Below, piece after piece: positions 1 to 64,000 of a stretch of 64,000 bases of DNA; positions within the stretch are counted from its first letter, which is position 1; each line of letters opens with the position of its first letter. The DNA is from Rebecca billardiae RCC1528. Taxonomy: Eukaryota > Protista > Haptophyta. The DNA is taken from the NCBI GenBank assembly GCA_965240325.2, contig OZ251226.1, positions 2,232,001 to 2,296,000 of the forward strand, given 5' to 3'. A program made the position numbers and the translations under genes. The notes under the pieces were generated by a model. The model was not told the DNA's origin, ran no database searches, and saw only the letters and a program-made list of their open reading frames with translations.

Positions 1-487
1 CGAGCGGCGCACCGCCACCAGTGCTCCCGCCGGGCGCGGCCGCCGATGACGGCAGCGTGTAGCCGCAGAAGACGTGTTGACGCGCGAGTGCGCGCAGCTC
101 ATCGTCCGAGCACTCGCCCAGGCTGCCGCGGTGCGCGAGGTCCGGGCGCGCGAGCGGGATGCGCAGGTCGATGAAGATGGAGGGCGTCTGCATGTTGTGC
201 ACGCGCTCGTCCGCGTCCGTCGTGTGCTCCCACCCACCAACGAAGAGAGGGCGGCTCCACACGCCCACCAGCGACGAGCACACGCGTGCCTGGGCGCGCC
301 ACGCTCGGAACTGCTCGCGTGTGGTGCCGTTGCGCAGGTGGTAGTGCGGCAGCTCGGTCTCGTCGAAAGGGAAGCCACGCTCAGGTGTGTACAGCGCTTC
401 CGCCCGCCCGCCACCCGTGAGGATGCGCCCCTGCTGCGCGGACCAGCCCAGCACGCGCGTGGACATCAGCCGGCGTGACGCCATCAT
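1..487 (-). CDS. Partial CDS (5' part; runs off the window), conserved hypothetical protein, possibly HRI1-like
   Basis: Open frame read by eye from ATG 487: MMASRRLMSTRVLGW...GVWSRPLFVGGWEHTTDADERVHNMQTPSIFIDLRIP...ELRALARQHVFCGY. The QTPSxFIDLRIP and LARQxxFxG motifs recall HRI1-like proteins. Not in the ORF track because the stop lies outside the window. Confidence 0.55.
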   Translation of the reverse strand, partial: MMASRRLMSTRVLGWSAQQGRILTGGGRAEALYTPERGFPFDETELPHYHLRNGTTREQFRAWRAQARVCSSLVGVWSRPLFVGGWEHTTDADERVHNMQTPSIFIDLRIPLARPDLAHRGSLGECSDDELRALARQHVFCGYTLPSSAAAPGGSTGGGAPL

Positions 488-854
488 CGGTGATCGGGCA
501 TTTACAGCGAGCGCCATCAGATCGCCGTCCGGCAGCGCATCTGCAGTTCTTCGTCCGGAGAACCCGCGAGCCCGCTCGCGGCCGCGTGCAGTCTGTAGCT
601 AGTGCACAGCATCAGGCCTCAGAATAGCTTACTGTACGTACTGTCACTCAGATTCACAATCACATGGGAACGTTATGATCAAGTGACAACGTGTCTGAAC
701 GCCCGCGCCAGTGACAGCCTGGCTGTCTGCTGATGACGTCTGCGCCCGCTGCCCGAGCAAGGGCTTCAGCACTGATGCTTAATGAGTAGCGTAGTCGCGC
801 TTGGCAGCAGGACGTCTGGGCTCTGGCCCGTGGAGTGCCGCGTCAGCCGCCGAG

Positions 855-3675
855 TCAGCGTGATGCGCCGGCGAGCGCCGCCCACGGCGGCGGCGGCTCG
901 TCGGGCGGCGGCACCTTCTTGGGGAAGTCGGCCCAGTACACGCGCGCCGCCTCGCCGACGACCTTGCGCACCGTGCCCGGCTCGACACCCGCGATGGCGG
1001 GCAGGCCGCCCGCGCCGCCCTCGCCTGGCGCGCCGTCGAGCGTGAGGACGACGATCGGCGGCCTCCGGCCCGGCGCCACGGCCTCGATCGCGGCGGTGAG
1101 CCGGGCCAGGTCGATCTGCGGGCCTGTGGGCGCGCGCGCGCCGCCCGCCGGCGTGGCGTCGGCGAGGACGGCGCGCACGGGCACGCGCGCGATCTGCTCA
1201 TCCTCCGCGCCGCTCGCGAGCGCGCGCGCGGTGCGCTCGCCCAGCTCCGTGGCGGTCGCCTCCAGCACCTGGTGGTGCACCATCGGCACGCGATTGTTGA
1301 ACCAGTTCTCGCGCACTTTCGGGCCGAAGATGGGGTGGCAGCACAGGCCGGGCGGGTGCCCCTCGGGCTGCGCGGCGCGGCACGGGCCCATCAGCGCGCC
1401 GACGCCGTTGTCGAACGGCCACGGCCAGCCGGGCGTCTGCCGGATGTTGTGGAAGCTTCCGGGAAACCGCGGGATCCACTGCGCGCGGCAGTCGACCAGG
1501 GGCTCGACGGCCGCGCGCCCGAGCTGCGCGCCGAGGACGGCCAGCCGGGTGCGGAGCAGGCCGTTCCACTCGATGAAGGCGCGCTTGCTGTGGATCGGCG
1601 TGTGCAGCGGCGGGCCCGAGATCGCGAGCAGCCTCGGCGCCGGGCCGCGCACCAGCGGCAGCAGCGAGGGGAGGATGGCCCCCATCGGGCGCGTGCCGCG
1701 CACGCGCTGCGCGACCTCTGCCGAGACATCGTCAGACTCATAGTGCCACCACGCGAGCGACTGCATCGCCTCGGCCTTGGAGAGGCAGCCGACGAAGTGC
1801 GTGATCATCGGCGGCGTGTTGATCCAGTGCCCGCTCCACCCGGCGATCTCGCCCGTCGCAGTGCCGTGCCACGTCGAGAGCGCAGGCGCCGTGAGCAGCG
1901 CGATCGTCTCGGCCGCGGGCGCGGGCGCACCCGGCAGCGAGGCGCCATCCCGGTCTGGCAGGATCGAGCCGCGGCCGGCGCGCGAGAGAGGCAGGTTGAG
2001 CTCGTGCCATGGCGGCGGCGGCTGGTCCAGCGCAGGCACGCCGTCGCGCGTCGAGCCGAGCGCGCTGCCGTGCCACGGGGCGTGCGGGGCGAGGGCAGCG
2101 GGCGGTGCGCGAGCGGTGAGCGCGCGCGCGGCGCGGGAGGGCGGCGCGGCGCAGGACTGGCGCCGCGCGCGCACGCGGTGCGCGCGCACACCGCCTGCTG
2201 GGCAGGTCCCTGAAGCGGGCGCACTCGTTCATGTCCGCGCCCGCCAGCAGCGCGTCGAAGCGCCGGCCGTCCAGCACCTTGTGAGAGGCGTAGGGCATGC
2301 GGTGGATCACCTTGCGACCGCAGAACGCTGAGGTCAGTACGTCCTGAGGGAGAGAGAGCGCGCGGTCGCACGCGCGCGCAGAGCGGCGGGCGGCGCGTCG
2401 CGCAGAGCGGCGGGCGGCGCGTGAGCGCGAGCGCGAGCGCGCGCGGCGCGGCACACAGCCGCCGCGCGCAGAGCCCGTCGACGCGCAGTCGGCGAGCGCG
2501 CGCAGCGCACGGTACCGCGCCCCGCGCTCCACACCGCGCCCGGCACGCACGCGCGCGGCGGGGCGAGCAGCGCGCGGCACCTGATAGTACTTCTGGTCGC
2601 GCGCGCCGGTGAAGGCGATGTGATGGGGCGGGCCGGTGATGCCCGCCTCGTCCATCGGCCTCCAGAACGTGCCGTTCATCCCGAACACCGCCTCGCCGCC
2701 GAGGCACACGTCCATCTCGCGGTACACCACCTCGCGCAGCACGCGCTCCACCTGTCCGCCCGGCGTGCAGTTGTGCAAGTACAGGAAGCCATTGTTCACC
2801 TCGGACGCGGCGAACGAGCCGTCGGAGGTGATCACGACGTGGTGCTTCGCCAGCGCGGCGGAGTGCAGGATCGCGTACGGGTCGCCGTGCACGATCATGT
2901 CCCCGTCGAGCGCCATCACGTTCACGCGCAGCCGGATCAGCCGGGCCAAATAATGGTGGCGGATGAACCACAGTCTCTCGATGAACGCCCACTTGGCCAC
3001 CGGGCCGTCGTCGGCCTTGCACCCCTCCATGTCCCACGAGGACCAGCCGCACGAGATGCCGTACCGCGAGGTGGCGAGCGCGTCGCAGTGCGCCTTCGAC
3101 ATCACGATCACCATCGAGTGGTCGATGCCGATGTCGCGCAGGCTGAAGAGCAGATTGGCCGCCCACGCCGTGCCCGCCTCGTTTGCGTATGTGAGCACGA
3201 GCTCGCCATTGTAGCTGCGCGTGGCCACGGCGCGCTCGAGCTCGCCCGGCGCCTCAAGGTCGCCGCCATGATACACCGCCAGCTTGCCCACGCTGCGGAA
3301 GCGCTCGCTCACCGCGTAGCCCCCAGGCGGCGGCGTGTGCATGGGCGGGTTGAGCGTTGCGTTGGATCGCAAGCCCGCCGTCGCCGCCGTCGCCGCCGCC
3401 GACGGCGCGGCGTGCTGGGCCGCGGGCGTCGCGCCGGCCAGTCGTGCAGGCGCCGAGGCAATCGCGCCCACGCTCGGCACGCTCCCCTGCGCGTCGCTCG
3501 CGAACGAGCCTGCGGGCCGCGAGGCGTGCGTGCTGGCCCACACCTGAGCGCCAAACACATTCATCTGCAAATACACGATGAGTACGGCGCCGAGGGAGGC
3601 GACGAGCACGAAGCTTTGCCAGATTGAGCCCACGCGCTCGACATCGGTGCGTGCCGTCACGGCGCGCGGCGCCAT
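855..3675 (-). CDS. Type II membrane glycosyltransferase, nucleotide-diphospho-sugar transferase (GT77-like), spliced
   Basis: ATG 3675 (MAPRAV); N-terminal TM (FVLVASLGAVLIVYL); motifs ELVLTYAN..WAANLLFSL, NVMALDGD (DxD), VNNGFLY, RDQ. GT-AG intron at 2344-2580; a second intron starts near 2191 (acceptor not resolved) and joins to ORF 855-2189. Confidence 0.75.
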
Positions 3676-3760
3676 CGGTGCGCGCACGGGAAAGCGGGAG
3701 GCTCTCACGAGCGGGCGTTGCTCGTCCGCATCCGGGCGCGGCGCCGAACTCCAGCCAAGG

Positions 3761-4859
3761 GAGTCAAGGGTGCCCGCGCCCCAGTGGCGCGCTCGCCGGA
3801 TGTGAGGATACACCTTTTTGCCCGCGGCCTGCGGCGGGCGGCGGCGAGGGCGTGCTCCGCTGGCGGGGCGAGCGCACGGGGCACGGCGCTGCGGGCGCGG
3901 ATGTGCCCGCGAAGCCGGCGCGTGCAGACGGGCTGTTGCGGGAGAGTATTCGGCGCCCTCCTGCGCCGCGCGACTTGCGCCACGCCTCTTTCGCCTCGGC
4001 TCAGAGCAGCGCGCACGCACGCGCCGCCTCAAGGCCAGCCTTGCCGCGCCGCAGCCGGCCGCGCGCGCGCCGTGCGCGGCGCGGTCGGGAAGGAACGGGC
4101 GCTGCTGCCGGGCGAGATGGCAAACGCATGTGCGCACGCCACGCCGCCCCGCGGCGCCTTGATGAGCGTGTCGTCGGTCTGTTTGCATGCCTCTTCGACT
4201 TGTCACAAATGGTGTGCACGGCTGCGCGGTCGTGACCCTTGTTGGGACGATCATTGAGACACAGAATAGTGCCAGACGGGCACGCGGGCTACTCTTACAT
4301 GCATGTTCATCACCGCGTGTTCATGTAGAAGTGCTGGGTGCGACGCTTTCCTCGCGCTGATGCTCTTTCATCATCTTCTGCGAGCTCAGGTCTGGCTTCG
4401 TGCACGACAAGTGATCAGCACTCGTCAACAGCTGTGCGGATCCGTTCTCGTGCTCTTTCGCGGCGCCGCGGGGCGGCATGGCGTGCGCACATGCGTTTGC
4501 CATCTCGCCCGGCAGCAGCGCCCGTTCCTTCCCGACCGCGCCGCGCACGGCGCGCGCGCGGCCGGCTGCGGCGCGGCAAGGCTGGCCTTGAGGCGGCGCG
4601 AGCGTGCGCGCTGCTCTGAGCCGAGGCGAAAGAGGCGTGGCGCAAGTCGCGCGGCGCAGGAGGGCGCCGAATACTCTCCCGCAACAGCCCGTCTGCACGC
4701 GCCGGCTTCGCGGGCACATCCGCGCCCGCAGCGCCGTGCCCCGTGCGCTCGCCCCGCCAGCGGAGCACGCCCTCGCCGCCGCCCGCCGCAGGCCGCGGGC
4801 AAAAAGGTGTATCCTCACATCCGGCGAGCGCGCCACTGGGGCGCGGGCACCCTTGACTC
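3761..4859. repeat. Long inverted duplication: arms 3761-4158 and 4462-4859 (398 bp each), ~300 bp spacer
   Basis: The arms are reverse complements with about 2 mismatches seen; the ORF track shows identical peptides on opposite strands. Confidence 0.95.
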
Positions 4860-5900
4860 ATTCTATGATTTAACGACACAGGTAGGACGGCGCAGGTCTC
4901 CTGATTCGTCGTCGGCAGTGCCCGATCGTCGACACGAAGTCGGCGCTGGTGGCAGAGCATAGCCTGAACCGCGATCGAATGGCTTGAGCGCGGCCTTGAG
5001 CTGCTGGAGCGCGATCCACCTGCGCTGCGCGGCTCGCATGGACCTGCTGTGCCCCGAGCGAGGGCGAGGGTGCAGGTCCGGATGTCAGACGGCCGTCTCA
5101 GCCGCTGGGCCCTGGCGGGTGATCCGGCGGTGATGTAGTCGTCCCCGTGTGCCCTGCGCGGCCGCGTGCGCGCTTGCCGCTCTGCTCAGCTGGCTTGCTG
5201 GCGGCGGCTGGCGCTGCTGCGGCGTGCAGGGTACGCTTTGCCCCCGACTGCTGCGCATCCTCGTCGTCCGAGTCGTCGTCCATGGACGAGTCTCGGTCCG
5301 CGTGGGGGACAGCAGCTGGAGCAGGCGCAGGTGCTGCGGGCAGAGAGGCCGCCAGCCGCGCCGCCTTGCGCTCCTGGCGTTTCTCGACGGCGCGCCGCGA
5401 CGAGGTGCGGCGGCTCGATGGAGATCGAATCCGCCTGCCTTGCGCGTCACGCCGAGGCCCGCGCTTCCCGCGCCGAGGCTTCTTCTTCCGCTTCTGAGAG
5501 TGCTGCTGCTCGCCGTTTGCAGCCTGCACTCCAGTACCCGAGCCCTGCGCGGCGAGCGCGCGCGCCGGCGGAGCCGACTTGCGCGCTCGGCGCGGGGCGG
5601 GATGCAGGGGAGCTTTAGAAGGCGCGCCACCACCTCCCTCGCGCCGCTGGCTGCCACCAGCGGGGGTTCCCTGTGGAGAAGCATCAGGCCCTTGTGCATC
5701 AGGCGGACGCACAGACACCGTCAGACGGACACTCCCATCTGGCAGGAGGGAGATGTGCACCGCGCGCGGGAGGCCGTCGGCGGCGGTGAGCCTTGCTGCG
5801 TCACGCCAAAGGCGGACGTAGAGGCGCACCCAACGATCCGACAGCCCCTCGGGCAGCAGCGCAGTCACGTCGAGGCCCCACTGGGCGCAGGAATTTCGGG
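4860..5900 (-). mobile_element. Putative transposable-element remnant
   Basis: Begins with a ~55-bp motif (ATTCTATGATTTAACGACACAGG...CTCCTGATTCGTC) that recurs at 22419-22473. Contains a basic, low-complexity ORF (5098-5868, KRKKKPRRGKRG). No recognisable transposase or RT motif. Confidence 0.3.
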
Positions 5901-7487
5901 TGGGGATTTTCTTTTCCGAATATGTTGGTGATGCCGTCAGAGCACCACCAACCTCTGCCGCTGGCGGCTGCGCTGACAGCGCGCTGGGCGGCGCTGGAGG
6001 GGCGAGATGGGCGCCGACTGCGCGCCCTCCTGCGGTAGTTGCGTGCCCGCGAAGGCGGTGCGCGTGGTTGAGCGCGGCTGAAGAGCAGCCATTTGCGTCG
6101 TTCTACCGCTCGCCGTTCGGAATCACTGCATCCGCCGCGCCTCAGGCCATCGCGTGCGCCGCACCAACAAGGAAGTTGTGTGCATTCCTCGGCTGACTGC
6201 ACGCGTGCCGCGAGCAGCGGCGTCGGCGTCCGGCACTTGGTTGCACCGGGCAATGTCCAGGTAGTTTATGCACGCGGCATCGCTCGTCACAGTACGCTGC
6301 CTGGCATACGCATCTGCACGGGTCACACAGCCGTCAAAAGGCATGATCGAGCATCACGCAGCGGTTGGCATCGACCTACGGCGAGGGTCATGTGAGCATG
6401 CAAAGCACGGACATGCGCCCTTCTGGATAGTGATGTAGTGAGCATATTCCCGCGTGAAAGGAGCGCGCGCCATTCAGGCACCGGAAGCGGCGTCGGGGCT
6501 GGATGCTCACGTCTTAGGCAGGCTGATGCTGCCTTCCGGCTGCACGGGTGCGTCTATCAAGGCTGACCGTGTGTGCACGATGCGCACCGTCAAGTTCGAC
6601 ACGAACGTCCAGACGTGAGCTACTGCTTGACAAGGTAGTATACACACATTCATACACGCGCCGTGTCATCCGAGGAGGCACATACACGCAGGCCATCATG
6701 GGCCTCGTTCAGGTATATTCTGCATCAGCACGCATGCATGCACGTACTAGCTCGGGCCAAGATTGACGTCGGAGCACGAGTCAGGGAGTTCAATGCCGGG
6801 GCAGAGCTGGACAGCGGTCACGTGTGTGGCCACTCCGCGCGAGCGCACATGCTCCGCGTCACCGCATATCAGCATGGCGTGCGCTGCAACGTCATCGTCG
6901 GGCCAGAGCGCTTGTTCGACCAATCGGCTCGTATGAATGATGCAATCAGCACACCTGAACGCAGCTGTTCGGACCCGCGCTCATGCGCGGCGGCGCAAGG
7001 TAGCGCAGTGCGTACAGCGTAGGCCTCGCCGCGCGGAAGCGCATGCTCCGTGTGTGTCTCGCCTCGCATGGCGCACGCGGGCGAGGCTGGCCGTGTGGCG
7101 GTGTGCACAGACAAGTGCTGGCCCGAGGCAAGTACAGCCGAATGCGATGCGCGGCGCGAAGCGGCGAATGGCACTTCAGCACGACTGCCCAGCCTAGCTC
7201 GCCGGCTCTGCGCTCGCGGGATCGTCCACACGCACGGGAGCGCGGCGCCGTCGCCCGCTCGCCCGAGACGCGCGCGTCCGCCGCGCAGCGCGCGGCTGAA
7301 TAAATGCAAGGCGGAAATAAAAAGCGCGCCGATTTTCTGATTTCTCCGACCCTGGGTGCCGTGTCCCCAGTGGTTGCTCCAGCAAGCCTTGGTCAGGCTT
7401 GAGCTTGCAAAGCACCGCACCAGGCGTCCGGCTTGCTTGCGCTTCAGCAAGGGGCTTCAGTGGCTTCGTCTTTCGTCAGGCTGGAGC

Positions 7488-7904
7488 ATGGCGGAGTTGA
7501 GCAGAAGATGGGCACTCATCGTGCTCGCGCTGTGCTGGCCAGTGGGCGTGGCGGCCAAGGCCGCAAGGAACGAAGCCTTCGACGGCGAGCCGCCAGCACG
7601 CACGCCGCTCGACGTGGACAGTGAAGAGGTCGAGCAGGCCCTGCGGTACGTCATGACGGAGATGAAGCGCCTGTCCAACAAGTATCGGTACATCACGCTC
7701 ACGCGCTGCCACACTGCCGAGCAGGGCCCAGCCAACTTTGACGGTGTGAACATATTCCTCGACCTTGAATTCGACATGCTTCGTAACCAGCCGTCGCGGC
7801 ACGACGTGATCGTTTTCAAGGACGAGGACCGCTCGATCACCGGCATGGCCATCGACGAGTTCCCGGAGGTGCGCTTCCGGGAGCTGCCAGACCCGCCCGT
7901 GTGA
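7488..7904 (+). CDS. Small secreted cystatin-fold-like protein
   Basis: Signal peptide MAELSRRWALIVLALCWPVGVAA. PLDVDSEEVEQALRYVMTEMKRLSNKYRYITLTRCHTAEQG...GVNIFLDLEF follows the cystatin helix + beta pattern. Intronless. Confidence 0.6.
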   Translation: MAELSRRWALIVLALCWPVGVAAKAARNEAFDGEPPARTPLDVDSEEVEQALRYVMTEMKRLSNKYRYITLTRCHTAEQGPANFDGVNIFLDLEFDMLRNQPSRHDVIVFKDEDRSITGMAIDEFPEVRFRELPDPPV

Positions 7905-8353
7905 AGGCACTATCACTGCCCACGGCCGGTGCGAAATCGCCTTCACGGTAGTATCCACGTTATGGCGAGCGCGATGACGACGCCGGTGCGTGGGGTGTCC
8001 GCTGCCGTGCAAACAGGGATGGCCGCGGCACTACCCCGGCTCGGCGGATCGGCTGGCGCCACCCGTAGGCCGTAATTAATGACGACATTTATATATGACC
8101 GCGTTCCGCGGTCCTTTTCTGCATAGAATCAACGCAGTTGGGGGCCCGCGGTGGCCGTGCAATCGCGGCTCTCCGCCGTAGTGGCAGTTCGCCAGTTGAA
8201 GTCGGTTCTGAGATGACTGAAGCTATATTAGTCCGACCGTCGCCCTGCCTGCGCGACAGCGAGACTCATTCAGTATTCACACTTCACACAATCACAGCAG
8301 CGGACCTGAGACCGCACCCGGCACCGGTCGTCAAATCGGACGTCCGTCTGACA

Positions 8354-8500
8354 ACTAGCTGCCAAATGTCCAACTGGCTGATCAGCTCGGATCCGACCCG
8401 TCCGCGATCGTGCCATCGGCATCGGAATTACTACTAGTAGCTGCCAAACTGTGTCCAACTCTGGCTGATCAGCTCGGATCCGACCCGTCCGCGATCGTGC
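8354..8500. repeat. Direct duplication of a ~60-bp unit (about 8354-8413 and 8437-8500)
   Basis: TAGCTGCCAAA..TGTCCAACT..GGCTGATCAGCTCGGATCCGACCCGTCCGCGATCGTGCC occurs twice; the second copy has small insertions. Confidence 0.85.
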
Positions 8501-8835
8501 CGAGTGAGTCGTGCCGCGGAGCTCGGAGTACTGAAGGAGTCGGGTGTGACAGCAGGGTGCTTTAGCGCTGCGGCCCGTGCCAGCCAACGACCAGACGTAC
8601 TCTGGCCACTTGACCCGTTGCACGGGTGAGTGACCGTACGCCCTGCCTAGTGCCTACCGCGCGCGCCGCGCGACCGGCGACTCGGGGTGATGGAGAGCGG
8701 ATGGCGACAGCAGCAGCAGTCCTCATGAAGACGATGAAACTGGCGGCACGGGTGCACGAGGTGGCAGGCGAAAGCGCGCCGACGAGACCGCATTTGACAC
8801 ACCTGAGCCGCACGCGCGTGCCGTCGCCGAGCGGC

Positions 8836-9462
8836 GAGCGCTGCAAACGCGCAACCGTACCGCGCGCGCCACGACGGCGCGGCACTAGCTGATGCAGGCC
8901 GTACTGCCGGCACTGCTTCTGCGATCATGCGCCACGGTCGCAGCTGACTGCGTGAGCAGCAAGCGGGAGGCGGGTCCGGAGGCACGTGCAGGCGCCGTCC
9001 CGCATATCCGCCATCGCCCATCGTGCCGGGGCACGTCACCTCCGGAGCGCTGCAAACGCGCAACCGTACCGCGCGCGCCACGACGGCGCGGCACTAGCTG
9101 ATGCAGGCCGTACTGCCGGCACTGCTTCTGCGATCATGCGCCACGGTCGCAGCTGACTGCGTGAGCAGCAAGCGGGAGGCGGGTCCGGAGGCACGTGCAG
9201 GCGCCGTCCCGCATATCCGCCATCGCCCATCGTGCCGGGGCACGTCACCTCCGGAGCGCTGCAAACGCGCAACCGTACCGCGCGCGCCACGACGGCGCGG
9301 CACTAGCTGATGCAGGCCGTACTGCCGGCACTGCTTCTGCGATCATGCGCCACGGTCGCAGCTGACTGCGTGAGCAGCAAGCGGGAGGCGGGTCCGGAGG
9401 CACGTGCAGGCGCCGTCCCGCATATCCGCCATCGCCCATCGTGCCGGGGCACGTCACCTCCG
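8836..9462. repeat. Tandem repeat, 3 x 209 bp, apparently identical
   Basis: The unit starts GAGCGCTGCAAACGCGCAACC at 8836, 9045 and 9254; ORF peptides recur with a 209-nt period. Confidence 0.97.
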
Positions 9463-11084
9463 ACGATCCGGATGTGGCCCAGTCCGGACGTCACGCGATC
9501 CGGGAAGACGAGTACGATTCGCTCGTAACGAACCGTTACACGAATGTCACGTCCAGCTGACGTCCAGATCGCACTTTACTTAAGGGAATCAGCTGGGCGC
9601 GCTTTTTTTTGGCCTGATAGACCTCTCAATGCGATCTCAAAAACTCGAAACTCGGTCTCCGCCAGCCCAAAAAATCGCCCCCCAGTCCCTTTTTTCCGCC
9701 GCCCCCCGTCCCTTTTTTCTTGATCAAAGATCTTTTTGAAACGTGGTTCGGGCCCGCTGGTGCGGGCTCCACGCTGCGCGCTCCGCCCTGCACCGCGGGC
9801 CATAATAACTTTGACCGCGCCCGCCTCGGCCTGAACGGTCCTAGTGCTATTAAATTGTATGCTGGCAGTACTACGGGGCCACTCTTGACAGATAATCAGT
9901 CCGCGGAGTCTGAGTTATAACTGTTATTCACGACTGCTACTATTTCTGAGACTGAGTCGTCGATTCTCATTCTCAGAGCCGTTATAATTATACGCTAGCA
10001 GTTCTAGTACTACGGTAGTCTCAGGCGAGTGCAGCACGGTCCGCCGCTGTACACCGGCCCTGGCGGCCAGGCCCGGGCCCGCCCGGGGCGCCCGGGCCGG
10101 GTTCCGCGGCTCAGCTAGACGCTAGTCCGTATCGGGACCGTAGTTACAGTCGCGCCCGATCTCAATCTGTCGCCTCTCGGAGATGTTTGCCAAGCTTAAC
10201 TGATTATTACTTATTACCATTTAATTGAAAAACCATAAGCTAGCAGTTCATCGACACGGACGCGGTTCCAACATCAACAATCCCGCGACGGTAAGGACTG
10301 ACCGTCTGACGTCGACGACCGCGCACGTGGCCCACATCAGCCGCACGGACAGACATCACGGTATTTATTCCTATTAATTAATAAATTACAGCATGCATAT
10401 AGTTAGACGTTCACGGAACATCACGCTTCAGAACTGATTCCGATCCCCATATCGTCAGCCGAGTTACAGCGCGGATACGACTCGGCCAATCAGTCGGACT
10501 GACAACTCAGTGGCGGCACGGCCAGCCCGCGCCGCCCTTATGAGACTCCGAGTGGCGCCGTACTCGGCCGGCCGGCCCGGGGCCGGGGTCCGAATCCTGA
10601 GTGAGTGAGTCAGACGGCCGACCCCCTACGGTCCCTACTCTAGCCCCCTACGGCCCCAGGCCTGGCCAGGCCACACGCGGCCGCCACGGCTGCCAGGCTA
10701 AATTGACGGACGACTCACATGACACATCGCGTATTCGTCGGAGCCTTGCACTGCAGGGCAGCAGGCCAACTCGGTCTCGGAGTGCCGAGTGGCCGCATCG
10801 GAGCGGGCCGCTGCTGCGCCGGAACGGCCCTGTGAGGGCGGCCAGCTCATCCGTGTGATCGGCCCGCGGCTCGCGGCGCGGGCCGCAGCCGATCGGCGGG
10901 TCAGCAGGTCGGAGCGGGAACCTCCCGGCCGTGATTATCGACCCCCGCCACCGTCGTCGTCATCGTCTGGCGTGCACCGGCCAGAGGAAAGCGACGAGCC
11001 CAGAGGCCGTGGACGGTAAAGCGCCCACCAGCAGCGATACATATGTCTCGCGCGTCATCCGGCGCGCCAGGCGGCACAGCCGGA

Positions 11085-12079
11085 TCACCAATTAATCGAC
11101 GACAGCGCGAGGCCCACGTTGTACGAGAGCAGTGCGCACGCGCCGCCCAGCACGAGCGTCTCGAGCGCAGAGCGGAAGTAGCGCTTGTGCGCGAAGTGCG
11201 CCTTGAAGGCGCCGAGGGCGAGCAGCGTGACGCCGGTGACGATGCACGCGACGATCAGCATCGTCGTCTCGCCCGACCCGGGCTCCGCGTCGCGCAGCAC
11301 CCACGCCGTGAGCACGTACCCGAGCACGGGCAGCATTCCGAAGGACGCAAATGAGCCAAACATGACGGCGCCCTTCAGCACGGTCTGGTCGTTGTCATCT
11401 GGCGCCTGCAGGCCGAGCTCCTCGGTCATCATGAGGTTGACGAAGAACTCGGGGTACTTGGCCATCCGCACCGTCACCTCGCGCGCGTCCTCGGCCGACA
11501 TGCCCCGGTTGGTGAAGATCTCCACCACTGCAGCGCGCGTGCGCGCGCGGCGTGCGCGCGTGAGCATGAATCGCGCCAAGGGCTGGCAGGCGCGCAGCGT
11601 GCGTGTGTAGACGCGCGCGCTGCGACTCGCGCGCGCGCACTCTCGCTGATCTCGCCCGTCGGATAGTTTTCAAACTCCCACGTTTCTCGCGCGTGCTCTT
11701 CGCGCACGTATTCCCGCTCCGACTTAGAGCTGAGGTACTCGCCCACACCCATCGCGAGTGCGTCCGCGAGCACATTCGAGATACCGATCGCGAGCACCGC
11801 CTTCACGCTGAGGCCGGCGCCGGCGGCGCCGGCGACGATGGCAAATGAGGTGAGGATACCGTCGAGCCCGCCGAAGACGATGCTCTTGATGAACTCGCCC
11901 CCTTCCACGTGTGGCTCTGCGTTGTGTTCGGCTGACGGCAGCGCCTTTGTTGAGTGCGCAAGCGCGCTCGCGGACGCATCCCCTGTCTTATACGCGCTGC
12001 GCGCGCCCTCCAGGTCGCGCTGTAGGAGCGGGACCGAGTTGGTCGACCCGTTCCCGCTGGCACCCGTGGTCTTCGACAT
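11085..12079 (-). CDS. VIT1/CCC1 family vacuolar Fe/Mn transporter
   Basis: FIKSIVFGGLDGILTSFAIVAG, NVLADALAMGVGEYLSSKSE, EISEMVEIF after splicing intron 11528-11640, MMTEELGL, C-terminal TMs. Confidence 0.92.
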
Positions 12080-12510
12080 GATGCGCGGCTTCGGCGCACG
12101 ACGTGTCGAAGGTTCGTCGCCGCTTCCACCACCCTCTCTCGCCAAAGTTCGATGAGGCGCTGGCCGTGAGCAGGCACGTGAACTCGTGAAGGGCACGTGC
12201 GTGAAACTGCGGAGGTACCCTCCTGCCCTCATAGCGCGGACTCGGCCATGAGCACGCGCGAACCAGAAGAGGCTTGATCAGAAAACGGTTCAATACGGTC
12301 ACCGTAGGAGCGCGCCTACCGTTTCGGGCACTCACCCACGCGAAACTATGTTGGCTCATTCAGACGGGTATTATGCACTAGCCCAGAACCAAGAAACTTC
12401 GATTAACGTTGACGAATCAAGGGAGCGTTCCGATTCGTTGCGCCGTAACTGCGACGTCGTTTGATTATGGAAAGGCTACCCCCATACCGACTGTCGAAAT
12501 ACGAGCTCAA

Positions 12511-13488
12511 ATGCAACAGGCCGCGGCGGGTGCGCCGGTCCATTTTAAGCTCAGCACTCGGGCCGAACAGCTGATCGATCACAAGGGGCGCAAGGGCAGC
12601 TGCCCACCGCTCGCGATGGGCGGGCCCATCGCAGATGAGGTGGTTCCCGACCACGATGACATCACGCCCGGTCGCCGCTGGCGCGGCTGGGACGACCGCG
12701 CAGCCTCCGTCGCGGCTCGCAAGCTCCTGGTGGTGGACACCAAGCTGTCATCGCCAAACACGCCCGACGACGACCCAACTAGTATGGCCATCCTCTGCGC
12801 CGAGCTGCACTCGGCGTACCGGCTGGAGCAGCAACGCGCGGCTGCCCTCGAGCGTCGCCTCCACGAGATGGAGATGAGGCTCCAAGATAGCGAGCGCATC
12901 GCCGAGCATGCACTCATGCTCGCGAACGGTGTTCTCAGTGCCGTGCACGCGTCACAATCGGGCAGGCCTTGCGACGAGCCCGGCGACAAGCCGCCAGTGC
13001 CGGCGCCGGCTTCGACTGCACCCGCAGCCCCAGAGGAGCCTGTCTATGAGCCGTTCGACCAGCCACGCGCCCCCGCTGGCGGCCGACGTCAGGTCGTCGG
13101 CGGCGTGAGCGTGATCCGGTGCGATACGTGCGGCTTCACCTGTGGGACCAAGGCGGCACTCGGCAAGCACATCGCGACAGCACACGGGCTGAAGCCCACG
13201 CCGCAGCGCACGCGTGGGCCGCCACCTGCCAGGTCTTCGGGCATGGGCGTCGCCGACCTCTCCAGGCCGCCGCTGCTGGCGTCGCACACCGCGCACGAGC
13301 CCAAGCGTGCCGAGCCGGAGCCCACGGCCGATCACGATGACGGAGACAGGGGTCCCGACGCGGGGTGGTACGAGGAGCCCTCGGTCGTCTGGCTGCGTGC
13401 GTGCGGCATCAACAACGCGGCACGAAACCGCCTCCGCCGCGACAGCGAGGGGAGCGAGCACGGCAGCGTCGACGCAGGCTACAGATGA
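12511..13488 (+). CDS. Hypothetical protein with a coiled coil and one C2H2 zinc finger
   Basis: CDTCGFTCGTKAALGKHIATAH; coiled coil RLEQQRAAALERRLHEMEMRLQDSER; intronless; start codon uncertain. Confidence 0.5.
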   Translation: MQQAAAGAPVHFKLSTRAEQLIDHKGRKGSCPPLAMGGPIADEVVPDHDDITPGRRWRGWDDRAASVAARKLLVVDTKLSSPNTPDDDPTSMAILCAELHSAYRLEQQRAAALERRLHEMEMRLQDSERIAEHALMLANGVLSAVHASQSGRPCDEPGDKPPVPAPASTAPAAPEEPVYEPFDQPRAPAGGRRQVVGGVSVIRCDTCGFTCGTKAALGKHIATAHGLKPTPQRTRGPPPARSSGMGVADLSRPPLLASHTAHEPKRAEPEPTADHDDGDRGPDAGWYEEPSVVWLRACGINNAARNRLRRDSEGSEHGSVDAGYR

Positions 13489-14162
13489 CATGAGCTGGCC
13501 TGTGCGCGGCGGCGCTCACAATCTCGCCGACCGCCCGCGTCGTCACGGCTCGCCACCTCGATGGGCTGCTGCGAACCTTCGGCGGCGATCGGTCGGTCTG
13601 AGGCCGATGGTGCGGCTGGGCGTTGCGGCGCACTCCGCCTGCGTGGCAGCGCCGGTGGTGCCGGCACTGGCGCAGCAATCTGAAGTTCAAACTTGCTTGT
13701 CAGACAACGGAATTTGTCACATGCGTCATGCAATCACCGATTCACCGAGAATACCGAGATGCCATCGACAGCCATCGTCCGAAGTCCGATCGGACATCGG
13801 AATTCATTGTCATTGATCCGACGGGGTAGTCTGACTGCGGACAGCCGGACAGGGTACCGTCCGACGATGGTCTCAGACTCAGTAACTGCCAGCCGACGAC
13901 GATGCCCACGGCTGCCACGCCGAGTACGGTCGCCACCGGCCGCCGCGGCCTGGCCAGCCGCGTCGAATGACGATTGCGGCCGGGCCCGCGGGCCTAGCTG
14001 ATAGTGATACAGTGATAAGCTGAGGCGCCGCGTCGGATCATGGGGCGCAGGCAGCCGCCGCCGCCAGCACTGCTGAGCAGTCGATGCTGGCGCGTGACCC
14101 ACGCTGGCAGGGTCATCGAGCGACCCATCCCCGCGCCCCTCGACCCATCAGCCTGCTGAGGG

Positions 14163-14750
14163 CTAGGACGCTGTTGGGGTCATAAGTGCGCTTTGCGAAG
14201 GCGTCGTGTGGAGGCCAACCGCCTGCGCGCCGACGATGGCGCAGTGTTCGTCTTCGTCCGCTGCCGAGCCCGAGACACCAATCGCACCGAGGACGGCGCT
14301 CGTGGCTGGATCAGAGCAGAGCACACCACCAGGCACCGCGGCGATGGGCTGCTCGGCCTCCGTCCCAATGACCGTCATCGCCACCAATTGAGCGAGCCGA
14401 TCTGGCAAGTACTTTTCCTTGAGTGCTCGGCTGCTCGGGAGACGTGTGGCAATGCACGCCATTGCCTTGGCATGGGCGAGCTTTTGTGGCAGCGGGGGGC
14501 AATCCAGCATCGTCTTCGAGACCAGCGTGCGCCCAGCGGCGTCGAGCACGAAGACGGAGATGTCGCTGAAGCCCTTCGACCGCGCTTCGCGCACCGCTGC
14601 GCTCGCCATCTCGTCCGCCGCCTCCAGCGTGAGCATGGGCCGTCCTGGAGCAACCCAGCACGCCTTACCGTCCGCGTCGGCCGAAGCTCTGCCCATGCCG
14701 GTAGCCGCCCACAGCATCAGAGCCCATCGAGCGGCACGCGACGCTTGCAT
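14163..14750 (-). CDS. GlcG/HbpS family heme-binding protein with N-terminal signal peptide
   Basis: LTLEAADEMASAAV...ISVFVLDAAGR...LAHAKA...VPGGV...LGAIGVSG..ADEDEHCA. Confidence 0.88.
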   Translation of the reverse strand: MQASRAARWALMLWAATGMGRASADADGKACWVAPGRPMLTLEAADEMASAAVREARSKGFSDISVFVLDAAGRTLVSKTMLDCPPLPQKLAHAKAMACIATRLPSSRALKEKYLPDRLAQLVAMTVIGTEAEQPIAAVPGGVLCSDPATSAVLGAIGVSGSAADEDEHCAIVGAQAVGLHTTPSQSALMTPTAS

Positions 14751-15002
14751 CGCCGAGGCGGCCGCGGGCGGGTTGATGAGCTCCGACTACCAACAAGGTC
14801 GTTCGCCCAAAGTTCTATTCTGAATTCTCAATTCCTCTGCTGCTCACGAACGTAGATTCGTCAACAACTACTGCAACCGAAAGTCCGAAACCGTTCGTGA
14901 TGTGATGCAATCTGCGCGCCCGATCTCGGCAGCTCGCACGGTCGCCCCCGTCGGCAGCCCGCACGCAATCACGCGCGGAGGCCGCGCGCAGACGGCACCA
15001 GC

Positions 15003-16357
15003 ATGATGGCTTTTGTCGCCCTCCTCGTCGCGCCGGCGCTCCTTCTCCCGCCGCTGCGCGGGCCAGCGGTCGCGCCTCGCCACGCCCTCGCTTCGCCCTT
15101 GGGCCTGGGGCGCGCGCGTCTGCACGGCGCACGCGCCGCGCGCATGGATGATGAGCCCGCGTCCGAGGCGAAGGCGCTCTCCCCACTTGACACGACGCCG
15201 CGCTTCGACGAGATTGCCAAGGGCGCCGCGAGCGACAGCTCTGCCGCCCTCGCGCTCGGCCGTGAGCCGGGCACGTGTGACCCGTACGACCCCAAGTCGG
15301 CGGAGTACTGCATGGCCGAAACGGACGAGGCGGGTGGCCTGCAGCGCACGCTCAGGCTCGGCGTTCTCTTCACGCTGTGGTACGCGCTGAACACGGCGTA
15401 CAACATCGGGAACAAGCTCGTCCTTACCGCCTTCCCGATGCCGTGGACCGCGGCCACGTGGGAGCTCTTCTTCGGCTTCCCGTACGTGTTCTTCCTGTGG
15501 ACGACCGGCCTGCGCAAGCGGCCCAAGCTCTCGCTCAAGAGCGCGGCGCTGCTCGCACCATCCGGCGTGCTGCTCGCGGGGACGCACGTCGGCGGCGTGA
15601 TCTCGTTCGGCCTCGGCGCCATCTCGTTCACGCACGTGCTCAAGGCGACCGAGCCCGTATGGTCGGCGCTCATCTCGGCGGTGTGCTTCCGCGAGTTCTT
15701 GCCGCTGCCCGTGTACGCGTCGCTGGTGCCCATCATCGTCGGCGTCGGGCTCGCCTCGCTGAAGGAGCTCACGTTCTCGTGGTACAGCTTCGTCGCGGGT
15801 ACGATGAGCGCCGTCACCTCCGCCGGGAAGGCGATCCTCTCGAAGAAGGTGCTCGACGGCAAGCCGCTCGGCGAGAACCTCACGCCGGCCAACATGTTTG
15901 CGATCCTCTCCATCATCGGCTTCATCGCGATCGCTCCGGTCGCGCTGCTGCTCGAGCCGCCGAAGGCGGCCGCGGCGGCGTGGAACGCGGCGCTCGCCAA
16001 CGGGTACACCAACCTGCGGCTGCTCACGCTCATGAGCGTGTCGGGCTTCCTGTATTACATCTACAACGAGGTGAGGAGGCGGCCGTGCGTGCGACGTGCG
16101 CGCGCCCTCGCCGTGCATGCATGTGCTCACACGGCTTGCGCCACTCGCGTACGCCAAACCCCCAGGTGGCATTCCTCGCGCTCGCCGAGGTCGCTCCCGT
16201 GACGCATGCCGTCACCAACACGGTCAAGCGCGTCGTGATCATCCTCGCGTCAATCATCGTCTTCAAGACGACAATCACGCCGCTCGGCGCGGTCGGCTCG
16301 GGCGTGACTATCCTTGGCGCACTGCTGTACGCGCTCGCCAAGAACAAGTACAAGTGA
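15003..16357 (+). CDS. Plastid triose-phosphate/phosphate translocator family protein
   Basis: Bipartite presequence; WYALNTAYNIGNK, ISFTHVLKATEPVW, YYIYNE|VAFLAL (intron 16071-16165), VTHAVTNTVKRVVII. Confidence 0.93.
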
Positions 16358-16871
16358 ACGCGGGCCCAGCGAACGACGCCCCCCGGGTGGCACCAGGACA
16401 TCTGGTCGTCGTCGGCGTCGCTGCACGGAGCGCCGTCCATGGCAAATGACGCCGGGCCGTTCGCACCCGGCTCGGCCGATCAGGGCCGGGCTGGGTGCGT
16501 GGTTTTTTAAGATTAACGGAATCCGGATGCGCAGCGGTCCTTCGCCCTTCGCAACCGGTTCGCCCTTCGGAGATGCGAGGAATTAAAAGCCGCTATTTGC
16601 TGAGAAGATTTTCGTAGTCGTCGATTTTGACTTTTCCGGCCCCGCCCAATGCGCGCGAAACCGCGTAGCGAACACGCGCGACGAGGGCTGTGATTGGCTA
16701 ACAACCCTTCTGCCCTGCGCCGATACTGCTAAACAGGCCAACGCACGTGCCCGCGCAGTGTCCGGCAAGTTCAGCGGGGGAATCCGACGCGCATCGCATC
16801 TTAGCTTCGCTGTCTTCGGCCGCCGCGTCGTTGTCTCGCGCCTGCTGCACGCTCGCTCTCTCGACGCACTC

Positions 16872-18191
16872 ATGTGCCCGCAGCAACCCGAGGCGCTGAT
16901 GACACCGACGGCGGGCCAGGCGGCGGAGGTGGATTCGAACAAAATCACGCTGCAGGACATCCGACGCGCCATCCCCACCGAGTGCTTTGTCAAGTCGACG
17001 GCGCACTCGTTGTGGTACCTCGTGCGCGACTGCGCGATCCTCGCGACCGCCCCGCTCGCATACCCGCTCGTGGCGGCATCGGGCAACCCGCTGCTGTATA
17101 TGGCGTACTGGAACTTTTACGGCTTCTTCATGTGGTGCCTCTTCGTCGTGGGCCACGATTGCGGCCACACCACGTTCAGCCCGAACAAGCTGCTGAACGA
17201 CGTGGTCGGGTGCGCACGCGCGCGCGCGCACGCACCGCGCTGCGCTCGCCGTGGCGCGGCACTTGGGGGCATCGCTGACGCGCGTGCCGGCCTGTCGCGC
17301 CCGCTGCCTCGCGCCCGCAGGCACATCGCGCACGCGCCGCTGCTCGTGCCCTTCTACCCGTGGGCGATGTCGCACCGCCGGCACCACATGTACCACAACC
17401 ACCAGAAGAAGGACGCGAGCCACCCGTGGTTCACCAAGGCGTCGCTCAAGAAGCTGCCGGGCTTCACGCAGTCCTTCCTCAAGTCGCCGCTCGCCCCGTT
17501 CCTCGCGTACCCCATCTACCTCTTCGAGGGCTCCTTCGACGGCTCGCACGTCAACCCGCTCTCGAAGCTGTACCGCGGCTCGTCGATGCGGTCAAAGCTC
17601 GAGTGCGTGGTCTCGGCGCTCTCGGTCGGCGCGTTCTTCGCGGGGATGTACGCGGCGTGCGGGTACTCGGCGCGCACGATGGCCCTGGCGTACGGCGGCT
17701 GCTACTTCTGCTTCTCGTTCTGGCTCTTCATGGTCACCTTCCTGCAGCACCACGACCACGGCACGCTCGTGTACGACGACTCGGACTGGTCCTTCCTCAA
17801 GGGCGCGTTTGAGACGGTCGACCGCGTGTACGGCTTCGGCCTCGACCAGCTGCAACACCACATCTCGGACGGGCACGTGGTGCACCACCTCTTCTTCACG
17901 CAGGTGCCGCACTACAACTTGCCAAAGGTGCGCGCCGCCGCCGGCCGCCCACGCGGATCGCGCTCGCGCGCCCGTGCTCGCTGGGCTGCGGCTGGCTGCC
18001 CGCTGACCGCGCCCCGCCCCGCGCATGCGCTCATGTGCCCGCCGCAGGCGACCGAGGCTGTCGCACCGCTGCTCAAGAAGGCGGGCGTGTACAAGAAGGT
18101 CACGCACGACAACTACTTGCGCGACTTCTGGAACACCTTCACGACCTGCAACTTCACGGGCTGGAAGTGGGCCAACGGCAAGGCCAACTAG
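16872..18191 (+). CDS. Methyl-end (omega-3/omega-6 type) fatty acid desaturase
   Basis: His boxes HDCGH, HRRHH, HVVHH; LQDIRRAIPTECF; introns 17210-17320 and 17928-18047. Confidence 0.93.
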   Translation: MCPQQPEALMTPTAGQAAEVDSNKITLQDIRRAIPTECFVKSTAHSLWYLVRDCAILATAPLAYPLVAASGNPLLYMAYWNFYGFFMWCLFVVGHDCGHTTFSPNKLLNDVVGCARARAHAPRCARRGAALGGIADARAGLSRPLPRARRHIAHAPLLVPFYPWAMSHRRHHMYHNHQKKDASHPWFTKASLKKLPGFTQSFLKSPLAPFLAYPIYLFEGSFDGSHVNPLSKLYRGSSMRSKLECVVSALSVGAFFAGMYAACGYSARTMALAYGGCYFCFSFWLFMVTFLQHHDHGTLVYDDSDWSFLKGAFETVDRVYGFGLDQLQHHISDGHVVHHLFFTQVPHYNLPKVRAAAGRPRGSRSRARARWAAAGCPLTAPRPAHALMCPPQATEAVAPLLKKAGVYKKVTHDNYLRDFWNTFTTCNFTGWKWANGKAN

Positions 18192-18936
18192 ATCTCGCAG
18201 CGGCGCGCGCGCGCGCGCTGCGGCTGCGGCACGGTGGCGCAGCAGCGCATTTGTTTGCTGGGCGACGCACCCGCGACCGCGCCATCGCCTGGCTCGCAAA
18301 CGCGGCCAGATGAGGGCGCTGTCTGACTGCCACTCACCCAGGCCTTCTGTACACGGCCGCGCCAGTGCGGCCACACTCGCTTGCTCCGACAAGGACTGAA
18401 GCGGAGTCGCGTCGGGCGGCGGGCGCTGCGGCGGGCCACTCAACGGCGCCGGCGGTGACGTCGTGTGAGCGGCCGCGCCCGGCCGCACGGAACTGTCAGG
18501 ACCTCAGTTATGGCACTGCAGCGGTCCTGCGGGGCTGCTGAACTCTTGGGCCGGGCAGCGCATCTCACTGACGTCTCGGACTCCGGTCTCTGGCTCTGCT
18601 TGATGCGCTGCCACACTAGTCTCGGAGAGTCACCGGGGACGGATCAATCATCCGTCGTCGGCCATCTACACTCCGATGACCTGCCGCCCTGCGAGACACT
18701 GCGCACGACGTGATCGCGTTCGATGAATAAAAGACAGTGACGCGATGATCGATTAAAATAAATGATTGTATAGCGTTGCGCCTGCTGGCCTTTTTGGACT
18801 TGGGCACTGTCTCGGTGTCTCTTGGTTTGACTCAGCAAACGAGCAACGGCTGCAGCACTGTCTCCACCGAGGTGCATCAGGAATGCTCAGTTGCTTGGAT
18901 TCAAGTAGCAAAAATGTACTGCCGCTGTCAGCCTCA

Positions 18937-19009
18937 TCCCGCGTAACTCAGTTGGTAGAGTGCTCGACCCTTAATCGATAAGCCATGGGTTCGAGCCCCA
19001 TCGTGGGAA
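18937..19009 (+). tRNA. tRNA-Lys (anticodon CTT), atypical
   Basis: 73-nt cloverleaf: acceptor TCCCGCG/CGTGGGA, D stem ACTC/GAGT, anticodon stem TCGA/TCGA with loop CC-CTT-AA, T arm ATGGG-TTCGAGC-CCCAT; TTTT just downstream. Confidence 0.8.
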
Positions 19010-19519
19010 TCCTTTTGCGAAATCTCCTCATCTCTGCGCGCCCGCTTCTTCATCCACGGTATGCCGGCCTCGCCGTGGCCTCCGTCGGCGCCTTTTGCAA
19101 GTGCCTCGGGTGGTCATAACTCATATCACGCGCGTGGGCGATCGCGGCGGACACTGCCGGCATGCGGCTGAGCCGCTGGAGGGAAGCCGCCAGTCGATGC
19201 ACGCGAGCCATTGCGCCAGCCTGAGTCACGGCGGACGGCAGGCGCGGCAGTCGGACCGGCGCCACTGGCGCCGACCCGGCGCGGCCCGCGCGGCGGGCCC
19301 TGGGACGGCCCGGTGATCCCGGATATGATGTCCGACAAGGGCGGGGCCGGGCCCGAGTCAACTGAAAAGTAGCTCATTGACTTCGTCAGCAATGGCCGGT
19401 TCACAGACTCCACAGTGCTGCAGCGCCACCGACCGGCACAGCCGCAATTGACCGACCTGGACAGGAATGCCGCCGCCCACCCGACGCCGACGGCCGGCGT
19501 GCCAGCGGTCAGCTAGCTA

Positions 19520-19745
19520 CAGTTTACTAAGAATAAGAGACGCACACACGGCGCAGGCTGTCAGGCCAGGCGAGATTAACGCCCGCCAACTGTCACCGCC
19601 GGACCGCCCACAGTGAAGCCGTCGCCGGATCAGGTAGCCGGAAGATTCGTTCAGCCGACCGCCTGCGAGGCCTGGATGAGGGCTGCGGCCGCCGACAGTA
19701 CTGGCGCCTGCCTGAGCTGTGTGCGTCTCCTTTCTTATGATAGTT
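19520..19745. mobile_element. Tc1/mariner-type MITE
   Basis: TA|CAGTTTACTAAGAATAAGAGACGCACACA... at the left, degenerate inverted copy at 19705-19745; homologous to 22148-22417 on the opposite strand. Confidence 0.65.
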
Positions 19746-19994
19746 TCTCAGCTTCCGCTCGGCGATGGAGTGATGGGCGACTACGAGGGGGGGGGGACGA
19801 CGGCGAGGAGCGCTGATCCTGGTGTTTGTCTCTGCTGCTCGATCTGCTGCTAGATACAGCTTGCTGACTCCAAGGGACGGACCTCCCTTGCTGACTCTTT
19901 AAACTGATGTACAAACTTGTGGTGGCAGCTCTTTGCGTTCGATTTTTGAGCGCCGCCGCTGCCGCCGCGCACTGGTCGTTCGCACCTGTCCAGT

Positions 19995-21734
19995 ATGATG
20001 GCCCTGCGCGACAAGAAGCCGGCGCCGGCGGTGCAGCGCGACGCGTCGAGCGGCCGCCGGACGCGCGAGGGCTCGATATTCGACGACGGCGTGGGCGACG
20101 CGCTCATCGACTCGCCGTCGCTCGCCGCCTCGCCGCTCGCTCGCTACTCGCGCATCCTCAATTTCACCACGTACGCGTGCGGCCACTTCGCGCCGCGCAC
20201 GACGGCGGGCAAGATCGGGCGCGTGTGTTCGCGCGGGCTAACCGTGTCGTGGTGCGTTGTGGCGATTATACTCTCTCTCATAGATGATCACTTCGCCAAC
20301 CTCCTGACGGATCCCGCCTTCATGTACGTCGGGTCGGTGGTGATCGTCTCCTTCCTCGTTCTCGCCATGATCGCTGCGGATCGTGAGCGCGAGCCGCACG
20401 TCAGCGCCGTGCTCGAGCTGGAGTTGCGCGACACCCCTCCCAACAGCCTGGCGCGCGACCTCAAGGTCGGCTCGTTTGCCCTCGTGGTCACGCTGGCCCA
20501 GGCGTACTACGCCGCGTTTGCGCCGCACGAGCCCAACGAGGCGGCGACTGAGATGCTCGGCGAGCGCGGCGCGCGCGCGGCACTCGGCGTGATACTCGCG
20601 CTGCTGACGTTGGCGTCGATCAGCGCGATCCTGGGCGTGCAGGACTGCGTCCTGCGCATCGGCTGGTGGATGTCCGCCTCGACCGCCGCCATCGTGCGCT
20701 TCGAGGAGGCGGTACTCGCCGAGGCGGCGCTGGCGCGCGCGCTCGAGCCTGCGGGCACTCCGCGCGACGCTGCGCTGGCAGCGGCGCGCGCAGAGGATGG
20801 AAACACGCGCGCGGCGCAGGCGGGCATTATGTCGGACACGCTGAAGCGCTCGATCGCGAACCGCCCGCGCCCGCGCGCCGCGCCGCCGCCGCCGCCGCCG
20901 CCGCCCGCCGAGCCCGCCGCCGCCGCCGCCGCCGAGATGAGCGCAGCCGAGCAGGACGCCACGGCGCGCGGCGCGGCGCACAGAATGGAAGACGCCTTCG
21001 AAGCCGTGGAGGGGGTCGTGGAGGAGATGAACCGGACGTACGAGGCGTCGGCGTCGGCGCTGTTCATTCTGGGCGTGTGCCAGGCGGTGATCATGACGCG
21101 CGCCGCCGCGCGCTCCGACATCGCGTACGAGCGCGCCGTCCTCGCCTCGTGGGCGCTGTTTGTAGGCATGCTCGCGCTCGGCGTGGCCGTGTGGACGTCC
21201 CGCGTCGGCGACACGTTCGTGCACGCGCGCGCGCGCATCCAGTCGCCCACGGCGATGCTGCGGCTGGTGCGGCTGCTGCGCAAGGAGCGCTTCGACGTGT
21301 TCAACGCCGGCCTCGAGCGCGCGCACGTCGGCTTTCAGATCGCCAACCTGACGATGACGACGGCGACGGTCGCACGCTTTGTGTTTGGCATCGCGCTGAC
21401 CGTCGGCGTGACGGTGCTGCACGCGCAGCACGAGGAGCACCGCGAGCACATGATCGCCGAGGAGATGGTGCACGGGCTGCACGAGATCGAGCTGGAGGCC
21501 GAGCACCACCACCACGAGCACGCCGCCGCCGCTGCCGGGGCGGAGGCAGGCGCGGGGGGGGCGCATGGCAGTGGCGGCGATGCGCACGGCGGCGGCGGCG
21601 GCGCGGCGGCCGTAGCTGGGACAGCAGCAGCGGCCGCGGTCGCTGACGCGGTCGCTGACGCGGCGCCGGCAGCGAGCCACCACCTGCGGCGCCTGCTCGC
21701 GCGGACGGCCCTCCCGTCGGCCGGCCGACGGTGA
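19995..21734 (+). CDS. 7-TM protein resembling the gustatory-receptor-like (GRL/7TMIC) family, with His-rich C-tail
   Basis: Seven hydrophobic segments, a long loop between TM4 and TM5, terminal GFQIANLTMTTATVARFVFGIALTVGVTVL, then HAQHEEHREH...EHHHHEH. Intronless, 579 aa. Confidence 0.6.
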   Translation: MMALRDKKPAPAVQRDASSGRRTREGSIFDDGVGDALIDSPSLAASPLARYSRILNFTTYACGHFAPRTTAGKIGRVCSRGLTVSWCVVAIILSLIDDHFANLLTDPAFMYVGSVVIVSFLVLAMIAADREREPHVSAVLELELRDTPPNSLARDLKVGSFALVVTLAQAYYAAFAPHEPNEAATEMLGERGARAALGVILALLTLASISAILGVQDCVLRIGWWMSASTAAIVRFEEAVLAEAALARALEPAGTPRDAALAAARAEDGNTRAAQAGIMSDTLKRSIANRPRPRAAPPPPPPPPAEPAAAAAAEMSAAEQDATARGAAHRMEDAFEAVEGVVEEMNRTYEASASALFILGVCQAVIMTRAAARSDIAYERAVLASWALFVGMLALGVAVWTSRVGDTFVHARARIQSPTAMLRLVRLLRKERFDVFNAGLERAHVGFQIANLTMTTATVARFVFGIALTVGVTVLHAQHEEHREHMIAEEMVHGLHEIELEAEHHHHEHAAAAAGAEAGAGGAHGSGGDAHGGGGGAAAVAGTAAAAAVADAVADAAPAASHHLRRLLARTALPSAGRR

Positions 21735-22147
21735 CCAGCGCCTCGCCGTGGCTGAGCCTTGCATGCGAGTTGGCAGTTGCACGGCGGCCCGAGCCCGCCG
21801 AGGCCTACTGAGTGAGGAGCTTGGCGCCCGAGTGCGCGGTGGCTTGGACTCAGACAGCCGATGCCAGTGCGTTGCGCCAGTTGGAGTCATCGTCGGCTTC
21901 GGTGCTATGTCGCGACGCGAGTGGGGTGGCCGGTTATTGGCACCGGCGCCGGCCGGCCGGAGCCAAGGGCGGTAGGTCTCTCTTCGGAGAGCGTGCGATG
22001 CGATCAAGGGCCGATGAAGGATGGCGCGGCGACCTGCCACCGGCACCGTGAGCCTCAACTAATCAACGCACGTTAAAACAAATAAACTGTACAGTGTACT
22101 CCGCCCGACTCGTGACTCGGCGCCATTTGGCGGGCGGAGGTGATACT

Positions 22148-22417
22148 GAGTTGGCGGGCGTCAATTAACCGGGCGTCGATCTCGCCTGCCTGAGCTGTGT
22201 GCGTAGTCTGGCGTATTCTTAGTAAACTGTGTATTACTTACTAACGCGCGCCGCGAGGCGGCCGCAGCCCTCATCCAGGCCCTCGCAGGCGGACGGCTGA
22301 ACGAATTTTTCCGGCGGCGCTACCATGACCATCGGCGACGGCTTCATGGGCGGTGACAGTTGGCGGGCGTCAATCTCGCCTGCCTGAGCTGTGTGCGTCT
22401 CTTATTCTTAGTAAACT
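22148..22417. mobile_element. Two tandem right-end copies of the same Tc1/mariner-type MITE
   Basis: ...CGCCTGCCTGAGCTGTGTGCGT...TTCTTAGTAAACT(G) ends at ~22229 and at 22417; 22258-22417 is the reverse complement of 19521-19693 apart from indels. Confidence 0.7.
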
Positions 22418-22861
22418 AATTCTATGCATGATTTAAAGACACAGGCACGAGGGCGCAGCTCTCCTGATTCGTCTGTCGAAGTACTGAATGGAGTTCATAA
22501 CCGATGCTGATCACACGGTCACTGAGGTAGTAGGCGCCCGGGGATGCCGCTGTTTTTGCAGTCGTCGTCGGCCTTGGTCATCATGTAGTTGCCCTCGTCG
22601 TCGTCCGAGGCTGTTCAAGTTGATGCCGTAGTGCAGGTAGTGGATGTGGTCGCCCGGGCCGGTGTGCGCGGCCTAGTGGCCTTGCCGAGTGTACCAAGGG
22701 GGCCGCCGTGACTGTACGGTTTTTCACATTGAACCCCCTTTAGTCCTTCCGCAAGTTTTGCGCGAGAATTATAAAGTCCGGGCGGCCGGCCCGCCGCCGC
22801 GATCGCCGCCGCGAAGTCGTGCCGACGGCCGACTGTGACGCGGCCTGCGGATCTCCACACC

Positions 22862-23341
22862 ATGGCGGGCTTGGTGCGCGCGCCCTGGCGGCTGCAGGAC
22901 GCGCGCTGAAGGTGGATGTGAGGCATCTGGCCAGCCAATGGCGCATGCACGCCACCAACCCACACCGGCTCAGCTGCACATCCCCCGCTGCGCGCGCGGC
23001 TGTGTGCGCGTGTGTGAATTCTTTGCGTTCGCCCGCACCAGCTCCATGACCTGAAAGACTGGAACCTCGACAACGACAGTAATGAGCTCGGCAGCTCTGA
23101 GGACGGTCCGGACAAGAGCGGCATGTTCCACGAGTACCAGGACGGCTTTTGCGCCGAGGCGCAGGTCAGCCCATCGGTTTTTGCAGATGACGTCTACCAG
23201 TACGTTGTCACCAACATGGGTGGCTCGTCGCAGCCGGGTCCGTGCTCGTCGGATCCGCAGTGGGACAAGAAGAAGTACTCGTATAACAAGCTCGATAAGA
23301 TCCAGATTAAGGTCACCGCGTACGAGGCGCAAGAGAAATAA
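22862..23341 (+). pseudogene. Small acidic protein gene, apparently frameshifted in exon 1
   Basis: TATAAA at ~22770; a GTGAGG...CACCAG intron (22918-23041) joins LKVD|LHDLKDW...AQEK*, and exon 2 has coding-like codon usage. ATG 22862 is out of frame with that exon end. Confidence 0.35.
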
Positions 23342-24301
23342 GCGCAGTATAGCAAGCTGTCGTCTGGCACGACTCGGATCGGCTGCCTGAGCCTCTCGGA
23401 CAGACGGACAGGCTTGACCGCCCTGCCCGGCTTGACCGTCGTCGAAATCCGGACATCGACCGAATGCGTGGCTCTGCTGCCGCCAGCTCGTCAAGTGGTT
23501 CGTGGACCGCCCTGCTCCTCATGAGTCGTCCTAATTGACATATATCAGCTGCCAAGTGCCAGCAGTTCATATTCAGATTGGCTCTCAGATGTGACGATCC
23601 GTCATCCGATGTCCCGGGCGCCGCGGGGCGCGGGCGCGTCGTCCGCGATGGACCGCACCGCCGGCGAGCCCGGCGACGTCGAATAAAATCGTCCTCGCCG
23701 CGCGGACGATCCGGAATCGGGACTGTACCGACTAGTATGACTCAGTTACTCACTAGTCACTAAGCTACTGTGATAGTACTGATAGTGATGACTTGATGAG
23801 TGACGACGACTCGACGACTGGACACGACGGTTGATACTTGATGAGTTAGTAGACGCGACGTAGTCGTACGTAGTCGTCGTAGTATATCATCAGCACTAGC
23901 ACTAGCAGTCGTCTGCAGTGCTCACTCTCTCGGCAGAGAGTAAGCTATCTGCTATGTCACTCATGATTGCCATTCGCCCATATACTATATAGCCGGGCAT
24001 ATATTCCAGACCGCCGCCACGGTACACAGTCGGACAGGCTACAGTCGTCCAGATTTTCAGATATATATATGAATTATATAATGAATTATATAATATAATA
24101 TATGAATGACTACGATCACTATGAAGGCCATGATCACAGATGATGCGCTACTGCTACTGCTGACGCGGCAAATGACGCGGCAAATGACGTACAGATGCGC
24201 GCAGCTGTGAGCTGACGGCCGCCGATCATCGCGCCGTGCCGTCGCCCCGGCGAAGGCCGCACGAGTCGCATATCCTCTGCGGACTCGGACGTGCCACCTC
24301 G

Positions 24302-27230
24302 TCAGCTCGGGTGCGCACCGCCGCGGCTGTCAGCTGTGCTTCTCGCCAGCGGGCCGGCAGCCGCGCCGGCGGGGCCGACGAGGCCGCCGCCGCTGCCGGT
24401 GCGGACGACCGCGCGCGAGAGCATCTCGAGCGGCCGTCGCCACGGGCCGCGCCGCTCGGCCGCGCGCTGCTCCGCCTCGGCCGCGGCGCGCCAGAGCGGC
24501 TCGACGACGGGCGAGCGCGCAGCCACGAGCGCGGCGATCTCCGCCTCCGCATGCAGCGCGGCCTCGTCCGCGCCGAGAGCGTACTGGGCCGTGGGCGCAA
24601 GCCCGAGCCGCGCGCGCGGCGGCCGGCGCGCGTGCGCCACGCGCGCGCCGCCGCCGGCCGCGCCCGTGCTGCACGACGGATCGGCATACAGCTCGTCGAG
24701 GTAGACGTGCGTCGCGCGCGCGCGCAGCTCGTGGAGCAGCCCGCGCGGCGTGCGCGCGCGCCGCGCCGGCGGGCGCGCCCCACCGGGCGGGGCGGCGATC
24801 TGCTTGCCCGGCGAGGGCGCGGGCGCGGGCTGCCGCTGCCCGCGCCACTCCCTGAGCGCGGGCGCAGTGCCGAGGCCGGCGAGCCGGTGCGCGTTGAGTA
24901 GCGCCTCGACGCGCGCGGGCGTGATCTGCGCAGCGGACATCGGCTCGTCCTCGTCCTCGTCGTCGCGCGCGCCGTCCGCGCGCGAGACCCTTGGCGCGCG
25001 CGGCGGCGTGCGCGCCGCGGCCAGCTCGGCGCGGCTGCCGTGTGCCGAGCTCGCTACCTCCTGGTCCACCGCCCACGCGGCAACGGTGTCGAGCGCGCCG
25101 AGCGCGCGGCGCAGCCGCTTGGCGAAGCGCGCGGTGCGCCGGTGCGCGACGCAGATGGCGCCGAGCGCGGCGGCGGCGGCGGCGGCGAGCGAGATGAGCC
25201 CAGCCAGCATGGCGTTCAGCAGCCCAACCGATGGCGGCGGCTCCTTGCAAATCACCGCGCCGCGCGCCGCGCACGCGGTCGCGCTGCCGTTGCGGATGGC
25301 GCCGAGCGCGCGCGCGGACGGGGCGGGCTGCGTGCTCGCGTTGCGCGCGGGCGCGCCCTCGTCGCCGCCGCCGCCGCCCGTGTCCACGCCGCCCGGCCGC
25401 ACGCCGGACGGCGTGTCGCACGCCGCGCACGCCGGTGGGTACAGATACAAAAGTCCGGCCAGGTCGTCCGCGGTCACGCAGCTCATCGGCACGCGCTGCG
25501 CGGCCACGGAGTGCATGAGCGAGCGGCGGCGGCTGGCGGCGGGCGCGCCGTCGGCGGCGCCGCCGCCGGCGTCGCCGCCGCCGCCGCCGAGCGGCTCGAC
25601 GCCGAGCGGCTCGGCGCCGGCGCCCGTGCCCGCGCCATCCTCCGACACGGCCGTGCCCGCCTCCGCGCGCGCGCCGCCGCCTTCGGCGCCTCCGCCCTCC
25701 TCCGCCTCCTCCTCGAGCTGCAGAGAGCTCTGCCCGCCAGCGAGGACCGGCTCGAACGCTGCGAACGCGCACTCCTCCGCCTCCGCGCCCGGCACGTCGC
25801 CGCGCACGAAGAGCGTGCGCAGCGCGAACGCGCGCTCGTACGCGTCCGGATGCGCGAAGCCGAGGGCGTGTCCCGCCTCATGCGCGGTGACGGCCCCAAA
25901 GTCGAAGCACTCGAAGCACGGGACGAGCACGCTCGCGTGCAGCAGGGGTGGCATGCACAGTAAGAAGGCTGCGCATGGCCACGCGCACCGCGCGCACAGC
26001 GAGGCGCACGCCAGCGCGCGCGAGGGCTCGGGCTCCGCGGGCGCGGCGCCGCCAGCCGCCGACGGCGCGCGCGCCGTCGGCGTCCCGCCCGCCGCCGCTG
26101 GGCTGAGCGGCGCAGCCGGTGGGGTGAGCGAGCCGGAGCGTCGGCGCGGGCGCGCGGCGCGCGCGCCCGCGCCGTCCGCTGTGGGCTCGGGCGGCGCGGC
26201 GTCCGCGACGACGCTCGCGCGGCCGAGCTCCAGCGCCAGCGAGCGGTCCGTCGCGGCCGAGCGCGCCGCGCGCGTGCGCTCGCGCGCGGCCGCGTGCGCG
26301 CGCGCCCCCAGCTGCCGAAGCACGACCAGTGCGCCGAAGAGCCACAGCAGCAGCAAGGCGAGCCGCGCGCGCGAGTAGAGCGCGGAGCCCTCCGCCGCGT
26401 CGTCGCCGTCCGAGTCGGACGCGTCCGCGCTGAGCGGGTTGCGGAAGAGCGCGCACGCCGGCGCGTCCACGTACCAGCAGTTGCTGCGCGCGCGGCGGAG
26501 GGCGCGCGCGCGGCGGCGCTGGTCAGCGCAAAGCGCCGAGGCGCGCGCGCCGGGCTCGCGTGGCGCCGCCTCGGGCGTGCGCGGCGTGCGCGGCGCACCG
26601 CGTGTTGAAGGTGATGTGCGCGCTCGCGATCGCGCCGCCGGGGCGCAGCGTGCCGTCCGTCGCGCGCACGCCCGACAGCTCGAACTTGCCCACGATGCGC
26701 GTGCTCGCCCCGAAGCTCACGTCCAGCTCGCGCGCGCTCACGAGGATCTCTGCGTGCTCGCACCAGCCGTCGCGCGGCGTGAGGCCGGCGGCGGCGTCGG
26801 CCTCGCAGCGCGCGGAGACGTCGACGAAGGAGATGTGCGTCGAGTGCGCCGACCACGCCGCGAAGCCGCGCGCCACCGCGTCGCCCACCGCGATGCAGTC
26901 GGGCGCCGCCCACGGCGCGAGCGGGCCAGCTGCCAGCAGCTCGCGCTCACGGAAGCGCGGCAGCAGCCGCTCGCACAGGTCGGGCGCGAGCGCGTAGGTG
27001 AGCCCACGGCCGAGCCCTTTCGAAGACGAGCTCGAGGCGGGCAGCTCCCACCGCTGCGTCTGCCACTCCATCGACGTGATCTCCGCGGCAGGCACCTCGT
27101 CGTCGCCGTCGTCCGCGCGCGCGGCGAGGTCATCCGCGATCGCGCTCAGGTTGCGGAAGCGCGCGACCCACGCGCTGGCGGGCGCGGAGGTCGCGAGGCA
27201 CACGAGCGCGGCCACGGCCGTGCCCCTCAT
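24302..27230 (-). CDS. Matrixin-like (M10 metzincin) membrane metallopeptidase
   Basis: Signal peptide; AVARGFAAWSAHSTHISFVDV; intron 26484-26598 gives ITFNTR|NCWYVD; zinc motif HEAGHALGFAHP; Met-turn SLMHS; DDLAGLLYLYP; later TM. Confidence 0.85.
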
Positions 27231-27900
27231 GCGCCACGCCCAGCTCGCCCTCGCTCCTGGGCCACCACCGGCCGCTTAGCACGCTGTTGACGCGTGCGAC
27301 ATCGCCGTGAGCTTTTGCCCGGCGAACCCCTCCGCCGGAACGCGCGAGATCTCGGAGAAGACAGTCAGAAGTCGGATCTCAAACTTCATGATGGCGCAGT
27401 CTCGTCAATCCGATGAACACTCTCAAGTCTCAATTACTCTGAACTCACTCTCTGAACTGCAGACTACCTCTTCAAGTCACAAGTGACCTGCCTGGCTGGT
27501 GATCACGAGTCATCGATATCAGTCGTCATCATATCAGTACATGACGATCATGCTGGACAGCTGCGGTGCAGCTGCCATGATGAGTCGTCCGGACTCGACT
27601 CGCGCAGACTGAGGAGGAACCGACCTCGTTGTTCTGTCGCCGTCCGAGCTCGTGACGGGCCGCCCTGCCTGCGGCTGCTGGTCGCGCGCGAGAAGACGTC
27701 TGACGTTCGCCCCGCCACCGCCAGTCCGAGGCGGTGCTCGGCGTCGGCTGCTGCCCACCCGCCACTCACGCTCAGACACAGTCAGAGCACCGCGCGCGCC
27801 GAGCGGCTTGTCAAGTGCTCTGCAGTCCGCAGACCCCGGCGGCGCGCCGCGCGCACGCTGGGCTGGGCCCGGCGCGGCGCGCCACCGCGCGAGAGGCGTG

Positions 27901-29018
27901 TCACACCGGGCCCAGCTCAGCGGGCTGCGCGCCGCTGCCGCCCGCCACCGACTCCTGGTGCCGTCGGAACGCGCCGTGCCGGTAGTAGTGGTGCACGACC
28001 GTCTGCAGCTTGCGCTCGTTGAAGACGTTCTCGTGGATGGCGAGCAAGTCGCGGTCGTACGCGAGCATGCCCGCGTCGAGGGCAGCCACCTCGCCCGGCC
28101 GCCACGCGACGCCGTGCTCCTGCGAGGCGCGAGGGGCGCGGGAGGGGCGAGGCTCGCGGTGGGTGGGTCGAGCGGGCAGGCAGCCGCGCGCGTCGGTGCT
28201 CGGCGGGGCGGCGTGCACGCGCGCCGAGGCCACACGGCGCAGCAGGCGCGCAAGCGCGGCCGCGCGCGGGCGGCCGGGCCAGCACGCGCGGCGCGGCGCG
28301 CGGCGCGCGCGCGCGCACCGGGTGTGCGCGCAGGCCAGACCAGAGCGGCGCGTGCATCAGCGCGAGTGGCCTTGATTGTGACGCCTCCATCACCTGCGTG
28401 CGCACGGCGCGCACGCGTGCGCGCGACGGCACGCGTCAGCGGCGCGCTCTGGCGCGAATGCGCGCGCGCGCGCGACGGGCGCCGGAACGCGCGGGCGCGC
28501 GCGGCCGGCCAGCCCGGCTGCCGAGTCCCACGCGCGGCCACGCGGCCGCGCACCGTGGCTGTGTCCTTGAGCTGCCACGCGACCGTCACACGCAGCGCGT
28601 CGAGCGCGGCCTCCGCGTCGTGCCCAAGCGCGGTGAGCGCGGACAGCGCCGTCTCTTCGGAGAAGTCGAGCGCCTCGCACCGGTCGCTCAGCGCGCGCGC
28701 CTGCCGCAGGAAATCGCGCAACGCGCCTGCCTCCATCGCGCCCGGCCCCGACCAGAGCCGCTGGCCCGCGCGCTCGTCGTCGCCGAGCCGCGCGAGCTCC
28801 TCTGCGCTCGGCGGCGGCACGGCCTCGGGTATCTCCGAAGCGCCCACCTGGAAGTCGTCGCCGATCATCGGCTCCTGGTACGGGTACTCTGAGGCGAGAT
28901 AGTTTGGGGCCTCCGTGCCTCCGTCGGGGTCCGCCGCGCCGTCTGCGCCGTCCGCGTCGGCGCCGCCCGCGCCGCCCGTCGGCGCCGTGGACGCCGCAGG
29001 CGGGGCGGGCCCGCCCAG

Positions 29019-29053
<35 letters not shown>

Positions 29054-29300
29054 ACCCCGTGATTGGCGTGGGTGCCGAGAAGGGAGCGCCGCCCCCCGCG
29101 TTCTGCCCGAGCCCCTTCTGCAGCAGGTCGAGCGCGCGGCTCATCACATCCACAGGCACGCGGCAGAGGCCCGACTCCCAGCGGGAGAGGGTCTGCTGGT
29201 TGACTGGGTGCGCTGGGCGGAGCAGGGCGCCGAACTGCGGCTGCGAGAGCTGCAGCTTCTCACGGATGACCCTCAGTCTGAGCTTCGGCTCGAGCGCCGC

Positions 29301-29331
<31 letters not shown>

Positions 29332-31201
29332 GCGGTGGTCGAGTTGTCGCGCCCGATGCGCGGTGTCGTCGTCCCACTGCCTGCGCCGCGCAAGCCGCCG
29401 CCGCCGCCGCCGCCGCCGCCGCGCGAGCTGCCGCCGCCGCTCGCGCCCGCGGCGGCGGCGGCCGCCGCCGCTGCTGCGGGCAGCTGGGCACTCGAAGTGT
29501 CGCGCGCGCGCGCTCCGCCGCCGTCCTTCGTGCCGGCACCGCCGGCACCGCCGGCACCGCCGCCGGCACCGCCGCCACGGAGGGCCGCGCCTCCGCCTTT
29601 TGCGTCCGCGGCCACGTCAATGCCGGCCGCGCCCGTGGCGCCACCGCCGACGCTCGCGGGACCAAGCGAGGCGCCTGCACCGCCCGCGTTGCCCGCGGCA
29701 GCCGCCGCGCCGCCAGCTGTGCCGGCCGCCGCGCCGCCACCGCTGCCGCTGCGGCCGCCGGCTCGGCCACCGCCACCGCCAACGCCGCCACTGCTCCCGG
29801 CGCCGGCGCCGGCGCCCGCCTCGGCCGCGCCCTTGGCTGCGGCGCTGGCTGCGTCGGCGCCCGCGGCGGCAGGCAGCGTCTGCTGCGCGCGCGCCGAGCC
29901 GCCGCCGCCGCCGCTGCTGCGCGCGCGCTTGCTGCCCGCCGCCGCGCCGCCGCCGCGCGGCGGCGGCGGCGGCGGCGGCGGCTCGGCGCGCGGGCTCGTC
30001 GCCCCGCCCGCGCCCACACTTGGCGTGGGCGCGGGCTGAGCGCTCGCGCCTCCGGCAGACGGCGCTGGCCGCTTGCCGCTCGAGTGCGAGCCTCGACGGG
30101 AGGGCGGGCCCGAAGCCGCGCCGCCGCCCGCGGCGCCGGCCGAAGGTGCGCTCGGCACGGCGCCGGACGCCGCGCCGGCGGCCTCGCGCGAGGCCGCCCC
30201 TGCGGCGGTGGGCGCGGCCGAGCCCGCCGCGGCGCCGGCGGCGGCCGCCGCGGCCGCCGAGGCGGCGGTGCGGCCGTTCGGCTTCGCTGAGGAGCCGCCT
30301 GGCTGGACGACGGCGGGCGCGGCGGGCGTGCTGCTGGGCTGCGGCGGGCCCGCGGCGGGCTTGGGCGGGGGCGGCGCGCTCGACGCGGGCGGGCGGCTCG
30401 GCGCGCGCTCGGGCACGACCGCCGCTGCGGTGGCCGCTGCGGCGGCGACCGCCGCGGCGCGCATTGGCGGCGCGCTCGGCGGCGGCCGCTTCGGCGCGGC
30501 GGCACTCTTCTTGCTCAGCTTGTCGGCGGCGGCGCTCGGCGCGGGCCGGTGGCGCAGGCGCGGGCCAGCGAGCTCGGACGGGTCCTGCCCGAGCTCCGCC
30601 GCGAGCCGGTTGCGCTTCTGCTTCTTCGAGTACATGCGGCAGTGCGTGTGGTCGCGGCCGCACGAGTTGTCGGCAGCGACGCAGCAGCACTGCCTGCGGC
30701 ACACGGCGCAGATCCACTCGCCCGCGCGGTCGTCGTCGGCGTACGGGTCGGTCTGCTCGTCGGCGCCGATGGCCACGCCCGGCGCCCCCTCGTGCCCCGC
30801 GCCGCGCTTGCGGTTGTACACGTGGTCGAAGTGCGCGTTCACGCAGTTGGTGCACAGCACGCGGCCGCAGCCGAGCGACGTGCAGTATAGCACCTCGCTC
30901 GAGCCGGTGTGCTTGCCGTTGCAGTAGTGGCACTTGGGCTCCTCGAACGCGTCCGACGAGCGCCCGCGCCGCCGGCCCAGCTCGGGCTCGTAGTCGTCCT
31001 CTGACTCGTCGTTGCCGCCTGCGCGCGCGGGCGGCAGCAGTGGCGGCCGAGTAGGGGCAAGCGCGACGCGTGGGTCGGCCGCGCAGAGGGCGGAGGGCGC
31101 GCGCAAGCGCGGTGGCGGGAGCGGGAGGAGAGGTGCACGGGCCGCGAGGCGCCCGCTGACGCCACCGCCTCGCGCGCCTCCACGCAGCGGCGCGCACCCA
31201 T
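27901..31201 (-). CDS. Chromatin/transcription regulator: Cys-rich (zf-4CXXC/ADD-like) finger + XRE/Cro-type HTH + ELM2-SANT
   Basis: CHYC..CTSLGCGRVLCTNC..WICAVCRRQCCC; LRVIREKLQLSQPQFGALL..VNQQTLSRWESG; EPMIGDDFQV; WRPGEVAALDAGMLAYDRDLLAIH..VVHHYY. Model: ATGG micro-exon 31198-31201, intron 31019-31197, intron(s) within 28120-28553. Confidence 0.75.
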
Positions 31202-31397
31202 CCTCGGCGCGCGAGGCCCCGCCGAGGGGCCTGCGCGAGGCCTCGATCTCGTACTCGAGTGGCCCTTCGCACGATGGCGGCGCTGCCCACACCGATGACA
31301 GGGCCACGGACAGGCCTCTGCAGCAGTGCAGCTTGGGCAAGTGCACTTTCGCGGCGCCTTCGTCTTCAAGGGTGGTCAGCGCGCCGGCGGCGGCAGC

Positions 31398-32191
31398 ATG
31401 GAGCGGTGCCAGGCGTGCCTCACAAACTCGCGCAACAACCCGAGAGCACTGATCGCGCTCAAGCTCTTCTCCCTCGGCAGCGGCATCTTCCTGCTTGTCG
31501 CCGGCCTGCTCGGCTGCATCTCCCTCTTCACGCAGCCCTTCCTCATCGTCGTGAGCGCGTATGCCATCATCTTCGGCTTCATGGTCATCGGTGCGCGCGC
31601 CGATGCACGCGTGCGCGCGCCACGCGCGCCACTCGCGTGTGTGCCCCTCTCGCGCGCGCCGACGCGGCTTACCGCACGCGCCGCACGCCCCTGCGCCACC
31701 CTCGCCGCCACGGCGCAGTCATCGAGCACGGCACGTGGCTGGACAACATGCCACTTCTCGATTCCTTCTACCAGCTCCTGGACGCAGAGTTCCACATGGT
31801 GGCGTCGCAGCGCGGCAAGGGGTTCTTCTACACGGGCGTCGGCGTGCTCACGCTGTTCATCCGCGATGAGAGCGCCTTCAGCCTCTCGACCATCGGCGTC
31901 GCCTCGATCTGCCTCATCATTGCGGGCGTACTTCACTCGTTCCGAATCGTGCACGAGGAGGCGATGGCGAGCGGCAGCAAGCAGGAGGGTGGCGCGCAGC
32001 TAAGCGGCGGGGCGGAGGCGGGTGCTGCGGGGGGCGGCGGGCAGCCGGCGTTCCCGCCGCCCAACGCCGGCGCGGTGCCGCCCGTGGAGCACCCGCCGCC
32101 ACCGCCCGCCGAGGCGGGCACCACCGGCCACGAGTGGAACTCGATGGTGGCCAGCGTACACGAGCGGGAAGGCGGCGAGGGGCAGGTCTGA
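31398..32191 (+). CDS. COPI-associated / Golgi TVP15-like membrane protein
   Basis: VSAYAIIFGFMVIV-IE after intron 31591-31718; FHMVASQRGKGFFYTGVG; 4 TMs. Confidence 0.75.
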
Positions 32192-32963
32192 GGGCGGACT
32201 CTGGCCCTGACAGCGTCCGCCTGAGCCCGGGTGCATGGCTCTGTCGGACTCGCCGCGCTTCGCAGACGGCAGCTCACTTCACTTCAGAGGCAGGGTGAGG
32301 GTCAGGGCATGGCGATTGTCTGACGCCGCGCCGCCGTCGGTGTCCGAGCCCGAGGCCGCCGCGGGCGGTCCGACTCGTTACAGCAGGTGCCAGCAGCGGA
32401 GCCTGTGTGAGTGTGTCAGCGCCAGTGCGCCACGCCACGCGGTCTTGGGCGGCACCACTCAGGCACTCTCGTCCCGCTGATGATGACACGCTCATCAAAG
32501 GTGATGATGGATTAAGTGCAGCCCCGCCGGCGCCGCCCTGCGCGTTCACGAGACACGACGCCGACGCGCCCGACGCCACTCGCCAGTCGCCACGCCGGCA
32601 CGCCGCGGCCACGCGGACGACGCCGGCCTCACGTGCCTGACCCCGTGCCCGACGCACTGCCCGTGCTCGCCGGGCCGCCGTTGCCGTGTCGCCTGCTGGC
32701 GCTGTCAGACTGTCAGTCGTCAGACTGACGAGTGACGTGAGTACGTGACTCGGTCTCGCCTGCCACCGCCACCGGCCGCCGCGCCGGGCCAGCCTGAGGG
32801 CAGGGCCTGAGGCTGAGGCCCCCGGCGGCCACCCCCGGGGCGCCGCCGGCGCCGGCCGACCCGCCGCGGCCCGACCCGCGCCGGCCCCGCGGGCCCCGGC
32901 CGCCCCGGCGGCCCGGGCGCCGGTCTCGTTCAAACTTACGACTCTGTGGATCAGCATTATTGC

Positions 32964-34197
32964 CGGCTCCGGATTCGGTTGACCCCTGCCAGTGGCGGGC
33001 ATTCTGAGAACCGAGTCGAAGTCACTCGAGCGGACCATATAGCCGGGTCCCTCCCGACCCCCGATTGATGGCTTCAAAGCGACATTGAGCATACACCCAC
33101 CTCCCAATATGTTTCAGGCTCAATTTTCATAAGTAACACATACAGAAATCTGACCGAAATCCGAAAATGGGTAAATGCATATTGGCGCGGGTATTTCTGA
33201 CGGAACTTGTATTCCATTTCATGCATCACGCACGCCATGACCATGTATGTCACGCCTCACGGCAGCTCACCCGGCCCCGCACTCTTGTGCCGCGCTCTTC
33301 TCTCAGCTGGTACACCGCCGGACGCGGCCGCTCCGCCGCCGCTGCCGCGTGCCTCCGCCTCGTGCCGCGTGCTGGGGCGCCGCTGAAAGTCGGGCGTGAT
33401 CGGTTGCACGGGCGTGAGCACGACAACGCCGCGGACGATCGTGTCGCTCTCGATCTCGCCGGTGCCCAGCTCGCGCGAGCGCCGGTCAAGATCCATGCGC
33501 GCGTATCGCTTGAAATCAGACTCGCCCCCCCATCGTCCACCACTGCCCGTCCGCCTCCTTCTGCCGCTTGCTGCTTGTCTCGGGCTCTGAGTCGCCCTCG
33601 TCGCGACTTGCAGTGTCGAGCGCGTAAGGATCACAAAGTACTCGTCCAGACAGAGAGGCCTGAGCTTATCGACGACGAGATGGAAAAGCATCCGCTCCAT
33701 CGTGTTGTGCGTCCTCGACATGTTCACCTTGATCTGATTGCAGAGGTCCGGAGACGGCGCAACGTGCAGAGAGGCTTGCACCGACCGTGGAGTGCACTGA
33801 CGAGGTCGTGCCAGACACCGTGTGCACGATCTCCAGGTCACGCGCGACCGCAAAGAGGTGCTCGGCATCGCGGTCGCCAAGATTACCTCCCAGCTGTTCG
33901 TACGAGACGTCGGTGTCGAACACGATGCGCACACCCACGCGACCCGCGCCCGCACCACCATAGTGGGCAAAAGGCCCAAAGTACCCGGACTCCCAGTAGA
34001 AATGGTGAAAATCGGGCTCTGGCGCCGTGTAAAAACAAGCGATCGCGGCAAACGGTGCGGATTCGCGCTCAGCTCGCCAACCCGAGTCCAGCAAGCCTTC
34101 GACCGCCTCCGTGCGACCTCGCGAAGGTCGTTTTCATTTTCGGTACGCCCGGTTTCTATGACCGGACTGGCAGGGGTCAACCGAAGCCGGAGCCTGC
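32964..34197 (-). mobile_element. Degenerate non-autonomous hAT-like transposon
   Basis: Inverted repeats GGCTCCGG(A/C)TTCGGTTGACCCCTGCCAGT at ~32965-32993 and ~34166-34194. Frameshifted internal peptide FYWE...LFAVARDLEIVHTVSGTTSSV...NMS..TMERMLF resembles the hAT C-terminal dimerisation domain. Confidence 0.6.
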
Positions 34198-34248
34198 CAA
34201 CTTACTAGTTACTACCGAGACGTACGACCGGTTTTTCCACGCGAAGCC

Positions 34249-36527
34249 TCACGTTGGCCCGCCGAGCGAGCGCAGGAGCGCATCCGCCGCCGCGGCAGCG
34301 TCGGCGCCGTCGCTGCCGTGCGCCATCAGCTCGCCCAGCGCCTCGAGCAGCCGCAGCCGCATGCCAAGCGGCGAGACCCGCAGCCGCTCCGCCAGCAGCG
34401 CCTCCTGCGCCGCGGCGTCCAGCCGGCTGAGCTGGCACAGCGCGCGCCCGTCGATGCCCTCGGCGACAAAGGCGCTCGCCGACGCCTCCGCGAGGCCGAG
34501 GCCGCGCACCCACTCAGCGGTGCGCTCCGGGGTCCACGCGTGCACGGGGCAGCGCGCGGCCACGCGCATCTGGCGCGCCTGCACGCCAAGCGCCTGCGAC
34601 GCCACCTCGAGGCACGCCTGCTCCAGGTCTGCCGCGCTCACAACCGGCCTCGGCGGCGGGTTCTGCGCGCGCTCTTGCTCGGCCACGCGCGCCGGCGCCG
34701 CAGCGGCCGCGCGGCGCATCGCGCGCGACGCAGCCGCGCGCACCAGCCCAGCGAGGTCGGCCCCCGTCAGCCCGTCCGAGAGCTCGACCACGCGCTCGAG
34801 CGCGGCCTCGGCGTCCGGCGCGAGCAGCCCAGCCCCCGCCATCCGCCGCGTGTGGATCCGCAGGATGTCGCGCCGGCCGGCCGCGTCCGGCGCGCCCACG
34901 CGCACGTGCACCTCAAACCGACCAGGCCGGAGCAGCGCGCGATCGATCAGCTCGATCCGGTTGGTGGTGCCGACGAGGAGGACGTTGTCGAGGGAGCGCA
35001 CGCCGTCGAGCTTGGCGAGCAGCGTGTTCACGATCGAGTCGCGGATCCCCGGGTCGCCCTTGAGCGAGCCGCGCTCGCGGGTGAACGCGTCGAGCTCGTC
35101 GAGGATGATGACATGCAGCCGCTCCGAGGCCGCGGCCGCAGCGGCCTGCGCGGCCGCGGCCGCGGCGCCGTCGGCGCGCGGCGGCGCGGCGGCGCGGGCG
35201 TCTGCGGCGACCGCGTCGCGCTCGGCGTCGACGAAGAGCTCGCGCACCCAGCGCTCCGACTCGCCCACGTAGCGCGACATCATCTCCGGCCCGCTCACCA
35301 CCTTGACGCTCGCCGCGCCCATCGCCTCGGCGATCCGTCGGGCGAGAAGTGTCTTGCCGCAGCCCGGCGGCCCGTGCAGCAGCAGCCCGCGCGGCACGCT
35401 GACGCCGAGCGCCTCGCGGACCTCCACGGGCTGCGTGCGCGGCGCGAGGAGGCGGCGGTCGATCTGCTCCAGCTCCGCGTCCAGCCCGCCCACCGCATCG
35501 GCGATCAGCTCGAGCGCGGGGCGCGCCTCGCCACCGTCTGCGTCGCCGTCATCGCCTGCACCGTCTGCGCCCTCGGCCGGAAGCGTCGCATGCAGTTTGC
35601 GCACGATCGCGCCGAGCGCACACGCCTCGGGCTCGGCGGCGTCGTCGGGCTCGGCCAGCTGCACCGCGTCACGCCCGACGACGGGCACCACCGGCGAGAG
35701 CAGCGCCACCTCGAGTACCACGCACGAGCCGCCGCGCGCGGGCTCCAGCGCCTGCGGCAGGCCGCCAAAAGTCCGGACAGGCGCGCCGTCCTGCTCGTCG
35801 TGCTGCGCACACTTGCGCGACATCACCTTGACGGGCGGCCGCGCGCCGCGGGGCGAGAGCTGCCAGCGAGTGAGCTCGAACGCGCCGCACAGCGCCCAGT
35901 GCAGCAGGATCGTGCCCACCGGATGCGTGCGCATTGGCAGCCGCGACCCCAGAGGCAGTGCGTAGGCCGTGACAAGGCAACGCGCGTCGTCTGCGAGCGC
36001 GGACTGCAGCGGGGCACGAGAAAGCTCCCAGCCCGGCGCGGGCTCGGCGCTGAGGCCGACCAGCTGTGCCGCCACCTCCTCGATCGCGCACGCATCGCAC
36101 CACGTGCCGTCTGAGAAGGGCGAGGTTTGGGCTGCCTGTGGGGCATCAGAGAGAGTGCAGTCGCGCGGTCGCGCGCGGCGCGCACGCGTCGGCTTGTGTG
36201 CGCGGGGGGCGAGCGCGCACGCGCCGCGCGCGCACCCTGCTCGCGGCCCGATCGCTTCGCGCCTACCTTACTCTTGAACGCGCTCGAGCTCGCAGATGAC
36301 GCCGATGCCGCGCGCGCTGCGTCGAGCAACGGCGCGAGCGCAGGGTCGAGCTGACTCGGCGGTGGGCGCGTCGACGTGTTCGCGACGTGCGCGCGCACGA
36401 CGCGCGAGCCCCGCGGGCGGAGTAGCCCGCACCGTGCGCCGCGGATCCCTGGGGTGAACGCCCGCGGCCGCCCGGCCGCGAAAGCCGCGAGCGCGAAGAG
36501 GAGCGCGATGCGGCCGAGCATCGTCAT
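34249..36527 (-). CDS. Plastid-targeted AAA+ ATPase (NSF/CDC48-like module) with N-terminal degenerate cupin and C-terminal SAM domain
   Basis: Presequence MLGRIALLFALAAFAAGRPRAF; intron 36111-36271; Walker A GPPGCGKT; Walker B IILDELD; SRH TNRIELIDRALLRPGRF; C-terminal WTPERTAEWVRGLGL..FVAEGIDGRAL..LGMRLRLL. Confidence 0.85.
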
Positions 36528-36686
36528 CACGACGAGGCCCTTCCAGTTCCGCGCAGGTTCGACCTGTCTGGCCACTGGGTCCGGGACCGTCCGGTGCCTC
36601 CCTCGCCGCCCAGGCCGGTCGCTTACTCGCTCCGTGCAGCCTCGCTCGCGCGCGCGGTGTGTGCCGCGGTGCCGCGGTGTCGCTTG

Positions 36687-38138
36687 ATGAGGCCGACCGC
36701 GCGGCTCGCGGCGGCGGCGGCAGCGGCGGCCACGGCGGCGTCGGCGTCAAGCGCGGCGCGCTCGCGTGCCGAGGTCGAGGATGCCTCACGCCTCGTGATG
36801 GTCCACGTCGTCTTCCGCCACGGCGCGCGCACGCCCGTCTACACGAATCAGGAAGCACTAGGGGGTGCGGAGTGGTCGCTGTGCTCGACGAAGCAGCGCG
36901 ACGAGCGCACGATCGACGTGGACGCCGCGTCGTCAGCCGTGCGCATCGGCGACCGAGCTGTCGCTCCGTGCGCCGTCCGCCTCCACCATCTCCTCGACGC
37001 CTCTCGCCCAGCCCCCGCGCCGCCGCCCGAGATCGCCGGCCAGTTTAAGAATGTGCTGCATGGCGGCTGCCGCAGCGGGCAGTTGACGGACCTCGGGTGC
37101 GAGCAGGCGTACACGCTGGGCACGAGGCTACGCAAGCGATACGCCGGCCGCCTCCCCGGCCTCGCGGACACGTGGGACGAGCGCACGATGCGCGCGCGCT
37201 CGACGTGCGTCCCACGGTGCGTCCTGAGCGCGCAGTTCCTGCTGGCCGGGCTGCTGCCCGCACAGCGCGCGCCAGTGCCGCTGGGCGTGCTCGACTTTGG
37301 GCACGAAGACCTCTTCCCCAACAGTAAGGGCAGCGACGAGCTCCGCGCCATCCTCCACGCCGGCCGCGAGGCGTGGGTCGCCGAGCCGACCGACCCGGAC
37401 GCGCGTGTGTGTGGCGCGCTCCTTAGCGAGCACATCCCGGCCTCCGCGCGCCGCGCACTCGACGTGGACGCTCACAACTTTGTGCGCGTGCGCGACGTGC
37501 TCGTCGCTCTCGCGGCGCACGGGATGGAGCTGCCGTACGGCCTCGGCCGCGTCGACGACCTCCTCGACCGCATCGAGCGCCTCGCCACCGCGCAGATTGT
37601 GCACATGATGCACGGCGGCAACGCGGGCGGGCCTGAGGCACTGGCGGCGCGCGCGAGCGAGGTGCACCGGCACAGCCTGGGGCAGTTCCTCTCGGGCGTG
37701 CTCGCGGAGTTCGACGCGCGCGCGCGCGGCGAGGCGACGCCCGCGCTCCGCCTGTGCGCCGCGCACGACACCACCGTGCTACCGCTCCTCCTGCTGCTCG
37801 GCGTGTACGGCGACGGGCCGGCGGAGTGGCCGCCCTTCTGCGCGAGCCTGGCGTTTGAGCTGCACGCCCTCGGCGGCGGCTCTGGAGGCGGCACTCCGGG
37901 CGCGGCGGCGCGCGGCGGGGAGGCGTACGGGGTGCGCGTCGTGTACAACGACGAGGACATCACCGCGCGCGTGCCCGGCTGCGCCGCCGCCGCGGGCGCG
38001 CCCGGGGCGCCCTGCCCGCTCGGCGCTTTTCGGCAAGCGGTCGCCCACGGGCTGCCGCGGCGCGATGAGGAGGAGGGCCACACCGGGCCGGAGCACAAGG
38101 GGCCGGCGCTCATCGCCGGCGGCATGAGCCAGTTTTGA
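36687..38138 (+). CDS. Histidine acid phosphatase (branch 2, ACP6-like)
   Basis: VVFRHGARTP, GQLTDLG, RSTCVPRC, AAHDTT, WPPFCASLAFEL. Confidence 0.9.
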   Translation: MRPTARLAAAAAAAATAASASSAARSRAEVEDASRLVMVHVVFRHGARTPVYTNQEALGGAEWSLCSTKQRDERTIDVDAASSAVRIGDRAVAPCAVRLHHLLDASRPAPAPPPEIAGQFKNVLHGGCRSGQLTDLGCEQAYTLGTRLRKRYAGRLPGLADTWDERTMRARSTCVPRCVLSAQFLLAGLLPAQRAPVPLGVLDFGHEDLFPNSKGSDELRAILHAGREAWVAEPTDPDARVCGALLSEHIPASARRALDVDAHNFVRVRDVLVALAAHGMELPYGLGRVDDLLDRIERLATAQIVHMMHGGNAGGPEALAARASEVHRHSLGQFLSGVLAEFDARARGEATPALRLCAAHDTTVLPLLLLLGVYGDGPAEWPPFCASLAFELHALGGGSGGGTPGAAARGGEAYGVRVVYNDEDITARVPGCAAAAGAPGAPCPLGAFRQAVAHGLPRRDEEEGHTGPEHKGPALIAGGMSQF

Positions 38139-39096
38139 GGCCGAGCGCCGCTTGAGTCTGAGCCGTGACTATATCGCCGCCGAACGACAGTGCATGCTCA
38201 TGATGTATTGCCGATAGTGTCGACGACCGTCGGCCGAGACCGTCACCGAGTCCGAGTACGGAGTAGTCCGATGACGTCAATGTCAGACGTCAGTACTCCG
38301 GCATTAAGACGATCAGTGCCGCGCGGAGTAGAAGACACTAGCAGTCTGAGCGGCTCTCATCACGGTCTCTGGCTCTCTCTCAGAGACTCTCACTCTCAGT
38401 CTGACTAGTCGATTCAGTCCGTCACCGTCTTACTATACTCTAAGTCTACTCGGAGAGTCTGCCGTGCGGCCCGTCAGCAAAGTGCCTCAGTCGGCTGCCT
38501 GTTCTGGAGATCGAGCAGCGGCCAGCGTACGGAGAGATGATGAAATAATTCTCAGAGATGATGATGACGATCCGGTAGCTAATCGAGTAGAGAGCTAGCT
38601 GCTAGAGCCTACGGAGAGAGCTAGACGGTCGAGAGATGAGATCCAGAGAGAGAGAGATCGAAGTACTGCATGTCTGAGTCAGTATAGAGAGAGCGCGCAG
38701 AGGTCTCTCTCTCCCTAACCCTCTCTCTCTCTCTGCATGATGATCGGAGTCTAGCTGAGCCTGAGTCTCTGAATCTGACTGTGGCTCTCTCTAGTCATCT
38801 CTCACCGCCTCACGACTCACGAGTCACGGCTCACGCCTGTCACACTCTTAGTCTTACTGAGTGACTTACACTACGATTACGGCTACGCAGGCGGACATTG
38901 CTCGGCGCAGCTTCAATACTAGCCGTGACACTCGCGACGCGCATCAGTGTACTCTGTGTAGTGCCTGTGCGTCATCATCACATGATCAGTAGTGTCAGCG
39001 TCAGCCTTGATGCCAGTGTCGTTCAAGAATCAAGCAGGACTGACCGTCGGTCGAGAACATCGTCGCGTCGGTCAAGCCGCCACGCCCGCGACGCCC

Positions 39097-39987
39097 TCAG
39101 GCCGGCTTTTGAAACCATACCCCCTCGTACACGTTTGGCAGGTTGAGCACGCGTGGTATCCCGCCTGGTGTCTTGCTTTTTTGCTCGCGGATCTCCCCGG
39201 TCTTCACCAGGGGCACGTTGAGCCCACGCGTGCGCCTGAACTCGTTGACAGCGTTGCGGCAGCCAATGTACGTTCCGTAGTCGTCGATGTAGACGAGGCC
39301 TCCCGGGCTCACCTTGTCGTACAGTGCGTTGAGCGCCTGCATGGTGCTCGAATAGACGTCACCGTCGAGGCGGAGGAAGGCGATCTGCTGCACGCCCGCG
39401 CGCGGCAGAGTTTCGTTAAACCAGCCAGGCAGCACGTGCAGCCGCACGTGCGGGATGCGCATCACCCCATGTTGCTCGAGGTTGGCCTCGAAGCTGGCCT
39501 GGGCCGTGGTGTAGTAGTGCGGCCTGCCGATGAGGGCACCGGCGTGGCGCCCTGCCTTGCCCTCATCGCGCCGGTCCTTTGGGTGCGTGTCCGGCAGCCC
39601 GCTGAACGAGTCGGCTGCCCAGAAGGCGCGGGCGCTGACGTCGCGGCCATACTGGCGGAGCACCTCGAGCATGAGCACGGCCGTGCCGCCACGGAACACA
39701 CCCGTCTCGAAGACGTCGCCTGGTATGCCGAGCGCAAGCACGGCGAGCGTGAGCTCCACCGTCTTGATCCGACGGCCGAGCGTCACCATCGAATGGGTTC
39801 GCATGTGCGCAATCCGCTCAATGCGCCTCCTGCCCGTGTCCACGATCGTGCCGTTCGCGGCGCGGCATGGGGGCACAGAGGGCGCTGTGCATGCCCAGTG
39901 CGCGGCTATCTTTTCGAGCGCATTGTTGGTGCTCACGCGGGGCACTGCGCCAAGCACTGCGGCGGGGACAAGCGCTAGAGCGAGCAT
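39097..39987 (-). CDS. TylF/MycF-family O-methyltransferase with signal peptide
   Basis: IPGDVFETGVFRGG, DSFSGLP, GWFNETLP, IAFLRLDGDVYSST, VSPGGLVYIDDY, CRNAVNEFR. Confidence 0.92.
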   Translation of the reverse strand: MLALALVPAAVLGAVPRVSTNNALEKIAAHWACTAPSVPPCRAANGTIVDTGRRRIERIAHMRTHSMVTLGRRIKTVELTLAVLALGIPGDVFETGVFRGGTAVLMLEVLRQYGRDVSARAFWAADSFSGLPDTHPKDRRDEGKAGRHAGALIGRPHYYTTAQASFEANLEQHGVMRIPHVRLHVLPGWFNETLPRAGVQQIAFLRLDGDVYSSTMQALNALYDKVSPGGLVYIDDYGTYIGCRNAVNEFRRTRGLNVPLVKTGEIREQKSKTPGGIPRVLNLPNVYEGVWFQKPA

Positions 39988-40250
39988 CGGGCGATGGCGG
40001 GAGGCGTGGTCACGCACGCCCCGGCAGCACTCAGCCTCAGGCCGGGGCAGATTGATGCCGCAGAGCGGGGTCAGGCACTCACAGGAGTGCGGTGATCAAC
40101 GCAAGATCGACGTTGGATTCCCCCATTCCTCATCACGAACGCAAGAAGGCGCCGAACCGTTTTATCGTCGTCAGCCACTAGTTCTCGCCGTGCGTCCTTC
40201 TGATCATTTCAGATTCATTCTTGACGAATTCGTGCATCGTACGTGAGAAG

Positions 40251-41168
40251 ATGGCTGCGGCCCGACGCAATCGGGGCCTGCCACTCACAATCGTGCTGCT
40301 CTGCGCGCTCGGCGAGCGGCACGCTGGCTACTTCCGCGGAGGGCGCGGGCCATCCGCATTCCGCGCACAGCGCCGGCCCTATGGGGCAGCCACTACCGAG
40401 CGCATCGTCTGCCTCCGGAACCGGCGCAAGAACTCCCAGAACCCTCGGCCAGCAGGCCCGTCGCCTGGCTTCCTGGTCGGCGCATCGAAGCTGGCGGACG
40501 ACGTCTTGGACGACCCTGACGACCAGGATGACGACGCGAGCGGCGTGAGCGCATCCCGTGTCAAGCTCCCCGGCGTGTGGAGCAACCGGTCGCTCGCGGC
40601 ACGGCGGCGCTGGGCCGACCCCGTGTACCGCGAGAACCTTCTCGAGAAACGGCGCGCGCGCCGGGCCGCGCGGCCAGAGGAGCCGCCCCGGCGGCTCGCG
40701 ATTGGACCACTCGACTCGGTCGTCTTTAGCCCGTCGCCCGCCCAGACCCAGATCTGGCGCAGCAAGGCGGACGACATCAACCGGTGGGCGCGCGCGAACC
40801 AGCTGCGCCGCGAGAAGGCCCTCAAGTGGAAACACGACCCGATCGGCTGGACGCGCGCCCACCTCGAGGCGGGTGCGCAGGTGCGCTCGCAGCTCGACAA
40901 CACGACGTACAAGGAGCTGCGCCGCGAGAAGAGGCGACTCGATGCGCAGGCGCGCTGGGCGACCCGCAAGCGCAATGCCGAGCGCCGGCTGACGCGAGGG
41001 AGCGCGGGCGGCGCTCCGAGCAGCGCGGGCGCATCGAGCAGCACTGCTGGCGCCGGGGATGCCGAGTCTCGCGCTGTGGCTCGCGGAGGCAAGCGAGGCG
41101 TCGGCAGGCCCCCGGCTAGGAAGCGAAGCGATGCAGCGGATCCGATCATCGACGACGAAGACTATTAG
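40251..41168 (+). CDS. Hypothetical basic protein with signal/transit-like N-terminus
   Basis: Intronless ORF with coding-like codon usage; RRWADPVYRENLLEKRR-type basic helices; family not recognised. Confidence 0.55.
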   Translation: MAAARRNRGLPLTIVLLCALGERHAGYFRGGRGPSAFRAQRRPYGAATTERIVCLRNRRKNSQNPRPAGPSPGFLVGASKLADDVLDDPDDQDDDASGVSASRVKLPGVWSNRSLAARRRWADPVYRENLLEKRRARRAARPEEPPRRLAIGPLDSVVFSPSPAQTQIWRSKADDINRWARANQLRREKALKWKHDPIGWTRAHLEAGAQVRSQLDNTTYKELRREKRRLDAQARWATRKRNAERRLTRGSAGGAPSSAGASSSTAGAGDAESRAVARGGKRGVGRPPARKRSDAADPIIDDEDY

Positions 41169-41802
41169 CACGTCGTCTCGCACGTCGAGGGCAGCAGCGC
41201 ACGTTCCGCCTTCCGGCCGGGCGGAGCCTACGCAGCTACGCTCTGTACAGACTGTCCGTGAGACGGTCTGACTCAGGCTGCTGAACGTGTCAGAGTCCCA
41301 GGACTAGTGATGATGGCGGCGCTCTGATGGCCGACATCAATTCTCTGGCGAATCTGCTGATGATATCACCCTGACGACCGGCGGGGCCGGGCGCCCGGCC
41401 CCGGTGACACAACGCATACTCACTGATACTGATGATGATCAGCGCAGCGCTACTGTGAGTACTGATGAGTTATTGTTATATATACTGCTCACATGACGAA
41501 TGATGTCGATCTAGTTACTCAGTCTCAGAGTCAGATTAAGATGCGACTGCGCTGCGCGCTTGGCGACTCCCGCGACTCGGCCTCACTCGGGCGGCTCGGC
41601 CTCGGGCCTCGGCGCAGGGCGGCGCTAGCTAGACTGCTCGGCGCTAGCGGCGGCTCAGCGCCGCCTAGAATGAGTTGTGACGATATTGCGCGCGTTAGCG
41701 TAGTAACTATAGTCGCGTATCGGCGTAGCAGTCGGTAGCTACTGCCGCCACGTCAGTCTGCACCGTAGTAGGACCGGCCACTGGGTCACGTCGGATTACC
41801 GA

Positions 41803-44800
41803 TTAGCTCGTGGCAGTAGCCGTCGCGGCCGCGACCGCAGCTGCTGGATCGGCATCCCGGCGACCGCTGCAGGCTTGCATCTCGACGCCGCCGGCGGAGC
41901 TGCAGTCATGAGCTGCCGCCGCCGACGTCGCCGCTGCGCCGCCGGACGCGCCGCCGCCAGCGTCGAGGTGCCTGCGATGCTGGCTCGTGGAGACCCATGC
42001 CGCCTCGCTGTCGTCGTCAGCAGCGCTGTCGTCGGTGAGAGCCGAGCTCTCCCGCCTGAGCTGCTGGTGGGCGAGCTCGTCATCCTCATCGGGGTCTAGA
42101 ACCCTCGACGCCGCCTCCTTGCGCCGAGCCCGCCAGATGCAGCGTGCGAGCACGCACATCCCGCATGCGCCGATGAGGAGCACTGGAAGCAGCGCGGGCG
42201 CAAGCCGCTTGAGCGTGCCACCAAGCCCAAGGCTGATGCGCTCCCCCTCCTCGTCTCCACTCATGCCCCCGGCGGCCGCGTCGGGCGCGGCGCCGTCGGT
42301 GCCGCCGTGCGCGCGGCCGTGATCAGAGCCCCCGCCATCGCGCTGCGCGGCTGTTGGTGCGGGCTCGGGCTCGGGCTCGCACGGCGGCAGCGCCACCGTC
42401 TTGTGCCTGCCATCCACAGAGACGGCGCCGTCGCCGCAAAGCGGGTTGCCTGCGAGCCTCAGGATGTGCAGGGCGCTCATGGCCGAGAGCTCGGTGGGCA
42501 GCTCGCCCTCCAGCGCGTTGTCGTGCAGCCAGAGCTCGTGCAGCGTCTCCATCGCGCCGAGCTCGGTCGGCAGCGTGCCGCTCAGCCGGTTGCCCGAGAG
42601 CCGCAGGTGGTAGATGTCCTTCAGAAGGCCGAGCTCGGTGGGCAGCGGGCCGGAGAGCTCGTTGTCCTCGAGGAAGACCTCCCACGCCTGCTGCAGCCCC
42701 GCAATCTCCGTGGGGAGCGTGCCCGTGAGCAGGTCGTCGAAGAGGTGGACGATGACGAGCGAGCTCACCGTCCCGAGCTCGGTGGGGATGGTGCCCGAGA
42801 GCGCGCCACCGTACGCGTAGAGCTGCGGGCTGCCCAGCCCAACGCCCAGCTCGGTGGGCATGGTGCCTGTCAGCGGCGGCGGCACGAACAGGTACTGCTC
42901 GCCCTTGATGGCGGCGAGCTCCGTGGGCATCGTGCCCATGAAGTGGTTGTGGAAGAGCTCCCTGTGCGAGCGAGAGCCAACGCGAGGTGGGTGCCGGTGG
43001 GCGGGCGGACGGGGTGAGTCAGTCAGCCGCGGGCTTGAGGCGCTCACGAGGTGGCGGGCTGACGGGCTGGGCGCGCGCGCTCGGCGAGACGTGCGTCCGC
43101 CACACTGCATCGCCGCACTGCGGGCGGGATCCGGGGGCGGGCGGCGTGCGCGCACAGCTGGTCGAGGCCGCTCATCCTGCCCAGCTCTGTCGGCATCGTC
43201 CACGAAAAGCTGTTGTAGTCGAGCAGCCTGCGCGGCGCGAGGGCCGCGGGGCAGCGGCGCGCAGCGCGGATGCTGCAGTCAGCCCGCGGCGCACGCTCGG
43301 GGTGTTGATCCTCAGATCGATGGCGAGCTGCACTCGATCGATCAGCGCGCGGGCGCGAAGGGATGCCTGCCCGTGACCAACGACCAGTGAATCAGAATCT
43401 GCATGCCGGCTGCCCCAGCGGCCACCATCTGCACAGCCGGCATGATCACCGCCTCGGCGCGCGCCACGGCGCCAGGCGCGCGGCAAACGCACAGGGCGTC
43501 GAGCTGCGTCATTGAGCCGACCTCAGTCGGGATGCTTCCGCTCAGCTCGTTGGTGTCGAGGATCCTGCGGCCGAGGAGCAGCCGACAGCCGCAGCGCCGC
43601 AGGGCGTGAGTAGCGCCGGCCGCGGCGTGTCGGAGGGCGGGCCGGCGAGGGCGTGCACGCGCGCAGCCGCCCGCTCAGTGGACATGCGCAGGCAGCGCAG
43701 CCCAGCGCAACAGCGAGCGCCCGGGCGGATGTCGTGCAGCGTTGGTTGGGGGTTCCTTCGCACGTGCGCGCACATCCAGTGGAGGCTTCGCAATGTCGCG
43801 AGCTCAGTGCTCAGAGAGCCGCTCAGCGAGTTGTCGGCGAGGGACCTGCGAGCGAACGCCGCGCGGCGAACGCCGCGCGGCGTGGGGCGGCAAGTCAGGC
43901 CGTGGCCGTGGCCGTGGAGGACGCGCATGCACGGGCTGACCGATTCGGGACGTCGCAGTCGCAGCCCGAGACCCCGCCCCGCGCGGCGGCTGATTCTCGT
44001 GCTCCCGACACGAGGAGGCAGCGCCCCTGCCGCCAGACTGCGGCCGACGCGCCCCGCCCCGCACGTGGCCCTCGTGCGCGACGTGCGGCCGCGACGGGCG
44101 TGATGGCGGCGGTGCACACGGCACGGCACATGGCGCGTGCGCGCACAGAAGCCGAAGCGCTTTCATTCCACTCAGCTCGGTGGGGAGTGGGCCCTCGAGG
44201 CTGTTGTGGTTGACCGCGCTGAAAAGCGCGAGCCGACGTGGAGCATGATGCGCAGCCGTTCCCACCCGGCGGCGCCAGCGGCACACCGTCGTAGGGCGCG
44301 ATGGGACCGACGACGAGGGCCGAGGTGGGCGAAAGGATCGGGATGATGGCGGGCGGGTTCGCGGCCCGGGCGGCCAGTTGGGCGCGTGGCGCGTGGCGCG
44401 CGGAGGCGGGTGGTGGCAAGGTGGACAGGAGGGGGGTGGGGGTGAGCGGGGTAGAGAGAGCGCACACGCGCTTGCGCGGCGTAGCGCGCAGATGACGCGG
44501 CCTCGGCGGCTCGCCCTCCGGCGCGCGCGCGCGCGCGGCGCGCAGGGCGCACGCACAGGTACTCCAGCGCGCTCAGCTGCGCAATCTCGCTCGGGAGATC
44601 GTTCGAGAGGGCGTTGTCGTTTGCATACAGAGCGTTCAAACGGGTGAGGTAGCCGAGCTCGGTGGGTAGCGAGCCCGAGATCGAGTTCTCGGCGAGCTGG
44701 CTGCGCTCGGCACGCGGGCGGGAGGCGCGGGGAGCGCGCCCAGCGCGGCAGATGGAGAGGGTCGTGAGCGGCAGGGCGCGCGGCAGGTGGCGAGGTGCGC

Positions 44801-45411
44801 AGGCGCGCAGCCGAGTGCCCAACACACACGCAGGGCGAGACGCCGACTGCAACCGCACGAGCTGACAATGTGGCAAGCGGACGCATGAATCGCTCGCGCG
44901 ATCTAAGCATCGCGCGCGCGGTGCGCAGCGTCTCACAGGTAGTGCAGGTTCGTCGCGAGCCCAACCTCCGTTGGGATCGTGCCGCTCAGCCCCATCTCAG
45001 TCGCAATCCTGCGAGCGGCGGCGGCGAGAGGGTGGGCGCGCGCAGCGACGGGGAGCACTGCTGTCAGCTCGTGGGCACTGGGCGGAGCGCGTGCAGGCAG
45101 GGTTCCTCCAGCGCGCGATCGCAGGACACGTCGCGCACGACGCACAGTGCACTGGCTTCCTCCATCGCCGCCTGGGACTGATGCTCCTCGAAGACCTCGC
45201 CAAAGTCGCGCGCGGCCGCGCCCGTTAGACGCGTGCAGAGGAGGGTGGCGACGGCGATGAGGCTCCGCGTCGTTGGCACGCGGGCTGCTCGACACGGCTT
45301 TGGTCGTGCGGACACATGGCAGGTGCCGGCATGCGCCGGCTCAGCGGCACGCACGCGCGCGGTGCGCTCCGTATCCGCCAGCGCCGACGGCGCAGCCAGC
45401 GTCCCCGCCAT
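41803..45411 (-). CDS. LRR receptor-like membrane protein (no kinase), 8 exons
   Basis: Exons 45146-45411, 44937-45008, 44557-44700, 44147-44218, 43774-43845, 43493-43564, 43156-43227, 41803-42961, all with GT-AG phase-2 junctions. LxLxxNxLSGTLPTELG repeats, GNPLCG cap, TM LAPALLPVLLIGACGMCVLA. Start codon less certain. Confidence 0.88.
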
Positions 45412-45571
45412 GAGGTTTGGCGACGATAGCTCGGTCCAGGATCGAGGAGGCCTGCGCGAATCGGGCCCCTTGCCGAAAGTCCGGGTACCTGTGAAAAGCT
45501 GTCTAAACAGAGCGCTTTCCGGTAAATTCACCAAGGTCGTACCACACTCTCACGCGCCATCAACAGCAGCG

Positions 45572-46375
45572 ATGTCGGCACGCCGCGCTGTCGTCGGCCT
45601 GGCGCTCGCCTGCGCGGCGGTGCAGCAGTGCGACGCGCAGCCACCAGCGCCCATCGGGCGGGGCTGGCGGTACCAGGGCGTGCGTTTCGGCGTGACCACG
45701 CACTCCAAGCCCAGCGCCTCGGGCCACCTCATCTTCCACGGTGCGACTGACGCCGCGGGCTACCACATCGCGGACCTAATGGCCGTCTGCCTCGACGACG
45801 AGCACGCGACGGAGTGGGTGGACAAGCTGCTGGAGAAGCGAGTAGGCAAGTGGTCCGGCCGCCCGACGAGCGCGGCCTGGGGCACGCGCGTGTACGAGGA
45901 CCTTTTGTTGCAGCTCTTCGACGGCCCGTGGCCGGTCGCCGATCGCGAGCTGCTCATGCACCGCGTCATCTCGCTCACGCCGGGGAATCGGACGGCGCGG
46001 ATCGCGTTCTACGACGCGGGGAACGTGGCTGGCTACCCACCTGACCCCCGCCACGTGCGCGGCTGGGCCGAATCCATCTTTGAGTTCGTCGCGCACCCGA
46101 CCGAGAAGCGCACGCGCATCATGCTCACTGGGTACGTCGATCCCAAGGGCCGGCTGCCGACCGCGTTTGTCAACCTGATCAACCGCGACTGGGCGGCGAA
46201 CACAATCTCGGGGCTGCTGCGCCGCGTAATGAGCACGGAGAAGCGTCGCGGCCCGCCCGGCCCGATGCAATCCGGCGTCGCCAAGGGCGCTGACCTGAGT
46301 GGCTGGGGCGGGCAGAGCGTGAGCGCGCGCGTCGCGAGCAATGAGAGTGCGTGGGGGCGGCTCTCGTCGATGTTT

Positions 46376-46406
<31 letters not shown>

Positions 46407-46483
46407 TGCCGCGGCGGCGGCGTGGGTGGTTCGGCGGCGGGCGAACGCAGGCGGTGTCGGCCCCTTCGCACACCGAGCTGTAG
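45572..46483 (+). CDS. START-domain lipid-binding protein with signal peptide
   Basis: PWPVADRELL, HVRG, YVDPKGRLPTAFVNLI. Confidence 0.8.
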
Positions 46484-46937
46484 CGCAACATCTGCCACTG
46501 CGGCTGCGATGGCTTCCAGCCGCTTCGAGTTCGAGTTCGACGCGGTTCGCACATGTGTGACGATGCCATCATACGTGTGAACTGTGATGCCATGTGTGAT
46601 GAAGCTGCATAACTCAGTGGGACGTGTCACCGTCGTTCATGGCGACCGGCGGTCACTGGCAACACTGGATATCTGCTGCTGCTGAGTGCTGACGACATCA
46701 TCATCACTGATCGACTATACATTATAGCGGCGCAGCGCTGCGCGCGCTACTCGGTCTCGGTCTCGGCCACTCGCCACTCGGAGTCTGCTCGACTTCGAGT
46801 GAGTCGAGTGAGACAGTCGATCGTACGGCGTACCCGTTACCGGTCCGAGACGGTTCAGATGTGAGCCACTCAGCAGCGGTAGCTTACGTACTCGTAGACT
46901 ATGACACGAGTCATATACGACTCGTCGGAACGCGTAC

Positions 46938-48671
46938 CTACGGCTGCATCTGCGGCTCCACTGACGGCAACTCGATGTCGGGTGCGCACCGCGGGGCGGG
47001 TCGTGCTCCCACAACCTCGGCGGTGATGGCGCCATGCGCTGCGTCATCGGCATCGCCATTGGGGGGCATCGTCGACATTGCCGACTCTCCGCCGGACGTG
47101 TGCCCAGGTGCCATCACCATCTGGATCTCCCCGCCACCAACGCTGCATCCTACGGCGGCGGCACCGCACGAATCGGCAGCTGCCGAAGCATCGCCGTCGT
47201 GCCACCTGGCCACGTCCAGACTGCCTTCCAAGGGATCCGGATCGTGCAGCTGCCTGTGCGTGCGGCGTAGCGCTGTGCGGTCAACTGCTGCCGCTGACTC
47301 CGCGTGCGAGCTGCCAGCACTTTCGCCGTCGCTCGCCGTGGCATCGACGCATGCGCACACCACTGCGTCGCCGAGCACGTTCATGGCCGTCCTGAAGCGC
47401 TCGACCAGCCACTCGGAGCTGATCACGTACCCAAGCGCAGCCGTACTCGGCACCCCCGCAGCGCGCATGGTGATAGCATAGAGCACGAACCCCGCGCCCG
47501 GGATCGGCGCGGAGCCGACCGACAGCGCGCACGCGAGGACAACCACTGTCAGCCGGCCTGCGGCACCCATCGTGTGCACGTACCCGCTCGACGCGGCAAC
47601 GAAGAGCACGTTCAGCGTCGCGCCGATGGCGCCTCCGTCCATGTTCACCGTCGCGCCCAGCGGGAGCACGAATTCCACCGTTGAGCTGCGCAGGCCGAGC
47701 TCCTTGCAGCAGCGCTGCGTGGTGGGCAAGGTGGCGGCGCTGCTCGCGGTGGCAAAGGCGACCGCGACGGCGCGCGACATGCCGCGCAGGTACGCCCATG
47801 GCCTGCGCTGCTTGCCCACGACGCGCAGCAGCGCGCTCAGCGTGAGCGTGGCGTGCAGCGCATAGGCGAGCAGCTGAGCCAGCAGCAGCCGCGCCAGGGC
47901 CCCCAGCAGGCCAAAGACGTTGGTGCGCGCGACGCTGGCCGCGACGAGCGAGCACACGCCCAGTGGCGCGAGGACGACGAGGCGCTCAACCAGGTACAGC
48001 AGCGTCGTGCACACGCCGCGCGCATACTCGAGGAGCAGCGCCGCACCCGCGTCCGCGGCGGCGACCCCTGCCGCTGTGGGCGGCGGGGCGGCGCGAGCGC
48101 CCAGCTGAGCACGGACAGCAAGGCCTATGGCGACGCCGCTCGCGATGATCGAGAGCAGGTTGACCTCGGTCAGCGCGAGCAGCACGTTCTGAGGTACGAC
48201 GTCACGCCCCAGCCTCAGCAGCACTTCGGGCACGCTCACCGTGTCCATCGCGCCCGCGGCTGCTGCATTCTGCTTCGCACCGGCTGAAGGCGCGGCAGGG
48301 GCAGGCTCCTCGGCGGGCAGGTCGAGGTGCTCTCCCGGGCGCACGAGCTCGAAGACGGCGAGGGCCTCAAAGGCGGCGAGCACTGTCGTAAGCGCGTACA
48401 GGAGGACCGTCCGGCGCAGCTGAGCGGCCGAAATGGGCGTCTTTTCGTTCATCACGCACAGCATCAAGCTGAAAACAAACGGGCCAAGCACGCTCTTGAA
48501 CACGCGGATGAAGAGCTCGCCCGGGAAGGCGACGACACGGATGACATCGGTGGACGCGTCCGCATGCCGCACGCCCGCACCGATTGCCACGCCAAGCACG
48601 CACCCCGCAGACGTGGCGAGGGTGACGCCACATACGCCACATCGTCCCCTTCTCCAAAGGGCGGCCGCCAT
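46938..48671 (-). CDS. Dicarboxylate/amino acid:cation symporter (SLC1/EAAT-GltP family)
   Basis: FPGELFIRVFK, AFATASSAATLP, LPLGATVNMDG, ERFRTAMNVLGD. Confidence 0.93.
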   Translation of the reverse strand: MAAALWRRGRCGVCGVTLATSAGCVLGVAIGAGVRHADASTDVIRVVAFPGELFIRVFKSVLGPFVFSLMLCVMNEKTPISAAQLRRTVLLYALTTVLAAFEALAVFELVRPGEHLDLPAEEPAPAAPSAGAKQNAAAAGAMDTVSVPEVLLRLGRDVVPQNVLLALTEVNLLSIIASGVAIGLAVRAQLGARAAPPPTAAGVAAADAGAALLLEYARGVCTTLLYLVERLVVLAPLGVCSLVAASVARTNVFGLLGALARLLLAQLLAYALHATLTLSALLRVVGKQRRPWAYLRGMSRAVAVAFATASSAATLPTTQRCCKELGLRSSTVEFVLPLGATVNMDGGAIGATLNVLFVAASSGYVHTMGAAGRLTVVVLACALSVGSAPIPGAGFVLYAITMRAAGVPSTAALGYVISSEWLVERFRTAMNVLGDAVVCACVDATASDGESAGSSHAESAAAVDRTALRRTHRQLHDPDPLEGSLDVARWHDGDASAAADSCGAAAVGCSVGGGEIQMVMAPGHTSGGESAMSTMPPNGDADDAAHGAITAEVVGARPAPRCAPDIELPSVEPQMQP

Positions 48672-49263
48672 CGTCGAACCTACCTTTGGCGGGCTACTTC
48701 CATACTTGTACCAGTATCTACGGTACTTACCTACAAGTTACGGCACACCGTTACACGCTGCAGTAAGCCGCGCTCACTGCTGGTACCTGGGACCACCCCA
48801 CAGTGTTGGGCTTGTATGCTGTCGGCAATGGCATACCCCCGCCCCCTCTGGAGGCGGGCTGTCCACAGCGGAGTGGTGTCAAGGCACTTGGTGTATCGGT
48901 CAGTGGTTTGAGGTTGGGTGAGGGTGGTGGTTGGTTGGGGGCTGGCCAGGGTAGGGCTGGAGGCTTCGGCCGCCAGTCTGATCACCCGGAGCCCGTTATA
49001 AAGGGGAATTTACAGTTACTTTACCTTAGAGGGATCCACCTTGCTCCTAGCAATAATGAATGATTGGCCGCTCAGGATTTCATGGGAACCCGTCATCAAT
49101 CAAGCTTCATTCCGCAACGGCAAATTGCTCCGGGCAGCACGTTATAAAGGGGAATTTAAAAAAGCAAGGTGACGATCGGTGACGACGACAGGCGCGGGCG
49201 CGCCCGGCCGGAAGGACGCTACCGGAGCGCTCCGGCTGGCTGTCGCTAGGCGGGCGTGATATC

Positions 49264-50344
49264 ATGCTGTGCGTTGACTCCGTCCACGTCGAACCGCGCG
49301 TGCGCGGGCGCAGCCGCGCCCTCACGCCAGCACGCTCACGCCCACGGGCGTGATCGCTCGCCACCTCTCGCGCACAGGAAGTGGATCGAGCTCTTCGACG
49401 AGTGCGTCAAGACGGATGGATGGGGCCAGCAGATAGAGGCGGCCGAGCTGTACAGAAAGCTGCGACGAGCGCTCGAGCTGCACCCCGTGGAGGGCCCTCA
49501 CGCGGCGCTCCTGGCGGACACATTACTCGCGCTTCGGTTGCGCATCTCTGCGATCGAGGGCCTGCAGGGCTCGCCCGGCCTGACTCTCGACGACGTCCGG
49601 CTTCTCCGGCCGGTTATCGGTGCATTGCAGACACCGGGCGCATCCGCGCTGCCAACGTTTCCTCTCGATCTGACGGCGCACGGTGGCATGCGTTCGAGCG
49701 GTGGTGGTGCAGAGCATGCGCAAGCGCAGCCCTCTAGCGGTGGCCACAGCCAACTGGCGCCGTCGGACATCGAGCCACACGGCGCAGCCGCGGCGCAGCC
49801 GAGCGCACCGGAGCGAGACAGGGGGGAGCCGGCCGCGCCGCGCAAGCTGGTTGAACACAACGGAGAGCCGATCAGCGTGGTGGTTGAGCGCGCCGGCTTC
49901 AAGGACGCCGGTGCCTTCATCGACCCCTTCGTCGTCGTCTCCGTGTACCGCGCCGATGGGACGCTCGACTGGGTGGAGCCGCCGCGCGAGACGGCCCGGT
50001 CGTCGCGCAGGGAGGGCCAGCACATTCTCTTCAACGAGACCGTGCAGCTTCAAACCGACTTGATCGGCGGCTTTCTGGCGGGGGAGCGCAAGTCGATCAT
50101 CTTCGAGTTCAAGCACTTCAAGCCGAGTAAGAACAAGATCTCGACCAAGTGCTGGACCTTCATCGACGTGGGCACGCTCGCGCAGGACCACGACAAGCGC
50201 GAGGTGGCGATGCAGCTCGAGTGGTATCAAAAGCCGACTGACTACAAGCGCAAGCGGCTGCGCCTCCTCACCGTGAAGCCGCTCTTCCTGCACGTGGCCT
50301 TCGTGTTCCAAGCCACGAAGGCCTCAGCACCTGGCCAACACTAG
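49264..50344 (+). CDS. AIDA: Axin interactor, dorsalization-associated (AIDA) protein with C2 domain
   Basis: DGWGQQIEAAELY (Aida N-terminus); IIFEFKHFKPSKNKISTKCW and YQKPTDYKRKRLRLLTVKPLFLH (Aida C2). Probable ATGCT micro-exon 49264-49268, intron 49269-49377. Confidence 0.88.
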
Positions 50345-51069
50345 TCATCGCTACGACTCGCGACTGACCCGAGTCGGGTGGGGCATTCTGTCCGGGGCCG
50401 CCCGCGGGGCGGCCGGCCCAGCCGCCGAGCCTGTGGACCCGGGACCGGGCTCATGCGTGATCCAGTGTTCACTACCGCGGCTCCGCGTCTGAGAGTGAAT
50501 CGCGGCGTGAGCCGACTGAGGATTCTCGGAGTATTTTTCCCGAGTGACCGTTAAAGTTTAGAGAAGTTCCGGCTGTCATTAGCACTCCGCCGCCGGACTG
50601 CCGTGCGCGGTCGGCATCAGTTGAACTCCGAACTCGCCGGAGCACTGCACCGTGACTAGTCGTGAGTGACTGCGCAGGCGCCTGCCGGCGCCGCGGCCGT
50701 CCCGCAGGAGGCCGGCCGCAACAGCCAGTACAGAGTACTACAGAGTCAGAGTAGTTCAGAGTGAGACCCGTGTCTGGGCTCTGGTTGTGGGACTCCCTCA
50801 CGAAGCTGTCGATGTGCCTTCGTACCAGGAACGGGCATTGGCGTGCAAGAGCATCATCCGCTGTGCGGGCGGAAAGCCGGCATGGATGTGGCACGAGTGG
50901 TCGTGGACGCGAGCAAGCGTGGCAGCGTGCCCGTTTTCGGCCCAGTCCGGGTGCTCATCTCTTCGAGTCCTGGATAGTCGTTATGGATATCCTGAATCCT
51001 CAGCCCCTTCGGCTTGGCTCTCCTGCTCTCAGCTCCTTCGGAGGCGCGGGAATTCTTCCGCGTCGTCTG

Positions 51070-51114
51070 GGGAATCTTTGGCACGTGGTGCTTAACCACG
51101 TGCCAAAGATTCCC
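51070..51114. repeat. Perfect 20-bp hairpin with 5-nt loop
   Basis: GGGAATCTTTGGCACGTGGT-GCTTA-ACCACGTGCCAAAGATTCCC. Confidence 0.95.
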
Positions 51115-51652
51115 ACATGGAGTACTCCGCCAGGGCGCGCAAAATATGAAAAGTGATCGCATTCCGCGGCTGAACCCAAACCTGAACCGTGAATAAGGAA
51201 TGCATGACTGAACATGCGGAGCCCCGTCGATCCGCGCATCTTCGCACCTTCTGATGAGCCGCCGCCGGCGCCGGCGGGTCCCGCCGGCGGATTGGGATCG
51301 AAAGCGGCGGGATCCCGCATATAATCGCTGAACGGTGTGGGATTATCGACGAATGTAGTGGTTTTAATCCCCAGCAAGTGCACACAGGGAAAGCCGAGCG
51401 GGCCTTGCTCTGCGGCAAGCGAGGGGCTTCAAAGGGCCAGTTCACCGGCGTGGGTTGGTGAGCCTTGGGTCCGGGGCTGGGATCGATCCGGCAGGTGCAT
51501 CCCACCAACTTTCCCAGTGCACCCAAAGCGCTCACTTTCCACGGCCCCGAGCCGGCGGGCCAGGCCTGGATGCACGCAGGTGCAATCAGTGCCACCGAAG
51601 GTGCCGTCCCTCCTCCTCGTCGTAAGTCCCTCCCCACACACTTTCTGCAATC

Positions 51653-52189
51653 ATGCCTGACCTCGGCGCCATCCACCAGAAGTACGGCCCGATGAGCTAC
51701 AACGATGTACGCAGCCACCGCGCACGCGTTCATCGCCCTTCTACCCCCCCGCGCGCGCGCGCCCTCCCCCCCCCCGCGCACGCGCGCGCTCGCATCGCGC
51801 GCGCGACGCTGACCAGTTTGCGATGCGCGCGCGCCGCCTGATGCCTCCCTCGTGCGCAGGCGCAGAAGTGGTGCCACCGGATCAGCGGCTCGGACCCGTC
51901 GGCCGAGATCATGGAGTGGTCGACGCGGAAGGAGTACCAGCTCCTCAACGATCTCGCGCAGGGCGACGACGTGTGGGTCGGTTTCACTGACTGGGGCCAC
52001 CCGGGCATCTGGGCGGATGGCAAGGGCAAGGGCAAGCCGGAGTACGTCCCGTTTTTCGCCGGCTACGAGGTGCTGCTCGACGCCAACACGCACCCGACCG
52101 CGGACTGCGCCTACTTCGAGGCCGTCTCGTCGGAGGTGAAGCTCGGCGACTGCCTGGACGCGACGAAGTTCTTCTACTGCGACGAGTAA
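51653..52189 (+). CDS. Single-domain C-type lectin-like protein, copy 1 (127 aa)
   Basis: Exons 51653-51706 and 51860-52189; MSYNDAQKWC, VWVG, ADCAYF, GDC..KFFYCDE; four CTLD cysteines. Confidence 0.85.
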
Positions 52190-52567
52190 GTGTATCGCAT
52201 GACTCACGCAGAGGACGACGCGGCACCGACGATGCCGCCCGCGGCCTGCACCGGCCCGGGCGATCTGCTTCGTCAACATGCCCGAGCCCGCGATCCACCT
52301 GTGCGCCGGGGCTGGCCCCGACGATCTGTGGACACGGTGCTGCGGACGAGCCTCGGAGGCATGGCGGCGCCGAATCGCATCCAGTGTGCGTCAGGCCGCA
52401 GATGATCTCGCACCACCGCGGCTCATCAGCGGCGCAGACGACGCCGGGGGCGCATCGGCTGACACTTGCCATCTGTTTTTAATAATGTGCAGACTTAGAT
52501 CTCTTTTTCACCAGCATAGCTAAGCCTCATGGCAGCTGTGAGTTACACAGCGCGCTGAGCCTGAGTA

Positions 52568-54664
52568 CCAGGTGGAGAAGTCATATGCGTGAGTCGGCGG
52601 TCTGACGCCGGCCGCGCCTTAGACCGCTCTACCCGGTCTCCAATTGATTTCAGGGTCAAGTTGTCGAACACACGCAACCGTACGCCCCGCGATTGGGGCT
52701 TATGGTCATTTTTGAGCCTAGACTTCTCAGCGGCTTCTTATGTTGTACCGGTTGGACGCTTGCATTCTTCCCTAATCGTGCCGAATCATCGGCGGAATCT
52801 TGGGGGCCTCCATCATCCGCAAAACGAGTTCGTCCATAGGGCTATTCAGGGTCGGTGTACTAGCTCCTCTCAACGCATTCAGGCTGCGCGGTGTGTTTGC
52901 GCTAACCTGATTGGCCCGAGGAAACCCATGTTTTCAGTTTCACCGCTGTTCTCGCCCTCGCCGCAAGCCGCTCGAGAGTGGGCGGGGCCGCAGCTGAGTC
53001 CGCTGACGAAAGGGCGGCCCGCTGCCGCGGCGCCTCACCGCCAGGCCGCCTGGCACTAGCGTGAGGGTCAAGCCAGTCTGAGCAGCTCAGCTGGGCTGAG
53101 CAGGGCATCTTGCGGCTATGCACCGACGCACGCTTGCTGATGGCTCACGTCTGCACGGCAGCCGCTGACGCGCCGGCGGCGGGAGCCGCCGCAAAGAGGT
53201 CGGCATCGACCGTCACGACTTTGAAGCGGCGGTTGAGCGCACGCTGCTGCTCGAGGTTGCGACCGGGCGGGAAGATGTGCTCGTAGGGGTACTGCATGGC
53301 CAGATTTGTCGTGAACACGCGTGGCATGTCTGCGGGGATCTTGGCATTCGTGTAGCGCGTGTGCACCGATCGCTCGTAGTTGGGGTCGAGCATCTTGATC
53401 ACGGCCTTGGCCGTCATGTGCGTGAAATCCATGTCGTCGAAGACGATACCGTCGTTGCGAGCCGTCAAATCCTTCAGGTCATCCATCTCGGACACGAGAA
53501 GAGGGTTCTCGAAGTGCGACAGCCCGAACTCCGTCTTGCCGTGGCCGGATCCACCTGCGAGCACGACAGCCATCCCATCAGAGAGGTCGAGCGGCAGTCG
53601 CGCAAACGAGCTCATGGCGAAGCGCGGCGTGACGCCGCTGCCGTGTCGGTGGCGGATCATGGCGAGCACGGCATGGCCGTAGCGGTAGTAGATCGACGGG
53701 TGCTCGCACTGCAAGATGTCCGCTGCCTCGTCTGCAGACTGTGCTGCGTGCAGCGCGCGCGCCCAGTCGACGCCGCACACGTGCTCTGGAATGGTTGCCC
53801 AGTTGGCGCTGATGATGAAGTTGGACGGCCCCTCCTTCTGGCAGTAGTGGATGCACTTCGCCAGGTCACGCTTCGTCGGGCCCATCGGCTCGTGGTACGC
53901 TCGCAGCGTGCCCCAGCCCTGGAGGGGGAGGTCAAAGGCTGTGACCAGGCAGTCCGTCTTCATCTCCGATCCGATGACGGCGTGGAAGTGCCAAGCGCGG
54001 CTGAGTATTGTGCGGCGGGCTTGCGGCGGGCGGGGTACGGAAGGCCAATAGTGGCGTCGAGGGTGCCGTCTCTAGTGAATGATATGTGCCCGCCGGCCGC
54101 CGGCGTAACTAAGTAGGGACTAGCACTTCTTGACTTGGCGGAGTGGCGGACACATACAGCTTGATGCTATTGCTACTTGCATGATTATGGCCGGTCTGCC
54201 GTCGAGCGAGCGTGCGCAACTAAACTGCATAGGTAGCTCACCCACCGCCGGCCCGCCACAGACTGTACCGTACCCCACCGACAAAACCGCTTCGCCGCCC
54301 GCCCCAACAGCGCGCGCGCCGTGGAACGGCATCCATGACCTTTTGGTTCGGAACGAGCGGACCAGAATGGAATCCGTCTCGTCTGGAGAAAGCGCTCGCT
54401 TTCAATCAAAAACTTTCGTCGGATTCGCTTTTGGACGCTCGCTGACGAGGCAGACTATCATGGACCCAAGAGGGCTTGTGGGCGCTCAGGATTCAGATAG
54501 TATGACTGCGTACCCAAGATCTTGCGTGTGCGTATGTCCGAAAAGGACATGGTTCACGTGTTCAGTAATCACCCACCCGCGTGTCCTTAAGTGAAAGGCG
54601 GCCCCCCGGATGGTGTTTCCCTAAAGCGCGGCTGCCGGTTCAGGCAGGGCGTGCGGCCACCTGG
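52568..54664. mobile_element. ~2.1-kb TIR-bounded element with TA flanks, carrying a CRESS-type Rep
   Basis: Left TA|CCAGGTGG (52566-52575), right CCACCTGG|TA (54657-54666), plus imperfect subterminal inverted similarity (GTCTGACGCCGGCCGCGCCTTAG vs GCCTGAACCGGCAGCCGCGCTTTAG). Confidence 0.55.
53145..54002 (-). CDS. rep: CRESS DNA virus-like replication initiator Rep (HUH endonuclease + SF3 helicase), 5' end unresolved
   Basis: RCR motif II WHFHA (53979-53993, in frame upstream of the listed ATG), motif III YCQKEG, Walker A GGSGHGKT, Walker B IVFDDM, motif C VFTTN, Arg finger ALNRRF. In-frame stop at 54072-54074; motif I not found. Confidence 0.9.
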   Translation of the reverse strand, partial: SRAWHFHAVIGSEMKTDCLVTAFDLPLQGWGTLRAYHEPMGPTKRDLAKCIHYCQKEGPSNFIISANWATIPEHVCGVDWARALHAAQSADEAADILQCEHPSIYYRYGHAVLAMIRHRHGSGVTPRFAMSSFARLPLDLSDGMAVVLAGGSGHGKTEFGLSHFENPLLVSEMDDLKDLTARNDGIVFDDMDFTHMTAKAVIKMLDPNYERSVHTRYTNAKIPADMPRVFTTNLAMQYPYEHIFPPGRNLEQQRALNRRFKVVTVDADLFAAAPAAGASAAAVQT

Positions 54665-57041
54665 TAGTAATGGCCTACTGAGTACTGAGTCTGAGTACTG
54701 GCTACTCTACATCGGCATTTGTGGCAGTTGTCTGCGGCCAGCCACACAGCACACTCACAGCCGGCCGGGACCGTCACACCGACTGGCCGGCGGCGCCGTG
54801 AAGCCGAGCCACGCCGCTGCCACGCCTGCAGAGTGCAGTCGCTGTTGTTGATCTTACGAGTCTGTAGGCTACTTCGCATTGTTGCCGAGCTGCCCGGTGA
54901 TGCGTCCGGACAGGACTGGATCGGCGATGCGCTCGGCGGAATCGACTGGCTGTGACAGCGCCGCATCATTAGACTCGGCGGCCCGCTGGCGTCCGCGGGC
55001 GCGGGAGACTACTGAGCCAGACGGCCTGCCGCCCCCGCGGCCAGACGGGCCGCCCGCTCGGAGGCGCCCGGGGTCGCCGGGGTCGGGCCGCGGGCGCCGG
55101 CCCGGGCCCGCCGCCGGGCTCGGGGCGTGCGCGCCTCCGCCTTCGACGTCGGCGGCGCCGCCTCGGGCTCGGGCAGAAGAGCTCTGGCTCGGTGAGGCCC
55201 CTCACGCTGTCGTCTGTCCTTCTCGCCGCAGCTGACAATGCGAGTATCCCAACCGCGTGGCATCGGTCCTGATCCAAGTGCTCGGGCAGGCTGCGGGCTG
55301 ATTACGCCCTCATTCACGAGGTGGGCGCCTTGCGACCGAGCGCGTGCCGTGCCGTCCGTGCGCGCGCGCACCACGGTGATGATCGCATGTGTCATCGTGA
55401 GGACCTCCGGTGCGTCAATATCCGTCAGCTAGACAGTACCGTAGTGCTCGTGTTCGGATGCCTCAGCCTGGGGCACCTCCCCTTCGGCTTGGCCTCGCGT
55501 GGAGGTCGGGGCGCCGTCACCCGTGCTGCCATCAATCAGAATCGCCGCCGTCCGTTCGTTTGACTTTTGACAGACAGGCTTGCGCAGTCCCAGTAGTTCG
55601 CGACATACGGTCACTTGCGAGCAGATCCGCCGGGCAGGCGGCGATTGATTGACGTAGTCCAACTCGGCCAGCCGGCTGCATCCGTCACCAATACTCACTA
55701 CTCACAGGCTACGTCTGGCACGCCCGACTGACTCGTCGGCATGCGCCGGTGCTGCGAGGCTGTCTCGTGCACAGATGCGCGCGCGCGAGCGGGGTGACTG
55801 GAATTTGGGGGCGGTGTATCCTCGATGCTCTCGGCAAGCGCACCTGCGCAGTGGCATCGCATCTACCTCAGTACGCGTGCAGTTTGCGGCTGCGTGCGCC
55901 TTGCGCGGCCGTTCTCTGGCCATGGGCGTCACGGCCGAGCGACACCACGCGGTCGGCGCGTGCTGGGAGCAGATGTGGCGTGGCGCACCGCCGTCCATGT
56001 GCGCGGCTGCGCGCTTGTGAGGGCCTGCCCAGCCACCGCGCACCTGGCTGGGCGGCGCGCACGCGCTGCCGCAAACCTCAGCTCGTTGCTGCCCGGCCTG
56101 TGCGGCGTGCTCGTGCGTTCGTCCGCCACACTGCTCGAAGGCTCTCTCTGCCGCTCCATCCCGGCTTGTGCGCCTTTGTCCAGTGCCGTGTCCTGATGCA
56201 AGACATTGCGGCGGCTTTCGCGGCAGCACTCGGCTCGGGCTGGCCCGAGCGCGCGTGTGTGGCCAAAGGCATCATGACTCCATCGCTCTCGGCCGCACTC
56301 TCAGCCCACAAACTGCCCAGGGCAGGCTGCGTCAGGGAGCGACGCGATGCGCGCTGCTCGACAGCCGGCTCTACTGCCGCACGACTTGACGCGCACCACG
56401 GCAGACCCGCGCGGTGGTGCGCGCGTGAGCCTGCTCGAGCTCAACAGAAGTATACTCTCGCCATCCGGCACGGCGAGGAGCCGCATGTGGCCACACGGCA
56501 CGGCTGTCCCGCCGTCACACGCCCGACGCCGTCGGCGGCGAGGGCGGCGAGGCCGGGCACGGCCGACCTCCCCGGTCCTACCGTTTCAGTCCGGGCAGGG
56601 CGAGCTGGAGCTCCAACCAGCGCTCCGGGGCCGACGACGGGGCTTTGTGAGCTCCTTGGCACCCTTTCAGCCCTTTCGCGAAGGCACCCCAATGCAGCGA
56701 CGCAGCACACCTTCGATGCCCTTCCTGGCCAAGAATCTTCTGCCATGATTCCCGCATCCACACAGTCCAGACGCTTGCCGAGTGGACCGTCCGGGTGGGC
56801 CGATCCCGCGGGCGTGAAAGTTGAGCACCGGGTAAGTCTGAGTGAAGTCAAAAGTCAAGGCGTGAATAGGAGGGATGAACGGTGTACAATCATCCCAAGT
56901 TTACAGGCTGCGCAGGCGCTCACTTTCCACGGCCCCGGACGGGCCAGGCTGCGGATGCGCGCCACAGCAATCAGCAAGGTCCGAAGGTGCCGTCCCTCCT
57001 CCTCGTCGTAAGTCCCTCCTCCCCACACACTTTCTGCAACC

Positions 57042-57553
57042 ATGCCTGATCAGGGTGCCATCTTCCAGAAGTACGGCCCGATGAACTACAACGACGTACG
57101 CAGCAACCGCGCGCGACCACGCGCGCGCGCATGCGCCCACCCTCCCCCGTCCCCTCGCAGCGTGCCGCGCGCTGACCGACCGCGCGATTCGCGCCGCGCC
57201 CCGCCCGACGCCCGGCTCGCGCGCAGGCACAGAAGTGGTGCCACGAGGTCAGCGGCTCGGACGAGGGTGCGAAGATCACGGAGTGGGACTCGCGGAAGAA
57301 CTACCAGCTCCTCTTCGATCTCGCCGGCGGCGACGACATCTGGGCGGGCTTCTCGGACTTCGGGCACCCGGGCAAGTGGAAGGACGGCACGGGCCAGGGC
57401 AAGCCGCAGTTCGTCCCGTGGAAGGCCGGCCAGGAGATCCTGCTGGACGCCAACGTCCACCCGACCGCCGACTGCGCCTTCTTCGAGGCCGCCTCCTCGG
57501 ACGTCATGCTCGGTGACTGCACGGAGGAGAAGTTCTTCTTCTGCGACGAGTAA
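57042..57553 (+). CDS. Single-domain C-type lectin-like protein, copy 2 (126 aa)
   Basis: Exons 57042-57095 and 57227-57553; same intron position and motifs as copy 1. Confidence 0.85.
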
Positions 57554-60233
57554 GCCGTGCGTTTGCCGATTGTGCAGAAGGCGCGGCGGCACCGGCGATG
57601 CCGCTCGCGGCCTGCTCCGACCTGGGCTACATGCAGCTGCCTGCCTCGTGTCCATGCTCGAACTCGCCTCTCGCGTGCGCTGCTTGCCCGCCCTACGAGC
57701 TGCCCCGACCCGACGGCGATCAGCGCTGCTGGCGCGCCCGCACTCACCGCGGCCGCGACGCGCGCTCGCAGCTCTGTGGGCGTGGCTACCGGCGTGCAGT
57801 GCCTCGCAGCAGCGGCGGCAGCAAGCGCAGCACGTGCTCGGCTCGGAGCAGCACCGACGGCGGCGTGAGCGGTGCCTCGCCGGCTCGGTCAGAGCGTTGT
57901 AAGTAATCAGAATATTGCCTTTGACCTTAATCAGTAGCAATAATTCGCGCGTTTATTCCTCAGCGTTAATTATTTGCTGTTATTTGTTATGATAATATTT
58001 TTTATCAGCCATGAAATGGAGGGAATCCCGGACGACCCCATTCGGGCTTCTCAAGATCCCGCCAATAAGCTTCCAGCGATCCTGATAGGCGGCTTTGTCC
58101 AGGGATTCAAGTCAGAAGGTTCCCCGCCGGCGGATCCGCCGAAAAGTTTATGGCCGCCGGCGAATTTTTCAGATACTTCTGGAAGGATTGTTCATATCAA
58201 ATCCCCATCAAACTTGGAAGACTCATAGCAAATCCGTTTAAACCTCCAAGGGGTGGGATCTCATCCAATAGTCGCTCGTACCTCAACCACTCATTCGGAT
58301 ATCGCGCTCACAGTTCATCAGTGAACACACATGATTCATCAAACTACTCACATAAACCACCATCATAATACGACGATTCCCCAATAACAAACCTCGCGTC
58401 CTCGGACGCCGGTCCACGCCAAAGCGTGCGCGTTCGCGGCGAGACTGTCAGTCTCGCCGCCCCGGCCGCCCCGGTCGCTTGTGTCGGTGTGGTCTGCAAT
58501 GGCGTACCGGGGAGCACACGCCGCCTCGAACCGACTCCTTCCGTCGTTTCTGCCTGGATGCGCGCGAAATAGCGACGGGCATCGCAACGCGCAGCTCACC
58601 GATGCTGAATGGTCGCGAGCCAGAGCGTACAGCTGACGTGCCGGGTGGAGTACACCACAGTGGCAACCTGACTGCACATCGAGCCGGGTGTGCAGCTTGC
58701 GTGCCCCTCGGAGGACCCAGGCCCTGCGGCAGCGCAGGTCGCCCTCCTCGGCGTTGCCAGTGTAGCGGCCTCCTTTGTCAGTGCAGAGGCCAGTGCAGCG
58801 GCCGCCTGTGTCTAGGCCTGGGCTCTGCGCTTTGCTGCGCTGGCCGCGCGAGATCTCAGGAAGCAGCGCCAGGCGACCTGCTAGCCTGTGAAAGCTGAGC
58901 GCACCTAACGGTGGTGCGCCCAGCGACGGCTACTCCTGGCACGCTTGGTGACTGGTGAGTGCTCCCCGAGTAGCAAAGCGTCGTGGCCTGAAAAATCTCC
59001 ACAGCAGCCTTGCGCAGAAGGGATCTAGTGAGTGCTTGCCGCGGCGATGCAGACGGCTGCCTTTGCTCGATCACACCGGGTGTATCTGAGACAAGCCGCG
59101 ATCATGGCCTCGTCCTGGCGGAAGGTTTGCGGACGGAAAGGGAGCCGGTGAGGAGCCAGATGGCTGACTTCACTATGACGGCTCCGCCAAGACCGTGTGT
59201 GGGCCGGTACAGTGCTACAGGCCAGCGGCGCCACGGGGCACTCGGCTGCGTGCATCTGGATCAGCCTCTTGCGGCGCAGGCACGGTAGCCAGCGCTCGTC
59301 AGACCGTCTGACTCATCGTCAAAGCCTGGCAAGTCTGACGGCGGACGCAGAAGGCGCGCCGCCACGACATCAACTAAGACGGCTCAATTAGTCAATAAGC
59401 GGTGATAGAAGGCGGCCGTCGGTCCAAAACGGCTAGCCAGAGTGCGTGACTTGTGTCGCGGCGTTCTTTCCGGTCGGCCTGGTGGCTGATCCGGCAGTGT
59501 TGCCGAGCGGGGTCCCGCCGAATGATGAGTGTGCCCGCTGACTACTCGGCGACGGCTGATCTGACGGTACGGGGGGCCCGCGTACGGGCTCTGGACGGCT
59601 CGGTCATTTACATTGACTTGCCCTAGCAATCATCTGCAGCTCACTTTCAGCAGGCGGAACTGGACGCACGGATACTTAGTTGTATGCGCTATCATAATCC
59701 AGGACGAGCTACGGCGATGCGCACGGTCTGACCTCTCACCGACCGGCAACCGACCGGCAAGCCGCGTGACGGTCGCGGCCGCCGCACACGGATAGCGCGA
59801 GGACGGGTGGCACCAAGGTATCCATGGGCAGAGAGGTGAAAGCATTCACCAGTTGGTGCATGCGTTTAAGCCTCAGGAGCCCCCGAGCGGCCCGGCTGAC
59901 CTCTATACCGCTTGCAAGGCCGCGAGCTCGCCGCCTGGCGTCGCCATTTTTGACATGACGCTTGCGCTCTCAAATATCGTCCGCATCGTCGTTGTACCGC
60001 GATGGCGGGCAGAAAGCCAGAAACGGCTGCGACTGTAATCTAATGGCGCGTTTTCATCGTTTTTGTAACAGCTAATTCCCCGGACCTCGCGAATTTCATC
60101 GCTCAACTTTCCACGGCCAGTGCCGTGGTCGACGAGGCCAGGAAAAACTGTGCGAGCGCCGTGCAGCTGCAATCAAAGCAGGGGCCGTCCCTCCACCTCC
60201 TCGTCCCGCAGACCCTCCGTCCTCGCAGCCACC

Positions 60234-60747
60234 ATGGGAGATCAGGGTGCCATCTTCCAGAAGTACGGCCCGATGGACTACAACGCGGTACGCAGCACGC
60301 GTGCGCGGTGACACCCGCTCGCGCGCGCCCTCCATACCCTGTGCCCACCCAGTGCATTCGGCGCTAACCGAAACGCGGATTCTCGCGCCGCGCCCCGCCC
60401 GATCCCCATCTCGCGCGCAGGCACAGAAGTGGTGCCACGAGGTCAGCGGCTCGGACAAGGGGGCGAAGATCACGGAGTGGGACTCGAGGAAGAACTACCA
60501 GCTCCTCTTCGATCTTGCGGGCGGCGATGACATCTGGGCGGGCTTCTCGGATTTCGGGCACCCGGGCATCTGGAAGGACGGCTCGGGCGCCGGCAAGCCG
60601 AAGTTTGTCCCGTGGAAGGCCGGTCAGGAGATCCTGCTGGACGCCAACGTCCACCCGACCGCCGACTGCGCCTACTTCGAGGTCGCCTCCTCGGACGTCA
60701 TGCTCGGCGACTGCACGGAGGAGAAGTTCTTCTTCTGCGACGAGTAG
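60234..60747 (+). CDS. Single-domain C-type lectin-like protein, copy 3 (126 aa)
   Basis: Exons 60234-60287 and 60421-60747; exon 2 nearly identical to copy 2. Confidence 0.85.
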
Positions 60748-62763
60748 GTGTACACGACGATACGCATGGGCCAGGGCATCTGCTGCTGTCTGCCTCGTGA
60801 CTTTTTTCTGAACTCGCGTCCAACGTTCCCAGTGGGACCGGCCCAGGCGAGCCGTGTCCGGCGCTCGGCGCGGAGACCGAGGCGGCCTCTTCCTGGCTGG
60901 CGGCGACTGCCGCGCCGTCGTCCCGTGCCCCGCTCGCGGTCGATTGCTAGGCGGCGGGGTCCGGTCCCTTCCTGACTGCAGTGGTGTTGCGGTCGCGACC
61001 GTCGCACTGGAGTTCACGCCCCTTGATTGTCACGCTTACATATTTGCACTCGCAGAGCTGGACTTAGTAGTCCTGTCACGCCACCACGTTGACTCGGCTA
61101 GCGGCCCAGAGTGTCATCAGTGTTCGTAACTTCGTAAACCAGACCGGCGCCGGCCGACCAGGACCGATACTCGGTAGCCGTTTCAAACCTCATCCCCGCC
61201 GGCGGGAGCCCACACCGCCGGCGGCGGGATCGGGATTTCACAGATTCCCGCGATTCTCGCATGCGAAGCGGTACAATACAGTCGTCGTAAAACGATGACC
61301 CCTCTTCATCATGGCCGCCCGATGGGAATGACCTGCCGGTGCGGTGTGCGCAAGTCGTGCGGGGCAAGTTATGCGCCTGGGCAGCACACAATCCCCTCTT
61401 GCTTCGAGTTTGATCTATGAGCGCGCGCCTGCAGCCGGGAGATCCGATCGACAAGGAAAACCGCTTCCAGGAAGTACGGGCAACCCAGACCCGCGCCCAT
61501 GTGACGAGGCGGCTCACAAGAGAAAAGAGGCCTGGCTGTGCAAGTGGACATGCGGATGCGTCGGATGTCCGACCAACTGAGTGGGACTTGCAGGCCGGTA
61601 GAACACTCCCGAGTCCACCACGTCTGCACCTGTCCGGCGTGCGAGCCGGACCGTAACTTCACCCTGCAGGGATAAGTCGTCCGCGCCGCGGCCGGCACTG
61701 ACAACGTGAGACTTTGACAACAGCCCGCAAGCCAGGTCTGACCACCAACGGCCGCCGCGGGGGCTGGCAGGTCGATACAGGCAAGTGCGTTCATGCCTCA
61801 TGGCTTCCAGTCGCGCAGTGCGCCCCAGATTGAGTGTAAGCTTGAAAGGCGACGCGGTGCTAACACACCTGCCGGCAACTCACACGGTCAGAGAAACACG
61901 GTCAGAGAATAGCTTACGCTCCCTGAATGATCTCTGACTACACGTACGCTCAGACCCGGCACTGGCCTCACTAGTCACTCCTCAGTCATAGATAGAGTCA
62001 GACGCTGTCGCACAGACACGTGTGACGTGACACTGCCACTGGCAACGCCGGCGACTGTTCAGACGATGGCTCAGTATGCCACACCGCCGCGACACACGGC
62101 CACGCGGGCCTTCGGGGTTGCGGGTTCGGTTAGTACCTTGTCGTCGATCATCATATGAGACTCGTCCCGGTCCCGGACCCGGTCCGATCAGTCTGAGACT
62201 CTGACTGAGTCTTCGGAGTCTGCCGCGACCGCCGGGCAGTGCCGGCAGTCTGCGATATCGGATATTCTCGAATATCTCGTAACGCGGTCGATCGAATAAT
62301 AATATACTAATATCCGATGATGCTAATAATATATTAAATAACGGCCGGTCTTCGGCTTCGCAGCGGTTGGCCACAGGGACGGGCAGGCGGTTTCACGGTG
62401 CCGCAGTGGCCCCGGGCCCGGGTCCGCGACTAGGACCGCTGACTTTCAGTAAGATCCGACACTTCTCGGGGACCGCGTGTCATATTTAATTACGCGGACT
62501 GTCCGCTGAGTGAGTGAGTCGTGTCACGTGACACACTGACACTCTCGCAGTCATACTGCAATAGTGTCACGTTCGGCTGATCGGCTGAGCCAATGATGCT
62601 CGCAGTCCGGGTGCCGCAGCCAGCTGCGCGTGGGTGCCGGCCGCGCGGCTGAATAGTGAATGGCTGACGAGTCGCCGACGAGTACGGCGGCCGGATGGGC
62701 AACTGCTGCCCGCCCGCCAGGCGCGCGTGGCGGCGCCGAAGACGCGCCGGCTCAGCCAGCCTT

Positions 62764-64000
62764 TCACAAGCTTCCACTTGCAAAGCGCACGATTCTGCTC
62801 GAGCTGGGTGGAGGCGATGCTGGTCCAGTGATTTCTGGTGTGCGGGCGACGCGCCCGCGGCTGCCGGGCGACTGCGATCCAGACGCGGGCACGCGCCCCG
62901 GGTGCATCGGTGGCTTCGATGGCGAGCGCTTCGAGGAATCCGCATCCGCGTCCGCCCTCAGCCCCGCGTGCGATGGTCCCGGCGCCGCCGATCGCATGCG
63001 CGTGCGCAGCTCGGACGGCCGGAAGGTGCGCCGGCGGAGGATACCCTTTGCAGATTCCGTCGCCCGCCGCTCGTGCGCGGAAAGCGTCGGCGCAGGCGCG
63101 AGCCGGCCGGCGTCGTCGATGTACGCGCCGAACTCGTAGCCCTGCCGCTCCCAGAGCGAGGACTGCAGGCCCTCGATCACGCCCTGCAGCGCCTGCACCG
63201 ACTTGCCGCGCACGTCATTCAGCGCCTCGTCCGTGATCGTGCCGCGCGCCACCTGCTCGAGCTCAGACGCGGAGAGCTGCGCAGACCAGACCAGCGCGTG
63301 CCTGTCCGTGTGCGCCTCGCGCATCGCCGCCTCGCGCACGATCTCGAGGTCGGCCGTCCGATGGGCCGCGCGCATCAGCTCGCGCTGCTTGGAGCGGAAC
63401 AGCACGCGCGCGTCCGTGTGCACTCGCTGCAGCTCGAGCTTTGCGGCCAGATCAGTCGAGCCGGTGGCCAGAGGCGCACGGAAGATGCGCGCGCCTTGTG
63501 CGCCGCCGCCCTCGCGCATGCTCACGGCAGCAGCGGCACTCAGGCGCGACGACTCGAGCGCGTTCTGCCGCGCGAGCTGCTGGCCGCCACGCGACCCGGG
63601 CCTCGAGCCGGGCAGCGAGCCCGCGCTCGGCGGCGGGGGCGGGGGGGCGGCTGCGGGTCCGCGCCGCCCGGGCGTTGGCGCGGTCGCCGGCCGATCGGCG
63701 AGGATCCATGGGTCCGCCGGACGCGCGCGCGTGTGGGCGAGCGCGGGGGACGATGCCACCGAGGAGGCTGCGGCTGCAGCGCCCATGCTCGTCGCCGCCA
63801 GCGCGGAGGCCGGCCGCGCCAGCAGCGGCGGCGCGTGCGGCCGGGCGGCGCGCACATCCTGCGGAGGGAGGACGAGCTTTGCCGTGCCGCACATGTGCAC
63901 GCACGGAGCGGTGAGCGGCGAGTTCGGCTGGTACGACCGCGGCGGCATCTTTCTGGGCGCCGAGCTCCACGGCCGCGACGGTTGCCCCCCGAGCGCTGGA
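62764..64000 (-). CDS. Partial CDS (3' part), hypothetical coiled-coil protein
   Basis: Long open frame with helical segment DLAAKLELQRVHTDARVLFRSKQRELMR; the 5' end probably lies beyond the window. Confidence 0.5.
   Translation of the reverse strand, partial: PALGGQPSRPWSSAPRKMPPRSYQPNSPLTAPCVHMCGTAKLVLPPQDVRAARPHAPPLLARPASALAATSMGAAAAASSVASSPALAHTRARPADPWILADRPATAPTPGRRGPAAAPPPPPPSAGSLPGSRPGSRGGQQLARQNALESSRLSAAAAVSMREGGGAQGARIFRAPLATGSTDLAAKLELQRVHTDARVLFRSKQRELMRAAHRTADLEIVREAAMREAHTDRHALVWSAQLSASELEQVARGTITDEALNDVRGKSVQALQGVIEGLQSSLWERQGYEFGAYIDDAGRLAPAPTLSAHERRATESAKGILRRRTFRPSELRTRMRSAAPGPSHAGLRADADADSSKRSPSKPPMHPGRVPASGSQSPGSRGRVARTPEITGPASPPPSSSRIVRFASGSL

What the first reader, a model, noticed from the sequence alone, without database searches (positions are those of the whole stretch)
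52566..54666. CRESS-virus Rep inside a mariner-like TIR element with no transposase
Seen: the ORF has HUH motif II (WHFHA), motif III (YCQKEG) and a complete, undisrupted SF3 helicase. It lies within a 2097-bp segment bounded by TA|CCAGGTGG and CCACCTGG|TA, with further imperfect inverted similarity ~25-55 bp inward. Known: TA duplication with CCAGGTG termini is the Tc1/mariner pattern (the Mos1 left end starts CCAGGTG), and HUH+SF3 Reps define CRESS ssDNA viruses, unlike Helitrons, which use an SF1 helicase. Inference: a chimeric element, either a non-autonomous cut-and-paste transposon that captured an ssDNA-virus Rep, or a Rep-driven element with TIRs. It would also record CRESS infection of this algal lineage. 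No capsid ORF or canonical nonanucleotide stem-loop was seen.
Basis: partly seen in the sequence, partly recalled or inferred. Interest (0 to 1): 0.85.

Follow-up and report, generated by a model that had tools for sequence, protein, structure and literature searches.

The report
Decayed Rep gene in inverted-repeat insertion
A roughly 2.1-kb insertion in this GC-rich eukaryotic (probably algal) genome carries a partly broken replication gene of the kind used by small circular ssDNA viruses. Its intact relatives in marine metagenomes sit in short, capsid-less, inverted-repeat-bounded units found in several flanking contexts, so this is most likely a fossil of a little-known integrating element, not a mariner transposon.

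Summary
A CRESS-type Rep frame lies on the minus strand (Rep-homologous region 53145-54116). It has motif II, motif III and an uninterrupted SF3 helicase, inside a 2097-bp stretch with TA+CCAGGTGG / CCACCTGG+TA ends.

- The N-terminal nuclease part is broken.
- The 10-bp inverted repeat alone is at chance level: 72% of shuffles and 96-98% of real-sequence controls do as well, or 3% if TA is required.

There is no transposase, capsid, origin-like hairpin or second copy.

Related sequences shift the picture. The closest Reps (35-56% identity; marine and salt-marsh metagenomes) lie in 1.7-2.6-kb Rep-only units. These are bounded by significant 15-45-nt inverted repeats with TA- or TTAA-type ends. 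Three lineages occur in several flanking contexts at 98.9-100% identity, and two have piggyBac-like ends. In the window, a 13-nt direct repeat flanks the segment (1/500 shuffles), which marks a true insertion.

Best reading: a decayed, inactive copy of this Rep-only integrating element family (confidence 0.55). A mariner affiliation is not supported: the two ends share only 8 nt, and only the left end weakly resembles Mos1. A plain viral fragment with a chance repeat remains possible (0.3).

Interest 0.6; new variant of a known kind.

The parts
52555..52567 (+). Left copy of a 13-nt flanking direct repeat (CTGAGCCTGAGTA). It abuts the segment and overlaps the left TA.
   Evidence: Best direct match between the 60-nt outer flanks; 1 of 500 shuffles reaches it. 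The degenerate 14-mer has only these two exact hits in 64 kb.
52566..52575 (+). Left end: TA followed by the 8-nt inverted-repeat arm CCAGGTGG.
   Evidence: Real, but at chance level as a flanking inverted repeat.
52568..54664 (.).
   Evidence: GC is 0.615 against 0.679 for the window. Flanked by direct repeats. No other copy in the window.
52589..53059 (+). 156-aa ORF convergent with Rep. No homologue and no family match, so probably not a gene.
52606..52622 (+). Left arm of the weak subterminal inverted match (partner at 54621-54637).
   Evidence: 17 nt, 82%. Local score 21, reached by 7% of control pairs.
53145..54116 (-). Rep gene remnant (323 codons plus stop). It comprises a broken N-terminal HUH nuclease part and an uninterrupted SF3 helicase part (core about 53178-53594). 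The longest open stretch is 53145-54071.
   Evidence: Breaks lie only in the N-terminal part: one in-frame stop inside the homologous region and one in the leader just upstream, one deletion of about 20-30 codons, one insertion of about 10 codons, and no frameshift seen. GC3 is 0.82, like host genes.
54621..54637 (+). Right arm of the weak subterminal inverted match.
54657..54666 (+). Right end: the 8-nt arm CCACCTGG followed by TA.
   Evidence: It lies about 540 nt upstream of the motif I remnant, within the 519-624 nt range seen in three relatives (my measurement from the coordinates).
54676..54700 (+). Short tandem repeat (TACTGAG, 3.7 copies). It contains the right copy of the flanking direct repeat (54685-54697).

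Best explanation
The segment is an insertion of about 2.1 kb. It lies about 380 nt downstream of a C-type-lectin-like terminal exon, in a short low-complexity stretch.

It carries a decayed copy of a capsid-less, Rep-only element. The Rep belongs to the CRESS-type HUH+SF3 family. Intact members of its clade lie in 1.7-2.6-kb units. Each unit holds one Rep gene, usually a strong hairpin just upstream of it, and terminal inverted repeats of 15-45 nt ending in TA- or TTAA-type junctions. The same units occur at 98.9-100% identity in different flanking contexts, and one appears in circular or tandem form.

Shown: the nature of the Rep, its breaks, the flanking direct repeat, and the architecture and multiple contexts of the relatives.

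Inferred: (1) the window copy descends from such a unit and its TA+8-nt ends are the remains of its termini; (2) in the family, the Rep and hairpin form a rolling-circle replication module for a free form, while the inverted-repeat ends serve chromosomal integration. Integration is most likely carried out by a DDE transposase supplied in trans (piggyBac-like ends in two lineages, TA-type ends in others), and less likely by Rep itself.

The window copy is inactive. Its nuclease part is broken, the upstream hairpin is absent, and the ends barely match.
For: REP IDENTITY. Best relatives are 56% and 53% identical. 1540 library proteins have E<=0.001, but only two clusters exceed 50% identity. Pfam hits Gemini_AL1 or Viral_Rep in 27 of 39 relatives. 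Catalytic columns are kept and the fold is SF3-like.

INVERTED REPEATS IN RELATIVES.
- L001: 435-466 / 2133-2164, 32 nt, 84%.
- L003: 179-206 / 2020-2047, 28 nt, 89%.
- L005: 46-90 / 2608-2651, z=22.7.
- P0019 units: 1710 bp, TTAA+CCCC... / ...GGGG+TTAA.
- P0014 unit in L075: 31-34 nt.

MULTIPLE CONTEXTS. L001 and L002 are 98.9% identical and diverge exactly at the left repeat start. P0019 has at least 4 left and 3 right flanks. P0008 has 4 right flanks after ...GGG+TTAA. P0014 has 3 right flanks.

PIGGYBAC HALLMARKS. These are TTAA duplication, 12-19-bp repeats and CCC/GGG ends (PMC5381638).

INTERNAL HAIRPINS. Folding z-scores run from -5 to -13, and three lineages share an apex motif.

WINDOW. 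Flanking direct repeat at 1/500 shuffles, paralleled by a 23-nt one around the L075 unit at 0/500. TA-started 10-mer at 3%. The right end sits at the family-typical distance from motif I. Unit length of 2097 bp is within the family range. The close clade is absent from the viral contig collection, and no capsid was found anywhere in it.
Against: In the window the inverted repeat is no better than chance, and the ends match over only 8 nt. The shortest family repeat seen is 15 nt.

Neutral decay strong enough to erase a 15-45-nt repeat should also have hit the 308-codon open frame. GC-rich DNA does keep frames open, though: the antisense strand has a 279-aa ORF.

The left end lies 577 nt beyond the Rep stop, against 139-335 nt in relatives.

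Outside Rep there is no sequence similarity between the window and any relative, and the conserved hairpin motif is absent.

No second copy was found in the window or in any collection searched.

The relatives' hosts are unknown. Some of their 'different contexts' may be assembly chimeras or variable spacers of free forms.

Ends resembling two or three different transposon superfamilies on one Rep clade are awkward for the in-trans transposase reading.
Confidence: 0.55

Rival explanations
1. Plain endogenous viral fragment. A piece of a CRESS-like replicon was captured once at a chromosome break by non-homologous or microhomology-mediated repair. The TA+8-nt inverted repeat is a coincidence.
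For: The inverted repeat is at chance level and does not extend. There is a single copy. The nuclease part is broken. No hairpin, capsid or transposase was found. Truncated and degraded Rep insertions are the usual state of such sequences (PMC3198968). A 13-nt flanking repeat also fits microhomology repair.
Against: All five close lineages with enough flank have significant terminal inverted repeats. The window's repeat sits at the family-typical distance upstream of motif I, ends in TA like three relatives, and gives a family-typical unit length.
Confidence: 0.3
2. One reading: a non-autonomous Tc1/mariner-family cut-and-paste element (TA duplication, CCAGGTG ends) that captured a Rep gene.
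For: TA is present on both sides. The Mos1 5' ITR does start with CCAGGTG (PMC3419177). The left end matches it at 12 of the first 15 nt, and 9 of 21 beyond position 7 (3.6% of random 21-mers do as well). Relatives L001, L005 and P0014 have TA-type junctions with 28-45-nt repeats. A TIR transposon carrying a geminivirus-like Rep is on record in Tuber (PMC3198968).
Against: The right end matches Mos1 at only 2 of 21 nt beyond position 7. The two ends share only 8 nt, against 28 nt in Mos1. There is no transposase remnant. No other element with these ends exists in the window. TA cannot be told apart from the outer bases of the repeat. Two sister lineages have TTAA/CCC-GGG ends and one has CAAA flanks.
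Confidence: 0.15
3. Rep-driven element. The inverted repeats are the two halves of a stem in a circular form, and integration happens by Rep nicking or by recombination within the spacer between the arms. This leaves the arms at the ends and short direct repeats outside them.
For: Rep is the only gene in every unit. L077 has a 31-nt end overlap, placing the two arms 49 nt apart in a circular or tandem form. L075 and the window both have 13-23-nt direct repeats just outside the arms. L070 carries a 269-nt left-end fragment that stops inside the internal hairpin. Joined ends would give palindromes with A/T-rich centres.
Against: Known HUH transposons (IS200/IS605, IS91, Helitrons, Replitrons) have no long terminal inverted repeats or TTAA-type duplications. 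The strong internal hairpin next to Rep is the better origin candidate. P0019 and P0008 have unrelated flanks directly outside TTAA.
Confidence: 0.2
4. Host-co-opted gene. The helicase half, read from the internal ATG (272 aa), is kept by selection for a cellular function.
For: There is no stop or frameshift in 308 codons. GC3 of 0.82 equals that of host genes. All ATPase motifs are kept. Conserved and expressed Rep-derived genes are known (PMC3198968).
Against: Long open frames are common in this 68% GC DNA: 73 ORFs of at least 220 aa in 64 kb, including the Rep antisense strand. No identical or near-identical protein is on record, although a neighbouring gene's transcript-like contigs are. 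No orthologue was found in any other genome.
Confidence: 0.07
5. Assembly chimera or contaminant contig piece.
For: None positive. The possibility arises only because a single copy cannot be cross-checked here.
Against: Host-like GC3. Related low-complexity sequence lies on both sides. The eukaryotic gene context is continuous. Parts of the window are 100% identical to independent run assemblies.
Confidence: 0.02

Closest known systems
Endogenous Rep sequences of circular ssDNA (CRESS-type) viruses in eukaryotic genomes (Liu et al. 2011, PMC3198968)
   Same: An HUH+SF3 Rep homologue lies in nuclear DNA, partly degraded, single copy, in non-coding DNA next to host genes.
   Different: The closest relatives are not capsid-bearing circular genomes. 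They are Rep-only units with terminal inverted repeats in several contexts. The window copy has candidate ends and flanking direct repeats.
Geminivirus-like TIR transposon of Tuber melanosporum (Liu et al. 2011, PMC3198968)
   Same: A geminivirus-like Rep lies inside a unit with terminal inverted repeats, and the unit is multicopy in a eukaryote.
   Different: The Tuber element has 37-bp TIRs, two transposase ORFs and 42 copies. The units here carry Rep alone and are 1.7-2.6 kb. The window copy is single, with an 8-nt repeat.
piggyBac and Tc1/mariner non-autonomous elements
   Same: Short terminal inverted repeats and no transposase. Two relatives have TTAA with CCC/GGG ends. The window and three relatives have TA-type junctions.
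   Different: The cargo is a replication initiator with an origin-like hairpin. End types differ between sister lineages. In the window the ends match over 8 nt only, and no matching autonomous element is known.
Replitrons and Helitrons (Craig 2023, PMC10288648)
   Same: Eukaryotic (including algal) mobile elements that encode a Rep-class HUH nuclease.
   Different: Replitron proteins have no helicase, and the elements have short terminal direct repeats. Helitrons have a two-tyrosine Rep fused to an SF1 helicase. Neither has TTAA- or TA-flanked inverted repeats.
Parvovirus-type replicons (an HUH+SF3 protein acting on inverted terminal repeats)
   Same: The gene-plus-ends logic is the same: an HUH+SF3 protein between inverted terminal repeats, with a chromosomal integrated state. 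The fold search returned AAV Rep and B19 NS1 helicases among the SF3 matches.
   Different: There is no capsid gene, the units are much shorter, the nuclease domain is geminivirus/circovirus-like by Pfam, and there is no evidence of terminal hairpins at molecule ends.
Teratorn (a piggyBac transposon fused with a herpesvirus; PMC10175614, abstract only, seen)
   Same: A precedent for a viral replication system riding on piggyBac-type ends.
   Different: Teratorn is 180 kb and carries its own transposase. The units here are under 3 kb with no transposase.

Membership tests
CRESS-type Rep (HUH single-tyrosine nuclease + SF3 helicase) | Motif II (HUH) and motif III (catalytic Tyr, YxxK) | tested here: met
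   H28, Y76 and K79 are invariant or at least 90% conserved across 40 sequences.
CRESS-type Rep (HUH single-tyrosine nuclease + SF3 helicase) | Intact motif I and a complete nuclease fold | tested here: not met
   The open frame lacks the motif I column. Only a remnant lies upstream, and the part is broken. pLDDT is below 50 for residues 1-98.
CRESS-type Rep (HUH single-tyrosine nuclease + SF3 helicase) | SF3 helicase with Walker A, Walker B, motif C and Arg finger | tested here: met
   G173/K179/T180, D212/D213, N256 and R282 are present. The fold matches SF3 helicases.
CRESS-type Rep (HUH single-tyrosine nuclease + SF3 helicase) | Curated family model hit | tested here: inconclusive
   The window protein has only weak hits (Gemini_AL1_M E=0.2). 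Among the 39 relatives, 14 hit Gemini_AL1 and 13 hit Viral_Rep.
Cressdnaviricota virus genome | Capsid gene and circular genome with an origin stem-loop | tested here: not met
   No capsid-like ORF or family hit. No significant hairpin. Close relatives also lack a capsid. I did not test for the canonical loop motif, because no motif was taken from memory.
Tc1/mariner element | TA target-site duplication | tested here: inconclusive
   TA is present on both sides, but it is equally readable as the outer bases of the palindromic repeat. No empty site was available.
Tc1/mariner element | Two similar terminal inverted repeats of about 20-30 bp | tested here: not met
   The ends match over 8 nt, then 7 of the next 20. 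The Mos1 ITRs are 28 nt.
Tc1/mariner element | DDE/D transposase, or other copies mobilised in trans with the same ends | tested here: not met
   No transposase remnant in any frame. No other copy of the ends in the window or in viral contigs. The rest of the genome was not available.
piggyBac-type ends (relatives only) | TTAA duplication, 12-19-bp repeats, CCC/GGG termini | tested here: met
   The P0019 units and the P0008 right end show these features, against the criteria in PMC5381638. The window has TA, not TTAA, so it does not meet them.
Helitron | Two-tyrosine Rep fused to an SF1 (Pif1-like) helicase | tested here: not met
   The helicase is SF3-like, and only a single conserved Tyr column is seen.
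Replitron | Rep as the only domain (no helicase); short terminal direct repeats | tested here: not met
   A helicase is present.
Rep-only inverted-repeat-bounded units (the clade defined here) | Significant terminal inverted repeats of at least 15 nt around the Rep gene | tested here: not met
   The window's best flanking inverted repeat is 10 nt, at chance level. Relatives give z=8 to 23.
Rep-only inverted-repeat-bounded units (the clade defined here) | Rep of the same clade, family-typical unit length and end position, A/T-type junction | tested here: met
   53-56% identity to the L001 and L003 Reps. 2097 bp against 1693-2606 bp. The right end lies about 540 nt from motif I, against 519-624 nt. 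TA junction.
Rep-only inverted-repeat-bounded units (the clade defined here) | Strong hairpin just upstream of Rep | tested here: not met
   Window z=-1.2, against -5 to -13 in relatives. The apex motif is absent.

The most novel reading that the evidence does not exclude
The window holds a fossil of an undescribed class of small eukaryotic mobile replicons. These are capsid-less units of 1.7-2.6 kb that combine a CRESS-type rolling-circle replication module (an HUH+SF3 Rep plus an origin-like hairpin) with transposon-type ends (TA or TTAA junctions and short inverted repeats). Such an element could persist both as a free replicon and as a chromosomal insertion. The window would give this class, so far seen only in marine metagenomes, its first identifiable host genome.
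Probability: 0.35. Interest if true: 0.8.

Novelty: new variant of a known kind. Interest (0 to 1): 0.6.

Why it matters
Rep genes of small ssDNA viruses are known as genomic fossils, and HUH nucleases are known to drive Helitrons and Replitrons. A full HUH+SF3 Rep carried alone between transposon-like inverted repeats is barely documented; I found one fungal case, and that one carries transposase genes.

If the family reading holds, it points to a route by which virus- or plasmid-type replicons and cut-and-paste transposons exchange modules. It also places one host of an otherwise host-less marine element clade in a GC-rich alga-like eukaryote. The question becomes answerable by plain genome comparison: copy census, empty sites, and matching of ends to resident transposases.

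If it fails, the locus is an ordinary decayed viral gene fragment.

Tried and rejected
SEARCHES THAT FOUND NOTHING
- Exact look-ups of the Rep ORF and of a neighbouring ORF.
- Single-protein scans of metagenome and viral contigs.
- The left-terminus 24-mer in viral contigs.
- A homologue search with the 156-aa ORF.
- Pfam on every stop-free piece of at least 45 aa in the non-Rep parts, and PHROGs.
- Sequence search of solved structures gave only His-tag noise.

TESTS THAT DID NOT SUPPORT A STRUCTURE
- Small hairpins at 52597-52627 and 54330-54445 fold no better than shuffles.
- A wider search for better inverted repeats, up to 3 kb out, found nothing above background.
- tblastx of relatives against the rest of the window gave only low-complexity noise.

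READINGS REJECTED
- Helitron and Replitron membership (wrong helicase, or helicase present).
- A complete integrated virus (no capsid anywhere in the clade).
- Contamination (host-like GC3, continuous context).

STEPS LEFT OUT ON PURPOSE
- I built no consensus of the related units.
- I did not search for the canonical origin loop motif, because no motif may be taken from memory.
- One call failed on a frame with stops; I re-sent it without that item.

SLIPS, DECLARED
- I reasoned about where the in-frame stops lie in the translated frame.

SCOPE OF FETCHED SEQUENCES
- The 58 loci came from a profile scan of metagenomes of unknown sample type. Beyond the close clade I used them only for length, GC, end-overlap and inverted-repeat statistics.
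- I did not seek or recognise any named virus of animals, people or crops, and I took no contig for human.

Full report
1. WHAT IS IN THE WINDOW

The minus strand carries an ATG ORF of 272 aa (53145-53963) inside a 308-codon open frame (53145-54071).

The frame's best relatives in a 5.8-billion-protein collection are two metagenome proteins: P0001 at 56% identity and P0002 at 53%. An exhaustive search of 1.84 billion cluster representatives gives 1540 proteins at E<=0.001, but only these two clusters exceed 50% identity.

Pfam does not recognise the window protein on its own. Among its 39 closest representatives, however, 14 match the geminivirus Rep catalytic domain, 13 match the circovirus-type Viral_Rep domain and 5 match the geminivirus Rep central domain.

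In the 40-sequence alignment the following are invariant or at least 90% conserved, and all are present in the window: the HUH histidine, the motif III Tyr and Lys, Walker A and B, motif C and the arginine finger.

A model built on the 8-sequence alignment is confident only for the helicase half. That half matches SF3/AAA+ helicases in the PDB, including a circovirus Rep ATPase domain at TM 0.62-0.65.

The open frame starts after the position where relatives have motif I. A recognisable remnant of that motif lies further upstream in the same frame, which extends the Rep-homologous region to 53145-54116.

The N-terminal nuclease part is broken. It has one in-frame stop inside the homologous region and another in the leader just upstream. 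Relative to the closest proteins it also has one deletion of about 20-30 codons and one insertion of about 10 codons. I saw no frameshift. The helicase part has no break.

The long open frame is weak evidence of selection. This 68% GC window has 73 ORFs of at least 220 aa, including a 279-aa ORF antisense to Rep. GC3 of the Rep frame is 0.82, the same as a neighbouring host gene at 0.81.

3. THE ENDS

TACCAGGTGG occurs exactly twice in the window, in inverted orientation, at 52566-52575 and 54657-54666.

As evidence for a transposon this is weak:
- A perfect 10-bp inverted repeat between the two 1-kb flanks of a 0.9-kb core occurs in 72% of dinucleotide shuffles and in 274 of 285 real-sequence controls from the same window.
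- Requiring it to start with TA leaves 3%.
- With 700-nt flanks, 98% of controls have an inverted match at least as good.
- Past the 8 nt the ends do not match each other (7 of 20).

But only the window's left end resembles it further (12 of the first 15 nt; 9 of 21 beyond position 7, which 3.6% of random 21-mers reach). The right end matches at 2 of 21.

No frame of the non-Rep parts matches any Pfam family. The 156-aa ORF has no homologue. There is no second copy in the window.

4. EVIDENCE THAT THE STRETCH IS AN INSERTION

Just outside the ends lies a 13-nt direct repeat: 52555-52567, abutting the left end, and 54685-54697, which is 20 nt beyond the right end and inside a short TACTGAG tandem repeat. 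Only 1 of 500 shuffles of the 60-nt outer flanks gives as good a match.

Either the DNA was inserted into a small low-complexity array, or the repeat was made or used during insertion.

The surroundings are eukaryotic:
- a C-type-lectin-like terminal exon ending at 52189 (E=8e-4, just under Pfam's cut-off);
- an Aida-like gene at 49256-50344;
- a sodium:dicarboxylate symporter gene at 46938-48671.

The symporter region is 100% identical to 2.4-kb contigs assembled from two public runs. Its nearest named homologue is a haptophyte protein at only 39%, so 'alga' is plausible but not shown.

No Rep-like protein from this organism is on record, although the neighbour's is. This is a weak hint that the Rep is not expressed.

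5. RELATIVES CHANGE THE PICTURE

The distant relatives match only the helicase half. Many lie on circular contigs of 1.7-6.9 kb with GC 0.40-0.50, which are ordinary small circular replicons.

The relatives that match the full length are different. Their contigs have GC 0.51-0.61, with one exception they are not circular by end overlap, they have no capsid-like second gene, and they are absent from the viral contig collection.

In every lineage with enough flank, the Rep gene is bracketed by a significant inverted repeat:
- L001: 32 nt, 84%, unit 1730 bp.
- L003: 28 nt, 89%, unit 1869 bp, with CAAA on both sides.
- L005: up to 45 nt, z=22.7, unit 2606 bp.
- The P0019 lineage: unit 1710 bp with TTAA+CCCC... 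/ ...GGGG+TTAA ends.
- The P0014 lineage: 31-34 nt, unit about 1693 bp.

The units occur in different contexts:
- L001 and L002 are 98.9% identical over 1727 bp and diverge exactly at the first base of the left repeat.
- P0019 units at 99.9-100% identity have at least four different left and three different right flanks.
- P0008 copies (99.2-100% identical) share a right end ...GGG+TTAA followed by four different flanks.
- P0014 has three right flanks.

The piggyBac hallmarks are TTAA duplication, 12-19-bp repeats and CCC/GGG termini (PMC5381638).

Most units also have a very stable hairpin just upstream of Rep (z from -5 to -13). Three lineages share the same apex motif.

Three oddities:
- One P0014 contig (L077) has a 31-nt end overlap that places the two arms 49 nt apart, as in a circular or tandem form.
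- One P0019 contig (L070) has an extra 269-nt left-end fragment that stops inside the hairpin.
- The L075 unit is flanked, like the window's, by an imperfect direct repeat (23 nt, 0/500 shuffles).

6. INTERPRETATION

The window's Rep belongs to a clade carried by Rep-only, inverted-repeat-bounded units that have moved.

Features of the window stretch that fit the family:
- its length;
- the distance of its right end from motif I (about 540 nt, against 519-624 nt in three relatives);
- its TA-type junction;
- its flanking direct repeat.

Features that do not fit:
- the length of its inverted repeat;
- the missing hairpin;
- the 577-nt tail beyond the Rep stop.

I therefore read it as a decayed, inactive copy of such an element (0.55). 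A one-off viral fragment with a chance repeat is the main rival (0.3).

For the family, I think the likeliest working model is a two-module element. In this model the Rep and hairpin replicate a free form. The ends are used for chromosomal integration, most likely by a DDE transposase supplied in trans. Rep-mediated or recombinational integration of a circular form is the alternative. None of this is shown. The variety of end types within one Rep clade is unexplained.

The mariner label is not supported as membership. 'CRESS virus infection' overstates what a capsid-less clade can show.

7. COMPARISON WITH WHAT IS KNOWN

Degraded Rep insertions are common (PMC3198968). The same paper describes a Tuber transposon with a geminivirus-like Rep, 37-bp TIRs and transposase ORFs. 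Replitrons encode a Rep without a helicase and have terminal direct repeats. Helitrons use an SF1 helicase. Four full-text searches on this theme turned up no description of Rep-only HUH+SF3 units with TA/TTAA-type inverted-repeat ends. That search is limited to open literature.

Noticed in passing
L077:1-31 and 1742-1772; spacer about 1669-1717: This P0014-lineage contig has a 31-nt terminal direct overlap. The right and left inverted-repeat arms of the unit lie 49 nt apart, as in a 1741-nt circle or a head-to-tail tandem. The spacer contains a small A/T-rich palindrome.
   Followed up: partly
L070:221-489 and 549-817: A 269-nt copy of the unit's left end lies 59 nt upstream of a full P0019 unit. 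It starts at a proper TTAA end and stops inside the 3' arm of the internal hairpin. It could be a one-ended replication or termination product, a deletion derivative or an assembly effect.
   Followed up: partly
L001:658-680, L005:1166-1187, L064:357-376 (also L004, L065-L068): The hairpins upstream of Rep in three lineages, whose Reps are only about 35-55% identical to the window's, share the apex AAAAGGT-N(4-12)-ACCTTTT. This suggests a conserved origin-like site. It is absent from the window, L003 and the P0019 units.
   Followed up: partly
L075:157-179 and 1885-1907: A 23-nt imperfect direct repeat (21/23) containing GGAATTCC lies 10 nt before and 2 nt after the inverted-repeat-bounded unit. 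This parallels the 13-nt repeat around the window's segment.
   Followed up: partly
L005:60-180 and 2530-2640: Several copies of a TGTAAT(TTCATGG)-like motif lie inside both ends of the unit. They resemble the subterminal binding-site repeats of transposons, or iterons.
   Followed up: no
L010, L051 and L060, contig ends: Perfect 15-20-nt inverted repeats lie exactly at both contig ends of three distant relatives. They may be assembly artefacts or true linear ends.
   Followed up: no
window 46385-48804: The sodium:dicarboxylate symporter gene region is 100% identical to two 2.4-kb contigs assembled from runs ERR14847151 and ERR14847148. Both contigs start at 48804 and end in a GGC repeat, which looks like a transcript. 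So independent reads of the same organism are public.
   Followed up: partly
window 49256-50344 (+) and 51860-52189 (+): An Aida-like gene (Aida_C2 E=1e-34, Aida_N E=7e-11) and a C-type-lectin-like terminal exon (E=8e-4) lie upstream of the insertion. This confirms a eukaryotic nuclear context.
   Followed up: yes
window 18937-19009 (+): A tRNA-Lys (CTT) gene, the only Rfam or ARAGORN hit in the window.
   Followed up: yes
window 53277-54116 (+): A 279-aa ORF runs antisense to Rep. It illustrates how easily long open frames arise in this GC-rich DNA and is not evidence of a gene.
   Followed up: yes
L002:1834-1937 (-): The flank next to the truncated right end of the L002 unit has an open frame that reads like part of a cellular protein and ends at the junction. 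It is too short to test.
   Followed up: no
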